DNA from: a virus
Lineage: Duplodnaviria; Heunggongvirae; Uroviricota; Caudoviricetes
Strand: one strand, 5' to 3'
IMG/VR virus record: IMGVR_UViG_3300028456_000002
Span: 1-40,772 of that record
Length of the DNA stretch: 40,772 nt
Both the position numbers and the translations under genes were made by a program. How positions within the stretch are numbered: position 1 is the stretch's first letter; the number at the start of each line of letters is the position of its first letter. The notes beneath the pieces were generated by a model that did no database searches, was not told the DNA's origin, and worked only from the letters and a program-made list of their open reading frames with translations. Shown here piece by piece: positions 1 to 40,772 of this stretch.

Positions 1-1095
1 TTCGTTTCGGATGTCTTCGCTGCGGATGCAGACCTCGCTGCTGCGCTGGCCTGTTCAGCGGCTTCGCCAGCCTTCGTTGTGGCTGTTGAAGCAGACGATG
101 CGGCACTTTCTGCCGATTTTCCGGCGGCAGTGGCTCTGGCTGAGGCCTGCCCGGCACTTGTTGACGCGGCACTGGCAGATGATGCAGCCGCTGTTTTTGA
201 GCCTGCCGCAGCTGAGGCACTCTGTCCCGCTGACGTTTCAGAAGGACCTGGCGTTCGTCTCGGACGTTTTTTGCCGCCTTCGCGGAATTTGCCTGCCGCC
301 GTTGCCGAGGAAGCGGAACTACTGGCGCTCGAGGATGCGTTCGTTTCTGATGATTTCGCTGCCTCTTTTGAGGCCGCCGCATCCCGGGCTGAGGTGGCAG
401 CTTCTGACGCTTTCGTAGTCGCGGTGGATGCAGAAGTGGCTGCTGATTGTTGTGACGCTGCGGCATTCGTTTTCTGACGTTTTCGCCGCACCGGCACTGG
501 TAGCCGCCGCGCTTTTTGAGGACTCTGCAGCGGCAGCACTTTTTTCCGCTTCAGTGGCCTTTGTTGATGCCGTTCCTGCGCTGGAGGACGCTGACTGAGC
601 CGACGAAGCGGCCTGTCCGGCTGACGTGCTGGCTGCGCGTGCTGAGCCTGCAGCATCAGTCGCATGGGTTGCCGCCTCACTGGCAGATGTGCCGGCATCG
701 CCGGCTGACTTCTTCGCGGCTGCCGTGTTCTGTGCCACCGCGGACGCGTTACGCGCCACCTCTTCCACCATCAGTTCAAAACGGCGCAGAGCCTCCGGAC
801 GGGCATCATCCTCCGTCATGGCACCGAGAAAATCATTCAGCGTACCGGGTCGGGAATCTTCATACACGGTGATAGTCCCGGCATGTGACGGCGGGAATCC
901 CTCCACCAACAGAATAACGCTGTACTGACCGTACTCAACGTCCATGCTGTAACGCCCGGCTTCATCCGGATTTTCTGAGGCCAGCGTGTTCACCACCACC
1001 GTGTTGCTGTTACGTTTTGCTTTCAGCTGGATTGTGCAGTTCTGTACCGGTTTTCCTGTGCCGTCTTTCAGTACACCTGAAATCTTTACTGCCAT
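1..1095 (-). pseudogene. stf: Side tail fiber protein Stf, 5' part; gene runs off the left edge and its frame is broken
   Basis: ORF 319..1101 translates to MAVKISGVLKDGTGKPVQNCTIQLKA... followed by Ala/Ser-rich repeats typical of lambda Stf. Frame is lost after ...AAKTSE where the minus strand reads GAAAACG and GAAACG would keep frame. Remainder continues in another frame to position 1. Confidence 0.8.
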
Positions 1096-1103
1096 ATTCA
1101 CCC

Positions 1104-1133
1104 CACAAAAAAGCCCGCCTGAACCGGCGGGCT
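1104..1133 (-). terminator. Rho-independent terminator between lom and stf
   Basis: Minus strand GCCCGCC-GGTTCA-GGCGGGC hairpin followed by TTTTTTG, directly after the lom stop. Confidence 0.55.
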
Positions 1134-1159
1134 GTCATAACACTGTGTTACCTGGCTAA

Positions 1160-1759
1160 TCAGAATTTATAACCAACACCAACGATGAACCCGTCAGTGC
1201 GCCAGTCGCCACTGCCGGAGCCTTCATAAGCGACATCAACGGCCACGGATTCGGTCGGGTTAAACTGCACGCCAGCTCCCCACGCCAGAGAGGTGTTACT
1301 GTGGCGAGCGTCATCACTTCCGGTCAGCACGTCGTGCGTTTTTCCCTTGTTGTCAGTTACGCGGAGATAATCCCCGGAAAAAGTCGACACACGGCTGTAA
1401 GCCACGCCTGCCATCGCATACGCGCTGAACCATTCATTCACGCGTACAGACGGCCCCGCCATCACGCTGAACCAGCGGTTACGCACGGAATCTTCATGCC
1501 AGCGGGTATCGCTGTAATGGGTCAGTTGGCGATTCTTGTCTCCTGCATAGCTGAACGACGTCACCATCCCCAGTGTGTCCGTAAACTCATAACGGTATTT
1601 CACGTTAATCCCGTTCAGATCATCACTGCCGGGAACGTTCGTCCGGGCATGAAGATACCCCGCGCTCAGCGTGGACTGATGTTCAGACGCCCATGCAGGC
1701 GCACCGGATACGGCCAGACAAATGGCTGCGGACAAAATGGCTGCATAAAGTTTACGCAT
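1160..1759 (-). CDS. lom: Outer membrane protein Lom (Ail/Lom family)
   Basis: 199 aa ORF with signal peptide and C-terminus ...YEGSGSGDWRTDGFIVGVGYKF matching lambda Lom from memory; sits between J and stf as in lambda. Confidence 0.9.
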   Translation of the reverse strand: MRKLYAAILSAAICLAVSGAPAWASEHQSTLSAGYLHARTNVPGSDDLNGINVKYRYEFTDTLGMVTSFSYAGDKNRQLTHYSDTRWHEDSVRNRWFSVMAGPSVRVNEWFSAYAMAGVAYSRVSTFSGDYLRVTDNKGKTHDVLTGSDDARHSNTSLAWGAGVQFNPTESVAVDVAYEGSGSGDWRTDGFIVGVGYKF

Positions 1760-1780
1760 AATTACCTCTCGCTTTTCTGC

Positions 1781-1807
1781 AATAAAAAAGGCGTCATTTC
1801 TGACGCC
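1781..1807 (-). terminator. Rho-independent terminator after J
   Basis: Minus strand GGCGTCA-GAAA-TGACGCC hairpin followed by a T-run, between the J stop (1826) and the lom start. Confidence 0.6.
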
Positions 1808-1825
1808 CGTTCTGGGTTATAAAAT

Positions 1826-5226
<3,401 letters not shown>

Positions 5227-5286
5227 TCGTCATGCTCCATAAACGACAAAACCGCCCGCAGGCGGTTTCACATAAAACATTTTGCA

Positions 5287-5934
5287 TCAGCGACCAATCA
5301 CCACAACCTGACCACCGTCCCCTTCGTCTGCCGTGCTGATCTCCTGAGAAACCACCCGCGACCCCACGCGCATTTCACCGTACAGAACAGGCAGGACATT
5401 GCCCTGGGCAACCATGTTATCCAGTGAGGAGAAATAGGTGTTCTGCTTACCGTTATCCGTTGTCTGTGTGCGGGGAGTTCTGGCTTTTGGTGCCAGCATC
5501 TGAGCCACACCGCCCAGGATCATACTGGCCCCTGCCGCATACATGCCCGATACAGCCGCGGCACCCAGCCAGCCCACAGGGTTCCACCATGCCACCGCAA
5601 TCAGCGCCGCACCCAGCACTGTCTGAAAAACACCGCCACTTTTGGCACCCGCCAGACGCGGTACGATGTGGATCACGGCACCATTTGCCAGCGGCTCATT
5701 AAGACGGGCAGATAATTCGGTTTCGCCTGCATCACGCCCGGCAATGCGCACCTGATACCAGCCCTCATTCAGTTTCTGGCGAAACGACGGTAGCTGCGTG
5801 GCCAGCGCCCGGATGGCTTCGGCCCCCGTTTTCACACGAAGGTCGATGCGGCGGCCAAATCGTTGTAAATCCCCGTAAAGGCAGATGCGTGCCATGCCCG
5901 GTGACGCCAGAGGGAGTGTGTGCGTCGCTGCCAT
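5287..5934 (-). CDS. I: Tail assembly protein I
   Basis: 215 aa, MAATHTLPLASPGMARICLYGDLQRFGRR... C-terminus ...EISTADEGDGGQVVVIGR; lambda I family. Overlaps the 3' end of K. Confidence 0.85.
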   Translation of the reverse strand: MAATHTLPLASPGMARICLYGDLQRFGRRIDLRVKTGAEAIRALATQLPSFRQKLNEGWYQVRIAGRDAGETELSARLNEPLANGAVIHIVPRLAGAKSGGVFQTVLGAALIAVAWWNPVGWLGAAAVSGMYAAGASMILGGVAQMLAPKARTPRTQTTDNGKQNTYFSSLDNMVAQGNVLPVLYGEMRVGSRVVSQEISTADEGDGGQVVVIGR

Positions 5935-6575
5935 TTGTCGGTATACCTCTCTCGTTTGCTCAGTTGTTCAGGAATATGGTGCAGCAGCTCGCCGTCACCA
6001 CAGTAAATGGCGGCATGATTCGGCACCGATGAACCAAAACAGCACAGCAGCACATCGCCCGGCTGCGCCGCTGACAACGGCACCTGATACAGCCCTGTGG
6101 CCTCCAGATTATCCAGATAGAGATTCTGACCGTTACGCCACCAGTCATCCTCACGATGAAAATCCGGCATCTCAATCCCCGCCAGATGATAAGCATCCCG
6201 GAACAGCGTGTAACAGTCCGTCACCCCGTGCTCAAAGCGCCGCCCGGTAAGATGTGGCACACAGCGGAACTTGTGAATCGCCTCCCGGCAGACCAGCCAC
6301 CACGGCAAATTACTCTGCACCTGCAGCCGCCTGTCGGCCTCACTCAGCCAGGGCAGACCACCGGGGTGACTGTGGACCAGCACCACAATCTCACCCTGCA
6401 TTTCTGCCTGCAGCCAGTCCTCCGGCGACATCCGGAAATAATCCTCCGGCTCACCGGAGATATTCACGCAGGGAAAATATCTTTCCCCCTCCGGCGTTCT
6501 CACCACGAAGCCGCACGACTCCGCTGGCGCACATCGCCGGGCGTGCGCCAGAATCGCTGATTCTGTCTCTGTCAT
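5832..6575 (-). CDS. K: Tail assembly protein K (NlpC/P60-like)
   Basis: 247 aa ORF with ...HARRCAPAESCGFVV...HSHPGG... motifs of lambda K family. Confidence 0.85.
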   Translation of the reverse strand: MTETESAILAHARRCAPAESCGFVVRTPEGERYFPCVNISGEPEDYFRMSPEDWLQAEMQGEIVVLVHSHPGGLPWLSEADRRLQVQSNLPWWLVCREAIHKFRCVPHLTGRRFEHGVTDCYTLFRDAYHLAGIEMPDFHREDDWWRNGQNLYLDNLEATGLYQVPLSAAQPGDVLLCCFGSSVPNHAAIYCGDGELLHHIPEQLSKRERYTDKWQRRTHSLWRHRAWHASAFTGIYNDLAAASTFV

Positions 6576-6580
6576 GGGAT

Positions 6581-7279
6581 TTACTGCGAAAGTTTGTTAA
6601 TGGAAAGGAAGCCGCCAAAGTTGCCGACGTTATTGCGAAACTTACAGCCGCTCAGGCATTTGCTGCATTTATCCTTCGTGATATCGGAGGTCGGCTGGTC
6701 ATATTCATCCGCGACCGCCGGACCGTGATAACCGCACTCATCACCGCGATAGGTCCAGGTGCAGGTATTAGCCAGCATGATGCGCCCCGGAAAAACGGCA
6801 CCATCCGTTTCCGTCGGTGTGGACAACACAAAGGAGGCACTGACCGCACTCAGTTCGCTGCACTGCTCGATGCGCCAGCGGCTGATCACCTCCTGCTCCG
6901 GATCGGCGTCGCTGTTTCCGTTGACGAAGTTCACCGCATCCAGAAAACGGGCGTAAACCTTACGCCTGACCACCGTTCCGCCGACCAGACTCTGCAGGTC
7001 TTCCGCCATCCCCGTGACCATGCCGTGCAGGTTAGAAACCGTCAGTGTCGGACGGGCAGCACTGCCCTTACCGTTCAGTTCAAATCCCGTCCCCTGAATG
7101 GGGTATGCCTGATACTGCCGCCCCTGCCAGGTAACCGGCTCACCTTTTTCGTTCTGCTCATTACAGAAAAAATAACGTTCACCACCGACCTCTGTCAGAT
7201 CGATTTCCCAGAGCACCACCTGGGCTGACTGAGTGAGGCGTGTCGTCTCATGATGTGTTTCCTGTGGAATATCCTGCAT
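6581..7279 (-). CDS. L: Minor tail protein L
   Basis: 232 aa ORF, lambda L-like, cysteine cluster near C-terminus (CSKCLSGCKFRNN). Confidence 0.85.
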   Translation of the reverse strand: MQDIPQETHHETTRLTQSAQVVLWEIDLTEVGGERYFFCNEQNEKGEPVTWQGRQYQAYPIQGTGFELNGKGSAARPTLTVSNLHGMVTGMAEDLQSLVGGTVVRRKVYARFLDAVNFVNGNSDADPEQEVISRWRIEQCSELSAVSASFVLSTPTETDGAVFPGRIMLANTCTWTYRGDECGYHGPAVADEYDQPTSDITKDKCSKCLSGCKFRNNVGNFGGFLSINKLSQ

Positions 7280-7288
7280 CAGAGCCTC

Positions 7289-7618
7289 CTATGCCACGAC
7301 CTGTTCAAAATCTGCCGTTATGGTTACCCACAGCGCCCCCACGCTTGCCGACCATTTACGACAAACCACCCTGATCGGTTTCCAGTCATAAGGTGGCGTC
7401 CACTGAAATGCGCGGACGCCACCGTGCCGTTCCAGAAAGGCTTTTAAAGATGGGTGTTCACATTTACGAACACGTATCGTCACGCTGTAAGTCGACAACT
7501 GGTTATTCAGTCCCGCCGCACGACGCTGTTCATAACCATCGCCCAGCTTCACTGTCACCACTTTCGGCTCTGATACCACATTCATATCCGGGCGTACTTT
7601 CCAGTGAAACGTCTCCAT
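7289..7618 (-). CDS. M: Minor tail protein M
   Basis: 109 aa ORF METFHWKVRPDMNVVSEPKVVTVKLGDGYEQRR..., position between H and L. Confidence 0.85.
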   Translation of the reverse strand: METFHWKVRPDMNVVSEPKVVTVKLGDGYEQRRAAGLNNQLSTYSVTIRVRKCEHPSLKAFLERHGGVRAFQWTPPYDWKPIRVVCRKWSASVGALWVTITADFEQVVA

Positions 7619-10600
7619 TACCGATATGCTCCACTTAACCGACCACCATCACGGGACTGCTGTTGCATAAAGTCCGCTGCTGCTTTTTTCCCGAGGTCAT
7701 AAACCACCTTCAGGGCAGCCGGACCTATCTGCCCGTTCGTGCCATCGTTATTGATCTCGATGTTGTACTGCGGGGCAAACATCGCCATACCTGAACCACC
7801 AATATCCGCCACAACCCCCAGCTTACCGTCAGCACCACGACACAGAGGCAGAATGGCTTCAGGCCCAGCTTCCCCCATCACACCTGCACCTTTTGCAAAA
7901 GCAAAAAACGTCGGACGGTTAACCACCGTGCCACTGTAGCGACTCAAATCAGCAGACTGATAAACACCACCATCAGCATTGGGCGTCACACTGGCAGTTG
8001 CTGCACTCCCCCAGCCAAACGCCGAACCAATCCCCTTAACTGCCTGCATCATGGACATCTGAGCCATGATTTTTGCCAGATCAGAAAGGAGCGAGGCGGT
8101 AAAAGATTTGAAGTTCAGTTTTCCGGTAGTACAGAACGTTGCCAGTGCATTACCTGCACTGTTAAATGCCGCTGTAAGCATCTGCTCAGCAGTGCCTGCC
8201 GCATTATCCGCATCTGCCGTGAAATTCTGAAACGCCCGCATAGCACCGTTTTTCCAGTTACCCTGCACAACTTCAAGCTGTTGCCAGTAACGGCGATTCT
8301 CATTCAGTTGTCGGTTCAGGCTCTCCGTCAGCGCCTGCTCGGCCTTTCTGTAGTCATCCGTGTTATATGTCCCTTTCTGCTCACTATCCCGCCTCAACTG
8401 CTCCAGCTGTTGCTGGTATTTCTGGCGAAGACTCAGTTGTACCTGATATCGCTGCCGCTGCTGATCACCCATACCCACCGTGGCGATATCCAGGTCATGT
8501 TGCTGACGCTGAGCGCGCTCTTCTTCAGCCAGTTGACTGGTCAGCTGAATTGTTTTTTTCTTCAGATCGTTGAGTGCCGTCTGTTTCTGAAGCTCCTGCT
8601 GTTTTACATCCAGCAGCGTCAGTGCCTGAATCAGTTCATCTTTACGGGCCAGCACACTCTTTTCATCTGCCGTCAGTTTTTTCCCGTCCAGATCGCTGAT
8701 GCGCTGCTGCAGAGCCAGAAGCTGTTTATGCGCTTCTGTCATCCTGTCAGTGGCAATGCCTGCTGACTGTCTGGCAGCAGCAATCTGCCCTTCCACCTGT
8801 GCCTGTTGCTGACTGTACTGCAGCAATAACCGGGTGGCCTCATCATTACGGGTTTCGCGTGTTTTTTTCTTACCGGATGCCAGGGCTTTCTCGTAACGTT
8901 CATTTTCACGTTGTATCGCCGCATCCCTGACAGCCTGGTCGGCGTACTGCATGGCATTAATACGCGCAATTTCACGCTGATGTCGTGCTGCTTCCGTTTC
9001 ATTCATCCGGTTCAGTGCAGCATTTTCAGCATTACGGCGTTTCTGTTGCTCCTGATAATTCCGCTCTGCCTGCTCTTTTGCATCCTGCAAATCCTTCTGG
9101 CGTTTTTTCTCCTGAAGATCGTTAAGACGCTGCTGATCGTATTCAACCTGAGAAGATGATGCCGTCCAGGGGAGTCTTTTCGCCCGCGACACTTTCTCCT
9201 GTAAAGCGGAAATCTGTTCATCCAGCGAGTCTTCACGACCAATATTCATGGCCGCATCCCAGAAACGACTCCATAAATCAGACAGATACTTCAGCGTACT
9301 ACCAAGCGCATTGAGGTTATTATCAATATCCGCAGTACGCCGACCGGTTTCCTCTGCCAGTGCAGACATGGCTATCCGTGCAGCATCACTGGACCGCCCC
9401 TGCTCCCCAAGGACGCGTATCTGCTCAAGCTGAGTGGCAGTAAGAAAATGCAGCTCATTGTCCAGAGCCTTCGCGGCATTTACAGGATCATCCTTCAGCC
9501 GCTTAAACTGATTTATGGTATCGCTGACCGACTGGCCAACCGATCGCTCCATCTGTGCGGCAGCTCTCGCCACCATACCGATATCGTTTCCACGAAATGC
9601 ACCACTCCCCACCACCTGAGCCAGCGCACCGGCTGCAGCATGTTGCGTGATACCATTCCCGGAAATAGCACGACTGAGCGTCCACAGCTGCCCGGCAGTG
9701 ACTCCGGCATAATGCCCCGTCAGCGACAACTGGCGGTTAAATTCTTCCCCCTCCTTCTGACCGTCATACCAGGCTTTACCCAGACCATAGACGGCCGCGG
9801 CAATACCGCCAATAACCCCGCCAAGCATCATGCCTTTCGGTGACATCAGTGTGTCTATCCATCCGGCACGGTTAGCCAGCGTTATCCCGGATCCCCTCAG
9901 CGCACCTAAATTGCCGCGGGCCAGTTCACCTATCAGAACGCCTATCTCCTGGCGGGCCGCTGCACTTTTCAGACCCAGCGAATGCGTGGCTTTTCCTGCC
10001 TGCTCCATTTTGCGGATATACACTTCTGCAGCACTGCTTACCCCCAGTTGGGCAGCCTTAGCACGAAGCAACTCAGAAGAAGAAAGATTCTGGCGGGTTG
10101 CCTGCTCTTTAAGCTGACGGATAAACGCCACTTTCTGTCGGGTAGCCTCTTCCTCAGCCTGCGTAAGAACACGGGTTTTCGCCGTAACCTCAGAAATCAG
10201 CGCCAGATAATCCTGCTGACCAATCCCGCCACTGTTTCTGGCCTGTCGGATCTGCTGCTGAATACGCTGTAATTCCTGCAGCCCCGCACTGGCCTGTTTC
10301 ACACTGTCAATCTGACGATAAAACGCAGCAGCCGCTTTATCCTGAGCCTCCGCCAGAGCCATTGCCTGCGCCTGTTCCTCGCGCATTTTCTGGCTCAGTG
10401 CCTCCATGCGCTGGCGGGTTTTCTCCACCTCGCGGGCCATGCGTTCATGAGCCTGTGCGCTCTTCTCCACCGTCTGCGCATGGACGGATGCGGCTGTTGC
10501 AGCCGAAGACGCCGCCTGCGTTGTCTGCCGGGCGGCCTGAGTCTGACGCTCCATAAAACGCTGCATACGGGCAGAAGACCGTTCTGCATCGCTGGCTGCA

Positions 10601-10722
10601 CCATTCAGAAGGTTTTTGATACGGGGAATTTCATTTTTAAACTCTGCCGCATCAATCCCCAAATCAATGACCAGGTTGGCTATCTGGTCCATAACGCACA
10701 CCTCCGGAAATACCTTCCCCAA
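7618..10722 (-). CDS. H: Tail tape measure protein (H family)
   Basis: 1034 aa ORF, coiled-coil-rich, C-terminus ...NNDGTNGQIGPAALKVVYDLGKK... as in lambda H. True start may be the internal Met at about 10692. Confidence 0.85.
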   Translation of the reverse strand: MGKVFPEVCVMDQIANLVIDLGIDAAEFKNEIPRIKNLLNGAASDAERSSARMQRFMERQTQAARQTTQAASSAATAASVHAQTVEKSAQAHERMAREVEKTRQRMEALSQKMREEQAQAMALAEAQDKAAAAFYRQIDSVKQASAGLQELQRIQQQIRQARNSGGIGQQDYLALISEVTAKTRVLTQAEEEATRQKVAFIRQLKEQATRQNLSSSELLRAKAAQLGVSSAAEVYIRKMEQAGKATHSLGLKSAAARQEIGVLIGELARGNLGALRGSGITLANRAGWIDTLMSPKGMMLGGVIGGIAAAVYGLGKAWYDGQKEGEEFNRQLSLTGHYAGVTAGQLWTLSRAISGNGITQHAAAGALAQVVGSGAFRGNDIGMVARAAAQMERSVGQSVSDTINQFKRLKDDPVNAAKALDNELHFLTATQLEQIRVLGEQGRSSDAARIAMSALAEETGRRTADIDNNLNALGSTLKYLSDLWSRFWDAAMNIGREDSLDEQISALQEKVSRAKRLPWTASSSQVEYDQQRLNDLQEKKRQKDLQDAKEQAERNYQEQQKRRNAENAALNRMNETEAARHQREIARINAMQYADQAVRDAAIQRENERYEKALASGKKKTRETRNDEATRLLLQYSQQQAQVEGQIAAARQSAGIATDRMTEAHKQLLALQQRISDLDGKKLTADEKSVLARKDELIQALTLLDVKQQELQKQTALNDLKKKTIQLTSQLAEEERAQRQQHDLDIATVGMGDQQRQRYQVQLSLRQKYQQQLEQLRRDSEQKGTYNTDDYRKAEQALTESLNRQLNENRRYWQQLEVVQGNWKNGAMRAFQNFTADADNAAGTAEQMLTAAFNSAGNALATFCTTGKLNFKSFTASLLSDLAKIMAQMSMMQAVKGIGSAFGWGSAATASVTPNADGGVYQSADLSRYSGTVVNRPTFFAFAKGAGVMGEAGPEAILPLCRGADGKLGVVADIGGSGMAMFAPQYNIEINNDGTNGQIGPAALKVVYDLGKKAAADFMQQQSRDGGRLSGAYR

Positions 10723-10993
10723 GATGCATCAGTTCTTCGTCCGTTCGCTCCGGTATCCCGTTCTCTTCCGGTAAAAGGCTGAAATCAGCCACCGCAGCAT
10801 CACTGCTGCCGGACACCATTCTCACGATCAATGCCTTCAGCGAGGCAAACTGCGCATCCATCCACACATCACTGAAGCTCTGCATCCGGAAATAATCACC
10901 CCACTCACCAAGCTCAGTGGCCGACATTTCCGACAGCATCCGCCGCCAGTCTGCCCGCCGGAATTCCCGGGCAAGCCGCATGACAAACTGCAT
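10664..10993 (-). CDS. T: Tail assembly protein T region (expected to be made as a G-T fusion by -1 frameshift)
   Basis: 109 aa ORF in the -1 frame relative to G, open across the G stop; same arrangement as lambda G/GT. Confidence 0.7.
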   Translation of the reverse strand: MQFVMRLAREFRRADWRRMLSEMSATELGEWGDYFRMQSFSDVWMDAQFASLKALIVRMVSGSSDAAVADFSLLPEENGIPERTDEELMHLGEGISGGVRYGPDSQPGH

Positions 10994-11001
10994 TTCCCGC
11001 G

Positions 11002-11430
11002 TCAGGACTTTTCCGGCGTCAGCGCCTCATGCTCAAAATCCCCGGCATTCTCAATGGCTCCCATACCGCTCAGCGACAGAACCATCTCCGCCCCCGCTCC
11101 CAGGGCATCATACGACCATGTTGTAATAACGGATGCGTAAAGCGTCTCAACATCCTGAGACTGTTCCGCATTCCACAGTGAGCGGGAAACCAGCCAGGCA
11201 TTGATATCCATCCCCATCCGCAGAAAAGCAATCCGTCGTTCAGCCTCCGGCAGTTCTCCCTCTTCGGCATCAAACTTTGCCGTTCGCTGCCGAAGAAACG
11301 CCAGATATTCAATTCTCTGCAGCCCGGACAGCTCACTGAGCACCACGGACTGTTTTTCATAATTAAACGTGTCCTGTTTCAGAAACATCATGTTCTCCAC
11401 CTGCAAAAAAGCCCCGGATAACCGGGGCAA
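11002..11430 (-). CDS. G: Tail assembly chaperone G
   Basis: 142 aa, ...VVLSELSGLQRIEYLAFLRQ... similar to lambda G; lies between V and T. Confidence 0.8.
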   Translation of the reverse strand: MPRLSGAFLQVENMMFLKQDTFNYEKQSVVLSELSGLQRIEYLAFLRQRTAKFDAEEGELPEAERRIAFLRMGMDINAWLVSRSLWNAEQSQDVETLYASVITTWSYDALGAGAEMVLSLSGMGAIENAGDFEHEALTPEKS

Positions 11431-11448
11431 ATGATGAGTATCGTCCTG

Positions 11449-12192
11449 TTAACCTGCGGCGCTGACAGTCACCGCAGCCACAGCCACAAAATTCCCGTCA
11501 GCGGTCATGCCCACAATGCTGACACTGCCCTGCTTCACGCCTTTCACCGTGACCACAAGTCCGTTCAGGGTCACCGTGGCAGTCTGTGGATCTGTCGAAT
11601 GCACACTGATCGCTTTGTCACTGGCTCCGTCAGGTTTTACTGTAAAGGTCAGCGTGGTGGTTGCTCCCACATTGACACTGGCGGATGCCGGTGCCACCGT
11701 CAGCCCGGTAACGCCCACGGTTTCAGTGCCTTCTTCTGCCAGATACGGACGCCCCACACCGCTGATTTTCACTGTGCGGGTCATCACGTCTTTTGAGGCA
11801 ATGGTTTTACCCAGTGAACTCAGCCAGCCACGGAAAACATCAACAGTACCGTTGGGATATTTGATACGAAACGCGCAGACTTCACCGGAGTCGAACAACT
11901 GAACCAGTTTTTTCTGCCCGCTGTCACCCGGACGCCAGGCCAGCGTCGCCGAAGTATCACCGACGGATTTCTGCCCCTGGGTTGTCGTTTTCCAGTCTGC
12001 ATCTTCATCATCGAGATAAGTGTCATCTTCTGCATCAGCGGTCATTTCGCCAGGCTGCAGATCCTTCACCATCGCAAGACGCAGCCAGTCAGTGTCCGAC
12101 AAAGGGTTCGCAAATGCGTCGCCGTTGCCGGTATACATCCAGAACGTCGTCCCCGCACCTTTCGTCTTTGCCAGTGGATTTGGTGTGGTCAT
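11449..12192 (-). CDS. V: Major tail protein V
   Basis: Start taken at MTTPNPLAKTKGAGTTFWMYTGNGDAFANPLSDTDW (lambda V-like N-terminus); C-terminal Ig-like region. The track ORF extends upstream to 12267. Confidence 0.85.
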   Translation of the reverse strand: MTTPNPLAKTKGAGTTFWMYTGNGDAFANPLSDTDWLRLAMVKDLQPGEMTADAEDDTYLDDEDADWKTTTQGQKSVGDTSATLAWRPGDSGQKKLVQLFDSGEVCAFRIKYPNGTVDVFRGWLSSLGKTIASKDVMTRTVKISGVGRPYLAEEGTETVGVTGLTVAPASASVNVGATTTLTFTVKPDGASDKAISVHSTDPQTATVTLNGLVVTVKGVKQGSVSIVGMTADGNFVAVAAVTVSAAG

Positions 12193-12202
12193 TACCACCT
12201 CC

Positions 12203-12616
12203 TTAATTCGTGTACGTGATCTGGTACGTGATTTCCGCCATCGCCCAGGTGGCCATCTCATTATCACGTTGATAGTTAAAACCGAGTGGGTTCAGGGTAT
12301 CGATGAGTCCGGAAAGTGCCGGTACATCATTCAGGGCCGGGAAAATGGTGCTCTCCATCCACATATCCAGCTCTGAATCCGGTGCCTGTGCCCGGATGAA
12401 GACGGCAATATGCAGAACAGCCTGCCAGTCATCTTCATCCGTCATTTTTCCGGTGTACTGAGCATCACTCAGCCACACCGCCACGGCAGGCAGTTCCTGC
12501 GCATCAATAAATGCAGGAAGCCCGTCAAAAAACGTGGCGCTGTCTCCACACTGTTCCCGAAGGCGTGCCAGTACGACCTGGCGGATTTGTGTATGTCGGT
12601 TCATCGGGTCAGCCAT
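12203..12616 (-). CDS. U: Tail terminator protein U
   Basis: 137 aa with ...ATFFDGLPAFIDAQELPAVAVWL... matching lambda U pattern. Confidence 0.85.
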   Translation of the reverse strand: MADPMNRHTQIRQVVLARLREQCGDSATFFDGLPAFIDAQELPAVAVWLSDAQYTGKMTDEDDWQAVLHIAVFIRAQAPDSELDMWMESTIFPALNDVPALSGLIDTLNPLGFNYQRDNEMATWAMAEITYQITYTN

Positions 12617-13191
12617 AACCTCAGTTGTTGTTTCAGTGCATACCCCAGCTGTTTCGGCATTTCCGCAGCGATGATGCGGTCGCGGGCATCTTCAAATGCC
12701 TGTGTCAGCGGTCCGGATAGTGGGATTTTCACTACCTCCACAGGAAGACGATTTTTTCTTGGCCTGCCCTGATGGTCATGCCCTGTTGCAAAACGCGCTT
12801 CAGGAAGACGCCTCAGAACATGCCAGCGGCCATTCGCCAGTTGCTGAACAAATGCCCCCCGGAAAAAGTATTTTCCCACTCTCAGTCCTTCACCAGCACG
12901 TCGCCGTGTTGTGTTCAGTTTGATGGCGGGCAGATTTCCCCGGTTAACGCGGATCCTGGCCGTCATTTTTCCTGACGGACTGGCTTTAAACACCCGGACA
13001 CGCTGACGTACCAGTTTCAGGGGGATCCCTTTCACCTGGTTATCTCCCGCAACGGTATTCCCGGCAACCTGCCGGGTGGCAACCGAGACCGCTTTCTGTG
13101 CCACACGGTTTATCGCCCATGCGCTGGCCTGTGGCACCATACGGGTATCAAGGCTGTTCAGATTGCGGATGGCATTCTCAAGCCCCTTCAT
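12601..13191 (-). CDS. Z: Tail completion protein Z
   Basis: 196 aa MKGLENAIRNLNSL..., C-terminus ...LGYALKQQLRLWLTR like lambda Z. Confidence 0.8.
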   Translation of the reverse strand: MKGLENAIRNLNSLDTRMVPQASAWAINRVAQKAVSVATRQVAGNTVAGDNQVKGIPLKLVRQRVRVFKASPSGKMTARIRVNRGNLPAIKLNTTRRRAGEGLRVGKYFFRGAFVQQLANGRWHVLRRLPEARFATGHDHQGRPRKNRLPVEVVKIPLSGPLTQAFEDARDRIIAAEMPKQLGYALKQQLRLWLTR

Positions 13192-13202
13192 CCCACACCT
13201 CT

Positions 13203-13478
13203 TTACTCAATAAAGATCATTGGCTTACCGTTAAAGCGTTCATGCCGTGTGACCGTCCAATGTTGTCCGTCATAAACAACGCGATCCCCGCGCCGTGGGC
13301 GGTATCCCGAAGAAAACACCACCAGAGAGACCGCAGGTCCGGACAGAGCATTCAGCTCTGCCAGTGTTTCTCCCGGGATCACAGTCATATCTACATCATT
13401 AATCGAGGCTGTCTTTCCCATCTTTCTGACCGTGATCGCATCCATACGCGCTGCCAGCCGGGAAAAGGGATCAGACAT
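13203..13478 (-). CDS. Head-tail joining protein (FII-like)
   Basis: 91 aa; ...RRGDRVVYDGQHWTVTRH... resembles the lambda FII C-terminal motif; position between head and tail modules. Confidence 0.55.
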   Translation of the reverse strand: MSDPFSRLAARMDAITVRKMGKTASINDVDMTVIPGETLAELNALSGPAVSLVVFSSGYRPRRGDRVVYDGQHWTVTRHERFNGKPMIFIE

Positions 13479-13794
13479 TGAGTTTTACCGGCACTTCTTC
13501 TGCACTGGTTCCGGCATCTGCCCAGACAACCCCGACCAGCGGATCAGAGCCGCTGTTAGTCAGCTGAACTTTTCCGGACTTCAGATAAACCTTCTTACCC
13601 GTTTTCATGTCATCCGTTTTCAGCTTAGGCAGCATAAACACACCTTCGGTCAGGCCGTCGCCTGTTTCACCCTGTGGAATATCGGTCAGCGCCACCGCAA
13701 AAACATCACCCACCTGCACCAGATCTCCGCTGCTGATGGCTGCACTGGCAACAATCGCCACCGTTTTTCCTTCTTCTACAAAATTCTTTGCCAT
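13471..13794 (-). CDS. Small head-associated protein, function unknown
   Basis: ORF 13471..13839; likely start at MAKNFVEEGKTVAIVA...; directly downstream of the capsid gene. Confidence 0.5.
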   Translation of the reverse strand: MAKNFVEEGKTVAIVASAAISSGDLVQVGDVFAVALTDIPQGETGDGLTEGVFMLPKLKTDDMKTGKKVYLKSGKVQLTNSGSDPLVGVVWADAGTSAEEVPVKLNV

Positions 13795-13880
13795 AACTGT
13801 CTCCGCACAGCCCCGTTCAGGGGCTGATTTCAGGTACAAAAAAAGCCCTTACGGGCCATCAGAGTTGTTGTCTGCGACGT

Positions 13881-15839
13881 TTACGCCGTACATTTCACCA
13901 GACCGCGGTGATCAACTGGCGCGACACCGGCGTCAATACGCACTTTCGTTGTCACGCCATCCACACTGAAGCCCTCCATCTGATCAATATATGGCGTATC
14001 CACACCGTTGAGATAAGCCACTTCAATCGTATCGGAGCCTTTTGACGCAGCCAGGTAGAAGGTGGTCTGGCTGTTATCATCAAGACGAGGCTCTGCAATA
14101 ACGGTCGCAAAATCTTTCACCGGGTTAATAATACCGGCGTTAATGTCAGCCCCCTTGACACTTGAGGAGCGAATGACCTGGTTAGCAACAGACTCCATCG
14201 CCGTCGGTACCAGTACGAACGCAGGACGAATATTCAGATGACGCTCCCCCTCTTTCTGAACGCGCATCAACTGGCGGGCTTTATCCAGCGATGCCACGTC
14301 CATTGCAGCGCTCTCCAGTACGTTTGCATGTTTCGCTTTATCGAACAGACTTACATTATCTGTGGAGATTTTCGGGTTAGACGTCAGAATGGCATAAACC
14401 AGATCGGCAATAGTGGATTTCGCCGCACGGCCCAGTTTCATCGGGACATCGGTCAGCATATTCAGATCATCATTGATAATGGCCTGACGGGTGATACTGA
14501 ACAGCTCGCCATAGGTCGCCAGTGCAATAGTGGCCTGTTTATCTCCGGTGGTGACGTATTTATATTCCGCCCCTTCACGCACCTGACGCAGAGCACTGAA
14601 GCCCCCCATACCCACACGATGGGCAATTTTAAAATCAGACAACTGACCTTTCCGCGTCCACTGTTCATAGGTTTCAGGGGCATCTTCCCAGCCCTGCAGA
14701 ATGGCTTTGTTCGCAACATCCAGCAGAATATTACCGAAGTCAGACGTACTGTGTGTGAACGCCGCACCGACCATCTGCATCGGGTTATAACCGGAAACCC
14801 CAATACCCCGTTCAGTCAGTGACATACGGGCATATTCACGCAGGGTCATCCCGTTGTAGACATTATCACGTTCGGTTTTTTCAAATCCGGCACGCGCCAT
14901 CAGCGCCTGGCGGATCCCGTCCCCCACAAAATTACCGTTACCGGCATAAATATGAGCCGGGGTATTTTTATTGGATGGCGTGGACTCGCGCCCCATCTCG
15001 TTCAACAGCTTTTCGCGGGCCTGCTCCAGCGAACATTCAGGATCGGCAAGACACTGAGCCTGCAGCGTCTGATAACGCCCGCCAAACATGGCAAACAGAT
15101 CATTAATACCGTTTACACGCGCTTTTTGCTCTGCCAGTACCTGCGCACGGATACTGTTTTCATCCACCACGGGTGCTGCTGCCTGCACTGGCGTCCGGGA
15201 AGCTGCAGGTTCATTATCCTGTACGCGTGGAGCACTGTTGCGTGGCGGAGTAATCATGTTTCGAATGGATTCCGGCATCTTTTTAAATTCCTCTGTACGT
15301 TTTGACTGAATACATGCCATTGCCTTAACGGCTGGCGTCACCTGATCAGCAAATCCATGTGCCAGACATTCGGCACCGGACATCCAGGTCTCATCCGCCA
15401 GCATGGCAGCAATTTCATCGGTGGTTTTCCCGGTTTTCTGTGCATAAGCGGGTAACAGAACCGCCTCAACTTTATCGAGCAGGTCGGCATAGGTGCGCAT
15501 GTCCTCCGCATCACCGCCCGTAAAGCCAAATGGTTTATGAATCATCATGAAGGTGTTTTCCGGCATAATGACCGGGTTTCCCACCATCGCAATGACCGAC
15601 GCCATTGATGCCGCCACACCGTCGACATAAACGGTAATGGACGCACCATGTGTTTTCAGTGCATTAAAAATGGCGATGCCTTCAAAGACATCGCCACCCG
15701 GTGAATTGATATGGAGATTAATGTGGGTGATATCGCCCAGTGCATTCAGATCACTGATAAACTGCTTCGCTGTAACCCCCCAGAAACCAATCTCGTCATA
15801 AATATAAATATCCGCGTCACTCTGGTGACCAGCCTGCAT
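13881..15839 (-). CDS. Prohead protease (ClpP-like) fused to major capsid protein
   Basis: ORF 13881..16100; start taken at MQAGHQSDADIYIYDEIGFWG just after the portal stop. N-terminal part has ClpP-like features (...HINSPGGDVFEG...), C-terminal part is capsid-like. Confidence 0.75.
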   Translation of the reverse strand: MQAGHQSDADIYIYDEIGFWGVTAKQFISDLNALGDITHINLHINSPGGDVFEGIAIFNALKTHGASITVYVDGVAASMASVIAMVGNPVIMPENTFMMIHKPFGFTGGDAEDMRTYADLLDKVEAVLLPAYAQKTGKTTDEIAAMLADETWMSGAECLAHGFADQVTPAVKAMACIQSKRTEEFKKMPESIRNMITPPRNSAPRVQDNEPAASRTPVQAAAPVVDENSIRAQVLAEQKARVNGINDLFAMFGGRYQTLQAQCLADPECSLEQAREKLLNEMGRESTPSNKNTPAHIYAGNGNFVGDGIRQALMARAGFEKTERDNVYNGMTLREYARMSLTERGIGVSGYNPMQMVGAAFTHSTSDFGNILLDVANKAILQGWEDAPETYEQWTRKGQLSDFKIAHRVGMGGFSALRQVREGAEYKYVTTGDKQATIALATYGELFSITRQAIINDDLNMLTDVPMKLGRAAKSTIADLVYAILTSNPKISTDNVSLFDKAKHANVLESAAMDVASLDKARQLMRVQKEGERHLNIRPAFVLVPTAMESVANQVIRSSSVKGADINAGIINPVKDFATVIAEPRLDDNSQTTFYLAASKGSDTIEVAYLNGVDTPYIDQMEGFSVDGVTTKVRIDAGVAPVDHRGLVKCTA

Positions 15840-15852
15840 CCTGAACCAGGAA

Positions 15853-17361
15853 TTATTCTTCGGACTGGTCGTCGTTGTGCTGCGGCTCCTGTCGTTTCGT
15901 TGCGGCACTGCTGCCTCCTTTATCACTGGCCGGATCGGTATCAAATACCAGATCCAGCTTGCGGTTTTCATCAATTTCGGCCTTGCGCCGACGTTTGACA
16001 TCATCCGGATTACGACCACCTGCACGTACCCAGTCTGATTCTGTCGCCGCTCCACCACGAATCTGGATTTTCCAGGCCTCAGCCTCCTTAACAGGGTCAA
16101 TCCACGGCATCACCGGTCCGGAATACACCGCGGTATACAGTGAAGAACGGTCAAGATCGCGGGGTAGCCTGATAACACCGGATGCAACAGCCTGTTTCAG
16201 CCAGGCACGGTACATCGGGCGGGTGACGGCACCAATAAACCAGTCCTGCAGGATCAGGTAGCCATCCGTGGATTCAACCAGCTCCTGACGCTGGGCGCTG
16301 TAAGTGCCGTTATAGTTGCGCGCTGTACTGGAAAAACTCAGACGACTGCCCGCCGCCACTGCACGCAACTGACCATTACGAAAAGTTTCAAGATTAGGAT
16401 TGGGGCGATCCGACTTCACCATTCCGATTTCTTCGCCGGGTTTCAGATCGTCGTAAATAATGCCTGGCTGAATGGTAAGCTCGCGTTCATTCTCCTTGCT
16501 GCCATTACCATCCGGTTCATAGCTCTGTCCGTCGCCTTTCCGGATGTACATCCCCAGAGCAGCGGCGATCCTTGCTGCAGTCAGCTCAGAATCTTCATAC
16601 TCTTTCAGGGCACTGAGGCGGATCAGTACACCGGACAATAAAGACGTCCCGCGCATCTGGTGCAGACGGCGAACAAATTTAAGATGCAGCATTCGCTCTG
16701 CATCCACTTCTTTGGTTTCCATCTGCCGTCCGGATACAGGACGGCTTTTATACACCAGATATTTTTCGGGACGCCCCCAGTCATCAACAAACACGCCCTG
16801 ATTCAGCCTGTTGCTCTCATCACTGGTCATGGGAATAAAGTCCGGCTCAAGCGCCTCCAGCCAGAAATGAACACCGGCAGAAGGCGTCAGGCTGTTTATG
16901 CGCCCGGAAACCATCTGGGCAAACACCTCACCATCGCGCAGCCAGGTACGCAGCATCAGACGTTCCAGCATCGGGCGGGTAAACTGCCCGGTGACTTCCG
17001 GACTGACAGACCATTCACTCCATCGGGTGCGTATCTCCGCTGCCAGGTCACGGGCAATGGCCCCATTGCGTAATACCGGATGTGGCTCGACAATAATCCC
17101 GTTTTTCCCCACCACCCGTTCTTCCAGCTTGTCAAATACACCAATAACCAGATCGTGGTTGTTATCAAGGTAACGGGCCTGCTCACGTAACGACACGGCC
17201 CCGTACTGGCTTAACTGGTCGGCAGTTCGGTTTTCCCGCCGGGCTTTGTGTGTCCGCGTCGTTTTTACGGCCTCATAAGCCTGGATCACCGCACGGGAAC
17301 GCAGCCTTGCCGCTTTCCATCCTGGTGAAAAAACGCCAATCACATCATCAAGAATTGCCAT
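15853..17361 (-). CDS. Portal protein
   Basis: ORF 15853..17433, about 500 aa, position between W-like gene and protease/capsid; start probably MAILDDVIGVF... Confidence 0.8.
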   Translation of the reverse strand: MAILDDVIGVFSPGWKAARLRSRAVIQAYEAVKTTRTHKARRENRTADQLSQYGAVSLREQARYLDNNHDLVIGVFDKLEERVVGKNGIIVEPHPVLRNGAIARDLAAEIRTRWSEWSVSPEVTGQFTRPMLERLMLRTWLRDGEVFAQMVSGRINSLTPSAGVHFWLEALEPDFIPMTSDESNRLNQGVFVDDWGRPEKYLVYKSRPVSGRQMETKEVDAERMLHLKFVRRLHQMRGTSLLSGVLIRLSALKEYEDSELTAARIAAALGMYIRKGDGQSYEPDGNGSKENERELTIQPGIIYDDLKPGEEIGMVKSDRPNPNLETFRNGQLRAVAAGSRLSFSSTARNYNGTYSAQRQELVESTDGYLILQDWFIGAVTRPMYRAWLKQAVASGVIRLPRDLDRSSLYTAVYSGPVMPWIDPVKEAEAWKIQIRGGAATESDWVRAGGRNPDDVKRRRKAEIDENRKLDLVFDTDPASDKGGSSAATKRQEPQHNDDQSEE

Positions 17362-17579
17362 CAGAACCTCGCCAGCCGGTACCCGGGATGCCCCCGTCGT
17401 CGTGTAATCAGAGCCGCAAGGCGGCGCTCCCACTCCTGCCGCCCCTGCCGGATCTCAGATAAGTTTTCCATGGTCATCTGCTGACCATTAAAGGTGACGG
17501 ATTTTCCGTCCAGCACCGCCATTTCAGCTTCCGTATAACGCTGAATCATGGCTTCAATATCATTCTGGTTCATAACCAT
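17361..17579 (-). CDS. W: Head-tail connector protein W-like
   Basis: 72 aa, C-terminus ...RRRGHPGYRLARF resembles lambda W end; stop overlaps portal start. Confidence 0.6.
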   Translation of the reverse strand: MVMNQNDIEAMIQRYTEAEMAVLDGKSVTFNGQQMTMENLSEIRQGRQEWERRLAALITRRRGHPGYRLARF

Positions 17580-19674
17580 CCTCCGGAAGTCATCCAGGGG
17601 TTAACATCGTCAGTTACTGTTTTCTTCCGTTTTTGTTTTTTAACAGGCGTGGATACCGATTCCGGTGAGGGTGACGGTTCGATACTGTCCGGGACACACT
17701 CCAGCCATGTTTCCCGGCTCGCCCATTCCGGTGCATCCGGCCAGCGGATCTTTTCGTATCCATGCAGAATGACCAGAGCCTCGGCATACACCATCAGGTC
17801 AAAGGCTTCGTTGGCACCGCGACCCGGCTTACTCCATTTCCCGTCACTGCTCCGCTCTTCATACGTCAGTTCGTCGTAAAACCAGCTCCCCAGCCAGTCA
17901 GGGAAATGCACATAGCCTGGACCTGGCGAATCACGCCATAACGCGTTATTCACCCGGTCTTTCAGGGCATCCGTCTGAAGAAGCCAGAGCGGCACATCAC
18001 CTGCGGCCTGCGCCCGTCGGCCCGTTCGTCCGATGTTATCAGGGAATGTACGGGTGATCAGTTTTGCGCGCCGGATGCTGTCGCCCTTAAACAGGTAAAT
18101 ACGTTTACCAAGGCCATCACGACGGCAACGACGCCAGAATTTATAGGCATTATCAGTGACCCCGTCTTCACCGCCGGAGTCCACCGCCATTGCCATCAGT
18201 CGCATTTGTTGAGAAGGATCGGAGGCCAGCGGCCAGCTTTTATCAAAAAAACATCTGTCAGCAGGACATCCCAGTCTTCCGGATAGCTGGCCGGATCAAT
18301 TCGCTGGCTCTCCCCGTCGCTGTCACCGCGCAATGACTGCGTGATGTTGTAACGATCAATAATCCAGCGTTCGCCACGGCTGCCATAGCCCGTTACCTGA
18401 ACCACAAAACGGCGATGACGTCCCGCCTGCACATCAACTGTCGCCACTAGGAAATTAACGCCATCCGGCACACTGCGGGGAGGAACTGGCTCTGCTCGCT
18501 GCTCAAGCAGCTCACTTTTTCGTTGCTCCATGCTGGCGCGGGGAAGATAAGGTAATCCCCAGTCGGTATTGATAACCGTCTTGAGTGTTTCTTCACTTCC
18601 GGTTGTCTCGTATTCCTGTTCTGCAGTAAGCAGTTTGTAAACGAGTTGCGAGAGTGTCTGGTAAGCAGCTGCCGGACCCTCCATCCAGAATGACGCAATA
18701 CGTGAACGCCTGGGATCACCATAACGACTGCCATCCGCACTGATGGATTCACCATCCCGCAACCAGACCCCACGTCCGTTCAGCTCACGTTTTTGTTCAG
18801 GCATAATCCGTCCTGAACAGAAAGGACACTGAATATAAGCCGCCTCACTTGCCAGCACGGGATCGGCAATATCACGGAAACCAGCAACCACATCGCCGCA
18901 GGGCTGAAAATACTCACCACAGTGTGGACATGGCCAGTACCAGCGACGGCGATCACCACGGTTATAGAGCGACAGGATCCCCGTGGTTGGTGGAGCCTCA
19001 TGCGGTGAAGTCCGTCGCCATTTCACATCCTTCACATCCCTGCCGGGGGAACTCTCCACCAGCGTCATACCGCTGGACATAAATGTGGTGGTACGTTTTG
19101 AGGCAAGAGAGAAGGCATCCCCCTCGCCATCAATATCTTCCGGAAAACGGTCATAATCCGTCAGCGCGACGCATTTATAATCTGATGAGGACATGATATT
19201 GACTGACGGCCAGCCGATTTTCAGGTAGTTGCCAGCAAGGAATGTTCTGTCATAAACGTTGTTGTCATTTTTGTTCGGACTCAGGCGACTGACCACTTCC
19301 GGGCTGACGCGAAACGTTCTGGCGAGTCGTTTTTTGGAGTGTTCGCGGGCTTTTTCCTCTGTCATCTGAATGATCAGCATATCCGCAGGATCGCAAATCA
19401 CGTTGTAAATCACCCAGCCGTCAATCAGGCCGATAGTCTTGCCGGTTCGTGCCGGACCAACAAATATCACTGCGTCGTATTCACGCGAGGCCAGGCAGTT
19501 CATCGGCTCAATAACATACGGTGCCACCAGCGGATCCCACGGGACTGAGTTCCCGGCCCCCATGGGCACCCGCATATACTGAGCAACGGCATCAGCAACC
19601 CGCATTCGTCTCGGTGCGCGAAGGATATAACCTGAATCGGTTCGTGCTGCCTTTGCGGTTTCCTGATTCAGCAT
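17570..19674 (-). pseudogene. Terminase large subunit, split into two ORFs by a frameshift in a T7 run
   Basis: ORF 18196..19674 carries the N-terminal ATPase region (...WPCPHCGEYFQ... like lambda A); ORF 17570..18205 carries the C-terminal nuclease part. On the minus strand GATGTTTTTTTGATAAAAGC has 7 T; 8 T would give one continuous frame. Confidence 0.85.
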
Positions 19675-20168
19675 TACTCCTCCTGCTGTAATTCCTCCTC
19701 ATCATCCGCACCTGCTTCGGTCACCCGCAGGGCTATCTGATCGCGCAGATCATCAATAATGGACTGAACACGGCTCACAGCGGCAGGCTGCAGACCGCAG
19801 TCACGTTCCAGAATATCCGGTAATGTCTCCAGCACCTGCACGACCGCTTTTGCCCAGATGGCAAACTCCCGTCTGACATCACTGGCCGGAATGAGTTGTG
19901 CCGTTTCCTGTTCGAACTTAAGACGCTCACGTTCAGACTGATACCAGGCTTTGCGCTCATGCGCGTCCATTTCGCCTTCTGCAACCGGCGGTGGTAATGC
20001 CAGAAATGCCGACACAATATCAACCACCCGATAAAGCTTGAGGTTGCTTTCATGCCCCCCTGCAACGGGTAGATTTTGCAGCCTTGCCGCAGCAGTCTGG
20101 CGATGTACACCTGACAGTGCCGCCAGTTGACTGATATTCAGCGTCAGATTTTTTAACTCTCGATCCAT
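19674..20168 (-). CDS. Terminase small subunit
   Basis: 164 aa with N-terminal HTH-like segment (LNISQLAALSGVHRQTAAARL), acidic C-terminus; immediately upstream of the large subunit and downstream of cos. Confidence 0.75.
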   Translation of the reverse strand: MDRELKNLTLNISQLAALSGVHRQTAAARLQNLPVAGGHESNLKLYRVVDIVSAFLALPPPVAEGEMDAHERKAWYQSERERLKFEQETAQLIPASDVRREFAIWAKAVVQVLETLPDILERDCGLQPAAVSRVQSIIDDLRDQIALRVTEAGADDEEELQQEE

Positions 20169-20337
20169 ACCCGCTCCAGAATGTTTTAAACATGCATCTT
20201 GCGAACAACTTTAGGCAAACGGTGTTAGTGATGAACAAAAAACAATCAAAATCGACACCATTAAAATAAAATAACTGTAATATCAATGCATTACAGTAGT
20301 GGTGATGACGAATGAAATTTCAAAAACTAGCCTTTTT

Positions 20338-20359
20338 CCGCGACGCTCCCGCCCCGTGG
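20338..20359 (-). other. cos site (cosN-like cohesive end region)
   Basis: Minus strand reads ...CCACGGGGCGGGAGCGTCGCGGAAAAAGG..., closely resembling the lambda cos core (GGGCGGCGACCTCGCGG, recalled from memory); about 180 bp upstream of the small terminase gene. Confidence 0.55.
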
Positions 20360-20468
20360 CAAGGGTACCCCACCGGGAGGACCCGCAAAATGAGAGCGAT
20401 TATCATTTGTACACACTCTAACACCTGCATTATCGCAGCCCCTCGCTGAAGGGCTGCTGTAATGCATG

Positions 20469-20765
20469 TTACTCAGTAACAACTGCGCCTTCCGGTAATT
20501 CCATACCGGCAAATACCGGACAACCAGGATGACGATCATCTTCTGTTGCTTCCAGCATTGACTCACCAAACCACTCCGTCGTGGCGCGACCATCAGCAGC
20601 TTTGTAGTGGAGTAAGTACTGGTTTTCGCCATCCGCATACTGCGCGCGGGCTTTAACCTCACCCCATTCATCACTGATGCGCATCTCCACCAGTTGAGAC
20701 AACTCAAACTTAAACGGGACAGTAGCGGCACCAATTACAATCGGTTTGTTTTTTGTTGTTTCCAT
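20469..20765 (-). CDS. Hypothetical protein between lysis genes and cos
   Basis: ORF 20469..20816; likely start METTKNKPIVIG...; no recognisable motif. Confidence 0.45.
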   Translation of the reverse strand: METTKNKPIVIGAATVPFKFELSQLVEMRISDEWGEVKARAQYADGENQYLLHYKAADGRATTEWFGESMLEATEDDRHPGCPVFAGMELPEGAVVTE

Positions 20766-20939
20766 CATCGTCTCCTGATATCGAAGCCCGTCGCCGCACC
20801 GGGCACTGATCAACATTTGAGTATTCGCGGCGACAGAAAGAATTTATTTTATTGAGTAGCCACAAAAACAGAATTTCATGCTTTCCGGACGCTGACGCAT
20901 CCTTCATTTTTCAGCAAAATATTCTGCTCTTATAGGCGA

Positions 20940-21122
20940 TCAGTTCTGCAGACACTGCCGAACACCGTCGACAATTTCACAGACCTGAGAAGCTGTATCG
21001 AAAAGCTGGCGCGCCTTATCCAGACTGACGCATCCCACCAGAAAAAAAGGCACCAGTATCGCTACCAGTGCCCATTTCGCCGCCGTTCGCGGCATTCTGT
21101 GCGTCCAGTGTTTTCTGCTCAT
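20940..21122 (-). CDS. Small lipoprotein, possible spanin-related
   Basis: Start taken at MSRKHWTHRMPRTAAKWALVAILVPFFLVGC, with an LVGC lipobox; immediately downstream of the endolysin. Confidence 0.5.
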   Translation of the reverse strand: MSRKHWTHRMPRTAAKWALVAILVPFFLVGCVSLDKARQLFDTASQVCEIVDGVRQCLQN

Positions 21123-21136
21123 AACACACCTGGTTA

Positions 21137-21520
21137 TCAGCGTTTCAACTGAAAGTGAGGCCCGTCTTTCAGTGTTTTCCAGTCCCCGCCCCATTCGATG
21201 GCAGTCCCCAGCTCTGCGGCAGCCTGTTTAAATGCCTGCGCGATTTTCTCGTACAGAGGCCAGTCCCATGACACCTGGCTGCCAATGTAGGCCACAACAT
21301 CCACCGCATCACCGGTCAGGTGGCGGCTGTTCATGGTCTGGCTTTTCCCTTCCGCGACCAGCTGTTTCTGGCGATACTTACTGCGCAGGCCTTCCGTAAT
21401 ACCGAAATCAACCTCCGTCAGCTCCAGCGCACGGCGAACGACAGCAACCAGCTGTGGTTTGACGCCCTCCAAATTTTTTTCACTGCGACGGCTGAATCTG
21501 AATTTACCCGGCATATTCAC
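21137..21520 (-). CDS. Endolysin, peptidase M15 (D-Ala-D-Ala carboxypeptidase-like)
   Basis: 127 aa with ...SRHLTGDAVDVV... zinc-peptidase motif. Confidence 0.8.
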   Translation of the reverse strand: MNMPGKFRFSRRSEKNLEGVKPQLVAVVRRALELTEVDFGITEGLRSKYRQKQLVAEGKSQTMNSRHLTGDAVDVVAYIGSQVSWDWPLYEKIAQAFKQAAAELGTAIEWGGDWKTLKDGPHFQLKR

Positions 21521-21792
21521 CTCAACAATGGAAAGATTTTTATGACGTTCCCGCGTGCGCGTATCACCAGCACGCAGAACAGCAGATTAAAAAACACTTC
21601 CAGCCAGCCCGTTGCTAACGGGCGACCACACAGATAGCTGAGTGGAGCAAAGCCATAAAGCAGCATCAGCAGCCAGGCCAGCCATGACATCAGCGGTTTG
21701 TGTCTGGAGTCACGGCGACGATAAAAAAAGAGCGTCAGCACGATAACCGTGCATAACGCCACATTCAGCAATCCGGGAAAGTTACTTAACAT
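21517..21792 (-). CDS. Small membrane protein in lysis cassette (second holin or antiholin candidate)
   Basis: Start taken at MLSNFPGLLNVALCTVIVLTLFFY...; three hydrophobic segments; between holin candidate and endolysin. Confidence 0.45.
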   Translation of the reverse strand: MLSNFPGLLNVALCTVIVLTLFFYRRRDSRHKPLMSWLAWLLMLLYGFAPLSYLCGRPLATGWLEVFFNLLFCVLVIRARGNVIKIFPLLR

Positions 21793-22174
21793 TGCCGCCT
21801 CCTCCGCCACGCAGACGGGAGAACAGGCCGGACACCAGTGATGCAATATCCTGCTGGTGGATGAATGACAGAATCTTCACCGACACCACTGACACCAGTA
21901 CTGCACACAATGCGTCAACAGGTGCACCGTCAAACCCTGTATGCTTTACCAGCCAGGATGCCAGAACCTCTGCGCCCAGCACGCCGATAATGAACGACAC
22001 CAGAAAATGCGCCGCCACACGCCAGGCTGAAAGCGCCTGCGGCATCGTTGCCACAAATAACGCCCCGGCGAACGCACCAAACACAATCCCGAAATCCGTT
22101 CCGGTAAACAGCCCGAATACCGTCGCCCCGCCGAGCGCCGCAGCCGTGCCGGAACCGGATAAGGGTTCAGACAT
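21782..22174 (-). CDS. Putative holin
   Basis: 130 aa with three hydrophobic helices, Gly-rich C-terminus; first gene of the lysis cassette with AGGAGA ribosome-binding site. Confidence 0.5.
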   Translation of the reverse strand: MSEPLSGSGTAAALGGATVFGLFTGTDFGIVFGAFAGALFVATMPQALSAWRVAAHFLVSFIIGVLGAEVLASWLVKHTGFDGAPVDALCAVLVSVVSVKILSFIHQQDIASLVSGLFSRLRGGGGGNVK

Positions 22175-22191
22175 ACTTTTTTCTCCTGTAA

Positions 22192-22215
22192 ATAAAAAAG
22201 GGCCACCAGCGGCCC
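22192..22215 (-). terminator. Rho-independent terminator immediately upstream of the holin gene
   Basis: Minus strand GGGCC-GCTGGT-GGCCC followed by TTTTTTATTT. Confidence 0.6.
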
Positions 22216-22348
22216 GTAATAAAACACCCCGTCAAAGGCACCCGCCGATGTCTTTTATGTGATGTATTCAGATTCAATACACGTTGAGTAAAGCGCAGAT
22301 ATGAAAAAGGCCCGCCGCAGCGAACAATAAAGAAACGAAATTCTGAAT

Positions 22349-22372
22349 AAAAAAAACCGCCAGATACGGCGG
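22349..22372 (-). terminator. Rho-independent terminator downstream of the tRNA pair
   Basis: Minus strand CCGCC-GTATCT-GGCGG followed by T8. Confidence 0.65.
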
Positions 22373-22734
22373 TTGGTCAATGCAAGAGATACATTCTTAA
22401 TTGTAATAAAACCGAGGTGTCGGGTGCCTCCCGAAGTATTCCGTCCTGTATGAATACTGTGGTTTCCCGCTAAACCGACTCTTTTAACCACCCTCGCCCT
22501 GAGGAGCGCCCCGATGGTGTTATTTACAACACCAGAATGATACATCACCGACCCTGCCAGGAAATACAAAATCTCCACCAGCAATGCACCATTCTGCTGC
22601 CGTAAAAAAATCAGCACTGAAGCTAACCTGGCCTCAAATCATAGCCAGAGAACAGAATGCTTTTTCAAAACAACCTGCTCCCACGTAATAAAAATACGCC
22701 AGTGCTGCAATACAATAAGGCTTATTTCAAATGC

Positions 22735-22809
<75 letters not shown>

Positions 22810-22812
22810 ATA

Positions 22813-22888
<76 letters not shown>

Positions 22889-22940
22889 ATTGGTTCCTCA
22901 GGAAAAATAAAAATGACCGCGCTTTACATCCCCCTTGGAA

Positions 22941-22968
22941 CCGAAAAAGAATATTAATGAGGACAGAC
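22941..22968 (-). promoter_or_regulatory. Candidate sigma70 promoter for the tRNA pair
   Basis: Minus strand TTGAAA, 16-17 nt spacer, TAATAT, about 45 nt upstream of the tRNA-Thr 5' end, AT-rich upstream region. Confidence 0.4.
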
Positions 22969-23057
22969 ACTTTTTCAATTAAAAACCGTGTCAATATTCG
23001 TAAATATATGTATAGATTTCCATTATTTATGAAATTCAGAAATAATGACACGCACAT

Positions 23058-23984
23058 TTAACGATTATTTTTTATTTCAATTACAGTCTGATTAAATCTC
23101 TCTTCTTCCAGCTCCACACCTATTGCACGCCTTCCCAGCGATAATGCTGCCTTTATTGTTGACCCCGACCCCATAAAAAAATCAGCAACCAAATCTCCCG
23201 GATGGCTGCTGGTAGTAATTATCTGACGCAACATATCCGCCGGTTTCTCACAGGGATGTTTGCCGGGGTAATACTGCACAGGTTTGTGCGTCCAGACATC
23301 TGTATACGGAACGGCAGCCGATACGGAAAAATAACGCCGCAGAGATTTGTACTCATCCAGCAGACTGGCATATTGCCGGTTCAGTTCACTGTATGTGCTG
23401 ACCAGCTGGTGGTGTGGCTTTTCCAGTTCACCGCGCTGATGTTTTTCTGCTGCAACACGCGCAAACAACGCCTGTAATTTCAGATAATCGCCTTCGTTCG
23501 GCAACTGCCACTGACTGATACCAAACCAGTGCGAAGCCATGTTTTTCTTTCCGGTGGCTTCCGCTATCTGTTTTGACGTTATTCCCAGTGATTCACGCGC
23601 ATCACGAAAGTAAGAAATCAGCGGAGCCATCACGTGCTGCTTAAGCTCGCGCCCCTTTGCCGCATAGCCGTCATTTTTGGGCTGGTATGGCCCCTGATAA
23701 TGTTCTGCAAACAGAATGCGTTCTGTTGCCGGAAAATACGCTCGCAGACTTTCCTTGTTGCACCCGTTCCAGCGCCCGGACGGCTTCGCCCAGATAATGT
23801 GGTTCAGCACATTAAAGCGTTCACGCATCATGATTTCGGTGTCAGATGCCAGGCGATGACCACAGAACAGGTAAAGACTTCCGGCAGGCTTCAGTACCCG
23901 CCAGAATTGCGCCAGACACTGGTCCAGCCATTTCAGGTAATCATCGTCGCCCTTCCACTGGTTATCCCAGCCCTCGGGCTTCAC
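23058..23984 (-). CDS. DNA methyltransferase (N6-adenine/N4-cytosine type); annotated ORF lacks the catalytic N-terminus because of a frameshift
   Basis: 308 aa ORF from a GTG. The same frame is open upstream to 24089 and encodes KYPVVELINADCLEFIQTLPENSVDLIVTDPPYF (DPPY motif). An ATG at 24105 (MINTVK) is in another frame; the A5 run GTAAAAATAT would join them if it were A4. Confidence 0.8.
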   Translation of the reverse strand: MKPEGWDNQWKGDDDYLKWLDQCLAQFWRVLKPAGSLYLFCGHRLASDTEIMMRERFNVLNHIIWAKPSGRWNGCNKESLRAYFPATERILFAEHYQGPYQPKNDGYAAKGRELKQHVMAPLISYFRDARESLGITSKQIAEATGKKNMASHWFGISQWQLPNEGDYLKLQALFARVAAEKHQRGELEKPHHQLVSTYSELNRQYASLLDEYKSLRRYFSVSAAVPYTDVWTHKPVQYYPGKHPCEKPADMLRQIITTSSHPGDLVADFFMGSGSTIKAALSLGRRAIGVELEEERFNQTVIEIKNNR

Positions 23985-24255
23985 TTTAAAGTATGGCGGG
24001 TCTGTGACTATCAGATCGACAGAGTTTTCCGGTAAGGTCTGGATAAATTCCAGGCAATCAGCGTTGATTAACTCAACGACTGGATATTTTTACAGTATTA
24101 ATCATAGATCAATAAGCACTTCTCTGATAGGCTCATTCCGCTTTTGCGCAAAGCAGATGGGCCTGAGGTTTGCTTGTGACCCCAACGCATGAGCAGATGG
24201 CTGGCAGGTGCCGCTAACACCCACCAGCCGCCCATTACCACAAATAAAAAAGCCT

Positions 24256-24456
24256 TCACTGCGGAAGGCGTCTGTAACAACCGAACTGATAATCTGCCAG
24301 ACCCGCCATAACAAGCTGGGTCAGTATTAACTGGCAGCGTTCGCGTGAAAGGTAAGTATTCTGTGCAATCTCCCCGACGGTCGCCGGTTCGGTGACGCTT
24401 AACTCATTAAACACCACTCTGGCGGTTTCGGTCATATCCTGCTGTTTTAGCATGTC
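24256..24456 (-). CDS. Small hypothetical protein, first ORF after the late terminator
   Basis: Start taken at MLKQQDMTETARVVFNELSV... preceded by AAGGA; about 66 aa. Confidence 0.4.
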   Translation of the reverse strand, partial: DMLKQQDMTETARVVFNELSVTEPATVGEIAQNTYLSRERCQLILTQLVMAGLADYQFGCYRRLPQ

Positions 24457-24576
24457 TTTTTTCCTTTTCTGGTTAACGTGACATACCAATAACTCTTGTC
24501 CAAAAAGCCAGCAAGCTGAAAGACCGGCATTCGCAACCACCAGCGCATTTAACGTCCTGTACCGCTTTTCGGGCAC

Positions 24577-24600
24577 AAAAAAACCCGCTTGGCGGCGGGT
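24577..24600 (-). terminator. tR'-like terminator just downstream of Q
   Basis: Minus strand CCCGC-CGCCAA-GCGGG followed by T7. Confidence 0.6.
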
Positions 24601-24653
24601 TTTGCTTACTTTGCCATCGCGTACAAAATCGGCAAAATATCAGATTTGCATGA

Positions 24654-24682
24654 AATATATGCTTTTTAATCTACTTTTGCAA
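24654..24682 (-). promoter_or_regulatory. pR'-like late promoter overlapping the Q stop codon
   Basis: Minus strand TTGCAA, 17 nt spacer, TATATT; a short transcript would end at the terminator at 24577..24600, the lambda pR'-qut-tR' layout. Confidence 0.55.
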
Positions 24683-25361
24683 TACTTTGCTTTGAAAATG
24701 CCGCCTTTTGTTCCGAACGCGTTCTCATTACCAACAATAAAGCCTCACTATCCAGCTGATGGAAAATGTGTTTCATTGCAACCCAGTGACCAGTAAATGT
24801 TTTGGACCAGTTTTTAGTTGTCACTCCCGCCAGTAATGCCAGATCCTGGTATTCATAACCTTCCCCGCCAAAAAGTTCTGCTTTTACTGCCTGCGCCGCC
24901 AGCCAGATTAATTTTTTCAGGCGTTCCCGTGTTTTCTCTGCAATTTTCCTGTTGCCAGAATGAGCCTTAAACTCTTCCCATGCCCAGCGGGTTATGGTGA
25001 CCTGATACTCCCAGCAAATATTTCCGCTGTAACACCACAACAACCAGGTTTTATGAGGTTCTTCAAGAGACAGAACAGCCCGTCGCCATGAGGATGTCGA
25101 AAACTCAACCTGACTTACCAGAGGAATTGACGTCCCCTTCGCCAGCGATTGTTTCCCCGGGATTGGTGGATTATCCCGCGTGATAATTTTTCCAGTCGCT
25201 TCATCGCGGTACCGGATTTTTTTACGCCTGTAACGCCCTGTATCGAACATGGCATTCTCCTGCCAGGCTTCAAGCTGACCTTTTGTTGCCCCACTCAAAT
25301 CGGCGGTGGCGATAATGAGCTGCTCACGAACAAACTGTAAATACTGGTTATTCATGCGCAC
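24666..25361 (-). CDS. Late gene antiterminator Q-like protein
   Basis: 231 aa ORF directly upstream of the pR'/tR'-like elements and downstream of rusA; assignment is positional, family not verified. Confidence 0.6.
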   Translation of the reverse strand: MRMNNQYLQFVREQLIIATADLSGATKGQLEAWQENAMFDTGRYRRKKIRYRDEATGKIITRDNPPIPGKQSLAKGTSIPLVSQVEFSTSSWRRAVLSLEEPHKTWLLWCYSGNICWEYQVTITRWAWEEFKAHSGNRKIAEKTRERLKKLIWLAAQAVKAELFGGEGYEYQDLALLAGVTTKNWSKTFTGHWVAMKHIFHQLDSEALLLVMRTRSEQKAAFSKQSIAKVD

Positions 25362-25717
25362 TCCAGCTCTGTGATTTTTATCCCCAACCGACCACCAGGA
25401 ACGACCTGACCGCGCACAATATTAATTTCATCAAACTGCTCGTCGTCTATGAGCAGCCCCGCATGCGTCAGCGCATCCAGCGGTGCTTTCAGGATATTGT
25501 CCAGATCACGACGGCGCTTATCCGGTGGCTCTGCAATAATCTTTATCGCCAGCCTTCCGGACAGGTTTAATTTCAGCCGCTGCTCGCGAACAATTAGCGC
25601 CACATCACGGCGATAACGCTCACCGACTTTTGATACAAAATATGTGCTGCCACGACGTCGCCAGTAGGTGTTCACCGTTGGCGGGTAAGGCAAAACAAAT
25701 TCTATGCTTTCAGTCAT
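25352..25717 (-). CDS. rusA: Holliday junction resolvase RusA
   Basis: 121 aa, ...LPYPPTVNTYWRR... and ...PDKRRRDLDNILKAPLDALTHAG... match RusA family motifs. Confidence 0.9.
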   Translation of the reverse strand: MTESIEFVLPYPPTVNTYWRRRGSTYFVSKVGERYRRDVALIVREQRLKLNLSGRLAIKIIAEPPDKRRRDLDNILKAPLDALTHAGLLIDDEQFDEINIVRGQVVPGGRLGIKITELECA

Positions 25718-26776
25718 TTATGCTTTCCACTTCAGGACACCTGAATTTCTCGCGTGCATTAAAAAACGAATCAGCAACAACAGCTGGCTGCCGTGTTTTT
25801 CTTCAAAATCTTTTACCCCGGCGTGCAGTTCGTTATGACATTTACGGCACAGCGGAATAACAAACAAATCGTCAGTCTTTGTTCCCATCCCTCCCAGTCC
25901 ATAGCCAATGATGTGATGCGGATCATCTGCCTGATTGCCACAAGTCATGCATTTCTGCGTTTTTACCCAGCGCGTGTATACGGGCATCTCTTCCCGCTGT
26001 GGTTTCTGACGCTGGAGATACTGAGTCGGAGACTCCGGATCAACGGCAATGCTGACCACCGTCTTTTCCTGTGGTGGGTTCTGTTGCTGGTGGACGTGAG
26101 GCGGTAACGCAATATTTTTTGTGCGCTGCTTCAGTATGCTGGTGGCGGTCGGTTCTCCCGGTATGATGTCGCTTTCGCGGTACACTGAGCGGATTTTTTC
26201 CGCACGTAACCCCAGAGAACGACGTAATACTACCTCCGGTAGTGCGTCCGCCACCTGATTGCAGACAGCCCACCAGGATAATTCAGCCAGCGATAATTCC
26301 CGCTCCTGCGCACCGCTTATTGCGTGACGGATGACGTCAATCATCCATGCTGTCAGGTTTTGTTGAGCAAGTTGCTCAAGTGATTCTGAGGTCTGGTCAC
26401 GCAGCTGGTTGTCGCAGTGCCAGCACAACACCATCGCGCCGGTGCCGTAACGATGTATGACGGTTTCGCTGTGGTGATAGTCACCATGAGGCCACTGGCA
26501 GGATTTAACATGACGCAGGAGCCAGTCAGACAGTGCACCAGCGCCGCCGGCAGCACGAATCACCCGTTCGTCGCTGAAAAATGGCAGTAATGATTTATCT
26601 TCCGCCAGCGGCTGGCGAACGGCAGGAACAACTCCGGACGGCAGACCACGCATGCTTTTCGGTTCCGGCTCCACCAGCACTCGAGGGTTATGAAATACCT
26701 GCATGGATTCACGGCCCGGCTTTAGCACCACCAGCCCAAGTTCCGGTACCGGAACAGGTCGAAGCAATACCCGCAC
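25718..26776 (-). CDS. ydfU: YdfU-like protein (DUF968) with C-terminal HNH-like Cys/His cluster
   Basis: 352 aa; C-terminus ...CMTCGNQADDPHHIIGYGLGG...CRKCHNELH; resembles Qin prophage YdfU from memory. Confidence 0.7.
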   Translation of the reverse strand: MRVLLRPVPVPELGLVVLKPGRESMQVFHNPRVLVEPEPKSMRGLPSGVVPAVRQPLAEDKSLLPFFSDERVIRAAGGAGALSDWLLRHVKSCQWPHGDYHHSETVIHRYGTGAMVLCWHCDNQLRDQTSESLEQLAQQNLTAWMIDVIRHAISGAQERELSLAELSWWAVCNQVADALPEVVLRRSLGLRAEKIRSVYRESDIIPGEPTATSILKQRTKNIALPPHVHQQQNPPQEKTVVSIAVDPESPTQYLQRQKPQREEMPVYTRWVKTQKCMTCGNQADDPHHIIGYGLGGMGTKTDDLFVIPLCRKCHNELHAGVKDFEEKHGSQLLLLIRFLMHARNSGVLKWKA

Positions 26777-26777
26777 G

Positions 26778-27056
26778 TTACCTCCAGATGCGTTGCTGGA
26801 ATGTGCGGGACGGACGCGGTGGGCGTTCGGAATAAGGGAGTCTGACGTAGATTATCCAGTGACGATAATCGAGGCTGAGGGCTTTCTTAATCTCGTATCC
26901 GCGTCTGCGGTAGCACTGAATTAACCATTCAGCCTGTTCTTCAGTGCATGGAGGATGCTGGTGCCAGTCGGTTTTAAATGCGCGTGAACCCCGCCCGTGC
27001 CTGCTGGCAAGGTCGGTTGAATCATCAGAATTGTGATGTTGGGTATAGCGTGCCAT
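26778..27056 (-). CDS. Hypothetical protein (Rem-position ORF)
   Basis: 92 aa ORF whose stop abuts the ydfU-like start; no recognised motif. Confidence 0.4.
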   Translation of the reverse strand: MARYTQHHNSDDSTDLASRHGRGSRAFKTDWHQHPPCTEEQAEWLIQCYRRRGYEIKKALSLDYRHWIIYVRLPYSERPPRPSRTFQQRIWR

Positions 27057-27122
27057 CGGTTTTCTCCGGTGGCACGGTGTTACTCAGCAGGAGTTCAATC
27101 CTGTTCTGGATTGTAGATGAGT

Positions 27123-27383
27123 TTATTCTTCTGCAAAAGCAGAAAATCCAGCCTTAAGACCAATCTCTTTCAGAACCTGTAATGATGTTACAAATTCATC
27201 TTCACGCAAAATAAAACCGTCCGTCATAAGCTCATCAACAAAATAAATTAACACAGCTCCGCTCTTCCTTTGTTGAGATTGCAAACATTTAATTCGGCAG
27301 TGACTGGCTATAACTCCATTCTCAACGCGTACAGCATAGAGGCCATTTTCACTAAAAATTTCACAAAATTCTTCTATTTTCAT
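27123..27383 (-). CDS. Hypothetical acidic 86-aa protein in an AT-rich island (cargo candidate)
   Basis: MKIEEFCEIFSENGLYAVRVENGVIASHCRIK...; visibly AT-rich relative to flanks; AAGGA ribosome-binding site; own candidate promoter at 27466..27493. Confidence 0.55.
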   Translation of the reverse strand: MKIEEFCEIFSENGLYAVRVENGVIASHCRIKCLQSQQRKSGAVLIYFVDELMTDGFILREDEFVTSLQVLKEIGLKAGFSAFAEE

Positions 27384-27465
27384 CTTCAGAATCCTTCCAG
27401 ATAAATAGCTCTCCCCTTCTCAGGGTCCATCCCTCTTGTCCCTGCGCGCTACTCAAAACAGGAGG

Positions 27466-27493
27466 ATTCTAATTAATCTTTATTTCTAAGCAA
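27466..27493 (-). promoter_or_regulatory. Candidate sigma70 promoter of the AT-rich 86-aa ORF
   Basis: Minus strand TTGCTT, 16 nt spacer, TAGAAT; T-tracts and the 9-bp repeat array lie immediately upstream. Confidence 0.4.
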
Positions 27494-27530
27494 CGCAAAA
27501 AACAAACCAAAAAAAAGACAAAACCACAAA

Positions 27531-27590
27531 CAATACAAACAATACAAACAATACAAACAATACAAACAATACAAACAATACAAACAATAC
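27531..27590. repeat. Tandem repeat, 9-bp unit CAATACAAA, 6 perfect copies plus a partial seventh
   Basis: Read directly: caatacaaa repeated head-to-tail from 27531 to 27584, then caatacagg; intergenic. Confidence 0.9.
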
Positions 27591-27667
27591 AGGCGCATCG
27601 ATAATTAATTAACTTATCGGGCTACAAGGTAATATAACTTCAGTTAAAATTATTAATCTCTTATTCG

Positions 27668-27693
27668 TGAAAAACAAAACCCGCCGAAGCGGG
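27668..27693 (-). terminator. Rho-independent terminator of the hok transcript
   Basis: Minus strand CCCGC-TTCG-GCGGG followed by TTTTGTTTTT. Confidence 0.6.
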
Positions 27694-27763
27694 TTAAGTG
27701 CGGGTGCTTTGAGGATGCCTGACACATCAGAGGTGGCGAGGGATTTCTCCCTCGCCTGGTCTC

Positions 27764-27919
27764 TTACTCCTCAGATTCGTAAGCTGTGAAGACAGCGACC
27801 TCCGTCTGGCCGGTTCGGATTCGTACCTCGCAGAGGTCTTTCCTCGTTACCAGTGCCGTCACTATGACGGTTAAACAGATGACGATCAGGGCGATTAACA
27901 TCGCCTTTTGCTGCTTCAT
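27764..27919 (-). CDS. hok: Hok/Gef family type I toxin (HokD-like), inside an N-terminally extended mok frame 27764..27976
   Basis: MKQQKAMLIALIVICLTVIVTALVTRKDLCEVRIRTGQTEVAVFTAYESEE, 51 aa, single TM helix, near-identical to chromosomal Hok proteins; the 70-aa in-frame upstream extension corresponds to mok. Confidence 0.85.
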   Translation of the reverse strand: MKQQKAMLIALIVICLTVIVTALVTRKDLCEVRIRTGQTEVAVFTAYESEE

Positions 27920-28199
27920 AGCCTGCTTCTCCTTGCCTTTCGGCATGTAAGAGGCTAACCTACATGTGCAAAGCATGAAATTGGCCTCAGATTAATGTTA
28001 AGCGTCTTGCCGGACGCGTAATGTTAACTGGGGCTTTTCTCTATCTGCCGTTGGTGTTCATGCCTGAGACAGATAGCCTCAAGCACCCGCAGCAATTCTA
28101 CTTAACTATCCTTTTCCCGCAAATCGTTTTTATCCCCAGCGGCAAATCGAATACACCACCAGCGCCACTGCCATCGCGATTCCTACTGTTGTGAATGCC

Positions 28200-28757
28200 T
28201 CAGGCCAGGTCATCGCCTATCAACCCGTTCCGCTCCAGATAGCCCATCGCCTTATCCGGCAATTTACAGTCCGGCTTCACTTTCTTCAGTTGACTGACCA
28301 ATTGCTTAACCAGCATGGTTAATTCGTCAGTCTGTTTGCCTGGTACTGGTGGATTGTCGGTTGTACCATGACTGGCAGTACAGTTGGCACTTCCTCCCTT
28401 CTCCTCCCGCAGCGGTTCAGGCAACGCATCCAGTGAAGCTTTCACAAACCACGCTGCCTGTACTATAACGCCATGAATCCAGCGCAAATCAGCATCGCGA
28501 TCGTTCTTTTTCATCTTTTCACCACTTAAAGCCTGGCTTATGTGGCTGCGAACCAGGTCTTCATGTAACTCCTTCGCATCCTCAATGGTGAAACCACCAG
28601 GCAGGCGAGCCGGAGTTACCGGAGAGTTGCCAGCCTTACGCATGGCCATTTCCACGATTTCAACCATATCTCCTGGTGGAATTTTACAAAGTTGCCCAAT
28701 ACATTTCTGCTGCCTTGCATATTCGAGAATGTGTTCCAGTTTGGTTCGATTAATCAT
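28200..28757 (-). CDS. Hypothetical protein, 185 aa
   Basis: ORF translationally coupled to the upstream gene (shared boundary at 28757); no recognised motif. Confidence 0.5.
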   Translation of the reverse strand: MINRTKLEHILEYARQQKCIGQLCKIPPGDMVEIVEMAMRKAGNSPVTPARLPGGFTIEDAKELHEDLVRSHISQALSGEKMKKNDRDADLRWIHGVIVQAAWFVKASLDALPEPLREEKGGSANCTASHGTTDNPPVPGKQTDELTMLVKQLVSQLKKVKPDCKLPDKAMGYLERNGLIGDDLA

Positions 28758-29122
28758 TATTTATCTCCCTTAAGCATGGCGGCGCGGCAGGCGTTCCAGC
28801 CATCAGCATATGTTTCAGTTACACCGTCGAGATGGCAGGTAAGCAAATCCATTTCATCAGGCACTACCAGCGCTGGCGGGACAGCATAAAGCTCATGCAT
28901 TCCATCAGGCAGCGAGTGACCTACATACTCACCGAACCCGTCAACACACATGCACCCATCCTCAATAATGCATGACGCCACTGGCTCTGCTTCCAGCGAT
29001 GCCAGTGCAATCCGTGCCAGTTCTTCCGCTTCTTCTGCTGGCAGTACAACGTTGCTACCCGGTCCGTATGTTTCGCGCCACTGCTTGATTGTCAGCAGTC
29101 GCTCTTTGGTAATAGTGGTCAT
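28757..29122 (-). CDS. Hypothetical protein, 121 aa
   Basis: ORF with start overlapping the HNH gene stop; Cys-rich central segment (CIIEDGCMCVDGFGEY). Confidence 0.5.
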   Translation of the reverse strand: MTTITKERLLTIKQWRETYGPGSNVVLPAEEAEELARIALASLEAEPVASCIIEDGCMCVDGFGEYVGHSLPDGMHELYAVPPALVVPDEMDLLTCHLDGVTETYADGWNACRAAMLKGDK

Positions 29123-29484
29123 GCCGTAGCCCCTTCTTGATATTTTTCAAACCAGAACACAACCGGGTCAGATTTCATTTCAACCAACCCCATACGAACC
29201 AGCGCTTTGCCTTTCCCGGACGCAAGGAATTCACGACGACCATCACTGATAATTCGCCGATAATCTTCCAGGCTACTGCAATGCTTGTGCAGATTGCATG
29301 GGTGGCATGCCGGAACCATGTTGGATATATCGTCACGTTCCTGGTGAAGCATATTTCCAGCAAAACGAATGACCGGTTTTACATGGTCTACATGCCACTT
29401 TTCGCCAAGTTCGCAACCACAATAAGCACAGCGACCGCCGAACTTCATGCGCAGCTCTGCACGTTGTTTTTTCGTCAGTGCCAT
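29119..29484 (-). CDS. HNH endonuclease
   Basis: Start taken at MALTKKQRAELRMKFGGRCAYCGCEL...WHVDHVKPV...VPACHPCNLHK; classic HNH Cys/His motifs. Track ORF extends to 29574. Confidence 0.8.
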   Translation of the reverse strand: MALTKKQRAELRMKFGGRCAYCGCELGEKWHVDHVKPVIRFAGNMLHQERDDISNMVPACHPCNLHKHCSSLEDYRRIISDGRREFLASGKGKALVRMGLVEMKSDPVVFWFEKYQEGATA

Positions 29485-29485
29485 T

Positions 29486-29725
29486 TCAGTTTTCCTTATA
29501 TGGATTAATTTTATTGTGCAGTGTATTGAACGACGCCCATACCACGTCGTTATACAATTCAATAACTGGCTCAATTATTTTCCCGATTGCCCAGACAAAA
29601 ATTAGCGGGGATATCGGTGTCATCAACACGATAAACAGAATGAGAAACAAAAATTCTGTCGCTCTACTTTTTCGCGGATATTCTTTTCTGAATAATGTAG
29701 GCACATCACTCTCCTTTGTTGCCAA
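29486..29725 (-). CDS. Small membrane protein, 79 aa
   Basis: Hydrophobic segments FLFLILFIVLMTPISPLIFVWAIGKII. Confidence 0.45.
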   Translation of the reverse strand: MATKESDVPTLFRKEYPRKSRATEFLFLILFIVLMTPISPLIFVWAIGKIIEPVIELYNDVVWASFNTLHNKINPYKEN

Positions 29726-30065
29726 TGTTTACAGCCTGGCAAGCCTCTTTGAGCACCCAGTCAACAGCGTCTTTCCATGCTCCGGTTTCAGCTGGCGGAT
29801 TCTCACACTTTACCTGTTCATAGAAGCGCACTGCTTTAATCAATCCTTCTGGTGTCAGTGGCACAGGCGGGGCAGTGAATAACGCCTGAATTTCATAGCT
29901 CGGCCTGTCGTTGCAATCCTCTTTTGTCGGTACATATTTCCAGTCACCAACCCACGGCTCCCCCTGAGAGTCCGTAACGCCTTTTTTCACGTAGCGATAT
30001 CGCCATGCAACTGGTTTTGCCTGCCCTGCCGTTTCATGTCCTTCCTGATAATTAATCTCGCTCAT
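29706..30065 (-). CDS. Hypothetical protein, 119 aa
   Basis: ORF MSEINYQEGHETAGQAKPVAWRYRYVKK...; start overlaps the stop of a small upstream ORF. Confidence 0.5.
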   Translation of the reverse strand: MSEINYQEGHETAGQAKPVAWRYRYVKKGVTDSQGEPWVGDWKYVPTKEDCNDRPSYEIQALFTAPPVPLTPEGLIKAVRFYEQVKCENPPAETGAWKDAVDWVLKEACQAVNIGNKGE

Positions 30066-30238
30066 TCATCGCCCCACTCATCACAATATGCTTCGACCGG
30101 AGTTTTTCCTGCTTCGTAGTCATCACGCCATGCTTCAGCATCAGCGGCACTTCCACCGCGTAACTCTGCATAGTCCATTAACAGTTCATGCCATTCTTCA
30201 AAACTGACGTTGTATTTAGTTGAACCAAAATCAGCCAT
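30062..30238 (-). CDS. Small acidic protein, 58 aa (below the ORF-track length cutoff)
   Basis: My own translation of the minus strand: MADFGSTKYNVSFEEWHELLMDYAELRGGSAADAEAWRDDYEAGKTPVEAYCDEWGDE; stop overlaps the next start (ATGA). Confidence 0.4.
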   Translation of the reverse strand: MADFGSTKYNVSFEEWHELLMDYAELRGGSAADAEAWRDDYEAGKTPVEAYCDEWGDE

Positions 30239-30413
30239 TTTGTTCTTCCTCTTCGTCTTTTATTTCGTGATATGAGTAATTGCAGCGGTTAAAGAAAATT
30301 TCTTTTGCTTCGTCATGAATTTCATCAGGTGTTGCGTCATCGTCCACTTCGAATACATCCTCAAAATCTCCACCAGCTATTCCAGTTTCAATAATTATTT
30401 TGAACTTTCGCAT
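30231..30413 (-). CDS. Small acidic protein, 60 aa
   Basis: ORF MRKFKIIIETGIAGGDFEDVFEVDDD... Confidence 0.4.
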   Translation of the reverse strand: MRKFKIIIETGIAGGDFEDVFEVDDDATPDEIHDEAKEIFFNRCNYSYHEIKDEEEEQNG

Positions 30414-30508
30414 TTCACTACCGCCCTTTCGGGCGGCCTCCTGATGTTCTGAGGGTGCAGGAATCCCTCCGGTTAAGGATTAAATTGTATTTACAGCGCT
30501 AAATTTAT

Positions 30509-30907
30509 TTATTCCGTTCTGGATTTTGTCGCCCTGCGTATCCGCGCTTTCGCGTTACGCTCAATCTGAATTAACTTTTCTATATTTTTCCGCCTTTCCT
30601 GTTCCTCCTGGCGCAATAGCCTTACATCATCTGCCAGTCTGGTTTCTCTTTTCGCCACTGAGAGCATCCAGTCAAACGGCTCCACAACTGCACCGCAGAT
30701 TTTACAGCGGACCTGACGCTCTTTTTCGTCAACCCGGACAGAAGCGTGATGACAGTATGGTCTTTCCGATGGCTCATAAAGAAAATTAACCTGATTACGT
30801 GGGTCATCCTCTTTTACCGGAAATAAAACAATATTACTTAACTCATCTTCTGGATTTATTTCCACGTCACTCTCCTTTGATGCGAATGCCAGCGACGCGT
30901 GGCACAT
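30509..30907 (-). CDS. Hypothetical Cys-rich (zinc-ribbon-like) protein
   Basis: ORF 30509..30946; contains CHH and CKICG motifs and a basic coiled C-terminus; start uncertain because the 5' end overlaps the upstream gene. Confidence 0.45.
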   Translation of the reverse strand: MCHASLAFASKESDVEINPEDELSNIVLFPVKEDDPRNQVNFLYEPSERPYCHHASVRVDEKERQVRCKICGAVVEPFDWMLSVAKRETRLADDVRLLRQEEQERRKNIEKLIQIERNAKARIRRATKSRTE

Positions 30908-31322
30908 TAACTTCCACAATGCGCACAGTTGGTTTGTACATCTCAATTGCTGTCAGCCAGTCAGCGCCAGTCATGCGCTTTTCTGCATCACCATTAGTCC
31001 ACTTAACCGGCACACCAATAGCCTTCATCGCGATTTCTATTTCCCCGGCAATGGCGCTTTTTCCGCAACCAGTAAAACCAGATACAACGACAAGAACTTC
31101 GCCTTTGGCTGGTTTTATTTCCCGTGCTTCCAGCTCTGCAATGCGCTTTTTGGCTGCTTCCCGTTCATCCAGTAGTGCCAGCACAACCTGCGGTGTGACC
31201 TTCATACGAAACGCAAGCAATTTTTGCGGTGTTGCCACGACTTTTATTGCTTCTGCTGCCTCACGCAGTGCCTGATAGTCAATCTTGCTCACTGGTTGCC
31301 TCCTGGCAAAGCTGGGCGACAA
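30867..31322 (-). CDS. Small P-loop protein, 151 aa
   Basis: Contains GFTGCGKS, a Walker A-like motif. Confidence 0.5.
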
Positions 31323-32031
31323 TATCGCGATATTTATTCAGCTCCCGCAGCGCGGCACAGACTCGCTCCCATTTCCGGATATCACTTTTCGCCCGACGCA
31401 GTTCGCGGTTTGCCTGTCGCAGCGATGGCAGAACCAGATTATCCACTCGCTTCTCAAGCGGCTGCACAATGGCCGCCACAGTTTCTGTTTTAATATCTTC
31501 CTGTGTTGCAGCCTCCTGTACTGGTAACGCAACACCTGCGGGCTGAGGAAAGGCCTTACCAGCCGTTTTCGTTACCGGTGCAGCATTCGGCTCAGCTGGT
31601 AAATTATCGCCCGGCATGCAGTAACGAAATTTACCGTTCTTATTAACGCGTGCCAGCCGCCCCGTTGCGGTTACTACCGCCAGCGTGGAGGCAACCTTAC
31701 GAGTGCTAACACCGAACTTACCCGCCAGTTCCTCACACGTTTTAGCCCCCTCCTGACCGATACACTCAATCATCATGTCAGCGGTAACTTTTTGTTCGGC
31801 CTCCCCGGCCGGCACATCCGGTGCTTCAGATTGTGCTGGCTGCTCTTCGGTTACCCCGGATTTACCTTCGCCAGCCAGAAACCAGGTGTGACCAGTTTTA
31901 TCAACGACGCCATTTCTTTTGAGTTCCCACAGCTCGTTCAGCACTTCTTCACGACTGATATCAAGTCGCGCAGCCAGCTCTACCGACGTGGCTTTTCCCA
32001 TCGCTTTCAGTGCGTCAAAAACAGTCTCCAT
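31279..32031 (-). CDS. Hypothetical protein with N-terminal winged-helix-like segment and Ala/Pro-rich linker
   Basis: 250 aa [47 protein letters not shown]...; common lambdoid early-region protein. Confidence 0.55.
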
Positions 32032-32064
32032 AAATTTCCTCTCGGTAAAAAATCACTTCTCAAC

Positions 32065-32730
32065 TCAAACAAAACCAGCCGCTTTCCGGCGTTCATATTC
32101 CTGTTTCAGCAACTCAATTGGCGTTGGCCCCGACGGGCGTTTGGGGGCCGCCAGTTGTCGCCGGACTGGCGGAACGCTCAGGCCGTTACTAACATGCTTT
32201 GCCCATTTCGTCAGTTGCCGTTCTGCAAGCCGTTTTAATTCCCCTTCGGTCATCTGGCGCTCAATCCCCTTTGAACGCATCTCGAGGCAAATGTGATACA
32301 GCACAGGCTGAGACCACGGGTACCTATCACTTCCGTCGTATCGCCAGGACTCATTGCGCCAGCGGCGGTACTCCTCCATCACAGCATCCACCGTCAGACC
32401 GAATGGATTGGCTCCGCTTTCCGAAATCAGTGCCACAAACTCAGCCAGGTCCGGAGGCCATGTTTCACCCGCCCGGCAGCGGTCCATGCACTGGCGGCAG
32501 ACCTGCCGGATTTGCTGCTCAGTCATCGCGCCAATCTGTGCAATCCAGAGCTTCGAAGGTGCGGCCCCGTTCTTCTGGGTCCAGCGGTTCGAATAAACCT
32601 CCCCCATGAGTTCCCACAGCTTCCAGGCCGTTTCCGTCGCTGATAAATCCGTTTTCACGTTCCCACTGCTCACGTGCTGCCCGAATTTCCTGAACTGCCC
32701 GTGATGCGGTGCCACCTGGTGCTGCTGCAT
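32065..32730 (-). CDS. Replication protein P-like (helicase loader)
   Basis: 221 aa; ...GAMTEQQIRQVCRQCMDRCR... and ...YPWSQPVLYHICLEMR...ELKRLAERQL... align with lambda P from memory. The 5' end overlaps the O-like gene by about 210 nt, so the start is uncertain. Confidence 0.7.
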   Translation of the reverse strand: MQQHQVAPHHGQFRKFGQHVSSGNVKTDLSATETAWKLWELMGEVYSNRWTQKNGAAPSKLWIAQIGAMTEQQIRQVCRQCMDRCRAGETWPPDLAEFVALISESGANPFGLTVDAVMEEYRRWRNESWRYDGSDRYPWSQPVLYHICLEMRSKGIERQMTEGELKRLAERQLTKWAKHVSNGLSVPPVRRQLAAPKRPSGPTPIELLKQEYERRKAAGFV

Positions 32731-33559
32731 GGTTTACCCCTTTGCTGACTGGTTTAACCTGCGCCCTGACGTGATTTACGTGACGGGCGAATTTCTGCTC
32801 CCACTGAATCTGCGTAAACACTTTCCCCTCCGCTGCCCAGTAGTCCCGGAAGGCGGCAAGTTCAGCAGGTGTAAATTCTGTCTCCGGCAAAGCCATCCCC
32901 CACAACGCAGCCCGTCGTCGAAAATCCCGTGACGGATACCAGCTATCGCTCATCGGGAATTTTCCGATGGGTTCGCTCAGGCCATCCAGGAATACAGGGG
33001 GGGCTGCCTGTAACGACAAAACCTCCTGCTCACTGGTCGGAGCACTCTCGCGTGCGTTATGTGTGGGGTTTAGATCTTTGGGTTCCTTTGGGTTCCGTGA
33101 TCCGTTTTTGGGTGTCTTTGATGGAAAATTTGGGTGTCTTTGGTTATTTTCCATGCAGCTAAGAGTTCCGTTTTTGGGTCTGTTTTGTGCTGAAACATAA
33201 CCATTTTCGGTACTGTTTTTATTAACAGCACCAATTTTACCCACCTTTAAAGACTCCCGTTTTTGGGTGTATTCAGGCTCGGCAACACTTTCTTCTACAC
33301 CGATAAGTCGGTACACCACAATTTGCTTTGTTTTGCCTTTTCTCTCACCGGTATCAACAATTAACCCAATCTCCATCAGGTGTCGTAAGCTGTCCTGCAC
33401 AGTCTTTTTGTTCAGTTCCGTTACTTCTGCCAGTGCAGATACAGACGGGTATGCACACAAATCGGCACCGCACATATCAGCAAGCCAGGTCAATACAGAC
33501 TTACTGGATGAACTGCCGGTTTTCACCTTTTTAGCCCATCGTAGTGCATCGATACTCAT
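32519..33559 (-). CDS. Replication initiator (O-position) with N-terminal HTH and C-terminal DnaT-like region
   Basis: ORF 32519..33634; likely start MSIDALRWAKK...; central low-complexity PKNG-rich linker encoded by the iteron repeats. Confidence 0.7.
   Translation of the reverse strand: MSIDALRWAKKVKTGSSSSKSVLTWLADMCGADLCAYPSVSALAEVTELNKKTVQDSLRHLMEIGLIVDTGERKGKTKQIVVYRLIGVEESVAEPEYTQKRESLKVGKIGAVNKNSTENGYVSAQNRPKNGTLSCMENNQRHPNFPSKTPKNGSRNPKEPKDLNPTHNARESAPTSEQEVLSLQAAPPVFLDGLSEPIGKFPMSDSWYPSRDFRRRAALWGMALPETEFTPAELAAFRDYWAAEGKVFTQIQWEQKFARHVNHVRAQVKPVSKGVNHAAAPGGTASRAVQEIRAAREQWERENGFISDGNGLEAVGTHGGGLFEPLDPEERGRTFEALDCTDWRDD
33072..33272. promoter_or_regulatory. Candidate origin of replication: iteron-like repeats inside the O-like gene
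   Basis: At least five copies of (C)CGTTTTTGGGTGTCTTT-like units (33099, 33125, 33166, 33255, plus TTTGGGTTCC doublet at 33072) followed by an AT-rich stretch; lambda ori has the same in-gene layout. Confidence 0.55.
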
Positions 33560-34082
33560 ACGAACCCCTGGCAGACATTTGTTTATCTGCAAAGTAATAT
33601 TGATATTGCTGACGATACGCATGCTTGAAAGCAATAGCTTTTTCTATAAGCTCGTCAGTCTCACGTTCCACAACAGATGGATCCGCAAAAAGCAGCCCAG
33701 ACTCCACCACATCGCCATATTCTTTGTTTAATCCGGCGATCATGTACGTAATGCTTTTTCCATCACTGATCTCACGATACAACCTGAAATCACTAATTCG
33801 GATAGCCTCCATAATTGCCGGAATCAGCGCCGTGAATTTTTTCCGCTTATCCCTGGTGTCGATAGCTTTCCAGCGTTCGAATATCTTCACCCGGTTAACG
33901 CCCAGCGCCCGTTGATCAACCTCGCCATCATTAAACGTGACGCGTTGAACATCGATGTTCGGGCGTTCTTTCAGAGCCCAGAATGCTTCCGTGATTAATA
34001 TCGTCGCCTGCTCCTGTGTCATTCCTGGTCGGCACACCCAGGCATCCAGAGCCTCACAAACCTGTTCAGGGGTGATTTTCAT
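33531..34082 (-). CDS. YdaT-like protein (cII-position gene)
   Basis: 183 aa immediately downstream of the Cro-like gene; resemblance to Rac YdaT is from memory only. Confidence 0.5.
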   Translation of the reverse strand: MKITPEQVCEALDAWVCRPGMTQEQATILITEAFWALKERPNIDVQRVTFNDGEVDQRALGVNRVKIFERWKAIDTRDKRKKFTALIPAIMEAIRISDFRLYREISDGKSITYMIAGLNKEYGDVVESGLLFADPSVVERETDELIEKAIAFKHAYRQQYQYYFADKQMSARGSYEYRCTTMG

Positions 34083-34293
34083 TGTTCAACCGCCCCGCCC
34101 GCTTTGCCTTACGATATTCGTCATAAACTTTGGGGTCGTACTGAAGTTCCCCGCCGGATGCCTCTTGCAGGCGCATCGCGCGACCTTCAGGAACCAATTC
34201 CCCCCATTGAGAAACAGCAGATGGATCAACACCAGCAGCTTTCGCTACTTTGGCTTTCGTCCCATAAAAATTAATTACGTCTGATTTAAACAT
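34066..34293 (-). CDS. dicC: DicC-like Cro-type regulator
   Basis: ORF 34066..34320; ...LVPEGRAMRLQEASGGELQYDPKVYDEYRK.KRAGRLNNENH matches DicC from memory; divergent from dicA. Confidence 0.8.
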   Translation of the reverse strand: MFKSDVINFYGTKAKVAKAAGVDPSAVSQWGELVPEGRAMRLQEASGGELQYDPKVYDEYRKAKRAGRLNNENHP

Positions 34294-34370
34294 CACCCCT
34301 CCAAAGTTGAGTTTTCTCAATAGTAATCACTCAAGGAATCTCAAGTCAAGGGTTATTAAGATATCTAAAT

Positions 34371-34778
34371 ATGAACGAGAAAACTTTAGGTCAACGAATT
34401 AGAGAAAGACGCAAACAGGTTGGTTTAAGTCAAAACGATTTAAGCAAAGCTGCTGGCGTATCTGGCTCATCAATTTCACTATGGGAAAGCGACCATACAG
34501 CCCCGCGCGGGCAAAATTTGCATCGCCTGGCTGAGGTATTGCAATGTTCACCAACTTGGATACTGTTTGGTGACGAGGATAAAACACCAGATCCACCAGT
34601 TGCACTCAACAGCGCCTTAGACTTATCGGAAGATGAGTTGGAGATGTTGCGATTGTATCGCGCACTTCCAAAATCAGAGCAGCAAGCACAAATCAGCGAA
34701 CTCCGTGCCCGCGTTGAGAATTTTAATCGCCTATTCACCGAGCTACTAGAAGCTCGCAAACGTAACAAACATCAATAA
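34371..34778 (+). CDS. dicA: DicA-like repressor (HTH, XRE family)
   Basis: 135 aa; ...NLHRLAEVLQCSPTWILFGDEDK... and ...ELRARVENFNRLFTELLEARKRNK closely match DicA from memory. Confidence 0.9.
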   Translation: MNEKTLGQRIRERRKQVGLSQNDLSKAAGVSGSSISLWESDHTAPRGQNLHRLAEVLQCSPTWILFGDEDKTPDPPVALNSALDLSEDELEMLRLYRALPKSEQQAQISELRARVENFNRLFTELLEARKRNKHQ

Positions 34779-34840
34779 CCCCCCTTCACAAATTTTAAAG
34801 CCTTACATTTCAATGTATTGGCTTTATTTTGCATTAAATA

Positions 34841-34897
34841 TTGAGTTTTCTCATTAAAAACACTTGACCAATTTTAATGAGAAAACTAAATTATCAT
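34841..34897 (+). promoter_or_regulatory. Promoter of the dicB operon with a perfect 16-bp inverted-repeat operator
   Basis: GAGTTTTCTCATTAAAA, 13-bp spacer containing TTGACC, TTTTAATGAGAAAACT; candidate -10 TAAATT 17 nt after TTGACC. Confidence 0.55.
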
Positions 34898-34969
34898 ACA
34901 TCAAGACACCGCACGGTGTTCTCAGCAAACAGTTCCGCTACCCCGGCGTTAAGGGGAAATGAGGTCAGC

Positions 34970-35125
34970 ATGGATACTATCGCTCTTGGCAACAGCGAAT
35001 CTCTGGTATGTGGCGTGTTCCCCAACCAGGACGGCACGTTCACCGCGATGACGTATACCAAAAGCAAAACGTTTAAAACCGAAAATGGTGCCCGTCGCTG
35101 GCTGGAAAGAAACTCAGGTGAGTGA
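34970..35125 (+). CDS. ydfA: YdfA-like small protein
   Basis: MDTIALGNSESLVCGVFPNQDGTFTAMTYTKSKTFKTENGARRWLERNSGE, 51 aa, inside ORF 34877..35125. Confidence 0.7.
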   Translation: MDTIALGNSESLVCGVFPNQDGTFTAMTYTKSKTFKTENGARRWLERNSGE

Positions 35126-35126
35126 T

Positions 35127-35702
35127 ATGGATTTCGACACAATCATGGAAAAGGCTTACGAAGAATACTTCGAAGGCCTTGCCGAAGGCGAAGAAGCTCT
35201 CAGCTTCAGTGAGTTTAAACAGGCACTCAGAATAAGAATGTGCTCTCACAATGACGCAGAGCACAAATATGAGAAGCAAAATCAGACCGCAGAAAATTTT
35301 GTTCTGGAACCCGGAGAAACGCTTTTCAAAATTCCCGTTACGTGCCCCATTTGCGGTTTTACATCAGAAGAACTTGACGACTCCTGTAACAATCAGGAAA
35401 CAACCAAGTATGTCGAAGATGATACCGAGTGCGCACGAAGAACGATTATATCCACGAGTCCAAACTCCAGGACCAATAAATCTCACTTTGAGAGGGTGAT
35501 TAATCCACTCCCCCAAACCAATAAAAAAGATGCCGGAGGACAAAAAACCCAATGGAACAACGGGATATCTGTCAAAAAAAGACGTTCCATTAAAGACAAA
35601 CAACGCAGCGCCAACAACTGTAAGCGCTTTATACCAGTAATCAATTTTCATGTTCTTAAGCGGATTTATTGGTGGTTGCGACATTGCTTAATGAATCCTT
35701 AA
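35127..35702 (+). CDS. Hypothetical protein with zinc-ribbon motif (YdfB/YdfC-position ORF)
   Basis: Start taken at MDFDTIMEKAYEEYFEGLAEGEE...; contains CPICGF; track ORF 35085..35702. Confidence 0.5.
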   Translation: MDFDTIMEKAYEEYFEGLAEGEEALSFSEFKQALRIRMCSHNDAEHKYEKQNQTAENFVLEPGETLFKIPVTCPICGFTSEELDDSCNNQETTKYVEDDTECARRTIISTSPNSRTNKSHFERVINPLPQTNKKDAGGQKTQWNNGISVKKRRSIKDKQRSANNCKRFIPVINFHVLKRIYWWLRHCLMNP

Positions 35703-35941
35703 AACTGTGGTGATTTTAAGGATACCACCTCGCCTGACGTGGTTAAAAGCAGGCACACAACACGAAAGCGCACGGCGAAGTTCGTCTCACTGTACTGTGT
35801 CGTTAAATTTAATTCGACCGTGCGCTTCCGGTTGTGGCAACCCGCGAAATGGCGCGGCGGTAAGTATGGCGGGGTTATTCCTTCCCCGTTGAGGACACCG
35901 AGTTGTCAGGTTGACCATACGCTTAAGTGACAACCCCGCTG

Positions 35942-36002
35942 CAACAACCCATGTTGATTACCTTTTGGCGGGTATCCGTTTTTTGTTTTCCCTTGTGATC
36001 CC
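35942..36002 (+). ncRNA. dicF: DicF-like small RNA (divergent) ending in an intrinsic terminator
   Basis: TTTGGCGGGTATCC...GATCCCCGCCCTTTTT resembles K-12 DicF (UUUGGCGGUAUCAG...CUGCCGCCCUUUUU, from memory) in position and 3' hairpin; lies just upstream of dicB. Boundaries approximate. Confidence 0.45.
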
Positions 36003-36195
36003 CGCCCTTTTTAAAGTGAATTTTGTGATGCGGTGAATGCGGCTCAGCGCACGCGGAACAGTTAAAAAGGCCAGTTGACTTCCGTATTGGTTCTTATGGG
36101 TGGGTTCTCTGTATCCGGCGTTAATTGTTAACTGGTTAACGTCACCTGGAGGCACCAGGCACCGTATCACAAAATTCATTGTTGAGGACGCGATA

Positions 36196-36384
36196 ATGGA
36201 AACGTTATTACCAAACGTTAATACGTCTGAAGGTTGTTTTGAAATTGGTGTCAAAATCAGTAACCCTGCATTTACTGAAGATGCCATTAATAAGAGAAAA
36301 CACGAACGGGAGCTATTAAATCAAATATGCATTGTTTCAATGCTGGCCCGTTTACGTCTGATGCAAAAAGGATGCTGGCAATGA
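36196..36384 (+). CDS. dicB: Cell division inhibitor DicB
   Basis: METLLPNVNTSEGCFEIGVKISNPAFTEDAINKRKHERELLNQICIVSMLARLRLMQKGCWQ, 62 aa, near-identical to K-12 DicB from memory. Confidence 0.9.
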   Translation: METLLPNVNTSEGCFEIGVKISNPAFTEDAINKRKHERELLNQICIVSMLARLRLMQKGCWQ

Positions 36385-36584
36385 ATACAGCATTTGCACT
36401 CGTTCTGACAGTTTTTCTTAATACTGGCGAGCCTGTTGATCTGGTTATTGACATTTACGGTTCAATGAAAGAATGCACGGCTGCCGCAGCGGAACAGAAA
36501 ATTCCCGGCAACTGTTATCCGGTTGATAAAGTTATTCACATGGACAATAACGAAATCCCGGCGGGACTTAAAACAGCACCGTAA
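36381..36584 (+). CDS. ydfD: YdfD-like small protein (reported host-lysis function)
   Basis: MNTAFALVLTVFLNTGEPVDLVIDIYGSMKECTAAAAEQKIPGNCYPVDKVIHMDNNEIPAGLKTAP; start overlaps dicB stop (ATGA). Confidence 0.75.
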   Translation: MNTAFALVLTVFLNTGEPVDLVIDIYGSMKECTAAAAEQKIPGNCYPVDKVIHMDNNEIPAGLKTAP

Positions 36585-36664
36585 TTAATATCCGGTTTCA
36601 TTTTTATATGCCAGCAATGGCAGGGATTTGTTCACCCTTAAATCTGTAATGAGGTTTAAACAAA

Positions 36665-39136
36665 ATGAGTAAAGTCTTTATTTGCGCCGCCATTCCGGAC
36701 GAACAGGCAATTAAGGAAGAAGGTGCAGTTGCTGTAGCCACTGCCATCGAAGCCGGTGACGAACGCCGCGCCCGTGCCAAATTTATCTGGCAATTCCTGG
36801 AGCAATATCCGGCTGCTCAGGACTGCGCTTATAAATTTCTTGTCTGCGAGGATAAACCCGGCATGCCCCGCCCTGCCATCGACACCTGGGATACCGAATA
36901 TATGCAGGAAAACCGCTGGGATGAGGAATCCGCTTCCTTTGTTCCGGTCGAACCAGAATCCGCTCCGATGAACGTCAATTTTGACAAGCTGTCCCTTGAA
37001 GTACAGAACGCGGTCCTGGTTAAGTTCGGTACATGTGAAAACATCACCGTTGATATGGCGATTGACGCGCAGGAATTACTGCAGGAAGACGTTGCTACCT
37101 TTGACGGGCATATCGTTGAAGCACTGATAAAAACGCCTGAAATTAACGCTATGTATCCGGAACGCAAACTGTTCGCTATCGGTTGGGTTAAACACAAATG
37201 TAATCCGGGTGCCAAATGGCCCGAAATTCAGGCTGAATTACGTAACTGGAAAAAACGGCAGGACGCAGAGCGCAAAGAGACTGGAAAATATACTTCTGTT
37301 GTTGATCTCGCCCGCGCCAGAGTCAACCGACAGCACACTGAAAACTCAGCAGCAAAAATCAACCCTGTCACTGCTGCCATTCGTCGCGAATACAAGCAGA
37401 CATGGAAAACACTGGATGAAGAACTGGCCTACGCTCTCTGGCCTGGTGATATTGATGCCGGAAACATTGACGGCAGCATCCATCGCTGGGCAAAAAATGA
37501 AGTTATCGACAAAGATCGCGAAGACTGGAAGCGTATTTCCGCATCAATGCGCAAACAACCTGATGCCGTTCGCTACGACCGTCAGACTATTTTTGGCCTT
37601 GTCCGTGAACGTCCCATCGACATTCATAAAGATCCTGTGGCGCTGAACAAATACATCACCGAATACCTGACTACAAAGGGCGTGTTTGAAGATGAAGGAA
37701 CAAATCAGAGCACAACTAATACTCTCCCGTCGCCAGTACCAGAAGCTGATGCAGTGGAAACGGCAATTCCGGACAACGAAAAAACCGAATGCAAAGTGGA
37801 AGACGAACCATCTGTAGAGCGTGAGGGGCCGTTCTACTTCCTTTTCACCGATAAGGATGGCGAAAAATATGGTCGTGCAAACAAACTTTCTGGTCTGAAT
37901 AAGGCGCTGGCTGCAGGGGCTACTGAAATCACGAAAGAAGAATATTTTGCCCGCAAAAACGGCACATACTCAGGTTCACAACAAAATACTGGTGCATCTG
38001 ACACGATCGCACAACCAGAGCCGGTAAAAGTTACCGCTGACGAAGTAAACAGAATTATGCAGGCAGCCAATATCAGCCAGCCTGACGCCGATGAACTTCT
38101 TGCAGTATCACGTGGTGAATTTGTTGCAGGGATTAGCGATCCGAATGATCCGAAATGGGTGAAGGGGATTGAAACCCGCGATTCTGTGAACCAGAACCAG
38201 CAAGAAACGGAACAGAACGACCAGAAAGCGGAACAAAACAGCCCAAATACGCAACAAAACGAGCCAGAAACGAAACAACCTGAACCAGTAGTGCAACAGG
38301 AACCGGAAAAGACCTGCACCGCCTGCGGTCAGAGCGGTGGCGGCAACTGCCCTGATTGTGGTGCGGTGATGGGTGACGCAACATACCAGGAAATATTCGA
38401 TGGAGAGAATCAGCCTGAAGTTCAGGAAAATGATCCGGAGGAAATGGAAGGCACTGCGCATCAGCACAAGGAGAACACTGGCGGCAATCAGCATCATGCC
38501 AGCGATAGTGAAACTGGCGAGGCGTCAGATCCCTTAATTAAGGCGAACGGTCATTATAATCTCACATCCACCAGCAGAGCGGGAATTCATCTGATGATCG
38601 ACCTTGAAACCATGGGAAAAAATCCCGATGCCCCGATTATCTCAATAGGCGCAATATTTTTCGATCCACAAACCGGAGATATGGGACCGGAATTTAGCAA
38701 GACCATCGATCTGGATACTGCTGGCGGAGTCATTGATCGTGACGTCATTAAATGGTGGCTGAAGCAATCACGTGAAGCGCAGTCTGCCATTATGACCGAT
38801 GAAATCCCGTTAGATGATGCACTACTGCAATTGCGGGAATTTATCGCCGAAAACTCCGGTGAGTTTTTTGTTCAGGTCTGGGGAAATGGAGCCAACTTCG
38901 ACAACACGATTTTGCGCCGTTCATACGAACGGCAGGGGATCCCCTGCCCGTGGCGTTACTACAACGATCGCGATGTACGCACAATCGTTGAGCTGGGGAA
39001 AGCCATAGACTTCGATGCCAGAACTGCTATCCCATTCGAAGGTGAGCGCCATAATGCACTTGATGACGCTCGTTACCAGGCAAAATACGTTTCAGCTATC
39101 TGGCAAAAACTGATCCCGAGTCAGGCTGATTTTTAA
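36665..39136 (+). CDS. Large exonuclease: YdfE/RecE-like N-terminal and linker regions fused to a C-terminal DnaQ-like 3'-5' exonuclease domain
   Basis: 823 aa. C-terminus has DEDDh motifs (HLMIDLETMG; WGNGANFDNTIL; HNALDDARY). Central Gln/Glu/Asn-rich linker and zinc-ribbon CTACGQSGGGNCPDCG. Confidence 0.75.
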   Translation: MSKVFICAAIPDEQAIKEEGAVAVATAIEAGDERRARAKFIWQFLEQYPAAQDCAYKFLVCEDKPGMPRPAIDTWDTEYMQENRWDEESASFVPVEPESAPMNVNFDKLSLEVQNAVLVKFGTCENITVDMAIDAQELLQEDVATFDGHIVEALIKTPEINAMYPERKLFAIGWVKHKCNPGAKWPEIQAELRNWKKRQDAERKETGKYTSVVDLARARVNRQHTENSAAKINPVTAAIRREYKQTWKTLDEELAYALWPGDIDAGNIDGSIHRWAKNEVIDKDREDWKRISASMRKQPDAVRYDRQTIFGLVRERPIDIHKDPVALNKYITEYLTTKGVFEDEGTNQSTTNTLPSPVPEADAVETAIPDNEKTECKVEDEPSVEREGPFYFLFTDKDGEKYGRANKLSGLNKALAAGATEITKEEYFARKNGTYSGSQQNTGASDTIAQPEPVKVTADEVNRIMQAANISQPDADELLAVSRGEFVAGISDPNDPKWVKGIETRDSVNQNQQETEQNDQKAEQNSPNTQQNEPETKQPEPVVQQEPEKTCTACGQSGGGNCPDCGAVMGDATYQEIFDGENQPEVQENDPEEMEGTAHQHKENTGGNQHHASDSETGEASDPLIKANGHYNLTSTSRAGIHLMIDLETMGKNPDAPIISIGAIFFDPQTGDMGPEFSKTIDLDTAGGVIDRDVIKWWLKQSREAQSAIMTDEIPLDDALLQLREFIAENSGEFFVQVWGNGANFDNTILRRSYERQGIPCPWRYYNDRDVRTIVELGKAIDFDARTAIPFEGERHNALDDARYQAKYVSAIWQKLIPSQADF

Positions 39137-39205
39137 TGTTCAACCATCGCCGGTTGTGACTGGTATTCTGCAACCGGCGCTCATCTGAAGTAAGAGATAA
39201 AAGCG

Positions 39206-39457
39206 ATGAGCGAAGTAATCATGATTGTCTCTCCCGGTAAATGGGTATCCGAAGAACAGCTAATTGCACTGAAAGGAATAAAAAAAGGTACGTTAAAAAA
39301 GGCTCGAGAAAAATCGTTTATGGAAGGAAGGGAATATAAGCATGTCGCCCATGACGGTATGCCATGGGATAACAGCCCATGCTTTTACAACCTGGAAGAA
39401 ATAGATCGCTGGATTGAACGCCAGGCATCAGCAAGACCAAGGCGTCATCTTACTTGA
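39206..39457 (+). CDS. xis: Putative excisionase
   Basis: 83 aa ORF immediately upstream of and co-directional with the integrase; assignment is positional. Confidence 0.5.
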   Translation: MSEVIMIVSPGKWVSEEQLIALKGIKKGTLKKAREKSFMEGREYKHVAHDGMPWDNSPCFYNLEEIDRWIERQASARPRRHLT

Positions 39458-39476
39458 CTAAAAACAATACTAAACA

Positions 39477-40772
39477 ATGAGAGAAGCTGAAATGAAATAT
39501 CCGACAGGCGTGGAAAACCATGGCGGGAAATTACGTATCTGGTTTGTTTATAAAGGTGTAAGAGTCAGGGAAAATCTGGGGGTTCCTGACACGGCAAAAA
39601 ACAGGCGCATTGCAGGTGAGCTGCGCGCCTCTGTTTGTTATGCAATAAAAACCGGCGTTTTCGACTATGCGAAACAGTTTCCCTCCTCACACAATCTGGA
39701 AAAATTTGGTGAGGCCCGACAAGATTTAACCATAAAGGAACTGGCTGAAAAATTTCTGGCACTGAAAGAAACGGAAGTCGCAAAAACGTCACTCAACACG
39801 TACCGTGCCGTCATCAAAAATATTCTGAGCATAATCGGTGAAAAAAATCTTGCCTCGTCGATTAATAAAGAAAAATTGCTGGCGGTACGTAAAGAATTAC
39901 TTACTGGATACCAGATCCCCAAAAGTAATTATATTGTTACGCAACCGGGGAGATCAGCTGTCACCGTAAATAATTACATGACAAATCTTTACGCCGTGTT
40001 CCAGTTTGGTGTTGATAACGGTTACCTGGCAGAGAATCCGTTTAAGGGGATCTCGCCATTAAAGGAATCAAGAACCATTCCTGATCCTCTTTCACGGGAG
40101 GAATTTATCCGTCTTATCGACGCCTGCAGAAATCAGCAGGCCAAAAATTTATGGTGTGTTTCTGTTTATACAGGCATTCGCCCTGGTGAACTGTGTGCGC
40201 TTGGGTGGGAGGACATAGATCTGAAAAATGGAACAATGATGATCAGGAGAAATTTAGCAAAAGATCGTTTTACGGTACCGAAAACACAGGCTGGTACCAA
40301 TCGGGTAATTCACCTTATCAAGCCTGCAATCGACGCTCTCAGGAGTCAGATGACACTAACGAGGCTCAGCAAAGAACATATTATTGACGTTCACCTCAGA
40401 GAGTTCGGCAGAACAGAAAAACAAAAATGCACCTTTGTTTTTCAACCTGAAGTGTCAGCGAGAGTAAAAAATTATGGTGACCATTTTACCGTTGACTCAA
40501 TAAGGCAGATGTGGGACGCAGCGATAAAGCGCGCAGGCCTCCGCCACCGCAAATCATATCAGTCGAGACATACTTATGCCTGCTGGTCGTTGACAGCCGG
40601 TGCCAACCCGGCATTCATAGCAAACCAGATGGGACATGCAGATGCGCAAATGGTGTTTCAGGTATACGGGAAATGGATGTCTGAAAACAATAATGCACAG
40701 GTAGCCCTGTTAAATACACAGCTAAGCGAGTTTGCCCCAACCATGCCCCAAAACGAGGTGGTGCAAAATTAA
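39477..40772 (+). CDS. int: Tyrosine-type phage integrase
   Basis: 431 aa; C-terminal catalytic region with ...SRHTYACW... and ...QMGHADAQMVFQVYGKW... (His-x-x-Arg and Tyr nucleophile context). Stop codon is the last triplet of the window. Confidence 0.85.
   Translation: MREAEMKYPTGVENHGGKLRIWFVYKGVRVRENLGVPDTAKNRRIAGELRASVCYAIKTGVFDYAKQFPSSHNLEKFGEARQDLTIKELAEKFLALKETEVAKTSLNTYRAVIKNILSIIGEKNLASSINKEKLLAVRKELLTGYQIPKSNYIVTQPGRSAVTVNNYMTNLYAVFQFGVDNGYLAENPFKGISPLKESRTIPDPLSREEFIRLIDACRNQQAKNLWCVSVYTGIRPGELCALGWEDIDLKNGTMMIRRNLAKDRFTVPKTQAGTNRVIHLIKPAIDALRSQMTLTRLSKEHIIDVHLREFGRTEKQKCTFVFQPEVSARVKNYGDHFTVDSIRQMWDAAIKRAGLRHRKSYQSRHTYACWSLTAGANPAFIANQMGHADAQMVFQVYGKWMSENNNAQVALLNTQLSEFAPTMPQNEVVQN

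Follow-up and report, generated by a model that had tools for sequence, protein, structure and literature searches.

The window, by which we mean the whole 40,772-nt stretch of DNA analysed here (IMG/VR record IMGVR_UViG_3300028456_000002), is a Qin/Rac-type lambdoid prophage of E. coli. In annotated near-relatives, the genes are arranged in the order int, xis, exo, dicB, repressor, DicC, YdaT, O and replication genes, followed by variable genes, hokD, DUF968, RusA, Q, lysis genes, the Nu1-like and gpA terminase genes and portal, and the Pfam matches of the window proteins agree with this order. Three overlapping genes, coding for an HNH endonuclease and two neighbours termed p2 and p3 here, are located between the replication genes and hok/DUF968/RusA/Q, the place of the lambda nin region (Table 1). 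The three ORFs listed by the first-pass annotation are present, on the minus strand, which had been left unstated. Their adjacency to hok is borne out by the Hok ORF, an Rfam sok match and a terminator-like hairpin. The block showed no sign of foreign base composition, its GC content being approximately 0.49-0.53 throughout, like that of its flanks.

Table 1. Features of the three-gene block and its surroundings in the window.
Feature	Coordinates	Strand	Description	Basis
HNH gene	29484..29119	-	121 aa, stand-alone beta-beta-alpha-Me endonuclease	Pfam HNH, PHROG 2118
p2 gene	29122..28757	-	121 aa	PHROGs 60, 5117, 660, 3323
p3 gene	28757..28200	-	185 aa	PHROGs 924, 24004, 660
DUF4014 gene	29486..29725	-	small membrane protein; probable start GTG 29704	Pfam DUF4014, E 8e-25
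Three small genes	30413..30231, 30238..30062, 30065..29706	-	same tight chain	ORFs
hok/sok locus	27764..28088	-	type I toxin-antitoxin locus directly downstream of p3	Rfam sok and Hok ORF
Hok ORF	27976..27764	-		ORF listing; HokD annotated at the same position in relatives
sok RNA	27914..28088	-		Rfam RF01794, 112 bits vs gathering score 59
Hairpin after hok	27695..27678	-	intrinsic-terminator-like; the nearest one downstream of the gene chain	
Terminase	17570..20168		lambda Nu1/gpA-like	Pfam
Ead_Ea22 protein gene	30867..31322		near the three genes in the window	Pfam

Direct reading of the sequence confirmed the overlapping stop and start codons, which form ATGA between the HNH and p2 genes (29122..29119) and TAATG between the p2 and p3 genes (28759..28755). 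The longest HNH ORF extends from a TTG start (29574..29119), while translation from the ATG at 29484 yields the 121-aa form common to the listed full-length homologues; this ATG is preceded by a Shine-Dalgarno sequence, AAGGAAAA, 5-12 nt upstream. The start codons of p2 and p3 have Shine-Dalgarno sequences of their own, AAGGGG at 29135..29130 inside the 3′ end of the HNH gene and AAGGGAGA at 28771..28764 inside the 3′ end of the p2 gene. The placement of these sites within the last codons of the preceding gene argues for co-transcription. No promoter- or terminator-like site was found inside the gene chain on the same strand. As the genes are co-oriented and overlap without such internal sites, it is very probable that a single polycistronic early message serves for the translation of HNH, p2 and p3, in agreement with the earlier proposal that they are made together. 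Translational coupling would probably be partial, by analogy with the lambda nin region.

The overlaps are not special to these three genes. From 30413 to 28200 (minus strand, 5′ to 3′), the spacers between successive genes are -8, -4, -20, +1, -4 and -1 nt, the one before the DUF4014 gene becoming +1 instead of -20 if the GTG start used by PGAP is taken, and those farther down the chain, from 27056 to 24666, are +1, 0 and -10 nt. Tight packing spans at least seven genes here. The genes of the lambda nin region (ninA to ninI, between P and Q) show the same packing, overlapping by 4 nt at NinB/C, C/D, E/F, G/H and I/Q. Because the packing continues beyond the three genes and recurs in the lambda nin genes, the 5′ boundary of the proposed cassette is arbitrary. 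The two regions occupy the same place in the PR operon, from the replication genes to a Q-type antiterminator, and share many small genes with 1-4-nt stop/start overlaps, gene-by-gene mosaicism and a recombination nuclease (NinG/Rap in lambda, RusA in the window). The window stretch, however, contains none of lambda's nin genes, and carries hok/sok, DUF968, DUF4014, the small HNH gene and MTTIT/DUF551-type proteins instead.

The assignment of the first gene product as an HNH endonuclease was upheld by a Pfam match to PF01844 (31.3 bits vs a cut-off of 21.4, residues 19-68) and a match to PHROG 2118, 'HNH endonuclease' (E 1.4e-56). Ten residues, C19, C22, H31, D33, H34, N55, C60, C63, N64 and K67, were invariant among 26 family members down to 52% identity, and these include the catalytic His/Asn and the zinc-binding Cys residues. 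The dN/dS ratio was approximately 0.07 at dS up to 0.57. On these grounds, the gene codes for an intact zinc-finger beta-beta-alpha-Me nuclease and is under strong purifying selection. The best NCBIfam match was the HNH domain of IscB, and the sequence search of PDB generated weak motif-level matches (4h9d at E 0.024, PtuB chains at approximately 0.1). Pfam recognised no extra DNA-binding domain (NUMOD, AP2 or HTH) in the 121 aa.

A full-length copy of the HNH gene was present in 385 of the 5,426 complete E. coli genomes, and a 3′-end remnant fused to another gene in approximately 318. Identity by host genus was 98% in E. coli, 91% in Salmonella, 84% in Citrobacter and 73-75% in Yersinia. The gene was seen in two operon contexts, the exo-xis region of Stx phages and the nin-like region here. 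Across approximately 77 species, no family dominated the immediate neighbours of HNH family members (the commonest, DUF6012, accounted for 5/74), and NinG, RusA, NinB, NinE, Q and Ead_Ea22 recurred among them. The order in Klebsiella is HNH (60% identical), DUF551, then NinE, NinG and Q, and in Yersinia it is NinB, HNH, then YbcO, RusA and Q. A literature search for 'HNH endonuclease' together with 'nin region' found nothing.

One of the nearest known counterparts is Rap (NinG) of lambda, a structure-specific endonuclease built on an HNH-type core, which lies in the nin region as the window HNH lies in the nin-like region. The two share the arrangement CxxC ... H ... N ... CxxC-N-x2-K (hhalign probability 42%, E 2.6e-4, 46 columns), and a few HNH family members carry a precomputed Pfam NinG label. 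The window HNH, however, scored 16.8 bits against Pfam NinG PF05766, below the cut-off of 25.4, and aligned to profile positions 93-147 of 193 only; NinG, at 204 aa, has additional N- and C-terminal parts. In relatives, HNH is found together with NinG or RusA, for instance with NinG in the Klebsiella prophage, and it is therefore not simply their substitute. Gp16 of the S. aureus phage PhiNM1, in which an IscB-like HNH is joined to a NinB-like domain, is an early RecA-dependent nickase, and both Gp16 and P1 Ref are early-expressed phage HNH nucleases with no packaging role (PMC12817073). The IscB-like HNH of Gp16 is matched by the best NCBIfam hit of the window HNH, and the 73%-identical Yersinia relative directly follows NinB with a 4-nt overlap, which recalls the NinB-like domain of Gp16. 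Unlike Gp16, the window HNH has no NinB-like domain and no NinB gene beside it, and its likeness to Gp16 and Ref extends to position and domain type only.

For p2 and p3, profile and structure searches gave no fold or function, in keeping with the earlier statement that neither has an assignable one. Neither matched Pfam at E up to 1, NCBIfam or PADLOC, and the profile search of their alignments against PDB returned nothing at E up to 1. All PHROGs matched by the two proteins are annotated 'unknown function'. The AF2 model of p2 (pLDDT 68, pTM 0.43) had no Foldseek match in BFVD and PDB at E 0.001 or better, and that of p3 (pLDDT 49.5) was too poor for a fold search. The description of p2 as Cys-rich holds in part: it contains five Cys residues (51, 57, 59, 96 and 112), which is modest, with no CxxC pair, and only C112 is invariant among homologues. 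Some relatives of p3 bear the names 'dTDP-6-deoxy-L-hexose 3-O-methyltransferase', 'alpha/beta hydrolase' and 'dienelactone hydrolase'; these names are backed by no Pfam domain and were rejected as legacy misannotation.

Comparison with other prophages revealed what kind of proteins these are. Four parts make up p2: a helical head starting with MTTIT, a linker (ALASLEAEPVA), a small beta module and a tail (GWNACRAAML). Throughout its length it shows 58-77% identity to proteins of approximately 200 aa with a C-terminal DUF551. p3 has a head (1-43), a conserved core (approximately 50-110) and, beyond a disordered linker, a C-terminal helix module (141-181); its residues 1-110 showed 97% identity to the N-termini of DUF551 proteins in other prophages, and single ORFs elsewhere combine its core and tail, as does a 328-aa gene in locus L022. 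Pfam found neither DUF551 (PF04448) nor Ead_Ea22 (PF13935) in p2 or p3 themselves. One and the same 24-mer codes for the VTPDGWIS linker in 89 of 90 occurrences, although the sequences around it vary, with 17 different contexts upstream and 28 downstream. As judged from these sequence relationships, p2 and p3 are members of a large module-shuffled family of lambdoid accessory proteins, in which fusion to DUF551 is frequent. That Ea22 is mosaic and DUF551 portable has been published (PMC10834534). Lambda Ea22, its Stx-phage variants and DUF551 proteins are likewise mosaic and multi-module, with a helical N-terminal part and exchangeable C-terminal domains (PMC10834534), and homologues of p2 and p3 are annotated as DUF551 or Eaa proteins, with DUF551 at the C-terminus. 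The p2 and p3 genes lie in the PR operon, whereas Ea22 is encoded in the exo-xis region. Genes of the p2 and p3 types were adjacent in 67 of 80 p3 loci (best 80 matches), and given this frequent adjacency the two proteins might cooperate.

The first-pass annotation described the three genes as a cassette and named co-occurrence as a check. Locus sets were taken as the best 80 IMG/VR matches per query, in which many near-duplicates occur, so that the counts from these sets are not numbers of independent events. The best 80 HNH matches were 93-99% identical to the window HNH, and nucleotide homology to the window in these loci covered HNH in 80/80, p2 in 7-26/80 and the p3 core in 0-5/80. Within the same set, the genes downstream of HNH fell into 26 clusters of 114-364 aa (78 loci); none of 75 loci had exact p2 at this position, and two of 75 had the p3 core. 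In the reverse direction, HNH lay upstream of p2 relatives in one of 70 loci and of p3 relatives in six of 74 (best 80 matches each). None of the 5,426 complete E. coli genomes covered at least 80% of 28200-29484. HNH thus assorts independently of p2 and p3, and the claim of a dedicated three-gene cassette was not sustained; travel independent of both neighbours indicates ordinary phage mosaicism rather than a dedicated nuclease module.

What is constant downstream of HNH is the type of gene and its junction. Among the best 80 matches, the downstream gene belonged to the MTTIT class in 76 of 78 loci, and it started by the same ATGA overlap in 76 of 78. Given this constancy and the Klebsiella relative followed by a DUF551 protein, a loose functional link of HNH to the MTTIT/DUF551 protein class, not to p2 and p3 specifically, is conceivable. 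Upstream, the DUF4014 gene was the commonest neighbour of HNH but not an obligate one, being directly upstream in 56 of 79 loci and missing in 23 (best 80 matches), as well as in most other species. Conversely, 15 of the 17 DUF4014-bearing loci from the p2 and p3 sets (best 80 matches each) had no HNH. A literature search on 'DUF4014' found nothing. In two empty sites (L089 and L101), the DUF4014 stop codon is directly followed by an MTTIT-type gene without HNH, the L101-type junction being DUF4014 stop/ATGACCACTATTACC. Alternative occupants of the HNH slot were present in six other loci, with an 87-aa gene seen after the DUF4014 stop; in L253, whose prophage backbone is near-identical, the slot is taken by two genes, of 87 and 55 aa, and the three small upstream genes (the 30413..29706 chain) are annotated there likewise.

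Taken together, the three genes in all likelihood occupy adjacent slots of a nin-like segment in the PR early operon of a Qin/Rac-type lambdoid prophage and do not constitute a functional cassette. The operon runs from replication genes through small accessory genes to hok/sok, DUF968, RusA and a Q-like antiterminator with stop-to-start packing, and short conserved junctions evidently act as joints for swapping whole genes between phages. These junctions consist of gene ends, such as those coding for ..KGE, KEN or KGDK plus stop, and gene starts, such as those coding for MTTIT.. or MALTKK... HNH behaves as an autonomous gene-sized module that occurs in the nin-like or exo-xis early regions of many prophages and changes neighbours. 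The p2/p3 family, which is related to the DUF551 and Ea22-like proteins, comprises helical, hyper-mosaic, multi-module accessory proteins, put together by recombination at linkers whose nucleotide sequence is conserved. Red/Rad52-type recombinases joining diverged sequences have been described as a mechanism for phage mosaicism (PMC2327257 and PMC3945230).

Within this arrangement of swappable slots, p2 and p3 would probably be non-enzymatic adaptors acting on host or lysis-lysogeny functions, independently of HNH. The suggestion of a nuclease-based defence, anti-defence or recombination module fares unevenly: the module is not supported, a defence role is improbable, and a recombination or DNA-processing role is plausible for HNH alone. 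The likeliest role, which we put forward tentatively, is that HNH acts by itself as an accessory DNA-nicking or branch-cutting enzyme that helps the phage to recombine or replicate, or harms the DNA of rivals or of the host, and would thus resemble lambda Rap/NinG, P1 Ref or PhiNM1 Gp16. We infer this biochemical role from motifs, position and analogies only.

Of the other explanations, the one that survives best, though unlikely, is that HNH is a free-standing homing endonuclease, a selfish gene with p2 and p3 as bystanders. Its targets would be alleles without HNH, cleaved where the stop of the preceding gene meets the MTTIT start, and repair would then copy the gene in; adjacent markers would be co-converted, adding to nearby mosaicism. 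Consistent with this, HNH shows a precise gene-sized presence or absence at a fixed slot, with empty sites that join DUF4014 directly to the MTTIT gene, and its 3′ junction is nearly invariant while the flanks vary. Its occurrence in both exo-xis and nin-like contexts, the lack of a conserved partner gene and the 3′-end remnants, which suggest cycles of gain and loss, point the same way, and putative HNH homing endonucleases have been noted earlier in lambdoid early operons (PMC2629481). However, other genes examined in the region share the presence/absence pattern at gene boundaries, and the pattern is therefore not diagnostic of homing. The 121-aa protein also has none of the recognisable accessory DNA-binding domains searched for (see above), and the strong purifying selection is long-term. 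Its divergence roughly tracks the host genus, so that it looks like a stably useful phage gene rather than a sweeping parasite.

It is improbable that HNH forms a genuine nuclease module with p2/p3 or with the upstream DUF4014 protein for defence, anti-defence or superinfection exclusion. The co-transcribed, overlapping genes, the frequent position of the DUF4014 membrane protein directly upstream of HNH, the nearly constant MTTIT or DUF551-associated class downstream and a DUF4014-HNH fusion in one Shigella record (P0242) would fit such a module, as would the location beside hok/sok, in a prophage region that bears accessory and toxin-antitoxin genes in relatives. But p2 and p3 specifically do not co-occur with HNH, and DUF4014 and HNH are each frequently found without the other, as counted above. 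PADLOC gave partial, motif-level PtuB matches for HNH only (best, 35 bits over 70 of 227 positions) and none for p2, p3 or DUF4014, and NCBIfam TIGR02646 scored 25 bits vs a cut-off of 52.15. There is no PtuA-type ATPase or retron partner, and DUF4014 and p2 carry no ATPase domain. Membership of a known defence system was rejected, as only the generic HNH motif was matched in the NCBIfam and PADLOC searches.

Still less probable is that HNH is a selfish or competitive nuclease that recognises the short conserved junction or linker sequences of lambdoid accessory regions, cutting HNH-less rivals, spreading itself and seeding the extreme module shuffling of the gene directly downstream; if so, the nuclease would drive phage mosaicism rather than ride along with it.

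The last candidate is a terminase packaging cofactor displaced from its usual position. HK97 gp74 is described as a terminase-associated packaging HNH by Kala et al. (2014, PMC4000778). Both gp74 (119 aa) and the window HNH are small, at around 120 aa, and encoded by cos-type lambdoid phages, but gp74 is encoded beside cos and the terminase genes and the window HNH in the early operon, approximately 9.5 kb away from the terminase, a distance that takes in the Q, methylase and lysis genes. Its place in the early region instead of beside the terminase had been remarked by the first-pass annotation. The terminase types differ, that of the window being gpA-type with ATPase and GpA_nuclease domains and a Nu1-like small subunit, and a lambda gpA-type terminase needs no HNH partner. 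With no similarity to HK97 gp74 (BLASTP E 4.6, hhalign probability 0.4%) and no terminase family among the Pfam matches listed for 151 immediate neighbours in approximately 77 species, a packaging role was rejected as the least credible reading of all.

These results remove a false lead, since overlapping stop and start codons are the default layout of lambdoid early operons and do not mark a module, and HNH genes away from the terminase are common in lambdoid early regions. The MTTIT/DUF551-type genes show very clearly how modules are shuffled within natural genes at nucleotide-conserved linkers. The family of approximately 120-aa HNH proteins occurs in many Proteobacteria in addition to the E. 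coli genomes counted above, and, being widespread, strongly conserved and uncharacterised, can reasonably be put forward as a possible new accessory nuclease of recombination or competition.

The three coding sequences that the first-pass annotation had delimited beside hok, encoding an HNH endonuclease and two neighbours, p2 and p3, are correctly delimited and real. The HNH/p2 junction reads ATGA and the p2/p3 junction TAATG in the DNA, and the p2 and p3 starts each have a Shine-Dalgarno-like sequence that lies within the final codons of the gene before. The sok match and the Hok ORF were also found. The predicted HNH product scored 31.3 bits against Pfam PF01844 (cut-off, 21.4) and matched PHROG 2118 (E 1.4e-56), making its HNH assignment solid.

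Features of the three-gene block, its hok/sok flank and two conserved linkers in window coordinates
Feature	Coordinates	Strand	Description
HNH	29484..29119	minus	ORF, 121 aa counted from ATG
p2	29122..28757	minus	ORF, 121 aa
p3	28757..28200	minus	ORF, 185 aa
sok	27914..28088		Rfam match, 112 bits; directly downstream of the block
Hok ORF	27976..27764		downstream of p3
terminator-like hairpin	27695..27678		after hok
LASLEAEP	28964..28987	minus	conserved linker
GWNACRAAML	28769..28798	minus	conserved linker

By Megablast against complete E. coli genomes and from how its best relatives are annotated, the window is a lambdoid prophage of the Qin/Rac type. The leftward-operon genes (dicB, exonuclease, xis, and int) run outward from the repressor on the plus strand, with the integrase at the window end. 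The minus strand carries, in order, DicC, YdaT, O, replication genes, variable small genes, hokD, DUF968, and RusA, and after RusA a Q-like antiterminator, a methylase, tRNAs, the genes for lysis, a Nu1-like small terminase, a gpA-type terminase, and the portal. Pfam matches of window proteins (DUF1627, Ead_Ea22, DUF4014, DUF968, DUF1441, GpA_ATPase, and GpA_nuclease) agreed with this order. From the gene order in relatives and these scans, HNH, p2 and p3 occupy the part of the PR operon equivalent to the lambda nin region (ninA to ninI, between P and Q). The C-terminus of the DUF968 protein (25718..26776, minus strand, beside RusA) contains an HNHc_6/HNH-like domain (Pfam E 1.4e-7), so this nin-like region has, in addition to RusA, a gene for a second HNH-type nuclease.

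The genes of the chain between 30413 and 28200 are separated by spacers of −8, −4, −20 (or +1), +1, −4, and −1 nt, and the spacers further downstream, from 27056 to 24666, are +1, 0, and −10 nt; lambda nin genes are likewise tightly packed, with 4-nt overlaps at five junctions. No promoter- or terminator-like sites were found on the minus strand within the gene chain. This uninterrupted chain is thus very probably co-transcribed, and its spacing makes some translational coupling plausible. Such tight overlap is the standard layout of the region and does not mark a module. Between the hok terminator and the gene that follows, a spacer of low GC content (0.33) contains a perfect 9-nt tandem repeat, ACAAACAAT (7.3 copies, 27526..27591), which yields a spurious ‘LYCLYCLYC’ ORF (27473..27598).

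The proposal that the three genes form a dedicated cassette did not survive the co-occurrence analysis. Eighty IMG/VR loci carrying HNH at 93–99% identity were fetched; like the other locus sets compared here, they include near-duplicates, so that the counts do not represent independent events. Scored at each position, homology to the window covered the HNH segment in 80/80 loci, the upstream DUF4014 segment in about 58, the p2 segment in 7–26, and the p3 core in 0–5. Among the 75 loci with at least 1 kb downstream of HNH, none carried the window p2 (80% identity, 80% coverage) and two carried the p3 core. Conversely, HNH lay upstream of p2 relatives in 1/70 loci and of p3 relatives in 6/74. 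HNH alone was present at full length in 385 of the 5,426 complete E. coli genomes, while the 1,285-bp block was found at 80% coverage in none of them. Despite the near-duplicates, the direction of these counts is unambiguously against a three-gene cassette. In 76/78 loci the gene following HNH overlapped it by the same ATGA and had a product starting MTT(I/F/N)..; these following genes, 114 to 364 aa long, fell into 26 clusters at 85% identity and coverage. The ‘cassette’ is an accidental juxtaposition in a textbook mosaic nin-like region.

The HNH family (ca. 120–140 aa) occurs throughout Enterobacterales and, at 38–50% identity, in numerous further Proteobacteria as well as outside that group. 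Two CxxC pairs, H31, D33, H34, N55, N64, and K67 are invariant, and a dN/dS of about 0.07 (dS up to 0.57) among E. coli phage copies clearly points to a functional protein. Its best NCBIfam match is the IscB HNH domain. The HNH core can be aligned with the core of lambda Rap/NinG (hhalign probability 42%, E 2.6e-4). The Pfam NinG score of the window protein is under threshold, and relatives can encode NinG or RusA alongside HNH. In Yersinia, a relative lies directly after NinB with a 4-nt overlap; PhiNM1 Gp16, an early NinB-like/IscB-like HNH fusion, is a RecA-dependent nickase aiding phage propagation (PMC12817073). We tentatively favour a stand-alone accessory nuclease whose substrates may be intermediates of recombination or replication, or else the DNA of rivals or of the host. 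The main rival, a free-standing homing endonuclease, would fit the presence/absence pattern at a fixed slot, but is rather unlikely given the small size of HNH, the strong long-term purifying selection on it, and a divergence that tracks the host. A defence or exclusion module composed of HNH with DUF4014 or an MTTIT-class neighbour (a shuffled family of genes starting MTTIT.., often fused to DUF551) is improbable; this reading and a packaging role are weakly supported or contradicted. In a few non-enteric genomes among loci L254–L333, HNH-family genes have conjugation genes as immediate neighbours (for TraN, a T4SS coupling protein, and a MobA/VirD2 relaxase), so the family is not confined to prophages.

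A misplaced packaging factor was rejected as a very remote prospect, the gpA-type terminase having its own nuclease domain and lying ca. 9.5 kb away, in line with the earlier remark that HNH is not in the terminase-associated position. HK97 gp74 showed no similarity to the window HNH (BLASTP E 4.6) or to a 26-member family profile (hhalign probability 0.4%), and relatives in Klebsiella (60% identity), Yersinia (73%), and Salmonella (49%) again lie in an early operon. When ORFs immediately up- and downstream of family members were scanned against Pfam, using one genome per species from ca. 77 species, no terminase families were among the matches listed; NinG, RusA, NinB, NinE, Q antiterminator, Ead_Ea22, DUF551, and DUF4014 recurred at low counts, and even the commonest, DUF6012, reached merely 5/74. 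The large terminase gene itself (17570..19674, minus strand) is broken into overlapping ORFs (19674..18196 and 18205..17570) by an indel near 18244, a 2-nt poly-A difference from the intact 700-aa gene of strain cS51a, to which it is otherwise 98.3% identical; this reflects either a packaging-defective prophage or a homopolymer assembly error.

As the first-pass annotation had stated, neither neighbour could be given a function: profile searches with p2 and p3 and fold searches with the p2 model assigned them to no enzymatic domain, no known fold, and no defence family. In p2, an MTTIT helical head is followed by an ALASLEAEPVA linker, a small beta module, and a GWNACRAAML tail; p3 comprises a head, a core that is well conserved (residues about 50–110), a linker that is disordered, and a helical module at the C-terminus. 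Hundreds to thousands of prophage proteins contain these modules; many of them measure ca. 200 aa, end in a DUF551 domain, and bear the names DUF551, Eaa, or ead/Ea22-like. In 67/80 p3 loci the p3-type gene immediately follows a p2-type gene, and in some phages the p3 core and tail are fused with p2-like parts in a single ORF. The closest characterised analogues are Ea22 of lambda and its Stx-phage variants, which are mosaic, oligomeric, and pro-lysogenic, with exchangeable C-terminal domains including DUF551 (PMC10834534). p2 and p3 are probably accessory proteins that work as adaptors and lack enzymatic activity.

The DUF4014 stop context, AAGGAAAACTGA, is followed by one base and the ATG of the next gene, which is, depending on the phage, HNH, an 87-aa gene (MATLTKKER..), or an MTTIT-type gene directly; in a prophage with an almost identical backbone, an 87-aa gene and a 55-aa gene occupy the HNH slot. 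Genes upstream of HNH end in ..KGE, ..KGD, or ..KEN, the codons of which encode the Shine-Dalgarno sequence of the next gene. Unrelated genes before HNH or its neighbours also end in ..KGDK, their endings spelling AAGGAG-like sequences (window 29706, 29486, and 28757; upstream genes in L006–L083). Protein C-termini appear to be constrained by the downstream ribosome-binding site and the shared junction. The short conserved sequences at gene boundaries thus preserve expression and can serve as recombination joints. A Shigella sonnei protein of 194 aa (P0242) combines Pfam DUF4014 and HNH as a fusion of the adjacent genes; as the two frames differ in the window, the fusion needs a frameshift and may be a sequencing error or real.

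About 318 of the 5,426 E. coli genomes match HNH only partly, and in sampled records the match is the last 48–51 nt at 98–100% identity (window 29119..29169). In one locus, L253 (2501–2668, minus strand), a 55-aa chimeric ORF starts with an MTTIT head, continues through a LASLEAEPV linker, and ends in the HNH C-terminal VFWFEKYQEGATA; an ORF at identical coordinates is present in L252. The chimera looks like a scar of HNH loss by recombination, with the joint at the ‘(E/D)PV’ microhomology. The last residues of p3 (28200..28225, minus strand) read ..NGLIGDDLA against the family consensus ..NGLISVEDILR, and this divergence, located exactly where the mosaic changes over to the hok-flanking block, suggests a recombination joint within the 3′ end of the gene.

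Within MTTIT-type genes, VTPDGWIS was encoded by the same 24-mer in 89/90 occurrences, with 17 upstream and 28 downstream flanking sequences, and LASLEAEP and GWNACRAAML behaved similarly; conservation was at the nucleotide level, synonymous sites included (loci L004–L242). One 24-mer across so many contexts suggests that MTTIT/DUF551-type linkers act as intragenic recombination joints. Such exchange fits published work on lambdoid mosaicism, in which a ‘typically mosaic nin region’ was described (PMC2629481) and recombination between diverged sequences by Red/Rad52-type recombinases was proposed (PMC2327257, PMC3945230). Every component already has entries in public databases, where the HNH endonuclease is named as such, the others are hypothetical proteins, and relatives carry the DUF551 name. 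What remains worthwhile is a small HNH family that is widespread, conserved and uncharacterised, and an unusually clean case of linker-mediated module shuffling beside it.

Follow-up and report, generated by a model that had tools for sequence, protein, structure and literature searches.

The two genes at positions 30,509 to 31,322 of the window (the whole 40,772-nt stretch of viral DNA analyzed here, IMG/VR record IMGVR_UViG_3300028456_000002) are best explained as adjacent, non-overlapping accessory genes of a lambdoid prophage. One is an Ea22-like gene whose product carries a mini P-loop cargo, and the other encodes a zinc ribbon protein. The two appear to be co-transcribed, are probably translationally coupled, and would abut through cassette mosaicism. 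We assign this reading a probability of roughly 75%. It is built on the identities of the genes, their start codons, the domain boundaries, the fusion and insertion relationship between the two coding sequences, the lack of obligate pairing, and the signature of purifying selection, all of which are established below. What looked like an overlapping NTPase/zinc-finger gene pair is thereby explained by the cassette mosaicism that is ordinary among lambdoid prophages, and the sole unusual element of the two genes is the mini P-loop module.

Gene starts and spacing

The ORF list of the window contains two minus-strand frames in this region, 30867..31322 (151 aa) and 30509..30946 (145 aa), and each begins at its most upstream TTG. 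The initial annotation described them as two proteins whose genes overlap by 40-80 nt. Both lengths and the overlap result from taking the longest ORF in each case. We found that a GTG at 31292 is the most likely start of the first gene (gene 1, ead/Ea22-like), which then occupies 30867..31292 on the minus strand, ends with a TGA stop codon (30867-30869), and encodes a predicted protein of 141 aa. A Shine-Dalgarno sequence, AGGAGG (31299..31304, minus strand), can be read 6 nt upstream of this GTG. Starting here produces a 14-nt overlap with the preceding DUF1627 gene, which is how RefSeq annotates the closely related locus L002, and yields an N-terminus that aligns with lambda Ea22, a protein that is likewise GTG-started. 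The Pfam family match (PF13935), the RefSeq annotation of near-identical loci, and a check of the translation agree with this gene model.

The second gene (gene 2, zinc ribbon plus long helix) most likely starts at GTG 30865, so that it spans 30509..30865 on the minus strand and would encode 118 aa. An AAGGAG lies 6 nt 5' of this GTG, within the last codons of the Ea22-like gene. The same 357-nt coding sequence is annotated by RefSeq in L001 and L002 with the product name "hypothetical protein". Homologs begin with MEIKPEDE or MTTETE at the position matching GTG 30865, and the sequence 5' of this point is wholly different from locus to locus. The longer starts (TTG 31322 for gene 1; TTG 30946 or ATG 30907 for gene 2) were rejected on the basis of Shine-Dalgarno position, RefSeq annotation, homolog N-termini, and the unconserved upstream sequence. 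With these starts, a single nucleotide separates the TGA of gene 1 (30867-30869) from the GTG of gene 2 (30863-30865), and the genes therefore do not overlap. The reported overlap is an artifact of ORF calling, and RefSeq shows the identical arrangement with its 1-nt spacer. The additional Cys and His residues of the 145-aa ORF come from the Ea22 tail read out of frame; the 118-aa protein has three Cys and two His.

An Ea22-like protein with a mini P-loop cargo

The gene 1 product matches the Pfam family PF13935 (Ead_Ea22) with an E-value of 2.4e-11 and 44.8 bits against a cut-off of 27, and by sequence it is a member of the Ead/Ea22 family. In Ea22 proteins, an N-terminal segment is followed by a coiled coil and then by a C-terminal domain that varies, and the genes are mosaic (PMC10834534, PMC7093339, PMC8614690). 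The Pfam match in our protein falls on aa 1-61 (31110..31292, minus strand), which comprise the Ea22 head and a short helical stalk of coiled-coil type with a linker at its end; AF2 predicts helices at 6-18, 22-31, and 34-57. This head and stalk are joined to another cargo in the protein P0123. At the other end of gene 1, the conserved Ea22 tail AGIRIKGE and the stop codon (30867..30893, minus strand) are encoded by 27 nt identical to the end of lambda ea22, and this segment holds the AAGGAG of the next gene (30872-30877). At other loci the same tail ends unrelated cargo domains located 5' of the zinc ribbon gene. A C-terminal "+GE" motif of Ea22 proteins was described in PMC7093339. Reported as unexplained, this motif falls here on two features at once, the Shine-Dalgarno sequence of gene 2 and a conserved recombination junction.

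These features bear on the suggestion that a small NTPase lies outside the standard lambda early gene set. Gene 1 belongs to PF13935 and shares its head and its terminal 27 nt with lambda ea22, which is a lambda early gene, and the Walker-type motif is confined to a C-terminal cargo of about 70 residues. Gene 1 is under strong purifying selection (pN/pS 0.074). We assume, by analogy, that its stalk oligomerizes; this is an assumption because the stalk is much shorter here (about 25 residues) than in lambda. A tetrameric coiled coil and a pro-lysogenic phenotype have been established for the lambda and Stx-phage Ea22 proteins alone (PMC10834534, PMC7093339). The Ea22 proteins on which the pro-lysogenic role was measured have different cargo domains and are products of the pL exo-xis region, and the role may not transfer to the gene 1 product.

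The cargo itself occupies aa 64-132 (30897..31103, minus strand), ends with RIVEVNVPR, and has a predicted beta-alpha-beta-alpha-beta order. It carries the Walker A-type motif GFTGCGKS at aa 72-79 (31056..31079, minus strand), which the AF2 prediction places between a strand (65-72) and a helix (78-91). When the whole window is translated in all six frames (81,540 codons), the pattern G-x4-G-K-[ST] occurs only four times, and it arises in 0.45% of shuffles of the gene 1 protein. Conservation of the motif is high: it is kept in 139 of 147 domain hits, and within the module family GxTGxGKS is invariant, with a hydrophobic strand before it and a helix after it. The initial annotation was thus right about a Walker A-type motif, and the 151-aa length it gave to the protein is likely to be 141 aa. 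The glutamate of RIVE (E127) is an invariant acidic residue at the end of the predicted third strand and is a candidate Walker B residue.

An exhaustive search recovered the module in 441 protein clusters, and the match always covers about 70-75 residues. Among the 140 proteins listed, 123 have it at the C-terminus, 11 at the N-terminus, and 6 at an internal position, and in Mesorhizobium it stands alone as an 87-aa ORF. Twenty-eight positions are invariant across alpha-, beta-, and gamma-proteobacterial members that share 47-65% identity. The module has no Pfam entry, and a Pfam scan of the longer proteins that bear it gave no partner-domain match apart from Ead_Ea22. These observations indicate that the mini P-loop module is an undescribed domain that is widespread (E. 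coli, alpha- and beta-proteobacteria) and, judging by its sequence conservation, strongly constrained.

We compared the module with known NTPases. Weak APS_kinase and AAA_16 matches were obtained from 25 of 26 module members, and the P-loop kinase matches of the gene 1 protein in NCBIfam were all sub-threshold. A PDB profile search returned weak matches on the Walker A region of UvrA, of gluconate, APS, and shikimate kinases, of ArsA, and of designed P-loop proteins, and cpFtsY was matched at E=7e-4. Every match to an NTPase family fell below the family threshold and was limited to about 45 residues, and none was significant by profile or fold. A Foldseek search of PDB and BFVD with the domain model gave nothing significant. 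PDB sequence and profile searches found no homologous solved structure for either the gene 1 or the gene 2 protein, returning weak P-loop and zinc ribbon matches only. The domain-only AF2 model of the module is confident, yet DSSP assigns no strands in it, and for this reason its fold assignment is soft. A complete P-loop core has at least five strands and some 150 residues or more and is absent from the module, which has about 70 residues, three predicted strands, and boundaries that are constant in 441 clusters. Its sequence resembles just the first beta-loop-alpha-beta of SIMIBI-type P-loop NTPases. Given its small size and its weak similarity to all NTPase families, the module cannot be labeled an NTPase.

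The zinc ribbon gene

The gene 2 protein matches phrog_1621 (PHROG-1621) at 2e-55 and has 150 homologs. The zinc knuckles C38-H-H40 ... C54-K-I-C57 are encoded at 30695..30754 (minus strand). The ligands C38, H40, C54, and C57 (CxH...CxxC) are invariant in 45 homologs at 45-96% identity, which upholds the zinc-ribbon-type motif of the initial annotation. The Zn_Ribbon_TF match on these knuckles is weak (21.6 bits against a cut-off of 29) and is seen in 21 of 45 family members. The best-conserved stretch of the family alignment is the C-terminal helix region (30530..30658, minus strand; ...LRQEEQERRKNIEKLIQIERNAKARIRRA). The protein is predicted to consist of a zinc ribbon followed by a long, partly basic helix. 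No NCBIfam family matched the gene 2 protein. The gene is under strong purifying selection (pN/pS 0.049) and is a common accessory gene of lambda-like prophages. The two proteins of the region therefore differ in how well their families are known, since gene 1 belongs to a partly characterized family and gene 2 to an uncharacterized PHROG; assignment of both to well-characterized, unrelated families holds only by half.

Probable cassette mosaicism and in-frame fusions

Sibling prophages reveal how the two genes came to lie side by side. In three of their proteins (P0123, P0126, and P0160), the Ea22 stalk is fused in frame to the PHROG-1621 zinc ribbon. The fusion locus L178 has the same neighboring genes as the window, and its junction corresponds to the exact loss of the block between two 14-nt repeats. 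Fusions of this type lack the P-loop module and join the zinc ribbon to the Ea22 stalk. In the window, the upstream copy of this linker repeat (family D2) lies at 31109..31122, reads GGAAATAAAACCAG on the minus strand, and encodes EIKP; it is the junction of the L178 fusion gene. The downstream copy lies at 30850..30863, reads GGAAATAAATCCAG on the minus strand, and encodes EINP at the start of the zinc ribbon gene. A repeat search of the window showed that the copies are identical at 13 of 14 positions and are spaced 259 nt apart. A 13/14 repeat within 1 kb could arise by chance, and the meaning of the repeat rests on the fusion junctions.

Within the 259-nt block lie the P-loop module, the tail with its embedded Shine-Dalgarno sequence, a stop codon, and a new start codon (GTG). 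Where the block is present, a stalk/zinc ribbon fusion is split into two genes. Thus, the cargo slot of an Ea22-like gene took up a 259-nt cassette, and the former zinc ribbon cargo was split off as a gene of its own. The Ea22-like and zinc ribbon genes abut because of this cassette mosaicism.

Genomic context and pairing

Both genes are located in the minus-strand rightward (pR) operon, between a P-like replication gene and the nin/Q region. The P-like gene (32065-32730) is followed by a DUF1627/winged-helix gene (31279..32031, minus strand; PF07789 at 8.8e-84), the last 14 nt of which overlap the beginning of the Ea22-like gene as in L002, and then by the Ea22-like gene; Q lies further on at 24666-25361. 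The genes are thus in the pR operon and not in the exo-xis region as in lambda, although Pfam does not use gene location to define the Ead/Ea22 family. A promoter and terminator scan found no promoter and no convincing terminator between the two genes, and an Rfam scan found nothing at 30509-31322. PADLOC gave nothing meaningful, and known defense systems were not matched.

We asked how often the two elements occur together. Among 5426 complete E. coli genomes, the module is present in 364 and the zinc ribbon gene in 1679, and the junction between them is found in 76, or about 21% of the E. coli genomes with the module and about 4.5% of those with the zinc ribbon gene. In IMG/VR loci, the pairing was seen in 3/79 and 6/79; the neighbors vary, with over 25 kinds of gene on the downstream side and several kinds on the upstream side. 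Another Cys-pair motif is present in only 14 of the 140 listed module proteins. These results show that adjacency of the module and the zinc ribbon gene is a minority arrangement, and the NTPase/zinc-finger pair proposed by the initial annotation is not a conserved pair.

Alternative explanations

The occurrence counts bear on the idea of a dedicated two-component system in which a small NTPase acts with a zinc-finger partner. The genes are adjacent, their 1-nt spacing suggests translational coupling, and the junction is kept in 76 E. coli genomes; some beta-proteobacterial proteins even combine the module and CxxC motifs on one chain, and the fusion of the zinc ribbon to the Ea22 stalk elsewhere might be taken as a "Rosetta stone" link. 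The fusions, however, tie the zinc ribbon to the stalk and are missing the P-loop module. Together with the small share of genomes and IMG/VR loci that have the junction, the varied neighbors, the scarcity of other Cys-pair motifs (14/140), and the lack of PADLOC hits, this makes a dedicated system decidedly unlikely. A still closer connection would exist if a programmed +1 frameshift in the Ea22 tail generated an Ea22/P-loop/zinc ribbon fusion protein, in which case the extended 145-aa ORF would be meaningful. For 27 codons 5' of GTG 30865 the zinc ribbon frame is indeed open, and relative to the Ea22 tail it is the +1 frame. An open run of this length, however, has a chance expectation of about one in four, the extension is unconserved where the upstream neighbor differs, no slippery or shifty site was noted, and the zinc ribbon gene has a good Shine-Dalgarno sequence and start codon for independent initiation. 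We regard such a frameshift as extremely improbable.

Two further explanations concern the cargo. The Walker A segment could be a degenerate relic, without function, of a full-length kinase or NTPase gene joined to an Ea22 gene, given that the module covers no more than the first elements of a P-loop core, matched no NTPase family above threshold, and lies in a highly mosaic region. Decay is difficult to reconcile with the sharp, constant domain boundaries in 441 clusters, the 28 invariant positions at 47-65% identity across three proteobacterial classes, the pN/pS of 0.074, and the occurrence of stand-alone ORFs, and the best 150 representatives include no longer "parent" protein; we consider this explanation very unlikely. 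The cargo may instead be a counter-defense or host-takeover effector, acting as an oligomeric nucleotide "sponge" that takes signaling nucleotides out of circulation, or imitating the N-terminal half of a SIMIBI NTPase of the host (FtsY, MinD, or ArsA type) and so poisoning its dimerization. A small protein that is displayed on an oligomeric stalk, expressed early, and subject to fast cassette shuffling would be typical of phage accessory and anti-defense loci, SIMIBI NTPases are the closest weak matches, and the invariance of the helix 1 surface (GEIEI) goes beyond the needs of the fold. This proposal is speculative: the cargo has no homology to any known sponge or anti-defense protein and no conserved association with a defense or target gene, and PADLOC was negative. 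It strikes us as unlikely, with somewhat better prospects than the explanations above.

Proposed model and significance

We favor the model of two accessory genes brought together by cassette mosaicism. Both genes would be expressed from the delayed-early rightward operon on one transcript, with translational coupling probable. The gene 1 protein would have a four-part build: a conserved head, a short oligomerizing helical stalk, an interchangeable cargo, and the AGIRIKGE tail. The cargo appears to be a mobile, autonomous module of about 70 residues that is carried at protein ends or alone in alpha-, beta-, and gamma-proteobacterial prophages. The Ea22 stalk may display several copies of this cargo, and the cargo could bind either a host protein or a ligand that carries phosphate, be it a nucleotide or a phosphorylated partner. 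If the Ea22 proteins of lambda and the Stx phages are a guide, the gene 1 protein may be a non-essential modulator of the balance between lysis and lysogeny or of host physiology. The zinc ribbon protein would be another small effector, acting independently, with a host protein or nucleic acid as its binding partner.

A more specific proposal for the cargo is that it represents a minimal P-loop domain that is natural and autonomous and is smaller than any other domain known to have a Walker A motif. Its phosphate or nucleotide site would work only when it is oligomerized by the Ea22 stalk or, for stand-alone forms, as a homo-oligomer. The prophage might use such a site to sense, sequester, or hydrolyze a nucleotide signal, thereby influencing the decision between lysis and lysogeny or countering a nucleotide-based host defense. 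We offer this proposal tentatively, as possible but rather doubtful. If the module does bind nucleotides, it would be of interest both for Ea22 function and for minimal P-loop folds.

Comparison with known systems

We compared gene 1 to the Ea22 proteins of other phages. Lambda Ea22 (NP_040612) shares with it the GTG start, the head sequence, a helical stalk with ...KRIAxLE..., the terminal AGIRIKGE encoded by an identical 27 nt, and a modular organization of head, stalk, and C-terminal domain (PMC10834534). In contrast, lambda Ea22 has about 100 residues before its C-terminal domain, compared with 61 before the cargo here, and its own C-terminal domain has a distinctive dimeric mixed alpha/beta fold unrelated to the window cargo. 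Lambda ea22 is also located in the pL exo-xis region, whereas our gene follows the P-like gene in the pR operon. The Stx-phage Ea22 variants (V1-V3) are likewise encoded by mosaic genes, whose products have a head and stalk in common and C-terminal domains unrelated to one another. An insertion in 933W ea22 turns the former C-terminal domain into a separate downstream gene (the ea22/L0065 split; PMC8614690, PMC10834534). This split is the same kind of relationship as that between the window and the L178 fusion. The mini P-loop cargo and the split-off zinc ribbon of our locus are not among the domains in the papers on 933W and the other Stx phages, and the Ea22 papers examined do not mention Walker, P-loop, or ATP in connection with Ea22.

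The gene 2 protein resembles the TFIIB and S27e zinc ribbons (PF08271, PF01667) in having two knuckles 13 residues apart, with weak matches in 21/45 and 8/45 family members. Its first knuckle is CxH and not CxxC, its scores fall below gathering thresholds, and its ribbon is flanked by an ELSNVVxFP motif on the N-terminal side and by a conserved helix, about 45 residues long, on the C-terminal side. Lambda Ea8.5, a zinc-binding protein, is also a small Cys/His protein encoded 3' of ea22. Homology of the gene 2 protein to Ea8.5 was rejected, with an hhalign probability of 5% and a different Cys spacing.

P-loop NTPases of the SIMIBI and kinase types (dethiobiotin synthetase 3fgn, GPN-loop GTPase 5hci, FtsY 4ak9, and APS kinase PF01583) have at least 170 residues and at least five strands, compared with about 70 residues and three predicted strands for the module. 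The module also lacks base-recognition elements, its matches to these proteins are below curated thresholds, and its invariant GEIEI and EKxxTxADW motifs have no counterpart in them. Closer in size are the designed P-loop prototypes (PDB 6c2u, "phosphate-loop protein"), which have a similar beta-(P-loop)-alpha core and give a weak profile match on that element. These prototypes bind phosphate ligands only as oligomers (bioRxiv 10.1101/2020.07.30.228619; PMC10119929). They are laboratory constructs, whereas the module is a natural, widespread domain, with its P-loop recognized from sequence. If the minimal P-loop reading is true, the module would be the equivalent, in living organisms, of the "P-loop prototypes" that were made in the laboratory and have been proposed as ancestors of NTPases.

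Identity and genomic context of the gene pair

The first gene of the pair (gene 1, 30867-31292 (-), 141 aa) encodes an Ea22-family protein. Its product matches Pfam Ead_Ea22 above threshold (44.8 bits; cut-off 27), and near-identical copies in RefSeq are annotated as "ead/Ea22-like family protein". In Ea22 proteins, a short N-terminal segment precedes a coiled coil, which is followed by a C-terminal domain that varies; full-length Ea22 is tetrameric and has pro-lysogenic effects in lambda and Stx phages (PMC10834534, PMC7093339, PMC8614690). The ea22 genes are strongly mosaic, and that of 933W has been split by an insertion that left the former C-terminal domain as a separate gene (PMC10834534, PMC7093339, PMC8614690). 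Read from GTG 31292, the N-terminus of the gene 1 protein aligns with that of lambda Ea22, whose gene is also annotated with a GTG start, and window 30867-30893 is identical to the last 27 nt of lambda ea22. With head and tail matching, the window protein therefore differs from lambda Ea22 in between. The initial annotation had placed the pair outside the lambda gene set, a claim that the Pfam match and the shared head and tail do not support for gene 1.

The window is a complete lambdoid prophage in inverted orientation. On the (-) strand, a replication gene with a DnaT DNA-binding domain occupies the position of lambda O (32519-33634) and a lambda-P-like gene spans 32065-32730, followed by DUF1627, genes 1 and 2, DUF7167, two small ORFs and an HNH endonuclease gene. 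Further on lie hok/sok, a DUF968 gene, Q (24666-25361), tRNAs, and the lysis and structural genes. The (+) strand carries an HTH repressor-like gene, a large exonuclease gene and an integrase gene. This order places genes 1 and 2 in the rightward delayed-early operon, not in the lambda exo-xis region.

Several other elements were found in these regions. Rfam searches identified a sok antitoxin RNA (27914-28088 (-), 112 bits), part of the hok/sok locus in the nin-like region, and two tRNA genes between Q and the lysis genes (22738-22888 (-)). In front of the DUF7167 gene, a GC-rich hairpin, GCCGCCC-GAAA-GGGCGG (30414-30445 (-)), separates an AGGAGG from the ATG (30413). Such a hairpin could bring this Shine-Dalgarno sequence nearer the ATG or have a role in translational control; the intergenic stretch as a whole has a fold z-score of only -1.7. 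The HNH endonuclease (29119-29574 (-)) begins MALTKKQRAELRMKFGGRCAYCGC and has an N-terminal motif closely like that of an HNH ORF (3800-4210) in the Pandoraea locus L177, where it lies about 0.7 kb downstream of a gene with the P-loop module. This likeness probably reflects a common gene pool of prophage early regions.

Start codons and the apparent overlap

The longest ORFs in the interval, each read from its most upstream TTG, are 30867-31322 (-) (151 aa) and 30509-30946 (-) (145 aa). Gene 1 most likely starts at GTG 31292, six nucleotides downstream of an AGGAGG. From this start, it overlaps the upstream DUF1627 gene by 14 nt, in agreement with the RefSeq annotation of a near-identical E. 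coli locus. Gene 2 (30509-30865 (-), 118 aa) most likely starts at GTG 30865, six nucleotides downstream of an AAGGAG. RefSeq annotates the same 357-nt CDS, homologues start MEIKPEDE or MTTETE exactly at this position, and the DNA upstream of the start is completely different from locus to locus. A single nucleotide separates the gene 1 TGA (30867-30869) from the gene 2 GTG (30863-30865). With these starts, neither the 40-80 nt overlap nor the 151- and 145-aa lengths hold. Reading the Ea22 tail in another frame created the seeming overlap and contributed to the "Cys/His-rich" character. A scan between the genes found no promoter-like or convincing terminator-like site.

A conserved putative zinc-ribbon protein

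The gene 2 protein is a member of phrog_1621 (2e-55), a PHROG without assigned function, and has homologues in about 150 clusters from Enterobacterales. The family conserves the knuckles C38-x-H40 and C54-x2-C57, a PFD(Y/W) turn and a highly conserved helix, LRxEExxRRxNIEKLIQIERNAKARIRR. The gene 2 pN/pS of 0.049 indicates purifying selection. Zinc-ribbon profiles gave weak matches below threshold, and a PDB search found no solved homologue. Kinship with lambda Ea8.5 was rejected by alignment comparison. An N-terminal ELSN(V/I)VxFP (30818-30841, aa 9-16), in which F15 and P16 are invariant across the family at 45-96% identity, may be a short linear binding motif.

The Ea22 cargo, a probable P-loop-like mini-domain

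GFTGCGKS (31056-31079 (-)) lies in the region that distinguishes gene 1 from lambda ea22. We consider it real because the pattern G-x4-G-K-[ST] has only four matches in a six-frame translation of the whole 40.8-kb window and appears in 0.45% of shuffles of the gene 1 protein, all the more since homologues conserve the motif. The motif belongs to a discrete module, residues 64-132. An exhaustive HMMER search of 1.84 billion representatives recovered this module in 441 clusters at E<=1e-3 (350 at E<=1e-10), with a match span always of about 70-75 residues. Among 140 listed proteins of 126-623 residues, it is extreme C-terminal in 123, N-terminal in 11 and internal in 6, and its partner regions contain no Pfam domain except Ead_Ea22. 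Members come from Enterobacterales and from beta- and alpha-proteobacteria, with identities of 47-61%, and include an 87-aa stand-alone ORF in Mesorhizobium. A 26-sequence non-redundant alignment has 28 invariant positions, with the motifs GxTGxGKS, GEIEI on the next helix, EK..T..D and Y.P.V...E.

AlphaFold predicts a strand-loop-helix-strand-helix-strand arrangement for the module. The domain-only AF2 model reached pLDDT 82.6 and pTM 0.70, yet lacked DSSP strands; the full-length model was less confident and had three, and the two are not obviously consistent. P-loop NTPase likeness is consistent but weak, and limited to the first 45-55 residues. The gene 1 protein matched cpFtsY (E=7e-4), 25 of 26 module members had sub-threshold APS_kinase and AAA_16 matches, and a PDB profile search returned UvrA, sugar, APS and shikimate kinases, ArsA and designed P-loop proteins. 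Foldseek with the module model found nothing significant. Both motifs singled out initially, GFTGCGKS and the zinc ribbon, are real, but the label "small NTPase" is not supported. From these sequence comparisons we conclude that the cargo is probably a P-loop-like mini-domain rather than a conventional NTPase. This cargo of about 70 residues, undescribed but widespread, is the one element of modest novelty.

Four large mosaic proteins (P0322, P0334, P0368 and an 894-aa Methyloversatilis ORF), apparently from high-GC proteobacteria, contain, within a single chain, both the module and several CxxC zinc-ribbon or DnaJ-like CxxCxGxG motifs. Such Cys motifs occur in only 14 of the 140 module proteins. 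A 3-kb contig of a MAG labelled Collinsella sp. (actinobacterial) encodes a module with 99% identity to that of E. coli and is probably a mis-binned enterobacterial phage contig.

The two genes are independent

An obligate NTPase/zinc-finger system would account for the adjacency in the window, but we regard it as unlikely. Of 5426 complete E. coli genomes, 364 carry the module (393 places), 1679 the zinc-ribbon gene and 76 the junction between them. Among the 80 best IMG/VR loci per gene, the partner lies next to it in 6/79 and 3/79. The zinc-ribbon gene in these loci is preceded by a DUF977-like gene in 33/79 and by Ea22 genes with other cargoes in at least 25, and more than 25 different genes come next after the P-loop Ea22 gene. 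The low pairing counts and varied neighbours thus link the zinc ribbon to Ea22 genes generally, via common junction sequences, and not specifically to the P-loop module. A frameshift fusion of two genes is scarcely credible beside the conserved gene 2 start. That the cargo is a decayed NTPase remnant would fit its partial likeness; the module is under purifying selection (pN/pS 0.074 in E. coli phage loci), and we consider decay highly improbable. A nucleotide sponge or NTPase mimic is the least improbable of these alternatives, though still doubtful.

We favor independent genes, an ordinary and already annotated lambdoid accessory pair. The stalk might oligomerize as in lambda Ea22 and so display several mini P-loop modules, which would bind a phosphate-bearing ligand or a host protein. 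The gene 1 protein could then modulate lysis/lysogeny or host physiology as a non-essential early factor, and the zinc-ribbon protein may be an independent small effector.

Cassette relationship at the Ea22 cargo slot

The C-terminal "+GE" tripeptide of Ea22 proteins has been termed unexplained (PMC7093339). In the window (30867-30893) its codons are AAA GGA GAG, which include the AAGGAG that serves the next gene as Shine-Dalgarno sequence. The same 27 nt close lambda ea22 (548-574 of the lambda locus L164; lambda 29847-29873), yet no coupled ORF follows there. The AGIRIKGE tail also ends other, unrelated cargo domains upstream of the zinc-ribbon gene, and is therefore marked as a conserved junction. 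It looks like a junction/RBS sequence rather than, or in addition to, a protein motif.

Of the 393 E. coli module places, 81 are on plasmids, and phage matches include 91-100 kb records (D6, JL22). Chromosomal lambdoid prophages are thus not the only carriers of the cargo cassette.

In three database proteins (P0123, P0126, P0160), a zinc ribbon of the gene 2 type follows directly on an Ea22 head and stalk. P0123 is encoded on five contigs, and in one of them (L178) its neighbors are those of the window: DUF1627 upstream, and DUF7167, 58-aa and 119-aa ORFs downstream. In a DNA alignment, removing from the window the block between two 14-nt linker copies, GGAAATAAAACCAG (31109-31122) and GGAAATAAATCCAG (30850-30863), spaced 259 nt apart, yields the fusion. 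The P-loop module, AGIRIKGE tail, stop codon, embedded AAGGAG and GTG all fall within this block. The window arrangement can therefore be read as an Ea22/zinc-ribbon gene whose cargo slot holds a P-loop cassette; just as well, the fusion may derive from this arrangement by deletion. This relation is the same kind of event as that described for 933W ea22 and L0065 (PMC8614690).

Follow-up and report, generated by a model that had tools for sequence, protein, structure and literature searches.

The closest described analogue of the locus examined here, which belongs to a lambda-like prophage of E. coli, is the origin of phage lambda. In both, the middle of the initiator gene contains direct repeats, placed where the gene encodes the linker that joins an N-terminal DNA-binding domain to a C-terminal one; a P-family gene lies immediately downstream of the initiator; and the genes occupy an early rightward-type operon position after cro and a gene in the cII position. 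This was also the likeness drawn in a sequence-only reading of the present DNA, which compared it to lambda ori inside gene O, and it holds as regards the position of the repeats, between the domains of an initiator-type protein, and the P-like loader gene that follows. The units themselves are similar, as that of lambda (TCCCTCAAAACGAGGGA) and that of the window (ACACCCAAAAACGGGA; the window is the whole stretch of 40,772 nucleotides that was analysed) both have a C-rich arm, an A-tract ending in C and a G-rich arm, and both arrays include an AAATT variant copy, which in lambda is one AAATTGG. However, the initiator in the window falls outside PF04492 and has a DnaT-like ssDNA-binding C-terminal domain. 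Its 4-6 sites extend over 200 bp with a spacing of 22-44 bp, compared to four sites at 20-24 bp in lambda, and its AT-rich tract is weaker (-47.0 vs. -43.0 kcal/mol for the 40-mer) and is located among the repeats instead of following the last of them.

Other phages provide further points of comparison. The genome paper of phage L took six imprecise TGTCCAACGGA repeats within gene 18 to be the probable origin and pointed out that the initiators of lambda, P22 and L each bind different iterons inside their own coding regions (PMC8022706). The gene 18 origins of P22 and L are like the present locus in having repeats inside the initiator gene and in having been inferred from sequence, and the unit of phage L is similar to the Acinetobacter type (AGTCCCAACAACGG) of the family described below. 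However, the P22 and L initiators are paired with a DnaB-type helicase (gene 12), whereas the window encodes a P-like loader. The Stx phages 933W and P27 have six lambda-type iterons, some of which bind weakly yet are still needed (PMC7466680). Both are lambdoid prophages of E. coli whose iterons number more than four, and they offer a precedent for weak or variant copies in an array, although they possess true lambda-type O proteins and iterons and an adjacent AT-rich region. The ydaU gene of Rac-SA53 is closely related to the window initiator over residues 161-346, including the DnaT-like domain (87% protein and 90% DNA identity), and its overlap with the downstream gene ('ydaV') is common to the window as well. 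The N-terminal domain of Rac YdaU, however, is unrelated to that of the window initiator, and Rac ydaU has no comparable array, with one chance-level core match and no repeat family of more than two copies. The Eru8 and Eru11 units of Stx phages have been described with a YdaT-like gene and then an HTH_36 protein beside cI, which is the gene order of the window (PMC8951638). These units were treated as lacking O and P and no origin or iterons were described for them, whereas the module in the window has a P-family gene and a lambda-style layout; according to the same 2022 survey of Stx-phage replication regions, nothing is known about the replication of the non-lambda types (PMC8951638).

Iteron plasmids (RepA/RepE/pi) also combine a winged-helix initiator with direct repeats of approximately 17-22 bp about two helical turns apart, although for the window the binding is a prediction. 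A possible ssDNA-binding role of Rep at the unwinding element, raised in work on such plasmids (PMC4081077), may have a parallel in the window. Unlike these plasmids, the window has no Rep_3-type tandem winged-helix protein, and its iterons are inside rather than beside the initiator gene. The plasmids use DnaA and DnaC, whereas the window has a phage P-type loader and no exact DnaA box. A literature search with the repeat in either orientation returned only unrelated primer and barcode matches, and we found no description of this origin in the literature on iterons with DnaT or HTH_36.

The initiator gene and its repeats

The protein encoded at the lambda O position is 98.8% identical to the 'phage replication protein' of PPompW phages, and its current annotation is merely 'DnaT-like ssDNA-binding domain-containing protein'. 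The gene, its two domains and its downstream neighbour are as follows.

32519..33559, minus strand: replication initiator gene, 346 aa, in the lambda O position, ATG at 33559 (open reading frame and Pfam)
33290..33559, minus strand: N-terminal winged-helix DNA-binding domain, residues 1-90 (AlphaFold2, Foldseek and HTH_36 matches)
32759..32971, minus strand: DnaT-like ssDNA-binding domain, residues 197-267 (PF17948, E = 9e-17, 61 bits, cut-off 25)
32065..32730, minus strand: lambda-P-like helicase-loader gene, start uncertain (32730 or 32607)

AlphaFold2 modelled residues 1-90 with pLDDT above 90 as four helices and a beta-hairpin wing, followed by unstructured residues 91-179. A Foldseek search with the N-terminal model returned generic winged-helix regulators only (MarR, ArsR, TFE, PerR) and no specific initiator. 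The initiator itself scores 20.8-22.2 bits against HTH_36 (PF13730), just under the cut-off of 25; HTH_36 matches were found in 41 of 41 aligned relatives (best E = 4e-14), and relatives 51-80% identical to the initiator bear a precomputed PF13730 label. By its clear homology to members above the threshold, the initiator is assigned to the HTH_36 winged-helix type. Pfam gave a weak match to RP-C and none to Rep_3. Membership in the family of lambda O was rejected, as the score for PF04492 (Phage_rep_O, the lambda O N-terminal domain) was only 12.8 bits (cut-off 28.7) and BLASTP with lambda O gave no significant match; in the family as a whole, any match to PF04492 was confined to 10 of 41 members (best E = 0.017). 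A distant winged-helix relationship to lambda O may nevertheless exist. Toward the C-terminus, residues 194-270 match solved DnaT C-terminal domains in a PDB search (6aep, 1.7e-19; 9zbt, 3.6e-18; 4ou6, 5e-18). The P-like gene overlaps the 3' end of the initiator gene in another reading frame. Its product matches PF06992 over residues 56-188 (E = 2e-16, 60.5 bits, cut-off 26), and in BLASTP it matches lambda P (E = 9e-7, 25% identity) and the P protein of Edwardsiella phage EPP-1 (E = 3e-16, aligned from residue 56).

The repeats are found in the linker between the two domains of the initiator.

33075..33273, minus strand: iteron array, proposed initiator-binding part of the origin, encoding linker residues ~96-160
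33252..33273, minus strand: iteron I1, AATACACCCAAAAACGGGAGTC (core 33268-33257, frame 0, matrix score 28.8)
33231..33242, minus strand: I2, a decayed copy, GGGTAAAATTGG, aligning with the second iteron of the EPP-1 family
33196..33217, minus strand: iteron I3, AACAGTACCGAAAATGGTTATG (core 33212-33201, frame 2, matrix score 18.2)
33163..33184, minus strand: iteron I4, AACAGACCCAAAAACGGAACTC (core 33179-33168, frame 2, matrix score 29.1)
33123..33140, minus strand: iteron I5, a variant, AAGACACCCAAATTTTCC (core 33135-33123, frame 1)
33097..33118, minus strand: iteron I6, AAGACACCCAAAAACGGATCAC, the best conserved (core 33113-33102, frame 2, matrix score 24.7)
33075..33096, minus strand: two tandem 10-bp part-copies, GGAACCCAAA

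Besides the two part-copies, the array comprises four canonical AAnACACCCAAAAACGG sites, a recurrent variant (ACCCAAATTTTCC) and a decayed copy. All have the same orientation, on the coding strand, and all lie within the initiator gene, where the sequence-only reading had placed them. Its count of at least five copies in some 200 bp is right if variant and partial copies are included, but too high for canonical sites, of which there are four. It had also described the repeats as encoding a low-complexity linker, and residues ~96-160 do form a repetitive, Lys/Pro/Asn/Gly-rich segment that AlphaFold2 modelled as unstructured (pLDDT 51-60).

Chance falls far short of accounting for the repeats. 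When up to 3 mismatches are allowed, the 18-mer CCGTTTTTGGGTGTCTTT (plus-strand spelling, reading AAAGACACCCAAAAACGG on the minus strand of the gene) occurs three times in the window, each time within 33102-33274, against 0.03 occurrences expected from shuffles. A search for the unit elsewhere in the genome, which had been suggested from the sequence alone, was made on both strands of the whole window with a 22-nt weight matrix derived from 53 sites in relatives alone, the window being left out. The four top scores in the 40.8 kb all fell inside the array, within 177 bp of one another, and the next-best score anywhere was 9.4. The same scan found the motif neither in the cI-cro operator region nor in the rest of the window and revealed no second repeat cluster, and Rfam had no match in or near the array.

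Successive copies are 26, 30, 33, 44 and 22 bp apart, a looser arrangement than the 17-18 and then 22-24 bp usual in the family. A clear CCC/GGG dyad is present only in I1 (CCC-AAAAAC-GGG), I4 and I6 having CC...GG only, and clearer dyads occur in relatives (TCCCAAAAACGGGA, GTGCCAAAAGTGGCAC, TCTCACCATGAGA). The TACCGAAAACGG subtype seen in I3 is found in relatives too. I5 has only its left half in common with the unit, and the variant recurs at the matching relative place in relatives, where the position is taken by CCCAATTTTGG or the inverted-looking CCCGTTTTTCC. GATC sites flank I6. With one copy decayed, the origin in this window may be weakened.

Conservation and inheritance of the array

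EPP-1 and ten further enterobacterial relatives have arrays collinear with that of the window. In EPP-1 the winged helix is 71-75% identical to that encoded in the window, the C-terminus is unrelated, and 5-6 copies of AAAGACACCCAAAAACGG occupy the matching place. A repeat cluster was present at the matching spot in all 44 scannable loci from other proteobacterial species (27-80% identity), with at least four copies in 37 of them. Within the 300 bp that follow the winged-helix coding part of these loci, some 11-mer is present in a median of 5 copies (range 2-8), compared to a median of 1 and a maximum of 3 in 420 control windows from the same 44 loci.

The repeat consensus shifts as the winged helix diverges. 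Relatives that keep the DTGERKG-TKQV wing mostly have units of the CCCAA(A/C)AACGG type, with the form ACACCCAAAAACGG in Enterobacterales and AAACAGTCCCAACAA in Acinetobacter. Other wings and recognition helices are accompanied by unrelated units, e.g. GGTAGTCTCACCATGAGA, GGGTGTCACCCTGACACGG and TAGGGAAAACCATACCGGT, the last in nine repeats. Spacing is 17 or 22 bp in most relatives, which is no multiple of 3; a distant relative, L051, has an 18-bp unit that is consequently in frame.

Along the array in the window the cores fall in frames 0, 2, 2, 1 and 2, so that the unit is read as peptides as different as TQKR, RPKNG, HPNF and TPKNG. Among the 11 enterobacterial relatives, pairwise identity is 78-94% in the cores (I1 87%, I4 78%, I6 94%), compared to 59% in the spacers and, in the neighbouring winged-helix coding part, 45% at third codon positions, and CCCAAAAACGG of I6 is invariant in all 11 sequences. 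Since the cores are spread over three frames, exceed third codon positions in identity and encode a segment predicted to be disordered, selection as read from these comparisons acts on the DNA, and the peptide is not its target.

Homology to the Rac-type ydaU initiators begins at 33079-33052, which is the downstream edge of the array, and this mosaic joint is located at the GGAACCCAAA part-copies or just 3' of them in the orientation of the gene. The C-terminal domain tracks the downstream partner: the DnaT-like domain occurs with one P subtype and Phg_2220_C with another, while initiators paired with a DnaB-type helicase have a C-terminus without a recognisable domain. Throughout these swaps, the winged helix and the repeats stay together. 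By this comparison, mosaic joints leave the array and the N-terminal domain together as one inherited unit.

Close relatives also vary within the array, as the 10-bp part-copy is present once in L136 and three times in P0004. Some carry frameshifted alleles, by which measure the replication module is sometimes dead, and truncated alleles with only the winged helix and linker exist. In relatives with a split gene, the array persists over the gene junction or non-coding gap. A Klebsiella locus (L004) and a metagenome locus (L005) have A-run frameshifts that are possible sequencing errors and were excluded as split-gene evidence. The idea that split initiators dominate was rejected: matches to an N-terminal query were all of 174 aa or less, which we take to be a length bias of the search, vs. 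67 of 73 close IMG/VR relatives with full-length initiators of 345-346 aa. The module is present in 907 of 5,426 complete E. coli genomes (coverage of at least 80%), including O157:H7 and O145:H28 strains. An 8,461-bp circular 'plasmid' record of the module (NZ_CP148379.1, strain Z1323HEC0067) would be a natural analogue of lambda-dv and is the one hint from nature that the module can replicate by itself; as the same DNA is a chromosomal prophage elsewhere and the record may be an assembly artefact, it counts here as no more than a lead.

A proposed origin and its alternatives

We consider it highly probable that the array at 33075-33273 represents the initiator's own iterons and the core of a theta-type prophage origin built like lambda ori. 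This reading draws on the enrichment of the repeats, selection at the DNA level, their family-wide position, their co-variation with the winged helix, modular inheritance, the resemblance to lambda and the absence of the motif elsewhere. The proposal made from the sequence alone, a likely origin with initiator-binding sites, is supported by each of its sequence-level predictions that could be checked: repeats in the linker of an initiator with a P-like loader gene after it, cores conserved as DNA in three frames, a repeat cluster in 44 of 44 loci, and co-variation and inheritance with the N-terminal domain. Two further elements bear on how such an origin might work.

34320..34349, minus strand: promoter-like site TTGACT-18-TACTAT between the cI-like and cro-like genes, candidate pR equivalent (consensus scan only)
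33211..33250, no strand assigned: least stable 40-mer in the initiator gene, GC 0.30, dG -47.0 kcal/mol (nearest-neighbour profile; 98th percentile of the window)

In the scheme that we propose, the cro-side promoter would become active upon derepression, and leftward transcription would cross cro, the ydaT-like gene and the genes for the initiator and the P-like protein. The candidate site at 34320-34349 would drive this transcription through the array; counts in the promoter and terminator scan were not above those in shuffles, and this site alone was noted. The N-terminal winged helix would then bind the direct repeats at their CCC-A5C-GG(G) cores and form a wrapped, O-some-like complex. 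The four downstream copies are spaced 33, 44 and 22 bp apart, multiples of 11 that would put them on one face of the helix. The complex would strain and open a nearby stretch of low stability, for which the best candidate is the AT-rich DNA at 33211-33250 inside the array. This candidate unwinding element shares sequence with I2 and with the first bases of I3, and several relatives have further iterons, not AT-rich DNA, in its place. A lambda-like AT-rich tract after the last iteron is absent, with 60-bp windows over the 3' flank of I6 at GC 0.47-0.53. The C-terminal part of the initiator, including the DnaT-like ssDNA-binding domain, would hold the opened strand and/or contact the P-like protein, which would deliver host DnaB. 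We infer initiator binding, origin firing, unwinding and its site, and helicase recruitment.

Alternatively, the winged-helix sites might serve control, i.e. autoregulation, copy-number handcuffing or exclusion of related phages, with unwinding and the start of replication elsewhere, for example in the AT-rich DNA at 33573-33612. This 40-mer, just upstream of the gene and outside the array, is the least stable of the neighbourhood (dG -45.9). Alleles reduced to winged helix and linker would suit such a role, as would the inhibition by extra-copy iterons that is described for plasmids and lambda (PMC4488673, PMC3349717). However, lambda uses the same sites for both jobs, there is no second repeat cluster in the window, and 33573-33612 falls in the ydaT-like gene, which is swapped for unrelated genes in relatives while the array is always accompanied by the winged helix. 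We therefore regard a purely regulatory role as quite improbable.

It is more doubtful still, to the point of being very unlikely, that the repeats are sites for another protein (a CI/Cro-type repressor, a YdaT-like or CII-like protein, DnaA, IHF or terminase) or a recombination-prone mosaic junction. The end of the array at a mosaic joint, the varying number of 10-bp part-copies and the GATC sites flanking I6 speak for such readings. However, the array is tied to HTH_36 whatever lies upstream (YdaT-like, Phage_CP76 or others) or downstream (P-like or DnaB helicase), the operator region lacks the motif, and in 32900-33700 there is no IHF consensus and no exact DnaA box, only one-mismatch matches. 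Nor would junction sequences change in step with the recognition helix among relatives spread phyla-wide. Least credible of all is that the repeats merely reflect a low-complexity protein linker (with a PKNG or TQKRE-like peptide repeat) and do nothing as DNA: the region does encode a repetitive, disordered segment and the L051 unit is in frame, but this reading was rejected on the three frames in which the unit is read, and spacings that are no multiple of 3, cores far better conserved than synonymous sites and arrays that persist across split genes all argue against it.

The origin reading could be extended in three ways: the HTH_36 winged helix and array may together form a portable 'origin-specificity cassette' of Proteobacteria, set on interchangeable C-terminal adaptors (DnaT-like, Phg_2220_C and others) that match the helicase or loader partners; the E. 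coli version may use, by way of its DnaT-like domain, a restart-primosome-like hand-off of ssDNA to P-DnaB; and slippage in the 10-bp unit (1, 2 or 3 copies) and the A-runs may act as a switch to a stand-alone iteron-binding protein that could repress or exclude related phages. We think it unlikely that all three hold jointly.

The lambda-style arrangement is itself ordinary and reveals no new kind of mechanism; the module is common but unstudied. With the probable origin placed at 33075-33273, ori-plasmid and binding tests have a definite piece of DNA to start from. The layout of a winged-helix initiator, intragenic iterons and a P-family loader would explain why, in mosaics, the repeats travel with the N-terminal half, and it suggests an annotation rule for prophage origins across Proteobacteria, namely to scan the 300 bp after the HTH_36 domain.

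The repeat array within the initiator gene

The window is an E. coli lambda-like prophage. Over 32519-33634 it shows 99.3% identity to the PPompW prophages, which come from Shiga-toxin-producing strains.

Genes surrounding the array
34371-34778, + strand, CI-like repressor
34066-34320, - strand, P22-Cro-like gene
33531-34082, - strand, YdaT-like gene in the cII position
32519-33559, - strand, replication initiator (346 aa) in the position of lambda O
32065-32730, - strand, lambda-P-family gene (PF06992, 60.5 bits)

Compared with lambda P, the product of this last gene gives E = 9e-7. Its start apparently lies far upstream of the one annotated in related records. The long ORF from 32730 is likewise open in related loci L004 and L009-L012; in it, the Pfam similarity and the BLASTP alignment with the P protein of Edwardsiella phage EPP-1 both set in at residue 56. 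The overlap with the 3' end of the initiator gene, in a different frame, would be at least 89 nt (start 32607) or 212 nt (start 32730). The prophage also has a full-length match to Rfam RF01794 (27914-28088, - strand; 112 bits), the sok antitoxin RNA of hok/sok-type toxin-antitoxin loci, and two adjoining tRNA genes (22738-22809 and 22816-22888, - strand; RF00005, 65.6 and 63.6 bits).

The sequence-only reading had described five or more copies of a unit spread over about 200 bp of the O-position gene, and an array does lie at 33075-33273, inside the initiator gene. With up to three mismatches allowed, the window holds three copies of the unit from that reading (AAAGACACCCAAAAACGG in coding-strand form), each of them in 33102-33274; shuffled sequence gives 0.03 expected copies. 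We scanned both strands of the whole 40.8-kb window with a 22-nt weight matrix trained on 53 sites from relatives only, the window excluded. The top four matches all fall in the array and the fifth scores only 9.4. The repeats are therefore confirmed, but the canonical sites number four and the others are variant or partial.

Repeat copies in the array
33163-33184, weight-matrix match, rank 1, score 29.1
33252-33273, weight-matrix match, rank 2, score 28.8
33097-33118, weight-matrix match, rank 3, score 24.7
33196-33217, weight-matrix match, rank 4, score 18.2
33123-33140, variant unit AAGACACCCAAATTTTCC
33231-33242, decayed copy
33075-33096, - strand, two 10-bp part-copies GGAACCCAAA

The cores are spaced by 26, 30, 33, 44 and 22 bp. 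The last three spacings are each divisible by 11, which puts the A5 tracts of the downstream four copies on one helix face. On either side of the last iteron there is a GATC (Dam) site (33073-33076 and 33099-33102), and an AGATCT directly past the array is kept in several enterobacterial relatives, though not all; these sites may have a role in methylation or SeqA control.

The initiator protein and its relatives

Residues 1-90 of the initiator are modelled as a winged helix with four helices and a wing (pLDDT >90), for which Foldseek returned generic winged-helix regulators as sole matches. The HTH_36 score of the protein is slightly below threshold; all 41 of 41 aligned relatives match this family. 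The model shows residues 91-179 as unstructured (pLDDT 51-60), and the array occupies codons ~96-160 within this segment, which bears out the earlier proposal that the repeats encode a linker. Residues 197-267 match a DnaT-type ssDNA-binding domain (PF17948, 61 bits; PDB 6aep, E = 1.7e-19).

In EPP-1, the winged helix is 71-75% identical and the C-terminus quite different (Phg_2220_C), and 5-6 copies of the window-type unit occupy the equivalent position. Scanning one genome per species, we found relatives of the N-terminal domain at 46 loci; the hosts include Enterobacterales, Acinetobacter, Desulfovibrionaceae, methylotrophs and Roseibium, among others. Of these loci, 44 were long enough for a repeat scan, and there the 300 bp past the winged-helix coding part hold a median of 5 copies of some 11-mer (range 2-8); 420 control windows taken from these loci have a median of 1 and a maximum of 3. 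Where the DTGERKG-TKQV wing is retained, the units of most relatives are of the CCCAA(A/C)AACGG type, whereas other wings and recognition helices go with unrelated units (GCGCCCCCGAAC, GGGTGTCACCCTGACACGG, CAGTGCCAAAAGTGGCAC, GGTAGTCTCACCATGAGA and TAGGGAAAACCATACCGGT, the last in nine copies), many of them dyad-symmetric. A spacing of 17-18 bp and then 22-24 bp recurs in the family. As judged from these comparisons, the repeat sequence follows the initiator protein across relatives.

Over the C-terminal half, the initiator of the window is 87% identical in protein and 90% in DNA to Rac-type initiators (ydaU of Rac-SA53), but their N-terminus is unrelated and no comparable array was found in them. 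Their homology begins at 33079-33052, the downstream edge of the array. Within the family, the C-terminal domain changes together with the downstream partner: a DnaT-like domain accompanies one P subtype, Phg_2220_C a more lambda-like P subtype, and the lack of a recognisable domain a DnaB-type helicase. Therefore, there are two units of inheritance, the winged helix with the repeats and the C-terminus with its partner. Such a division is what one would predict for a protein that recognises the repeats through its N-terminus and recruits the helicase machinery through its C-terminus.

Probable origin function and its alternatives

The repeats are very probably the binding sites of the initiator and the core of the origin. 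In the lambda paradigm, an O-some assembles on the iterons, adjacent AT-rich DNA is unwound and P delivers DnaB (PMC7466680). Extrapolating from this paradigm, the DNA would be wrapped by initiator molecules bound at the in-phase repeats, a weak stretch close by would open, the DnaT-like domain and C-terminal tail would hold ssDNA and/or contact the P-like protein, and the latter would bring in DnaB.

The likeness to lambda ori within gene O that had been put forward is supported, with real differences. The intragenic layout and the unit design agree: as in the annotated lambda iterons (TCCCTCAAAACGAGGGA, TCCCCTAAAACGAGGGA, TCCCTCAAATTGGGGGA and TCCCTCAAAACAGGGGGA), the unit has a C-rich arm, an A-tract with a final C and a G-rich arm, and both arrays include one AAATT variant. 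However, the sites are spread further apart than in lambda, and the initiator differs from lambda O: it is below the PF04492 threshold (12.8 vs 28.7 bits), BLASTP against lambda O gave no significant match, and its C-terminal part is DnaT-like. Nor did the stability profile reveal a strong AT-rich tract after the last iteron, where lambda has one directly after its iterons. The least stable 40-mer of the gene (33211-33250; dG -47.0, 98th percentile of the window, vs -43.0 for the lambda tract) lies within the array. With one decayed iteron and looser spacing than in relatives, the copy in the window may have reduced activity.

Another low-stability stretch is found upstream of the initiator gene, at 33573-33612. 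It is nevertheless unlikely that the initiator sites serve control only and the origin lies elsewhere, as the upstream AT-rich stretch sits in a gene that is replaced among relatives while the array always stays with the winged helix. That the repeats are sites for another protein, or junction debris, is highly improbable: the array accompanies the winged helix regardless of flanking genes, the repeats co-vary with the recognition helix, the weight-matrix scan found no motif in the operator region, and no exact DnaA box or IHF consensus was found near the array. Least credible of all is a by-product of a protein repeat, which is ruled out by the iteron cores falling in reading frames 0, 2, 2, 1 and 2 and being conserved above their surroundings. 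A single DNA word yields the peptides TQKR, RPKNG, HPNF and TPKNG. Among 11 enterobacterial relatives, pairwise identity is 94%, 87% and 78% for the I6 (33097-33118), I1 (33252-33273) and I4 (33163-33184) cores, versus 59% for inter-iteron spacers and 45% for third codon positions of the adjoining winged-helix domain; CCCAAAAACGG in the last iteron is unchanged in 11 of 11 sequences. On this alignment evidence, selection on the array is at the DNA level and the peptide is not its target.

Allelic variation and significance

Some near-identical prophages have frameshifts inside the array, and E. coli prophages that are otherwise nearly identical differ in the copy number of the 10-bp unit GGAACCCAAA. 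One copy is present in NZ_CP074874 (L136:1360-1380), whose annotation splits the gene into an HTH protein and a DnaT-like pseudogene; the two copies in the window give the in-frame 346-aa protein, and three copies in the P0004 initiator alleles give a 170-aa ORF. Only the two-copy form keeps the reading frame. In the P0002 alleles, an additional A in AAACCCC results in 167 aa. The initiator is full-length in 67 of 73 close IMG/VR relatives. In four related loci (L006:3001-3701, L007:311-1011, L008:3001-4017 and L046:1419-2449) it consists of two ORFs meeting in or just past the array; in one example, ORFs of 126 and 107 aa are joined by ATGA, identically in two independent metagenome samples. 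These could be real split initiators or inherited frameshifts. Comparable breaks at A-runs in L004 and L005 may be sequencing errors. When the N-terminal 92-97 aa served as query, homology searches gave no protein longer than 174 aa, although many genomes encode ~346-aa ones; the cause seems to be a bias of the search against long proteins and not biology.

A circular E. coli plasmid record of 8,461 bp (NZ_CP148379.1; L137, 1-8461) contains only cI-like, cro-like and ydaT-like genes, the initiator, P, DUF5677, a defence-like ATPase with an HNH endonuclease, hokD and rem, with no further replication gene listed. In E2348/69 and other strains, this DNA belongs to a chromosomal prophage. The record is either an assembly artefact or a natural plasmid of the lambda-dv kind that the module drives.

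For lambdoid phages it is usual to call an origin from repeats that lie within the initiator gene; in the phage L genome, repeats within gene 18 were taken as the origin (PMC8022706). Our literature search found no description of this repeat or of this module's origin. YdaT plus HTH_36 types (Eru8 and Eru11) are among the replication units of Stx phages catalogued in one survey, which calls the replication of such units unknown (PMC8951638). The module is present in 907 of 5,426 complete E. coli genomes. A specialist would not be surprised by the finding, which helps annotation and gives an experimental handle.

Follow-up and report, generated by a model that had tools for sequence, protein, structure and literature searches.

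A DicA/DicC-type immunity cassette with its own predicted operator core in a Qin-related lambdoid prophage

In lambdoid phages, switches of the CI/Cro type consist of a repressor gene and a divergent cro gene, with multiple operators at PR- and PL-like promoters, and this arrangement behaves as a bistable switch (PMC10448788). In the Qin prophage of K-12, the repressor DicA binds the operator Oc (TTGTTAGTCATAACTAACAA) in vivo, and a single base change abolishes this binding. The neighbouring sites Om and Oa did not bind DicA in vivo, i.e., binding was restricted to Oc (PMC3441716). Chromatin immunoprecipitation with sequencing (ChIP-seq) placed DicC on both sides of dicA, at a palindromic TTNG...CNAA motif (PMC11430063). 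In phage P22, the repressor C2 recognizes a dyad of 18 bp whose four central base pairs are not contacted but are sensed via the shape of the minor groove; an A-tract centre binds best (PMC4267663).

Here, we describe a related locus in a window of 40,772 nucleotides, i.e., the whole stretch of viral DNA that was analysed (positions 1 to 40,772 of IMG/VR record IMGVR_UViG_3300028456_000002). The segment 34204-34898 is likely to be an immunity-specific cassette from a Qin DicA/DicC-type lambdoid prophage, with the motif GAGTTTTCTCA as its presumed operator core. This segment is without nucleotide similarity to K-12 except for one 67-nt patch, is bordered by K-12-like flanks and contains all copies of the motif. 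Its features are listed in Table 1. The case for the operators is built on sequence anatomy, positional orthology, conservation and covariation, from which we infer binding, the site preference of each protein and the effect on transcription.

Table 1. Coordinates of genes, promoters and candidate operators in and around the cassette (window positions)
Feature	Position	Strand	Description
Cro/DicC-like regulator gene	34066..34293	-	75 aa; Pfam P22_Cro, E = 1.1e-17; 71% identical to K-12 DicC
Oc-equivalent operator (predicted)	34307..34320 (20-bp frame 34304-34323)		TTGAGTTTTCTCAA; perfect 5-4-5 dyad
cro-like promoter (PR/dicCp-analogue)	34320..34349	-	-35 TTGACT 34349-34344, 18-nt spacer, -10 TACTAT 34325-34320
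Om-like weak site	34328..34347		CACTCAAG-GAAT-CTCAAGTC; 2 mismatches (relaxed dyad search)
Oa-like palindrome	34356..34369		TTAAG-ATAT-CTAAA; directly upstream of dicA-like ATG
DicA-like repressor gene	34371..34778	+	135 aa; Pfam HTH_3, E = 1.2e-16; 56% identical to K-12 DicA
Fourth motif copy (doubtful as operator)	34374..34389 (core 34377-34385)		AACGAGAAAACTTTAG; covers codons 2-6 (N-E-K-T-L) of dicA-like gene
Distal dicBp-like operator (predicted)	34841..34854		TTGAGTTTTCTCAT; ends 9 nt (34855-34863) upstream of -35
dicBp-like promoter (PL-analogue)	34864..34892	+	-35 TTGACC 34864-69, 17-nt spacer, -10 TAAATT 34887-92, sigma-70 score
Proximal dicBp-like operator (predicted)	34877..34890		ATGAGAAAACTAAA; fills -35/-10 spacer, overlaps -10
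ydfA-like gene	34970..35125	+	first gene of the operon predicted to be repressed; Pfam DUF1391, E = 1.2e-26
dicB	36196..36384	+	cell-division inhibitor, distal gene of the same operon; Pfam DicB, E = 1.9e-38

The locus shares with K-12 Qin the gene order (ydaT/ydfX-like, cro/dicC-like, divergent dicA-like, then ydfA...dicB), a strong operator at the cro/dicC -10 element, two sites around the TTGACC element of dicBp, the 8-4-8 / 5-4-5 architecture of the dyads and a short, 135-aa repressor of the non-cleavable type. In contrast, the inner half-site is TTGAG in the window and TTAGT in K-12, the centres in the window are nearly always A-tracts, and there is an additional, intragenic copy of the core. 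The K-12 DicA operator core TTGTTAGT-N4-ACTAACAA is not matched by the window core, TTGAG-N4-CTCAA. The recognition helix of the DicA-like protein reads SGSSISLW, as compared to SHVSVSQW in K-12 DicA, and that of the Cro-like protein also differs from its Qin counterpart. Because the recognition helices of both regulators have diverged, the window cassette is, as judged from sequence, of a different immunity specificity from K-12 Qin. It is a known type of system with a new specificity rather than a new mechanism.

The operon reported in a sequence-only reading as ydfA-dicF-dicB is confirmed by Pfam for ydfA (DUF1391) and dicB, but a canonical dicF is lacking: the Rfam DicF model (RF00039) gave no match at the gathering threshold nor at E <= 1. 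At the DicF position, in the ydfC-dicB interval, the flanks align to K-12 and the 53-nt body is replaced by divergent sequence, a further difference from Qin.

The closest solved homologue of the DicA-like protein is the N-terminal domain of P22 C2 (ungapped, E = 2e-15), in agreement with an N-terminal helix-turn-helix like that of C2. The P22 operators, six in number, are likewise rotationally symmetric, with outer half-sites that C2 contacts and four central bases, as in the 5-4-5 dyads of the window. The half-site sequence differs, and the centre-sensing residues E44 and N46 of C2 are A44 and R46 in the window repressor. Furthermore, C2 is a 216-aa protein described as of the conventional, RecA-cleaved type, whereas Pfam finds helix-turn-helix families only, and no S24 peptidase-like domain, in the 135-aa window repressor. 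K-12 DicA is likewise without a cleavage site (PMC10448788). Because the window repressor is short and lacks a peptidase domain, induction would probably proceed via an antirepressor, by analogy with Rem in Qin (PMC10448788). The logic of the switch is also that of OR1-3/OL1-3 of phage lambda, but there is no relationship between the operator sequences, the PL-like sites of the window flank the -35 element at a distance of 36 bp instead of lying adjacent at 24 bp, and the repressor is without the cleavable C-terminal domain.

The 11-mer GAGTTTTCTCA occurs exactly at two places in the whole window, 34309-34319 and 34843-34853, both on the plus strand (0.04 expected; at least two copies in 0 of 100 dinucleotide-preserving shuffles). 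The reverse copies at 34878-34888 (TAGTTTTCTCA) and 34376-34386 (AAGTTTTCTCG) deviate from the reverse complement of the 11-mer at one and two positions, respectively. The 9-mer core AGTTTTCTC is present in four exact copies, two on each strand and all inside 34310-34887, i.e., within less than 580 bp (0.30 expected; at least four copies in 0 of 100 shuffles of the same kind). Hence, the set of four copies proposed from the sequence is clustered and non-random, but the full motif is exact in only two of them. The motif thus defined most probably represents the core of ordinary repressor operators in a lambdoid switch related to Qin DicA/DicC. As read from the sequence, each copy is a complete dyad operator, (T/A)TGAG-N4-CTCA(A/T), not a half-site; the half-sites that had been suggested as targets for mutation are whole TGAG-N4-CTCA dyads, each predicted to accommodate one repressor dimer, and the outer arms vary. 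A full-text literature search for the motif returned unrelated primers and sequences only, with no earlier description in a relevant context among the papers searched.

The earlier assignment of all copies as DicA/DicC operators is well supported for three of the four, which occupy K-12 Qin positions, leave conservation footprints and covary with the recognition helices; the intragenic copy is doubtful. The comparison was based on a scan of genome contigs, which gave 12 loci, and on relatives fetched individually. Eight loci have the same recognition helix as the window repressor (group A: Escherichia, Buttiauxella, Citrobacter, Salmonella and Yokenella). In all eight, the flanks of Oc have diverged while the 12-mer TGAGTTTTCTCA within it is unchanged, and the group also conserves TGAG-N4-CTCA at the distal and TGAG-N4-CTAA at the proximal dicBp-like operator. 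Seven relatives with other helices (C. braakii, Superficieibacter, Klebsiella, K-12, Serratia, Rahnella and Symbiopectobacterium) have dyads of their own at the same three positions. In other words, the operator sequence follows the recognition helix, with TGAG-N4-CTCA in the eight same-helix loci and other dyads in the seven other-helix loci. Variability was expressed as the mean minor-allele count over 51 haplotypes with the same repressor. This value is 0.21 at Oc vs 2.11 in the flanking intergenic DNA, and 0.21 at the proximal operator vs 12.3 and 7.6 in the adjoining spacers; relative to the adjacent spacers, variability in these two cores is lower by a factor of about 10-50. The distal operator, at 0.93, is less conserved than either.

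The Oc-equivalent, Om-like and Oa-like sites lie in the 77-bp region between the cro-like and dicA-like genes. The Oc-equivalent operator is placed like the validated Oc of K-12. It takes in the last base of the cro-like -10 element together with the predicted +1 region and is found 14 nt upstream of the cro-like ATG; in K-12, Oc is 16 nt upstream of the dicC ATG. Inspection of the group A alignment shows that TAnnnT is kept at the -10 position in relatives. The Om-like site overlaps the cro-like -35 element and combines a degenerate left half with a perfect TTGAG half-site on the right. By inspection, its centre is 24 bp from that of Oc, as in K-12, and group A loci share the block AGGAA.CTCA.GTCAAG. 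Its strength as an operator is nevertheless doubtful, given that DicA binding to Om was not seen in vivo in K-12 (PMC3441716). Weak sites of this kind cannot be called from sequence alone, because TTGAG-N4-CTCAA with at most two mismatches is not enriched across the window (14 found vs 18.9 expected). The Oa-like palindrome contains a -10-like hexamer, TAAGAT (34357-34362), shows 0 variable columns in 51 haplotypes and is kept in both immunity group A and immunity group B; K-12 has TTAGC-ATTA-GCTAA instead. As in K-12 only Oc bound DicA in vivo, the Om- and Oa-like sites may, by analogy, have no function or serve the Cro-like protein alone. Neither was on the earlier list of sites.

The -35 and -10 elements of the dicBp-like promoter are conserved in the 51 haplotypes, and the -35 element and transcribed leader match those of K-12 dicBp. 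The distal and proximal operators correspond in position to the K-12 sequences TTAGC-TATA-GCATA and TTAGT-CATG-GCTAA, which flank the same TTGACC element 35 bp apart, centre to centre. In the window this distance is 36 bp. It corresponds to about 3.4 helical turns, a spacing that does not clearly favour face-to-face cooperativity.

The suggested mechanism is as follows. Each dyad, usually with a TTTT/AAAA centre, would bind one dimer of the DicA-like protein through its P22-C2-like helix-turn-helix, and the A-tract centre would probably be read indirectly via the narrow minor groove, as in the P22 repressor. The Oc-equivalent operator covers the cro-like -10/+1 region, where binding would shut off the transcript of the cro-like, ydaT-like and replication genes. 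The two dicBp-like operators, which flank the -35 and overlap the -10 element, would keep ydfA...dicB off. A proposed role of this pair in repression of the kil operon gains from the K-12 dicBp layout, the footprints and the covariation; the repression itself is predicted. The Cro/DicC-like protein would act at the same sites and at the weaker Om- and Oa-like ones, probably in a different order of preference, to yield a bistable switch.

The fourth copy had been placed across the dicA start codon, but the ATG is at 34371-34373 and the copy begins after it. The description of the upstream pair as bracketing the divergent dicC-dicA promoters is weak, because this copy is intragenic, has poor outer dyad bases and is mostly missing in relatives of the same specificity. 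This copy may be a coincidence of coding or a lineage-specific extra operator. It is possible, though we lean against it, that it is a true auxiliary operator for OR3-like negative autoregulation, specific to E. coli alleles encoding N-E-K-T-L. Its 9-mer core is exact, and one allele (L101, 82% identical) has about 10 substitutions in the first 50 nt of the reading frame and none in the 9-mer; two flanking synonymous changes in this allele turn the site into a perfect reverse-complement copy of the 11-mer (TGAGAAAACTC). Furthermore, the absence of a Shine-Dalgarno sequence and the presence of TAAGAT 8 nt before the ATG suggest a leaderless mRNA, which would place the site at about +6 to +16. 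On the other hand, the outer bases of the dyad fit poorly, with 3 of 5 matching in each half (ACGAG/CTTTA), and the relatives from Buttiauxella, Salmonella and Yokenella, as well as L102, lack the copy although they have retained the other three operators. In Klebsiella, whose operators are of another specificity, GAGAAGACT stands at this place simply because E-K-T is encoded there. Within E. coli, conservation of the copy is confounded by its coding function, and the variability of third positions in the 51 haplotypes gives no power.

A broader scenario, which we regard as rather unlikely, holds that E. coli alleles have evolved this intragenic operator for OR3-like autoregulation of a leaderless mRNA and that, in addition, Oa is a shared Cro-like site enabling cross-talk. 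The palindrome TTAAG-ATAT-CTAAA is unchanged across immunity groups whose repressor operators differ, and could be the preferred site of the near-identical Cro-like proteins of these groups. If so, the repressor gene of a heteroimmune prophage could be shut down by the Cro of its neighbour, i.e., there would be cross-talk between co-resident DicA-type prophages.

There is little to recommend the view that the downstream pair is a single unit, whether a long palindrome with its arms as half-sites for one oligomer or a hairpin or cruciform, such as one attenuating transcription that reads through from the repressor gene. The inverted repeat itself is confirmed: its 20-nt arms (34840-34859 and 34872-34891) are 95% complementary and 12 nt apart, and the region as RNA folds at -16.2 kcal/mol (z = -6.4). 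The perfect 16-bp repeat around TTGACC noted previously is indeed there, since 34844-34859 and 34872-34887 are perfectly complementary with TTGACC (34864-34869) between them. However, loci with an identical repressor have CACTCAT, CATTCAT, GCGCCAT or TTACCAT in place of the outer arm TTTTAAT, with the left arm uncompensated, and complementarity is kept in the operator cores only. Because the outer arms vary in this way, the perfect repeat is, on the sequences compared, largely specific to the window. In Yokenella the proximal site is in direct orientation, and in L102 the centres differ. The stem is A/U-rich, without a U-tract, and was not called by a terminator scan; its right arm precedes the predicted start of the dicBp transcript, so that a hairpin would be outside that transcript, and a separate conserved terminator-like hairpin is found at 34796-34826. 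A hairpin or terminator was rejected on the lack of covariation between the arms and of a U-tract.

Two further explanations have very low probability compared with a DicA/Cro-type operator set. The copies could have arisen by chance repetition in A/T-rich intergenic DNA, or could be promoter UP-like elements to which no dedicated protein binds, as the region is A/T-rich, the relaxed dyad shows no window-wide excess and a promoter scan found promoter-like sites no more frequently than in shuffles (the hexamers in Table 1 being consensus matches only), but the observed counts were never reached in shuffled sequence, the 12-mer is invariant across genera, and the sites coincide with a validated K-12 operator and covary with recognition helices. 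It is just as improbable that another prophage regulator, e.g., a YdaT-like CII analogue, is the main protein at these sites: a YdaT-family gene (Pfam) is adjacent and YdaT proteins bind inverted repeats in the Rac intergenic region, but their reported box, TTGATT-N6-AATCAA, has another half-site and spacing (PMC11879457), on which grounds this candidate was rejected; a possible box of that type is found at the ydaT-like start (34072-34089), away from the motif copies, which covary with the DicA-like and Cro-like helices.

The cassette occurs in 797 of 5426 complete E. coli genomes, where it is predicted to govern dicB together with other genes that arrest cell division. With the TGAG-N4-CTCA core, immunity groups of DicA-type prophages may be predicted from sequence, and the core would indicate which prophages sharing a host are able to repress one another's division-inhibitor operons and which are not. 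The relatives also offer a natural series of matched repressor/operator pairs for studies of specificity change in P22-C2-like helices. In RefSeq, the repressor is labelled only as a "helix-turn-helix domain-containing protein" and the operators are unannotated. Among the matches listed in a scan of IMG/VR for the exact 14-mer of the Oc-equivalent operator, most contigs are from environmental metagenomes, not E. coli-type prophage contigs. Elsewhere in the window, a perfect TTGAG-ACAA-CTCAA dyad at 20694 and a site with one mismatch at 20852 flank a gene of unknown function (phrog_1935); with about 1.2 sites of at most one mismatch expected by estimate, this pair is probably due to chance.

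The motif lies in a lambdoid immunity region. Nucleotide similarity to K-12 is 89% up to position 34203, inside the cro-like gene, and restarts at 94-97% from 34899, just past the predicted -10 element of the dicBp-like promoter, i.e., the PL analogue in front of ydfA...dicB. Because similarity is interrupted at 34204-34898, all motif copies fall within an immunity-specific cassette of ~695 bp between conserved flanks, the sharp edges of which reflect classical lambdoid mosaicism, a textbook module swap. The cassette is common: of 5426 complete E. coli genomes, 797 carry it, and its region is also present in phages, e.g., mEp460 and HannyBb; at least 78 IMG/VR contigs encode an identical or near-identical repressor. 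The DicA-like repressor and the Cro-like regulator are 56% and 71% identical to DicA and DicC of K-12 Qin, respectively, with differences concentrated in the helix-turn-helix.

Genes, predicted promoters and putative operators of the immunity region
Feature	Position	Strand	Sequence or remark
YdaT-family gene	33531-34082	-	
P22_Cro-family (cro-like) gene	34066-34293	-	
Oc-position site	34307-20		TTGAG-TTTT-CTCAA, perfect 5-4-5 dyad
Om-like site	34328-47		CACTCAAG-GAAT-CTCAAGTC, one good half-site
Oa-like palindrome	34356-69		TTAAG-ATAT-CTAAA
HTH_3 repressor (dicA-like) gene, divergent	34371-34778	+	135 aa
Distal dicBp operator	34841-54		TTGAG-TTTT-CTCAT
Proximal dicBp operator	34877-90		ATGAG-AAAA-CTAAA
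Predicted sigma-70 promoter, rightward			TTGACC-17 nt-TAAATT (promoter scoring)
Predicted sigma-70 promoter, leftward, intergenic region			TTGACT-18 nt-TACTAT (promoter scoring)
DUF1391/ydfA	34970-35125		
DicB	36196-36384		

In a search of the window, the 11-mer GAGTTTTCTCA was found as two exact copies, both on the plus strand (34309-19 and 34843-53), while the reverse-complement copies are imperfect, with one mismatch at 34878-88 and two at 34376-86. The four DicA/DicC operator copies proposed in a sequence-only reading are all exact only in a 9-mer core, AGTTTTCTC, found twice per strand within 34310-34887. That reading was overall partly confirmed as an observation and partly supported as an interpretation. 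Each intergenic copy appears to be a complete operator in itself. The Oc-position site, i.e., the counterpart of the Qin operator Oc, directly adjoins the predicted -10 element, 14 nt ahead of the cro-like ATG.

Binding of DicA to K-12 Oc (TTGTTAGT-CATA-ACTAACAA) was shown in vivo and is abolished by one base change (PMC3441716); this site overlaps the dicC -10 element, and the dicC ATG follows 16 nt downstream. At K-12 dicBp, TTAGC-TATA-GCATA and TTAGT-CATG-GCTAA flank the same TTGACC -35 element, and the dyads reside at the same places, except that their centers are 35 bp apart in K-12 and 36 bp in the window. Because placements match at both Oc and dicBp, the motif copies correspond in position to the Qin operators but differ from them in the inner half-site bases. 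In K-12, deletion of dicA increases dicBp 22-fold (PMC10448788), and ChIP-seq of DicC placed its strongest binding on either side of dicA, with TTNG...CNAA as a palindromic motif (PMC11430063).

For 51 distinct haplotypes sharing this repressor, minor-allele counts per column averaged 0.21 in the Oc core and 2.11 in the intergenic DNA flanking it, 0.21 in the proximal dicBp operator and 12.3 and 7.6 in the two spacers adjoining it, and 0.93 in the distal operator. The repressor recognition helix, S-x-S-S-I/V-S-L-W, is common to eight loci (immunity group A), i.e., the window, an 82%-identical allele (L101), two Buttiauxella loci, Citrobacter koseri, Salmonella, Yokenella and another E. coli; the Cro-like helix D-P-S-A-V-S-Q-W is common to the seven whose Cro-like sequence was extracted (all but the group-A relative L102). 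At the Oc position, all eight keep the 12-mer TGAGTTTTCTCA unchanged between diverged flanks, and TGAG-N4-CTCA and TGAG-N4-CTAA are kept at dicBp around a conserved -35 element. Loci with other recognition helices harbor different dyads at the same three positions: at the Oc position, TTGTTGAG-TTTA-TTTAACAA in C. braakii, TTGTTAAG-AACT-TTAAACAA in Klebsiella, TTAGC-CATG-GCTAA in Serratia and TTGTTAGA-TTTA-GTTAACAA in Rahnella, and yet other dyads in Symbiopectobacterium. This covariation matches what is expected for operator/repressor pairs and is hard to explain otherwise.

The fourth copy resides within the dicA-like reading frame. It had been described as spanning the start codon, but the ATG is at 34371-73 and the copy begins three bases later and extends over codons 2-6. 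The surrounding sequence (34374-89, ACGAG-AAAA-CTTTA) retains the 9-mer core and three of five bases per half-site. This copy is possibly, though somewhat doubtfully, a lineage-specific auxiliary operator, or else a coding coincidence. L101 differs at about ten positions within the initial 50 nt of the frame, none of them in the core, and the two flanking synonymous changes yield the exact 11-mer. However, the copy is missing in Buttiauxella, Salmonella, Yokenella and L102, where codons 3-5 read E-M-T or E-R-T although the other three operators are kept, and in Klebsiella, with another operator specificity, GAGAAGACT arises at this position simply from coding E-K-T.

The two downstream copies lie in an inverted repeat with 20-nt arms (95% complementary, 16 perfect bp), which are 12 nt apart with TTGACC within the gap. 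The perfect 16-bp repeat reported earlier is therefore present, but largely peculiar to the window, because the outer right arm, TTTTAAT, is replaced by CACTCAT, CATTCAT, GCGCCAT or TTACCAT in other carriers without compensating change in the left arm; the conserved feature is the two operator cores. A hairpin or terminator is not supported: despite a fold of -16.2 kcal/mol, the repeat has an A/U-rich stem and no U-tract, and its arms do not covary. A YdaT-type site, as defined for the CII analogue YdaT of Rac and CP-933P, has another form (TTGATT-N6-AATCAA, with the ATG in the spacer; PMC11879457), which argues against this identity for the motif copies. A chance origin is excluded by the conservation and by shuffling (two 11-mers against 0.04 expected and four cores against 0.30, each count reached in 0 of 100 shuffles).

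We thus regard the motif sites as probable operators of a prophage switch of the P22-C2-like, DicA/DicC type, i.e., a new specificity in a well-known element with an ordinary mechanism, of use mainly for annotation and studies of repressor specificity; binding and regulation at these sites we infer from sequence. The N-terminal 72 residues of the repressor give a gap-free alignment to the DNA-binding domain of P22 C2 (E = 2e-15). As a dimer, the P22 repressor occupies an 18-bp dyad, the four central base pairs of which it does not contact, and senses the center via minor-groove narrowing, mediated by E44 and N46, with best binding to an A-tract center (PMC4267663). Such sensing would explain the conservation of the center although it lies between the half-sites; the motif appears "oriented" because the TTTT center is asymmetric. 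Group-A repressors instead harbor A44/R46, and R46 may extend into the narrow groove of the A-tract. The dicBp operators of L102 have centers TTAG and ATAT, so an A-tract is preferred, not obligatory.

A repressor dimer at the Oc-position site would occlude the -10/+1 region of the cro-like promoter, and dimers at the distal and proximal operators would sit on either side of the -35 element and overlie the -10 element of the dicBp-like promoter, keeping ydfA...dicB silent; the Cro-like protein probably binds the same regions. As in Qin, derepression would come from an antirepressor or from a flip of the switch, because the repressor lacks a peptidase domain. Just past the dicA-like stop, a conserved hairpin with AUUUU after it (34796-34830, -11.3 kcal/mol, z = -3.3) is likely the repressor-gene terminator, separating this gene from the dicBp-like promoter.

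The sequence-only reading did not include the Om-like and Oa-like sites. The former is 24 bp from Oc, the same distance as in K-12. The Oa-like palindrome is invariant in 51 of 51 haplotypes and common to immunity groups A and B, while K-12 has TTAGC-ATTA-GCTAA instead. Because it contains TAAGAT 8 nt before the dicA-like ATG, which has no Shine-Dalgarno sequence, it may double as the -10 element of a leaderless transcript; TAnnAT is kept at this distance in relatives. This arrangement suggests a leaderless repressor mRNA, like that of lambda cI from PRM. Among the loci compared, Oa may follow either the Cro-like helix or the L37/Q37 difference in the repressor.

Around the ydaT-like start codon, TTGAAC-AATGAA-AATCAC (34072-34089, minus strand) resembles the Rac/CP-933P YdaT box, including the ATG within the spacer. 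At 35902-36047 the flanks of the K-12 dicF position are near-identical to K-12, while a divergent sequence (about 35955-36010) takes the place of the 53-nt DicF body, still ending in a GGCGGG...CCCGCC hairpin and then UUUUU. The Rfam DicF model gave no match at this position, and an STnc100 match overlapping 36005-36228 is sub-threshold (34 bits, gathering threshold 47); the sequence may represent an sRNA variant at the DicF position that differs in its seed. A segment not found in K-12 (35228-35744), with the 5' part of ydfA/ydfB on one side and the pre-dicF region on the other, extends the ydfB-like N-terminus to a 191-aa reading frame matching phrog_35040 (E = 5e-141); in RefSeq, the equivalent ydfB is annotated as truncated. 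A second perfect TTGAG-N4-CTCAA (center ACAA) at 20694-20707 and a one-mismatch site 158 bp away (20852-20865) lie on either side of the start of phrog_1935, a minus-strand gene of unknown function; this is a noticeable pairing that is probably due to chance. Elsewhere in the prophage are a sok antitoxin RNA of a hok/sok-type locus (27914-28088) and two tRNA genes (22738-22888).

Follow-up and report, generated by a model that had tools for sequence, protein, structure and literature searches.

DicF is among the oldest known bacterial small RNAs, and only its 53-nt end product has been catalogued. Its 3' region pairs with the ribosome-binding site of ftsZ and its 5' end with xylR and pykA (PMC5069750). 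In E. coli K-12 a 190-nt "long DicF" accumulates, the 5' end of which requires RNase III; this species is the direct precursor that RNase E converts to the 53-nt DicF (Ragunathan et al. 2023, PMC10448788). Processing by RNase E has been published for K-12 only, where the parent transcript is polycistronic, DicF binds Hfq and no internal promoter was found. The main long species in K-12 is a 1,146-nt transcript that stops at the terminator in the DicF position; RNase E had to be inactivated before a read-through transcript could be seen (PMC10448788). The put RNAs of the lambdoid phages HK022 and HK639 act as antiterminators in cis, binding RNA polymerase at the beta' zinc-binding domain and suppressing terminators that lie 3' of them. 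They are about 70 nt long and consist of two stem-loops (PMC9378689).

The window, by which we mean the whole 40,772-nt stretch of DNA analysed here (IMG/VR record IMGVR_UViG_3300028456_000002), carries the immunity and early-left region of a lambdoid prophage. The genes and promoter surrounding the segment under study are:

34066-34320, minus strand: P22_Cro-type gene (Pfam)
34371-34778: HTH repressor gene (HTH_3, Pfam)
34864-34892, plus strand: PL-like promoter, TTGACC-17-TAAATT, just 3' of the HTH repressor gene (promoter scan, consensus match)
34877-35125: YdfA/DUF1391 gene (Pfam)
35085-35702: phage ORF of 205 aa, function unassigned
36196-36384, plus strand: dicB, 62 aa, first gene 3' of the structured region (Pfam DicB PF05358, E = 1.9e-38)

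The promoter match is presumed to be the start of an early-left operon of the dicB type. A DUF1482/YdfD-like gene lies 3' of dicB and is followed by a gene for an 823-aa exonuclease. The functional phage mEp460 has the same gene order, running on to xis and int.

The 493 nt between the 205-aa phage ORF and dicB contain no credible ORF. The first-pass annotation of this DNA had said as much of the 240 bp in front of the putative small RNA, and its statement holds: the only ORFs there begin with GTG or TTG, encode 41-63 aa, and carry 1-nt indels in close homologs. A coding function for the region was rejected on the grounds of the indels and of the covariation described below. Positions 35703-36195 are untranslated RNA linking the phage ORF to dicB; they belong to an early-left operon, under repressor control, of a lambdoid prophage, and they are modular. 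The modules, with the helices of element E, are:

35732-35754, plus strand: hairpin H0 (GCCUG ... CAGGC), directly 5' of the ACACAAC segment
35755-35761, plus strand: segment X1 (ACACAAC), which can pair with GUUGUG of the P1 5' strand
35763-35830, plus strand: helix P0, predicted RNase III site, with arms at 35763-35775 and 35818-35830 and a 42-nt loop
35831-35945, plus strand: element E, a four-way junction RNA of 115 nt with a pseudoknot (covariation, fold)
35831-35838 with 35938-35945, plus strand: helix P1 of E
35842-35846 with 35853-35857, plus strand: helix P2 of E
35858-35861 with 35897-35900, plus strand: helix P4a of E
35864-35869 with 35915-35920, plus strand: helix P3 of E (pseudoknot)
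35870-35874 with 35884-35888, plus strand: helix P4 of E
35901-35908 with 35928-35935, plus strand: helix P5 of E
35946-35966, plus strand: A/U-rich linker, AACCCAUGUUGAUUACCUUUU (K-12 alignment)
35967-36012, plus strand: terminator T, the hairpin at the DicF position, GGCGGGUAUC...GAUCCCCGCC followed by C and UUUUU (RNA fold)
36013-36195, plus strand: dicB leader domain closed by a long duplex with arms at 36017-36035 and 36160-36178 (fold)

The predicted fold of 35703-36015 was more stable than those of 100 out of 100 shuffled sequences (z = -3.66). The first-pass annotation had described a structured region of the kind expected for a processed precursor. That description was right about structure but missed the discrete, pseudoknotted 115-nt domain that we call E, which is also found without a DicF-like small RNA.

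Copies of E were gathered by pattern scans of viral, genome and metagenome collections, and a covariance model (R1) was built. The alignment used for covariation holds 97 distinct copies, one per locus. Paired positions are filled by pairs in 95.7% of its cells, compared with 31-54% in slid controls. Changes on both sides of a pair occur in 19 of the 36 pairs (mean of 9.2 in shuffled alignments, with none of 500 shuffles as high), and the covariation score is 0.192 as against 0.096 for shuffles. By this comparative evidence all six helices of E are backed by covariation, P3 by one pair. P3 is a 6-bp pseudoknot that joins the internal loop between P4a and P4 to the 19-nt loop of P5; its covarying pair is U-A in 78 copies, C-G in 14 and U-G in 5, and its remaining pairs are invariant. 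The minimum free energy structure calculated by RNAfold for E alone has the same nested helices P1, P2, P4a, P4 and P5. Because G.U pairs are abundant in E, the strand is fixed as the plus strand. Some 30 of the unpaired bases never vary, GGYAAG and CAGGUUGA among them. A tRNA-like reading of E was considered and rejected, as the junction linkers and arm sizes do not fit and the tRNA and tmRNA models gave no match.

Identity with the K-12 locus differs greatly among the modules. E is 99.1% identical to its K-12 counterpart, compared with 93% for the dicB coding sequence, 87% for the dicB leader, 78% for P0 and its loop, and 60% for the linker and hairpin; the upstream region is unrelated. On these sequence comparisons E is the most conserved segment of the locus, far above DicF itself. 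Neither the window nor 13 other E-bearing loci gave an Rfam 15 match overlapping E, even at permissive E-values, and no description of E was found in the literature searched (dicF with antitermination, dicF-like, motif, RNA polymerase aptamers, and the P1 ban operon); papers matching the motif as a text string contained unrelated primers. Judged by its alignment and distribution, E is a widespread, covariation-backed RNA domain outside the Rfam catalogue.

We identified E in 4273 of 5426 complete E. coli genomes (79%), at 8,742 places and with up to eight per genome; none of the matches listed was annotated. Prophages of E. albertii, E. ruysiae, Shigella, Citrobacter, Trabulsiella, Erwinia tracheiphila and Izhakiella carry it too. 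So do 63 phage records, those of mEp460, cdtI and Stx2c phages among them, and about 510 plasmid records, which among the matches listed are mostly P1-like plasmids of 85-115 kb. A pattern scan of genome contigs gave 117 matches, most of them chance matches in GC-rich genomes, and 15 of these loci fit model R1. The metagenome scan gave three matches, all of types already found. The window and each of the 97 loci have exactly one copy of E. A second copy on the PR side is absent, R1 having a single match in the 40.8-kb window with filters off.

In all of the loci examined in detail, E is sense-oriented and lies in untranslated RNA of an early, repressor-controlled operon. Four contexts can be distinguished. 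The Qin/mEp460 type, to which the window belongs, has small ORFs, then E and T, and finally dicB with its leader; two or three ORFs (two in the window) separate E from the promoter both here and in Qin. The L016, L206, cdtI and Erwinia types have a PL-like promoter with operators and then an ORF-free leader of about 650 nt containing H0, P0 (which at times has large inserts), E and T, and ending in a second domain closed by a duplex; the first gene and, further on, xis come after it. In P1, E begins about 20-45 nt past the C1-controlled Pban promoter and is followed by a canonical terminator (GCCCAUC-UUCG-GGUGGGC and six to eight U), by tRNA genes and, about 2.6 kb past E and this terminator, by ban; according to the P1 annotation, it is the Pban operator that "controls expression of ban". 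Finally, in L248, L253, L298 and L327, E is embedded in roughly 1 kb of GC-rich sequence that has no ORF. These copies have no terminator within 140 nt, and E runs straight into the domain found after T in the second context. T usually lies 9-60 nt after E in most lineages, but since four lineages have E without an adjacent T, T looks like an optional, fast-evolving insert. Lambdoid and P1-like carriers have no neighbouring gene in common.

On the 5' side of E, the complementary segments pointed out in the first-pass annotation, GCGCACGG (35768-35775) and CCGTGCGC (35818-35825), are present and extend to the 13-nt arms of P0, which are 92% complementary. We estimate that about 0.7 inverted repeats of 8 nt are expected by chance in 300 nt. 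The repeat is therefore near chance when taken alone, and gains meaning only through covariation and the published mapping of RNase III processing in K-12. At least six versions of P0 that differ in sequence and are still paired occur in other lineages; they include GAUGAGAGCAUUG/CAGUGCUCUCUUC, ...CACUC/GAGUG... and ...CAUUC/GAAUG..., unrelated sequences that all lie between CA(C/U)AAC and E. Counting 190 nt back from the 3' end of K-12 DicF leads to the final nucleotides of the 3' arm of P0, at 1-6 nt from the start of E. By homology with K-12, we infer that P0 is the RNase III site of a K-12-type "long DicF", perhaps lengthened to about 20 bp if ACACAAC pairs with GUUGUG. The designation "structured precursor region" was thus essentially correct, as the homologous helix in K-12 sits at the RNase III-made 5' end of the 190-nt precursor (PMC10448788).

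The heptamer X1 belongs to a motif, CA(C/U)AAC, that is always directly 5' of P0. Its pairing with the P1 5' strand would form an alternative helix, P1', which is the helix that would lengthen P0 and which is present in the minimum free energy fold. No covariation was found for the X1/P1' pairing: in the L253-type copies the P1 3' strand followed a changed 5' strand, and X1 did not. At the position of H0 we read by eye CUGAC/GUCAG in K-12, CCUGG/CCAGG in L016 and GCUGG/CCAGC in L037. A boxA (NusB/E) reading of UGCUCU(C)UU just 5' of E was rejected, this sequence being the P0 3' strand and paired in every lineage.

The hairpin and run of five T reported in the first-pass annotation are indeed present, with a stem at 35967-36006, the U-run at 36008-36012 and a free energy of -13.8 kcal/mol. 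Their placement within the 60 nt before dicB was mistaken: the U-run ends 183 nt before dicB (36196), a separate structured leader fills the gap, and position 36002, given as the end of the region, falls inside the 3' arm of the terminator. The resemblance to K-12 DicF is partial, as had been noted. The GGCGG/CCGCC stem base, the U-run and the flanks align, whereas the 5' tail and the loop do not. As in the aligned Qin locus, T lies between the ydfC-side untranslated region and dicB, and it folds as a Rho-independent terminator end. A covariance-model search, which the earlier annotation had suggested as a check on DicF homology, gave no match to the Rfam DicF model (RF00039), either in 35500-36400 at a limit as loose as E<=10 or across the whole window at the gathering score (threshold 48 bits). 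The K-12 DicF control scored 76.7 bits, and the L037 variant 30.3 bits. The phrase "divergent DicF-like sRNA" therefore stands for the locus, the flanks and the terminator architecture, and fails for the Rfam DicF model and for the CUCCG segment that pairs with ftsZ. From the alignment with K-12 Qin, T is DicF by position and not by family criteria.

The anti-Shine-Dalgarno segment CUCCG, through which K-12 DicF pairs with ftsZ, is missing from the window hairpin. RNAduplex gave -26.6 kcal/mol for the window RNA with the ftsZ translation initiation region, a value equalled or bettered by 277 of 300 shuffles, as against -38.5 kcal/mol for K-12 DicF, equalled or bettered by 34 of 300. The 5'-end seed of K-12 DicF that acts on xylR and pykA, UUUCUGGUGACG, has as its counterpart in the window CAUGUUGAUUACC, and the two cannot be aligned. 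The suggestion that a divergent seed could change the targets agrees with these predictions as far as loss of ftsZ pairing goes, the window RNA pairing no better than shuffles. ftsZ is probably not a target of the window hairpin, and it is plausible from the modelled pairing that the target set differs from that of DicF, the role as a small RNA being itself putative. Since the window variant probably does not target ftsZ, "DicF-like" prophage copies should not be assumed to block cell division.

This hairpin variant occurs in 188 of the 5426 complete E. coli genomes, for example in O121 and O55:H7 strains, with a best identity of 98.8% and with no annotation among the matches listed. Relative to L121, the stem in the window has a single U.C mismatch. 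The collected loci have 51 distinct sequences 3' of E, and the hairpins at the DicF position fall into at least 10 clearly different variants, of which K-12 DicF is one and the window hairpin another. The A/U-rich linker at 35946-35966 aligns with the K-12 linker that RNase E cuts to form the 5' end of DicF, and would by analogy be cut here as well.

The leader between T and dicB is closed by a duplex with 19-nt arms that are 95% complementary, and its minimum free energy is -68.8 kcal/mol (z = -3.88). It scored 34.1 bits with the Rfam STnc100 model, under the cut-off of 47. An RNase III-made 3' end, giving a 72-nt DicF, has been reported in K-12 (PMC5069750), and by analogy the dicB leader duplex is probably a second RNase III site.

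Our preferred reading of E, to which we assign a probability of roughly 0.35, is that it would act in cis on RNA polymerase to allow read-through, as a functional analogue of the HK022 put RNA. It is a rather doubtful extension of this reading that E represents a second class of cis antiterminator RNA after put, structurally unrelated to it, acting alone or with host Nus-type factors, and used by N-less lambdoid prophages and P1-like phage-plasmids. In such a scheme RNase III would cut P0, transcripts ending at T would yield an RNA of about 185 nt comprising E and T, and RNase E may release a T RNA of about 50-60 nt with a seed unlike that of DicF, each step being modelled on K-12 by homology. 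E would fold on the nascent transcript and act in cis on the elongating host polymerase, which is the least certain step. A fraction of polymerases would then pass T and later terminators or Rho sites, so that dicB, the exonuclease gene, xis and int are transcribed. In this way E would be an analogue in function, and not a homologue, of the put RNA or of nutL with N. Because lambdoid and P1-like carriers share no neighbouring gene and yet keep the invariant unpaired bases, the partner of E is probably a host component, or else E acts alone. A search by annotation and Pfam found no N-like gene in the E-bearing early-left operons of the window, mEp460, cdtI and an Stx2c phage.

Several observations have been counted for read-through in cis. 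Transcription of dicB, the exonuclease gene, xis/int or ban requires polymerase to pass T and long untranslated stretches; and as no internal promoter was found in K-12, dicB depends on read-through of T (PMC10448788). E has an early, untranslated position, there is a precedent in HK639 for presence in the PL operon only, E is kept where T is not adjacent, and the putL site of HK022 is closely trailed by a terminator-like hairpin. Counted against it are the lack of relationship between E and put in sequence or fold, the position of E after ORFs in the window and in Qin, and the stable 190-nt RNA of E and T, which fits a trans-acting RNA equally well. The dominance of the 1,146-nt transcript ending at T in K-12 means that read-through at T is inefficient at steady state.

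A trans-acting role is the strongest of the alternatives, unlikely in itself and graded as nearly as likely as read-through in cis. E would be the core of a stable non-coding RNA that binds or titrates a conserved host protein or complex; the nearby terminator would set its 3' end, RNase III its 5' end in the Qin-type phages, and T would only secondarily be a variable small RNA. The accumulation of the 190-nt RNA in K-12, most noticeably in stationary phase and with RNase E inactive (PMC10448788), agrees with this, as does the P1 arrangement of promoter, E and strong terminator, which resembles a small RNA gene about 180 nt in length. The L248 locus likewise resembles a large non-coding RNA gene, with a promoter-like site followed by about 1 kb of structured RNA that has no ORF and by a strong terminator, and the invariant loops without a common phage neighbour suggest a host partner. 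A free-standing RNA gene sits less well with the finding that E is always co-oriented with, and 5' of, genes that seem to be on the same promoter, no isolated copy in another orientation having been found.

E could also be only a scaffold for processing and stability, protecting the precursor and placing the cuts of RNase III and RNase E, but we consider this improbable. Its neighbours are suitable, as the RNase III site P0 adjoins E and the RNase E site is in the linker just 3', and the 53-nt DicF derives directly from the 190-nt species (PMC10448788). However, a scaffold does not need some 30 invariant unpaired bases and 99% identity while the small RNA that it serves varies freely. Moreover, the P1 copy of E is followed by a plain tetraloop terminator, and four lineages have E but no terminator hairpin.

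Slightly less probable again is a sensor, either riboswitch-like or bound by a host protein, that sets termination at T and so ties dicB, the exonuclease gene, xis and int to host physiology. The build of E is aptamer-like: G.U pairs weaken its closing helix P1, and it has a four-way junction, a pseudoknot and an invariant core. A terminator follows within 9-60 nt in most lineages, and the P1 5' strand has an alternative partner in X1. Against a sensor, X1 did not covary with the changed P1 5' strand, and inspection revealed no conserved pairing of the antiterminator kind that would join the 3' part of E to the 5' half of T. T varies freely in sequence, as the linker does in length, and in four lineages no T is adjacent. 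Within E plus T, the predicted probability of forming T ranged from 0 to 1 among near-identical K-12-type copies in a calculation that ignores the pseudoknot; we discarded this quantity as erratic, and it is uninformative about a sensor.

Mosaic lambdoid genomes keep conserved junction sequences, and ORFs of 61 and 63 aa overlap the region, both of which could be counted for a conservation that does not reflect RNA function. That E is conserved as a short ORF, a DNA-level site or a hitch-hiking recombination "linker" is nevertheless very improbable, given that 19 pairs changed on both sides with pairing kept, that G.U pairs are strand-specific, that 1-nt indels in the P4 loop disrupt every reading frame, and that in K-12 the region is transcribed and accumulates as RNA (PMC10448788).

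On this comparison, the small RNA part of the locus evolves freely, and the part under selection is the nearly invariant pseudoknotted domain upstream of it, with about 8,700 copies in E. coli and others in prophages of further Enterobacterales and in about 500 P1-like plasmids. If E controls early read-through, it would explain how dicB and the genes for recombination and excision are expressed in lambdoid phages without N, and E would be a second natural RNA that reprograms RNA polymerase; a cis antiterminator would then be present in most E. coli genomes. If E instead acts in trans, it would be an abundant, unknown phage RNA in the best-studied bacterium.

The put RNAs are a close parallel for the preferred reading, read-through in cis. 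In the L016, L206 and cdtI types, E has the position of a cis RNA in the untranslated early transcript 3' of PL, and the carriers named above lack N as judged by annotation and Pfam. Presence in the PL operon only is possible for put as well, HK639 having an annotated putL-like antiterminator RNA in that operon only. A terminator-like hairpin lies close behind, as it does at HK022 putL, and a host factor is the likely partner, with antitermination by E being a prediction. E differs from put in its 115-nt length and its four-way junction with five helices and a pseudoknot. Model R1 found nothing above noise in HK022 and HK639. The string GCGCGGCGG, common to E and HK022 putL, was rejected as a sign of homology on the grounds of that absence and of the different folds.

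In phage lambda, the N leader contains an RNase III-type duplex between nutL and the first downstream start codon. The E-bearing loci resemble nutL in position within the PL transcript and in having such a duplex before the first downstream start codon, but boxA and boxB are absent, as is the N gene by annotation and Pfam, the boxA-like UGCUCU being one strand of P0. The resemblance to transcriptional riboswitches of the SAM-I type lies in the closing helix, the multi-helix junction, the loop-to-junction pseudoknot, the invariant core and the downstream intrinsic terminator, and more generally in a conserved structured domain with covariation. In contrast, the Rfam riboswitch models gave no match, inspection revealed no conserved alternative of terminator and antiterminator, and the terminator is absent in some lineages.

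With DicF and its 190-nt precursor in Qin (RF00039), the window shares the locus and its order, namely a structured upstream region, a hairpin with U5, a duplex-closed leader and dicB. It also shares identical flanks, the GGCGG/CCGCC stem base, the P0 helix and E at 99%. The 5' tail and loop of the window hairpin are unrelated to those of Qin DicF, and the ftsZ anti-Shine-Dalgarno segment is absent. The P1 sequences AF234172 and AF234173 carry a misc_feature named "dicF-like region", annotated by similarity only, without structure or function, and their terminator is unlike DicF. This feature overlaps the 3' half of the P1 copy of E and the terminator, so the similarity was already noticed when P1 was annotated. 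The P1 copy scores 100.6 bits with model R1, and E is what P1 and the DicF locus have in common.

The 3' arm of P0, the helix immediately 5' of the conserved four-way-junction RNA E (window 35831-35945, plus strand), contains the string CGTGCGCT (35819-35826), whose perfect complement, AGCGCACG, occurs in the dicB leader at 36046-36053. The identical string is carried by K-12. In read-through transcripts the two segments could pair over this long range as an alternative structure, or the complementarity could have arisen by chance, since about two such 8-mers are expected per 500 nt. A second segment, UAAGUAUGGCGGGG (35861-35874), covers pseudoknot and P4 strands of E and shows 79% complementarity to the 3' half and U-run (36000-36013) of T, the DicF-position terminator hairpin. 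We have not adopted the reading of UAAGUAUGGCGGGG as an antiterminator, because the copy of E in phage P1 does not share this complementarity.

A long duplex (19-26 bp) closes the dicB leader itself (36013-36195), and several hairpins lie inside. The leader matches the Rfam family STnc100 at 34 bits, under the cut-off of 47, and similar sub-threshold matches occur in K-12 (34.4 bits) and upstream of tciA in phage P1 (33.4 bits). The STnc100 model may not be broad enough to cover these phage leaders.

Among the other E-bearing loci, the P0 loop of L228 (4430-4525, Erwinia tracheiphila) and of L236, L053 and L355 holds an insert of 90-130 nt with two hairpins, the loops of which are GTTCAATTC or GTTCGATTC and resemble tRNA T-loops. 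One of the hairpins is followed by CACCGC, resembling an acceptor 3' strand. The insert could be derived from a tRNA, or it could form a double T-loop motif. In L228 (4665-4740) and at the equivalent positions of L236, L217 and L053, the DicF-position terminator hairpin includes AGGAG and, after it, ATG or GTG; in these Erwinia, Izhakiella and Trabulsiella types, the start site of a short ORF may thus be sequestered within the terminator stem.

Three E copies from Shigella flexneri (L013, L061 and L192) are without helix P0 and the 5' strand of helix P1 of E, and ...CACACAACGCGAAA runs directly into the P2 loop. The missing part was apparently deleted between a pair of ACGCGAAA-like repeats, and the three copies are probably decayed. 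In other loci, E lies with several further domains in GC-rich regions of about 1 kb without ORFs (L248 4541-5568; L253, L298, L327, L356 and L357), for which Rfam gave no match. Each of the further domains has a closing helix of the GUUGUGG/CCACAAC-like or AAGAGCA/UGCUCUU-like type, and the L248 region has a promoter-like site in front and a strong terminator at its end. Such a region may correspond to a large phage RNA made up of multiple domains.

Other RNA genes in the window are:
27914-28088, minus strand, full-length sok antitoxin RNA (Rfam RF01794, 112 bits)
22738-22809 and 22816-22888, minus strand, two adjacent tRNA genes (Rfam tRNA, 65.6 and 63.6 bits)

The full-length sok RNA places a hok/sok-type toxin-antitoxin locus within the prophage. 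On the viral contig of L016, which also carries an E-type leader, isrK (64 bits) adjoins a C4 antisense RNA (82 bits) at 5052-5240, a pair that constitutes an immI/ant-type region like those of phages P1 and P7 and of Gifsy-type phages.

Follow-up and report, generated by a model that had tools for sequence, protein, structure and literature searches.

An intact dicB-ydfD gene pair in the early-left operon of a Qin/mEp460-type lambdoid prophage

The early-left operon and the prophage around it

The window, the whole stretch of 40,772 nucleotides analysed here (IMG/VR record IMGVR_UViG_3300028456_000002), is by its sequence a lambdoid prophage of the Qin/mEp460 type. Its morphogenesis genes are 97% identical to those of phage mEp460. 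Tail, head and terminase genes occupy the minus strand from 1 to 20.2 kb, followed on that strand by lysis genes, two tRNAs, a methylase gene, Q, a YdfU-like gene, a Rem homologue and hokD/sok, and finally by lambda-P-like and DnaT-domain O-like replication genes, a cII-like gene and a Cro/DicC-like gene. The plus strand carries, in order, a DicA-family repressor gene, ydfA, a ydfB remnant, a small-RNA site, dicB, ydfD, an exonuclease gene, an 83-aa ORF and an integrase gene. The coordinates of the features discussed below are collected in Table 1.

Table 1. Features of the dicB-ydfD operon and its regulators, with positions in the window.
Feature	Position	Strand	Description and basis
Rem-like antirepressor, 86 aa	27123-27383	-	69% identical to K-12 Rem
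Cro/DicC-like regulator, 75 aa	34066-34293	-	Pfam P22_Cro, E 1.4e-17; 71% identical to K-12 DicC
DicA-family repressor, 135 aa	34371-34778	+	NCBIfam DicA and Pfam HTH_3
Predicted operator arms, two inverted 20-nt repeats	34840-34859 and 34872-34891		Repeat search
Predicted PL/dicBp-type promoter	34864-34892	+	TTGACC-17-TAAATT; promoter scan
ydfA (DUF1391), first gene of the operon	34970-35125	+	Pfam DUF1391; 94% identical to K-12 YdfA
ydfB remnant	35127-35228	+	First 34 codons only; tblastn with K-12 proteins
Gene for 106-aa hydrophobic protein	35364-35684	-	Antisense within the operon, between promoter and dicB
Non-DicF small-RNA cassette	35946-36012	+	At the dicF position
Spacer and dicB leader	36013-36195	+	Conserved, untranslated; contains the dicB Shine-Dalgarno sequence GAGGA
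dicB	36196-36384	+	62-aa cell-division inhibitor; 62 codons, ATG 36196, TGA 36382-36384
Shine-Dalgarno-like AAGGA	36368-36372	+	Within the dicB coding sequence, 8 nt 5' of the ydfD ATG
dicB/ydfD stop-start overlap ATGA	36381-36384	+	Direct reading; same junction in K-12
ydfD-family gene (DUF1482)	36381-36584	+	67 codons, ATG 36381, TAA 36582-36584
Exonuclease, 823 aa, next gene of the operon	36665-39136	+	Pfam Rv2179c-like 3'-5' exonuclease, E 8e-66

A first-pass annotation of this DNA had described a prophage with full replication and structural modules. The replication half of that description stands, with O/P-like genes, Q and int all in place, but the structural half does not. The large terminase gene terL, whose product has 700 aa in mEp460, has two extra nucleotides in a T-run at about 18244-18250 and so reads as separate ORFs of 492 aa and 211 aa; one extra nucleotide in an A-run at about 20154 shifts the frame of terS; and at least six single-nucleotide indels between about 3764 and 4888 break J into four ORFs. 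The portal, protease/capsid and tape measure genes and most other tail genes are full length relative to mEp460, and the early-left operon has no frame breaks. These structural-gene frameshifts may mean that the prophage is decaying or that the assembly is rich in errors, and with terS, terL and J affected, inducibility should not be assumed.

Over 34000-36800 of the plus strand, the PL/dicBp-type promoter was the only sigma-70-like site predicted, and it is almost the same as K-12 dicBp in its -35 hexamer and throughout the transcribed leader. The promoter scan also placed a divergent, cro-side site at 34349-34320. The putative operator arms bracket the -35 hexamer and cover the -10 hexamer of the PL-like promoter, and the 16-mer TTGAGTTTTCTCAATA that they contain recurs at 34307-34322, a third copy placed across the cro-side promoter; the shared repeats (16-20 nt) overlap hexamers of both promoters. 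K-12 has other repeat sequences at the equivalent positions. The adjoining repressor matches the NCBIfam DicA model over its full length (NF007257, 1-135/135, 238.3 bits against a cutoff of 101) and has Pfam HTH families only, with no S24 peptidase domain. It is 56% identical to K-12 DicA, the differences falling mostly in the DNA-binding half. Since both the operators and the repressor N-terminus have diverged, this appears to be a DicA-type immunity region with a specificity different from that of K-12. In K-12, Rem lifts the repression that DicA imposes on dicBp (PMC10448788). The earlier placement of the gene pair under a DicA-controlled promoter was thus fair in kind, given the predicted operator repeats and DicA-family repressor beside it.

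The segment between ydfA and the small-RNA site differs from K-12. A tblastn search with K-12 proteins recovered the start of ydfB and no ydfC, and PGAP calls the same ydfB stretch a pseudogene in a genome of 92.8% identity. Where K-12 has the ydfB C-terminus and ydfC, the window has a segment with a 106-aa ORF on the opposite strand. The encoded protein had no match in Pfam, PHROG, NCBIfam or PADLOC. It has about 60 homologues, 34-58% identical over near full length, in Yersinia, Herminiimonas, Reinekea and metagenomes, and these distant homologues indicate that the ORF is a real gene. Codon-position analysis of 35230-35700 was uninformative about the coding strand, the loci that share the segment being more than 99.5% identical, and the protein homology search decided the matter. 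A plus-strand ORF of 205 aa in phage HannyBb (phrog_35040) is probably an antisense shadow of this gene fused to the start of ydfB.

As read from the sequence, transcripts from the predicted promoter must traverse the convergent 106-aa gene and a terminator before reaching dicB. We considered a put-like antiterminator in the very conserved leader (34905-34969) or at 35800-35945 and rejected it, since HK022 putL aligned no better there than to shuffled sequences; a put-like RNA at 35790-35950 was likewise discarded (fold z of -0.4 against shuffles). Downstream of ydfD, the exonuclease matches phrog_2082 in full (1-823/823) and corresponds to the K-12 pseudogene ydfE, here intact. An 83-aa ORF after it occupies the position of the excisionase gene in phage Tritos, making it a candidate xis by position, and an intact integrase gene (431 aa) follows on the plus strand.

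Known relatives place this arrangement firmly. The Qin dicBF operon of K-12 (ydfA-ydfB-ydfC-dicF-dicB-ydfD-ydfE under dicBp) matches the window in gene order and strand logic, and both have DicA-, DicC- and Rem-family regulators. A 5.2-kb early region, comprising the cII end, cro, the repressor gene, ydfA, dicB, ydfD and the exonuclease gene, aligns to HannyBb and mEp460_ev081 at 90-92% identity and 88-100% coverage, and to Tritos and PhiR42_1 with partial coverage. Tritos carries annotated dicF, dicB, ydfD, exonuclease, xis and int genes in the same order as the window, and mEp460_ev081 is a functional phage with dicB, dicF, dicAC and rem (PMC10448788). Relative to these free lambdoid phages, the window has the packaging and tail gene frameshifts described above, as sequenced.

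The dicB-ydfD pair and its four-base overlap

That dicB and a ydfD-like gene are intact and overlap by ATGA, as first annotated, was confirmed by direct reading and by full-length Pfam matches. DicB matches PF05358 from end to end (1-62/62, E 1.9e-38, 130.4 bits against 27) and scores above the curated cutoff of NCBIfam NF049927 (133.5 bits against 100). It is identical to K-12 DicB at 55 of 62 residues (89%), and the exact protein is found on 19 contigs in NCBI under the name "cell division inhibition protein DicB". The reading frame is open from 36100, the 62-aa start being an internal in-phase ATG with a Shine-Dalgarno sequence, GAGGA, 7 nt upstream (36184-36188). As in K-12 and Tritos, dicB sits after the dicF-site terminator and before ydfD. 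Among 76 distinct sequences, the spacer and leader in front of it are mostly conserved, positions 36066-36095 being the one stretch that varies; a match to STnc100 within this region falls below threshold (34 bits against 47), as it does in K-12.

The second protein matches Pfam DUF1482 (PF07358) over the whole model (1-57/57, E 4.4e-22, 78.2 bits against a gathering score of 25) and phrog_1092 at 1-63/63. It is more diverged than DicB, with 44 of 63 residues identical to one K-12 MG1655 record and 71% identity to the reference MG1655 YdfD. K-12 YdfD has 63 residues and ends in Leu63, whereas the window protein has 67, with a C-terminal extension of four residues (KTAP, the protein ending in GLKTAP) that results from a 1-nt difference just 5' of the K-12 ydfD stop. 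Neither length is the exception: across 90 surveyed loci, the 63-aa form occurred in 41 and the 67-aa form in 39, about equal frequencies. The N-terminus is hydrophobic (mean Kyte-Doolittle value of 2.0 over residues 1-13), and C32, C45 and the EQKIPGNCYPVDKVIH core are all present in the window and conserved among alleles. The exact 67-aa protein lies on 223 contigs, where its only NCBI name is "DUF1482 family protein".

The survey comprised the window, K-12, phage Tritos, seven species-representative genomes and 80 IMG/VR contigs. Pairwise dN/dS between distinct alleles was 0.23 for ydfD and 0.34 for dicB, in loci chosen by DicB similarity, which somewhat inflates dicB conservation. These ratios indicate that both genes are under purifying selection and are maintained as proteins. 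The pair is also common, a 961-bp region around it matching 4740 of 5426 complete E. coli genomes at a median of two places per genome. On the evidence of these matches, dicB-ydfD is an already known and ordinary component of E. coli prophages whose exact proteins are catalogued. Little is therefore at stake for the gene pair itself, a well-studied Qin-type module in its usual form; the mildly new points of the window (the non-DicF cassette, the antisense gene and the structural-gene frameshifts) all lie outside 36196-36584.

At the junction, the ATG of ydfD (36381-36383) overlaps the TGA of dicB. The ATGA is kept in 85 of the 90 loci and is followed by a full-length ydfD (62-69 aa) in 83, and AAAAGGA heads the four commonest junction contexts, which together account for 81 loci. 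The predicted fold of the junction is a weak hairpin over the Shine-Dalgarno sequence and the start codon, with z between +0.3 and +0.8 against shuffled sequences. The overlap makes translational coupling plausible. Since ydfD has a Shine-Dalgarno sequence of its own and this fold is not significant, independent initiation of ydfD is also possible. The overlap might then be mere genome compaction, with ydfD output not tied to translation of dicB. The conserved AAGGA 8 nt before the start and a start site that nothing obviously sequesters are as this explanation would have them, but it does not sit easily with a four-base overlap retained in nearly all loci even though ydfD alleles differ at up to about 35% of synonymous sites. 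Stop and start codons that overlap in this way often allow reinitiation, which also counts against mere compaction. We judge compaction to be a good possibility that falls somewhat short of probable. Should the two genes be coupled, the dicB deletions in the literature may have lowered YdfD as well, and the conserved overlap is a caveat for the phenotypes of those deletions, in which ydfD translation was possibly altered.

The small-RNA site upstream of dicB

The first-pass annotation had also placed a DicF-like RNA upstream of dicB. By position the call is understandable, the cassette lying between the ydfABC side and dicB and ending in a Rho-independent terminator. The terminator hairpin (arms 35967-35976 and 35997-36006, followed by T5 at 36008-36012) is GC-rich, with a predicted energy of -17 kcal/mol and z of -3.2. 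The Rfam DicF model (RF00039) gave no match at its gathering score of 48 bits anywhere in the window and none at E<=10 within 35600-36300, while the K-12 positive control scored 76.7 bits. Alignment to K-12 shows a core of about 60 nt replaced between near-identical flanks. DicF pairs with xylR through its 5' seed UUCUGGUGACG and with the ftsZ ribosome-binding site through the loop AGUUUUACUCCGUGACUG (PMC5069750), and a search of the whole window that allowed up to three mismatches found neither motif. We conclude from these searches that the putative RNA upstream of dicB is not DicF. The claim that all three kil functions are intact therefore fails for the RNA; dicB and ydfD are intact as genes. 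Annotating this site by position leads to a false DicF call and, with it, a false prediction of post-transcriptional ftsZ repression.

Target predictions discriminated poorly. Binding to the ftsZ leader (dimer minus monomer) was predicted at -6.5 kcal/mol for the cassette and -16.3 kcal/mol for DicF, a weak test in which DicF itself reached only the 16th percentile of shuffles, and in RNAduplex comparisons of DicF and the cassette with ftsZ, shuffled sequences scored equally well.

About 205 of 5426 E. coli genomes (about 4%) carry the window cassette, with no annotated feature beneath it among the matches listed. In the survey it was found at 7 of 90 loci and canonical DicF, which Tritos also has in place of the window's cassette, at 50; the other loci carry at least four further cassettes or none. 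The window cassette is thus one of at least five alternatives that have common flanks and a terminator hairpin and differ in the single-stranded 5' part and the loop. Across the 90 loci, the 5' and loop modules occur in mixed combinations. A consensus fold of eight cassette variants came from a poor alignment and contained one compensatory pair only. One explanation, which we put forward tentatively and with some doubt, is that the dicF position is a swappable slot for small RNAs, in which the window cassette would be a distinct Hfq-type regulator with targets unlike those of DicF, probably not ftsZ. If this is true, DicB would be the sole agent of division arrest in such prophages, with the RNA acting to rewire other genes of the host.

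Proposed roles in division arrest, lysis and host protection

We consider it likely that DicB and the 67-aa YdfD-family member are early-left (PL-type) operon proteins of a Qin/mEp460-type lambdoid prophage that act as a co-made division-arrest pair rather than as a simple killer. In the lysogen, as in K-12, the repressor would hold the operon off. On derepression, again by extension from K-12, transcription would read through the antisense-inserted gene and the cassette terminator into dicB, ydfD, the exonuclease gene, xis and int. By homology, DicB would bind MinC, bring it to ZipA at mid-cell and block or dismantle Z rings (PMC6832061, PMC10448788). It would also stop ManYZ-dependent entry of phage DNA, as its K-12 counterpart does.

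The YdfD-like protein, if it resembles that of K-12, would be small and membrane-associated and, produced by itself, would lyse dividing cells. K-12 YdfD lyses dividing cells if over-produced on its own, and co-expression of DicB or SulA abolishes the lysis (PMC8835842). YdfD also binds IspG (PMC8835842) and has been described in one study as an IspG inhibitor. Because DicB suppresses YdfD lysis, the stop-start overlap most likely serves to have YdfD made together with DicB and not alone. On this view the two proteins would halt division early in the lytic cycle and not simply kill the host.

The first-pass label of a host-killing module was accurate as to the gene pair and overstated as to killing. 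Lysis by K-12 YdfD is abolished by co-expressed DicB (PMC8835842), and toxicity of the K-12 operon has been attributed to dicF and dicB, not to ydfD (PMC5069750). These two observations make the label too simple, and the pair would be better described as a division-arrest module with a masked lysis factor. DicB moreover acts through ManYZ as well as MinC, and through ManYZ confers about 100-fold resistance to lambda and 434 (PMC6832061), that is, it also protects against ManYZ-dependent phages.

This last activity raises the question of whom the pair serves. It may be kept mainly for the benefit of the host (superinfection exclusion, stress) in a decaying prophage, low-level DicB blocking ManYZ-dependent entry with YdfD as a passenger or modulator. 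The strength of the lambda and 434 resistance is in keeping with such a role, as are the retention of the operon by the majority of E. coli genomes, many of which have several copies, the purifying selection on both genes, and the contrast between frameshifted terS, terL and J and an early-left operon free of frameshifts. Against this, the frameshifts may be sequencing errors, and the module is also carried by plaque-forming phages (PMC10448788), so it serves the phage too. We regard host protection as the main reason for retention as quite conceivable, if rather less than an even prospect; it is compatible with a division-arrest pair, and the two are not mutually exclusive.

A narrower doubt concerns YdfD itself, which in the window is about 30% different from K-12 YdfD and four residues longer, and this weighs against a co-made division-arrest pair in the form proposed above. 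The 67-aa DUF1482 allele may be no lysis protein at all, leaving DicB as the sole active effector and the "kil" functions of the RNA and YdfD inapplicable. Deleting or changing even the terminal residue of K-12 YdfD ended its lethality on plates (PMC8835842), which lends weight to the KTAP tail, and the NCBI label commits to nothing beyond family membership. The full-length DUF1482 match, the hydrophobic N-terminus, both conserved cysteines and the EQKIPGNCYPVDKVIH core argue the other way, as do the purifying selection and the equal frequency of the 67-aa and 63-aa forms; on balance we think a non-lytic allele unlikely. That the two reading frames are open by chance in non-coding DNA is suggested by their small size only, and is so improbable as to be negligible beside HMM E-values of 1e-38 and 1e-22, dN/dS well below 1 and exact matches to hundreds of database entries. 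None of DicB, YdfD and the 106-aa protein matched a defence system in PADLOC.

A division-arrest pair has partial counterparts in other phages. Lambda Kil and Rac KilR are also small division inhibitors of repressor-controlled early-left (PL) operons, and block FtsZ ring assembly, so that cells filament while the phage develops lytically (PMC3961180). Their sequences show no similarity to that of DicB, and they differ in mechanism, Kil striking FtsZ assembly itself in a ZipA-dependent manner whereas DicB works via MinC; unlike dicB, they have no overlapping lysis-gene partner. YdfD in turn, by its reported action (PMC8835842), resembles phiX174 E, Qbeta A2 and LysM of phage M, lysis proteins that block the synthesis of envelope precursors; it is reported as a small protein that starves wall synthesis and so lyses growing or dividing cells. 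It differs from these single-gene lysis proteins in its proposed target, IspG of isoprenoid synthesis, and in its setting, the early operon of a tailed phage that has a holin-endolysin cassette, where its lysis is masked by the upstream neighbour.

Small-RNA cassette and its untranslated flanks

The RNA encoded at the dicF position, upstream of dicB, is a cassette other than DicF, both the DicF seed and the ftsZ-pairing loop being absent from it. About 205 of 5426 E. coli genomes carry this cassette; in none of the E. coli matches listed does an annotated feature lie beneath it. Across 90 dicB loci (the window, E. coli K-12, phage Tritos, seven genomes and 80 IMG/VR contigs), canonical DicF was found in only 50, and at least five cassette types occupy the dicF site, with 5' and loop modules mixed among them.

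The untranslated stretches flanking the cassette are conserved across 76 distinct loci to a degree that exceeds much of ydfD, and may correspond to the sequence that RNase III/E is known to process in K-12. No Rfam family matched the upstream flank, the fold of 35790-35950 was not significant, and no likeness to HK022 putL was found in the cassette-flanking stretches. A sub-threshold match to the Rfam family STnc100 (36005-36228, + strand; 34 bits, where the gathering score is 47, with K-12 scoring the same) spans the spacer from cassette to dicB and takes in the downstream flank. The match suggests that this Salmonella sRNA family is homologous to the dicB leader of the window.

Features of the dicB operon region and of other Qin-like loci in the window
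Feature	Position	Strand	Remarks
Operator repeats, consensus TTGAGTTTTCTCAATA	34840-34891, 34307-34322		Sequence repeats
Hydrophobic 106-aa protein gene	35364-35684	-	Antisense within dicB operon
Untranslated flanks of RNA cassette	35826-35945, 36006-36065	+	Near-identity of window and K-12
Small-RNA cassette, non-DicF	35946-36012	+	Flanks of the dicF site kept; terminator hairpin present
Intact 823-aa exonuclease	36665-39136	+	C-terminal Rv2179c-like DEDDh 3'-5' exonuclease domain
Rem-like antirepressor	27123-27383	-	69% identical to K-12 Rem
hokD/sok toxin-antitoxin locus	27767-28088	-	sok 112 bits; HokD 98% identical

Operators and immunity type

The repressor of the window belongs to the DicA family (56% identical). 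At the corresponding positions K-12 carries DicA operators wholly unlike the operator repeats of the window, while the -35 hexamer and 70-nt leader are nearly identical. This implies a distinct immunity specificity within the family.

Other differences from Qin and state of the prophage

In place of the ydfB C-terminus and ydfC stands the antisense 106-aa gene. Its product matched no known family or defence system; about 60 homologues, 34-58% identical to it, come from Yersinia, Herminiimonas, Reinekea and metagenomes. On the plus strand the gene is overlapped by a 205-aa ORF, phrog_35040, which is annotated in phage HannyBb and is probably spurious. Of the exonuclease, K-12 retains only ydfE, a pseudogene truncated by IS2. 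The Rem-like gene adjoins the hokD/sok locus, an arrangement common to Qin and the window.

Relative to phage mEp460, frame-breaking indels affect three minus-strand genes: terL (~18244-18250), where 2 nt added in a T-run leave ORFs of 492 and 211 aa; terS (~20154), with 1 nt added in an A-run; and the host-specificity gene J (~3764-4888), split into four fragments by at least six single-nucleotide indels. Such indels indicate that the prophage is defective or else that the assembly contains errors. Elsewhere on the minus strand, two adjacent phage-borne tRNA genes (22738-22888) have the lysis region on one side and the methylase and Q genes on the other.
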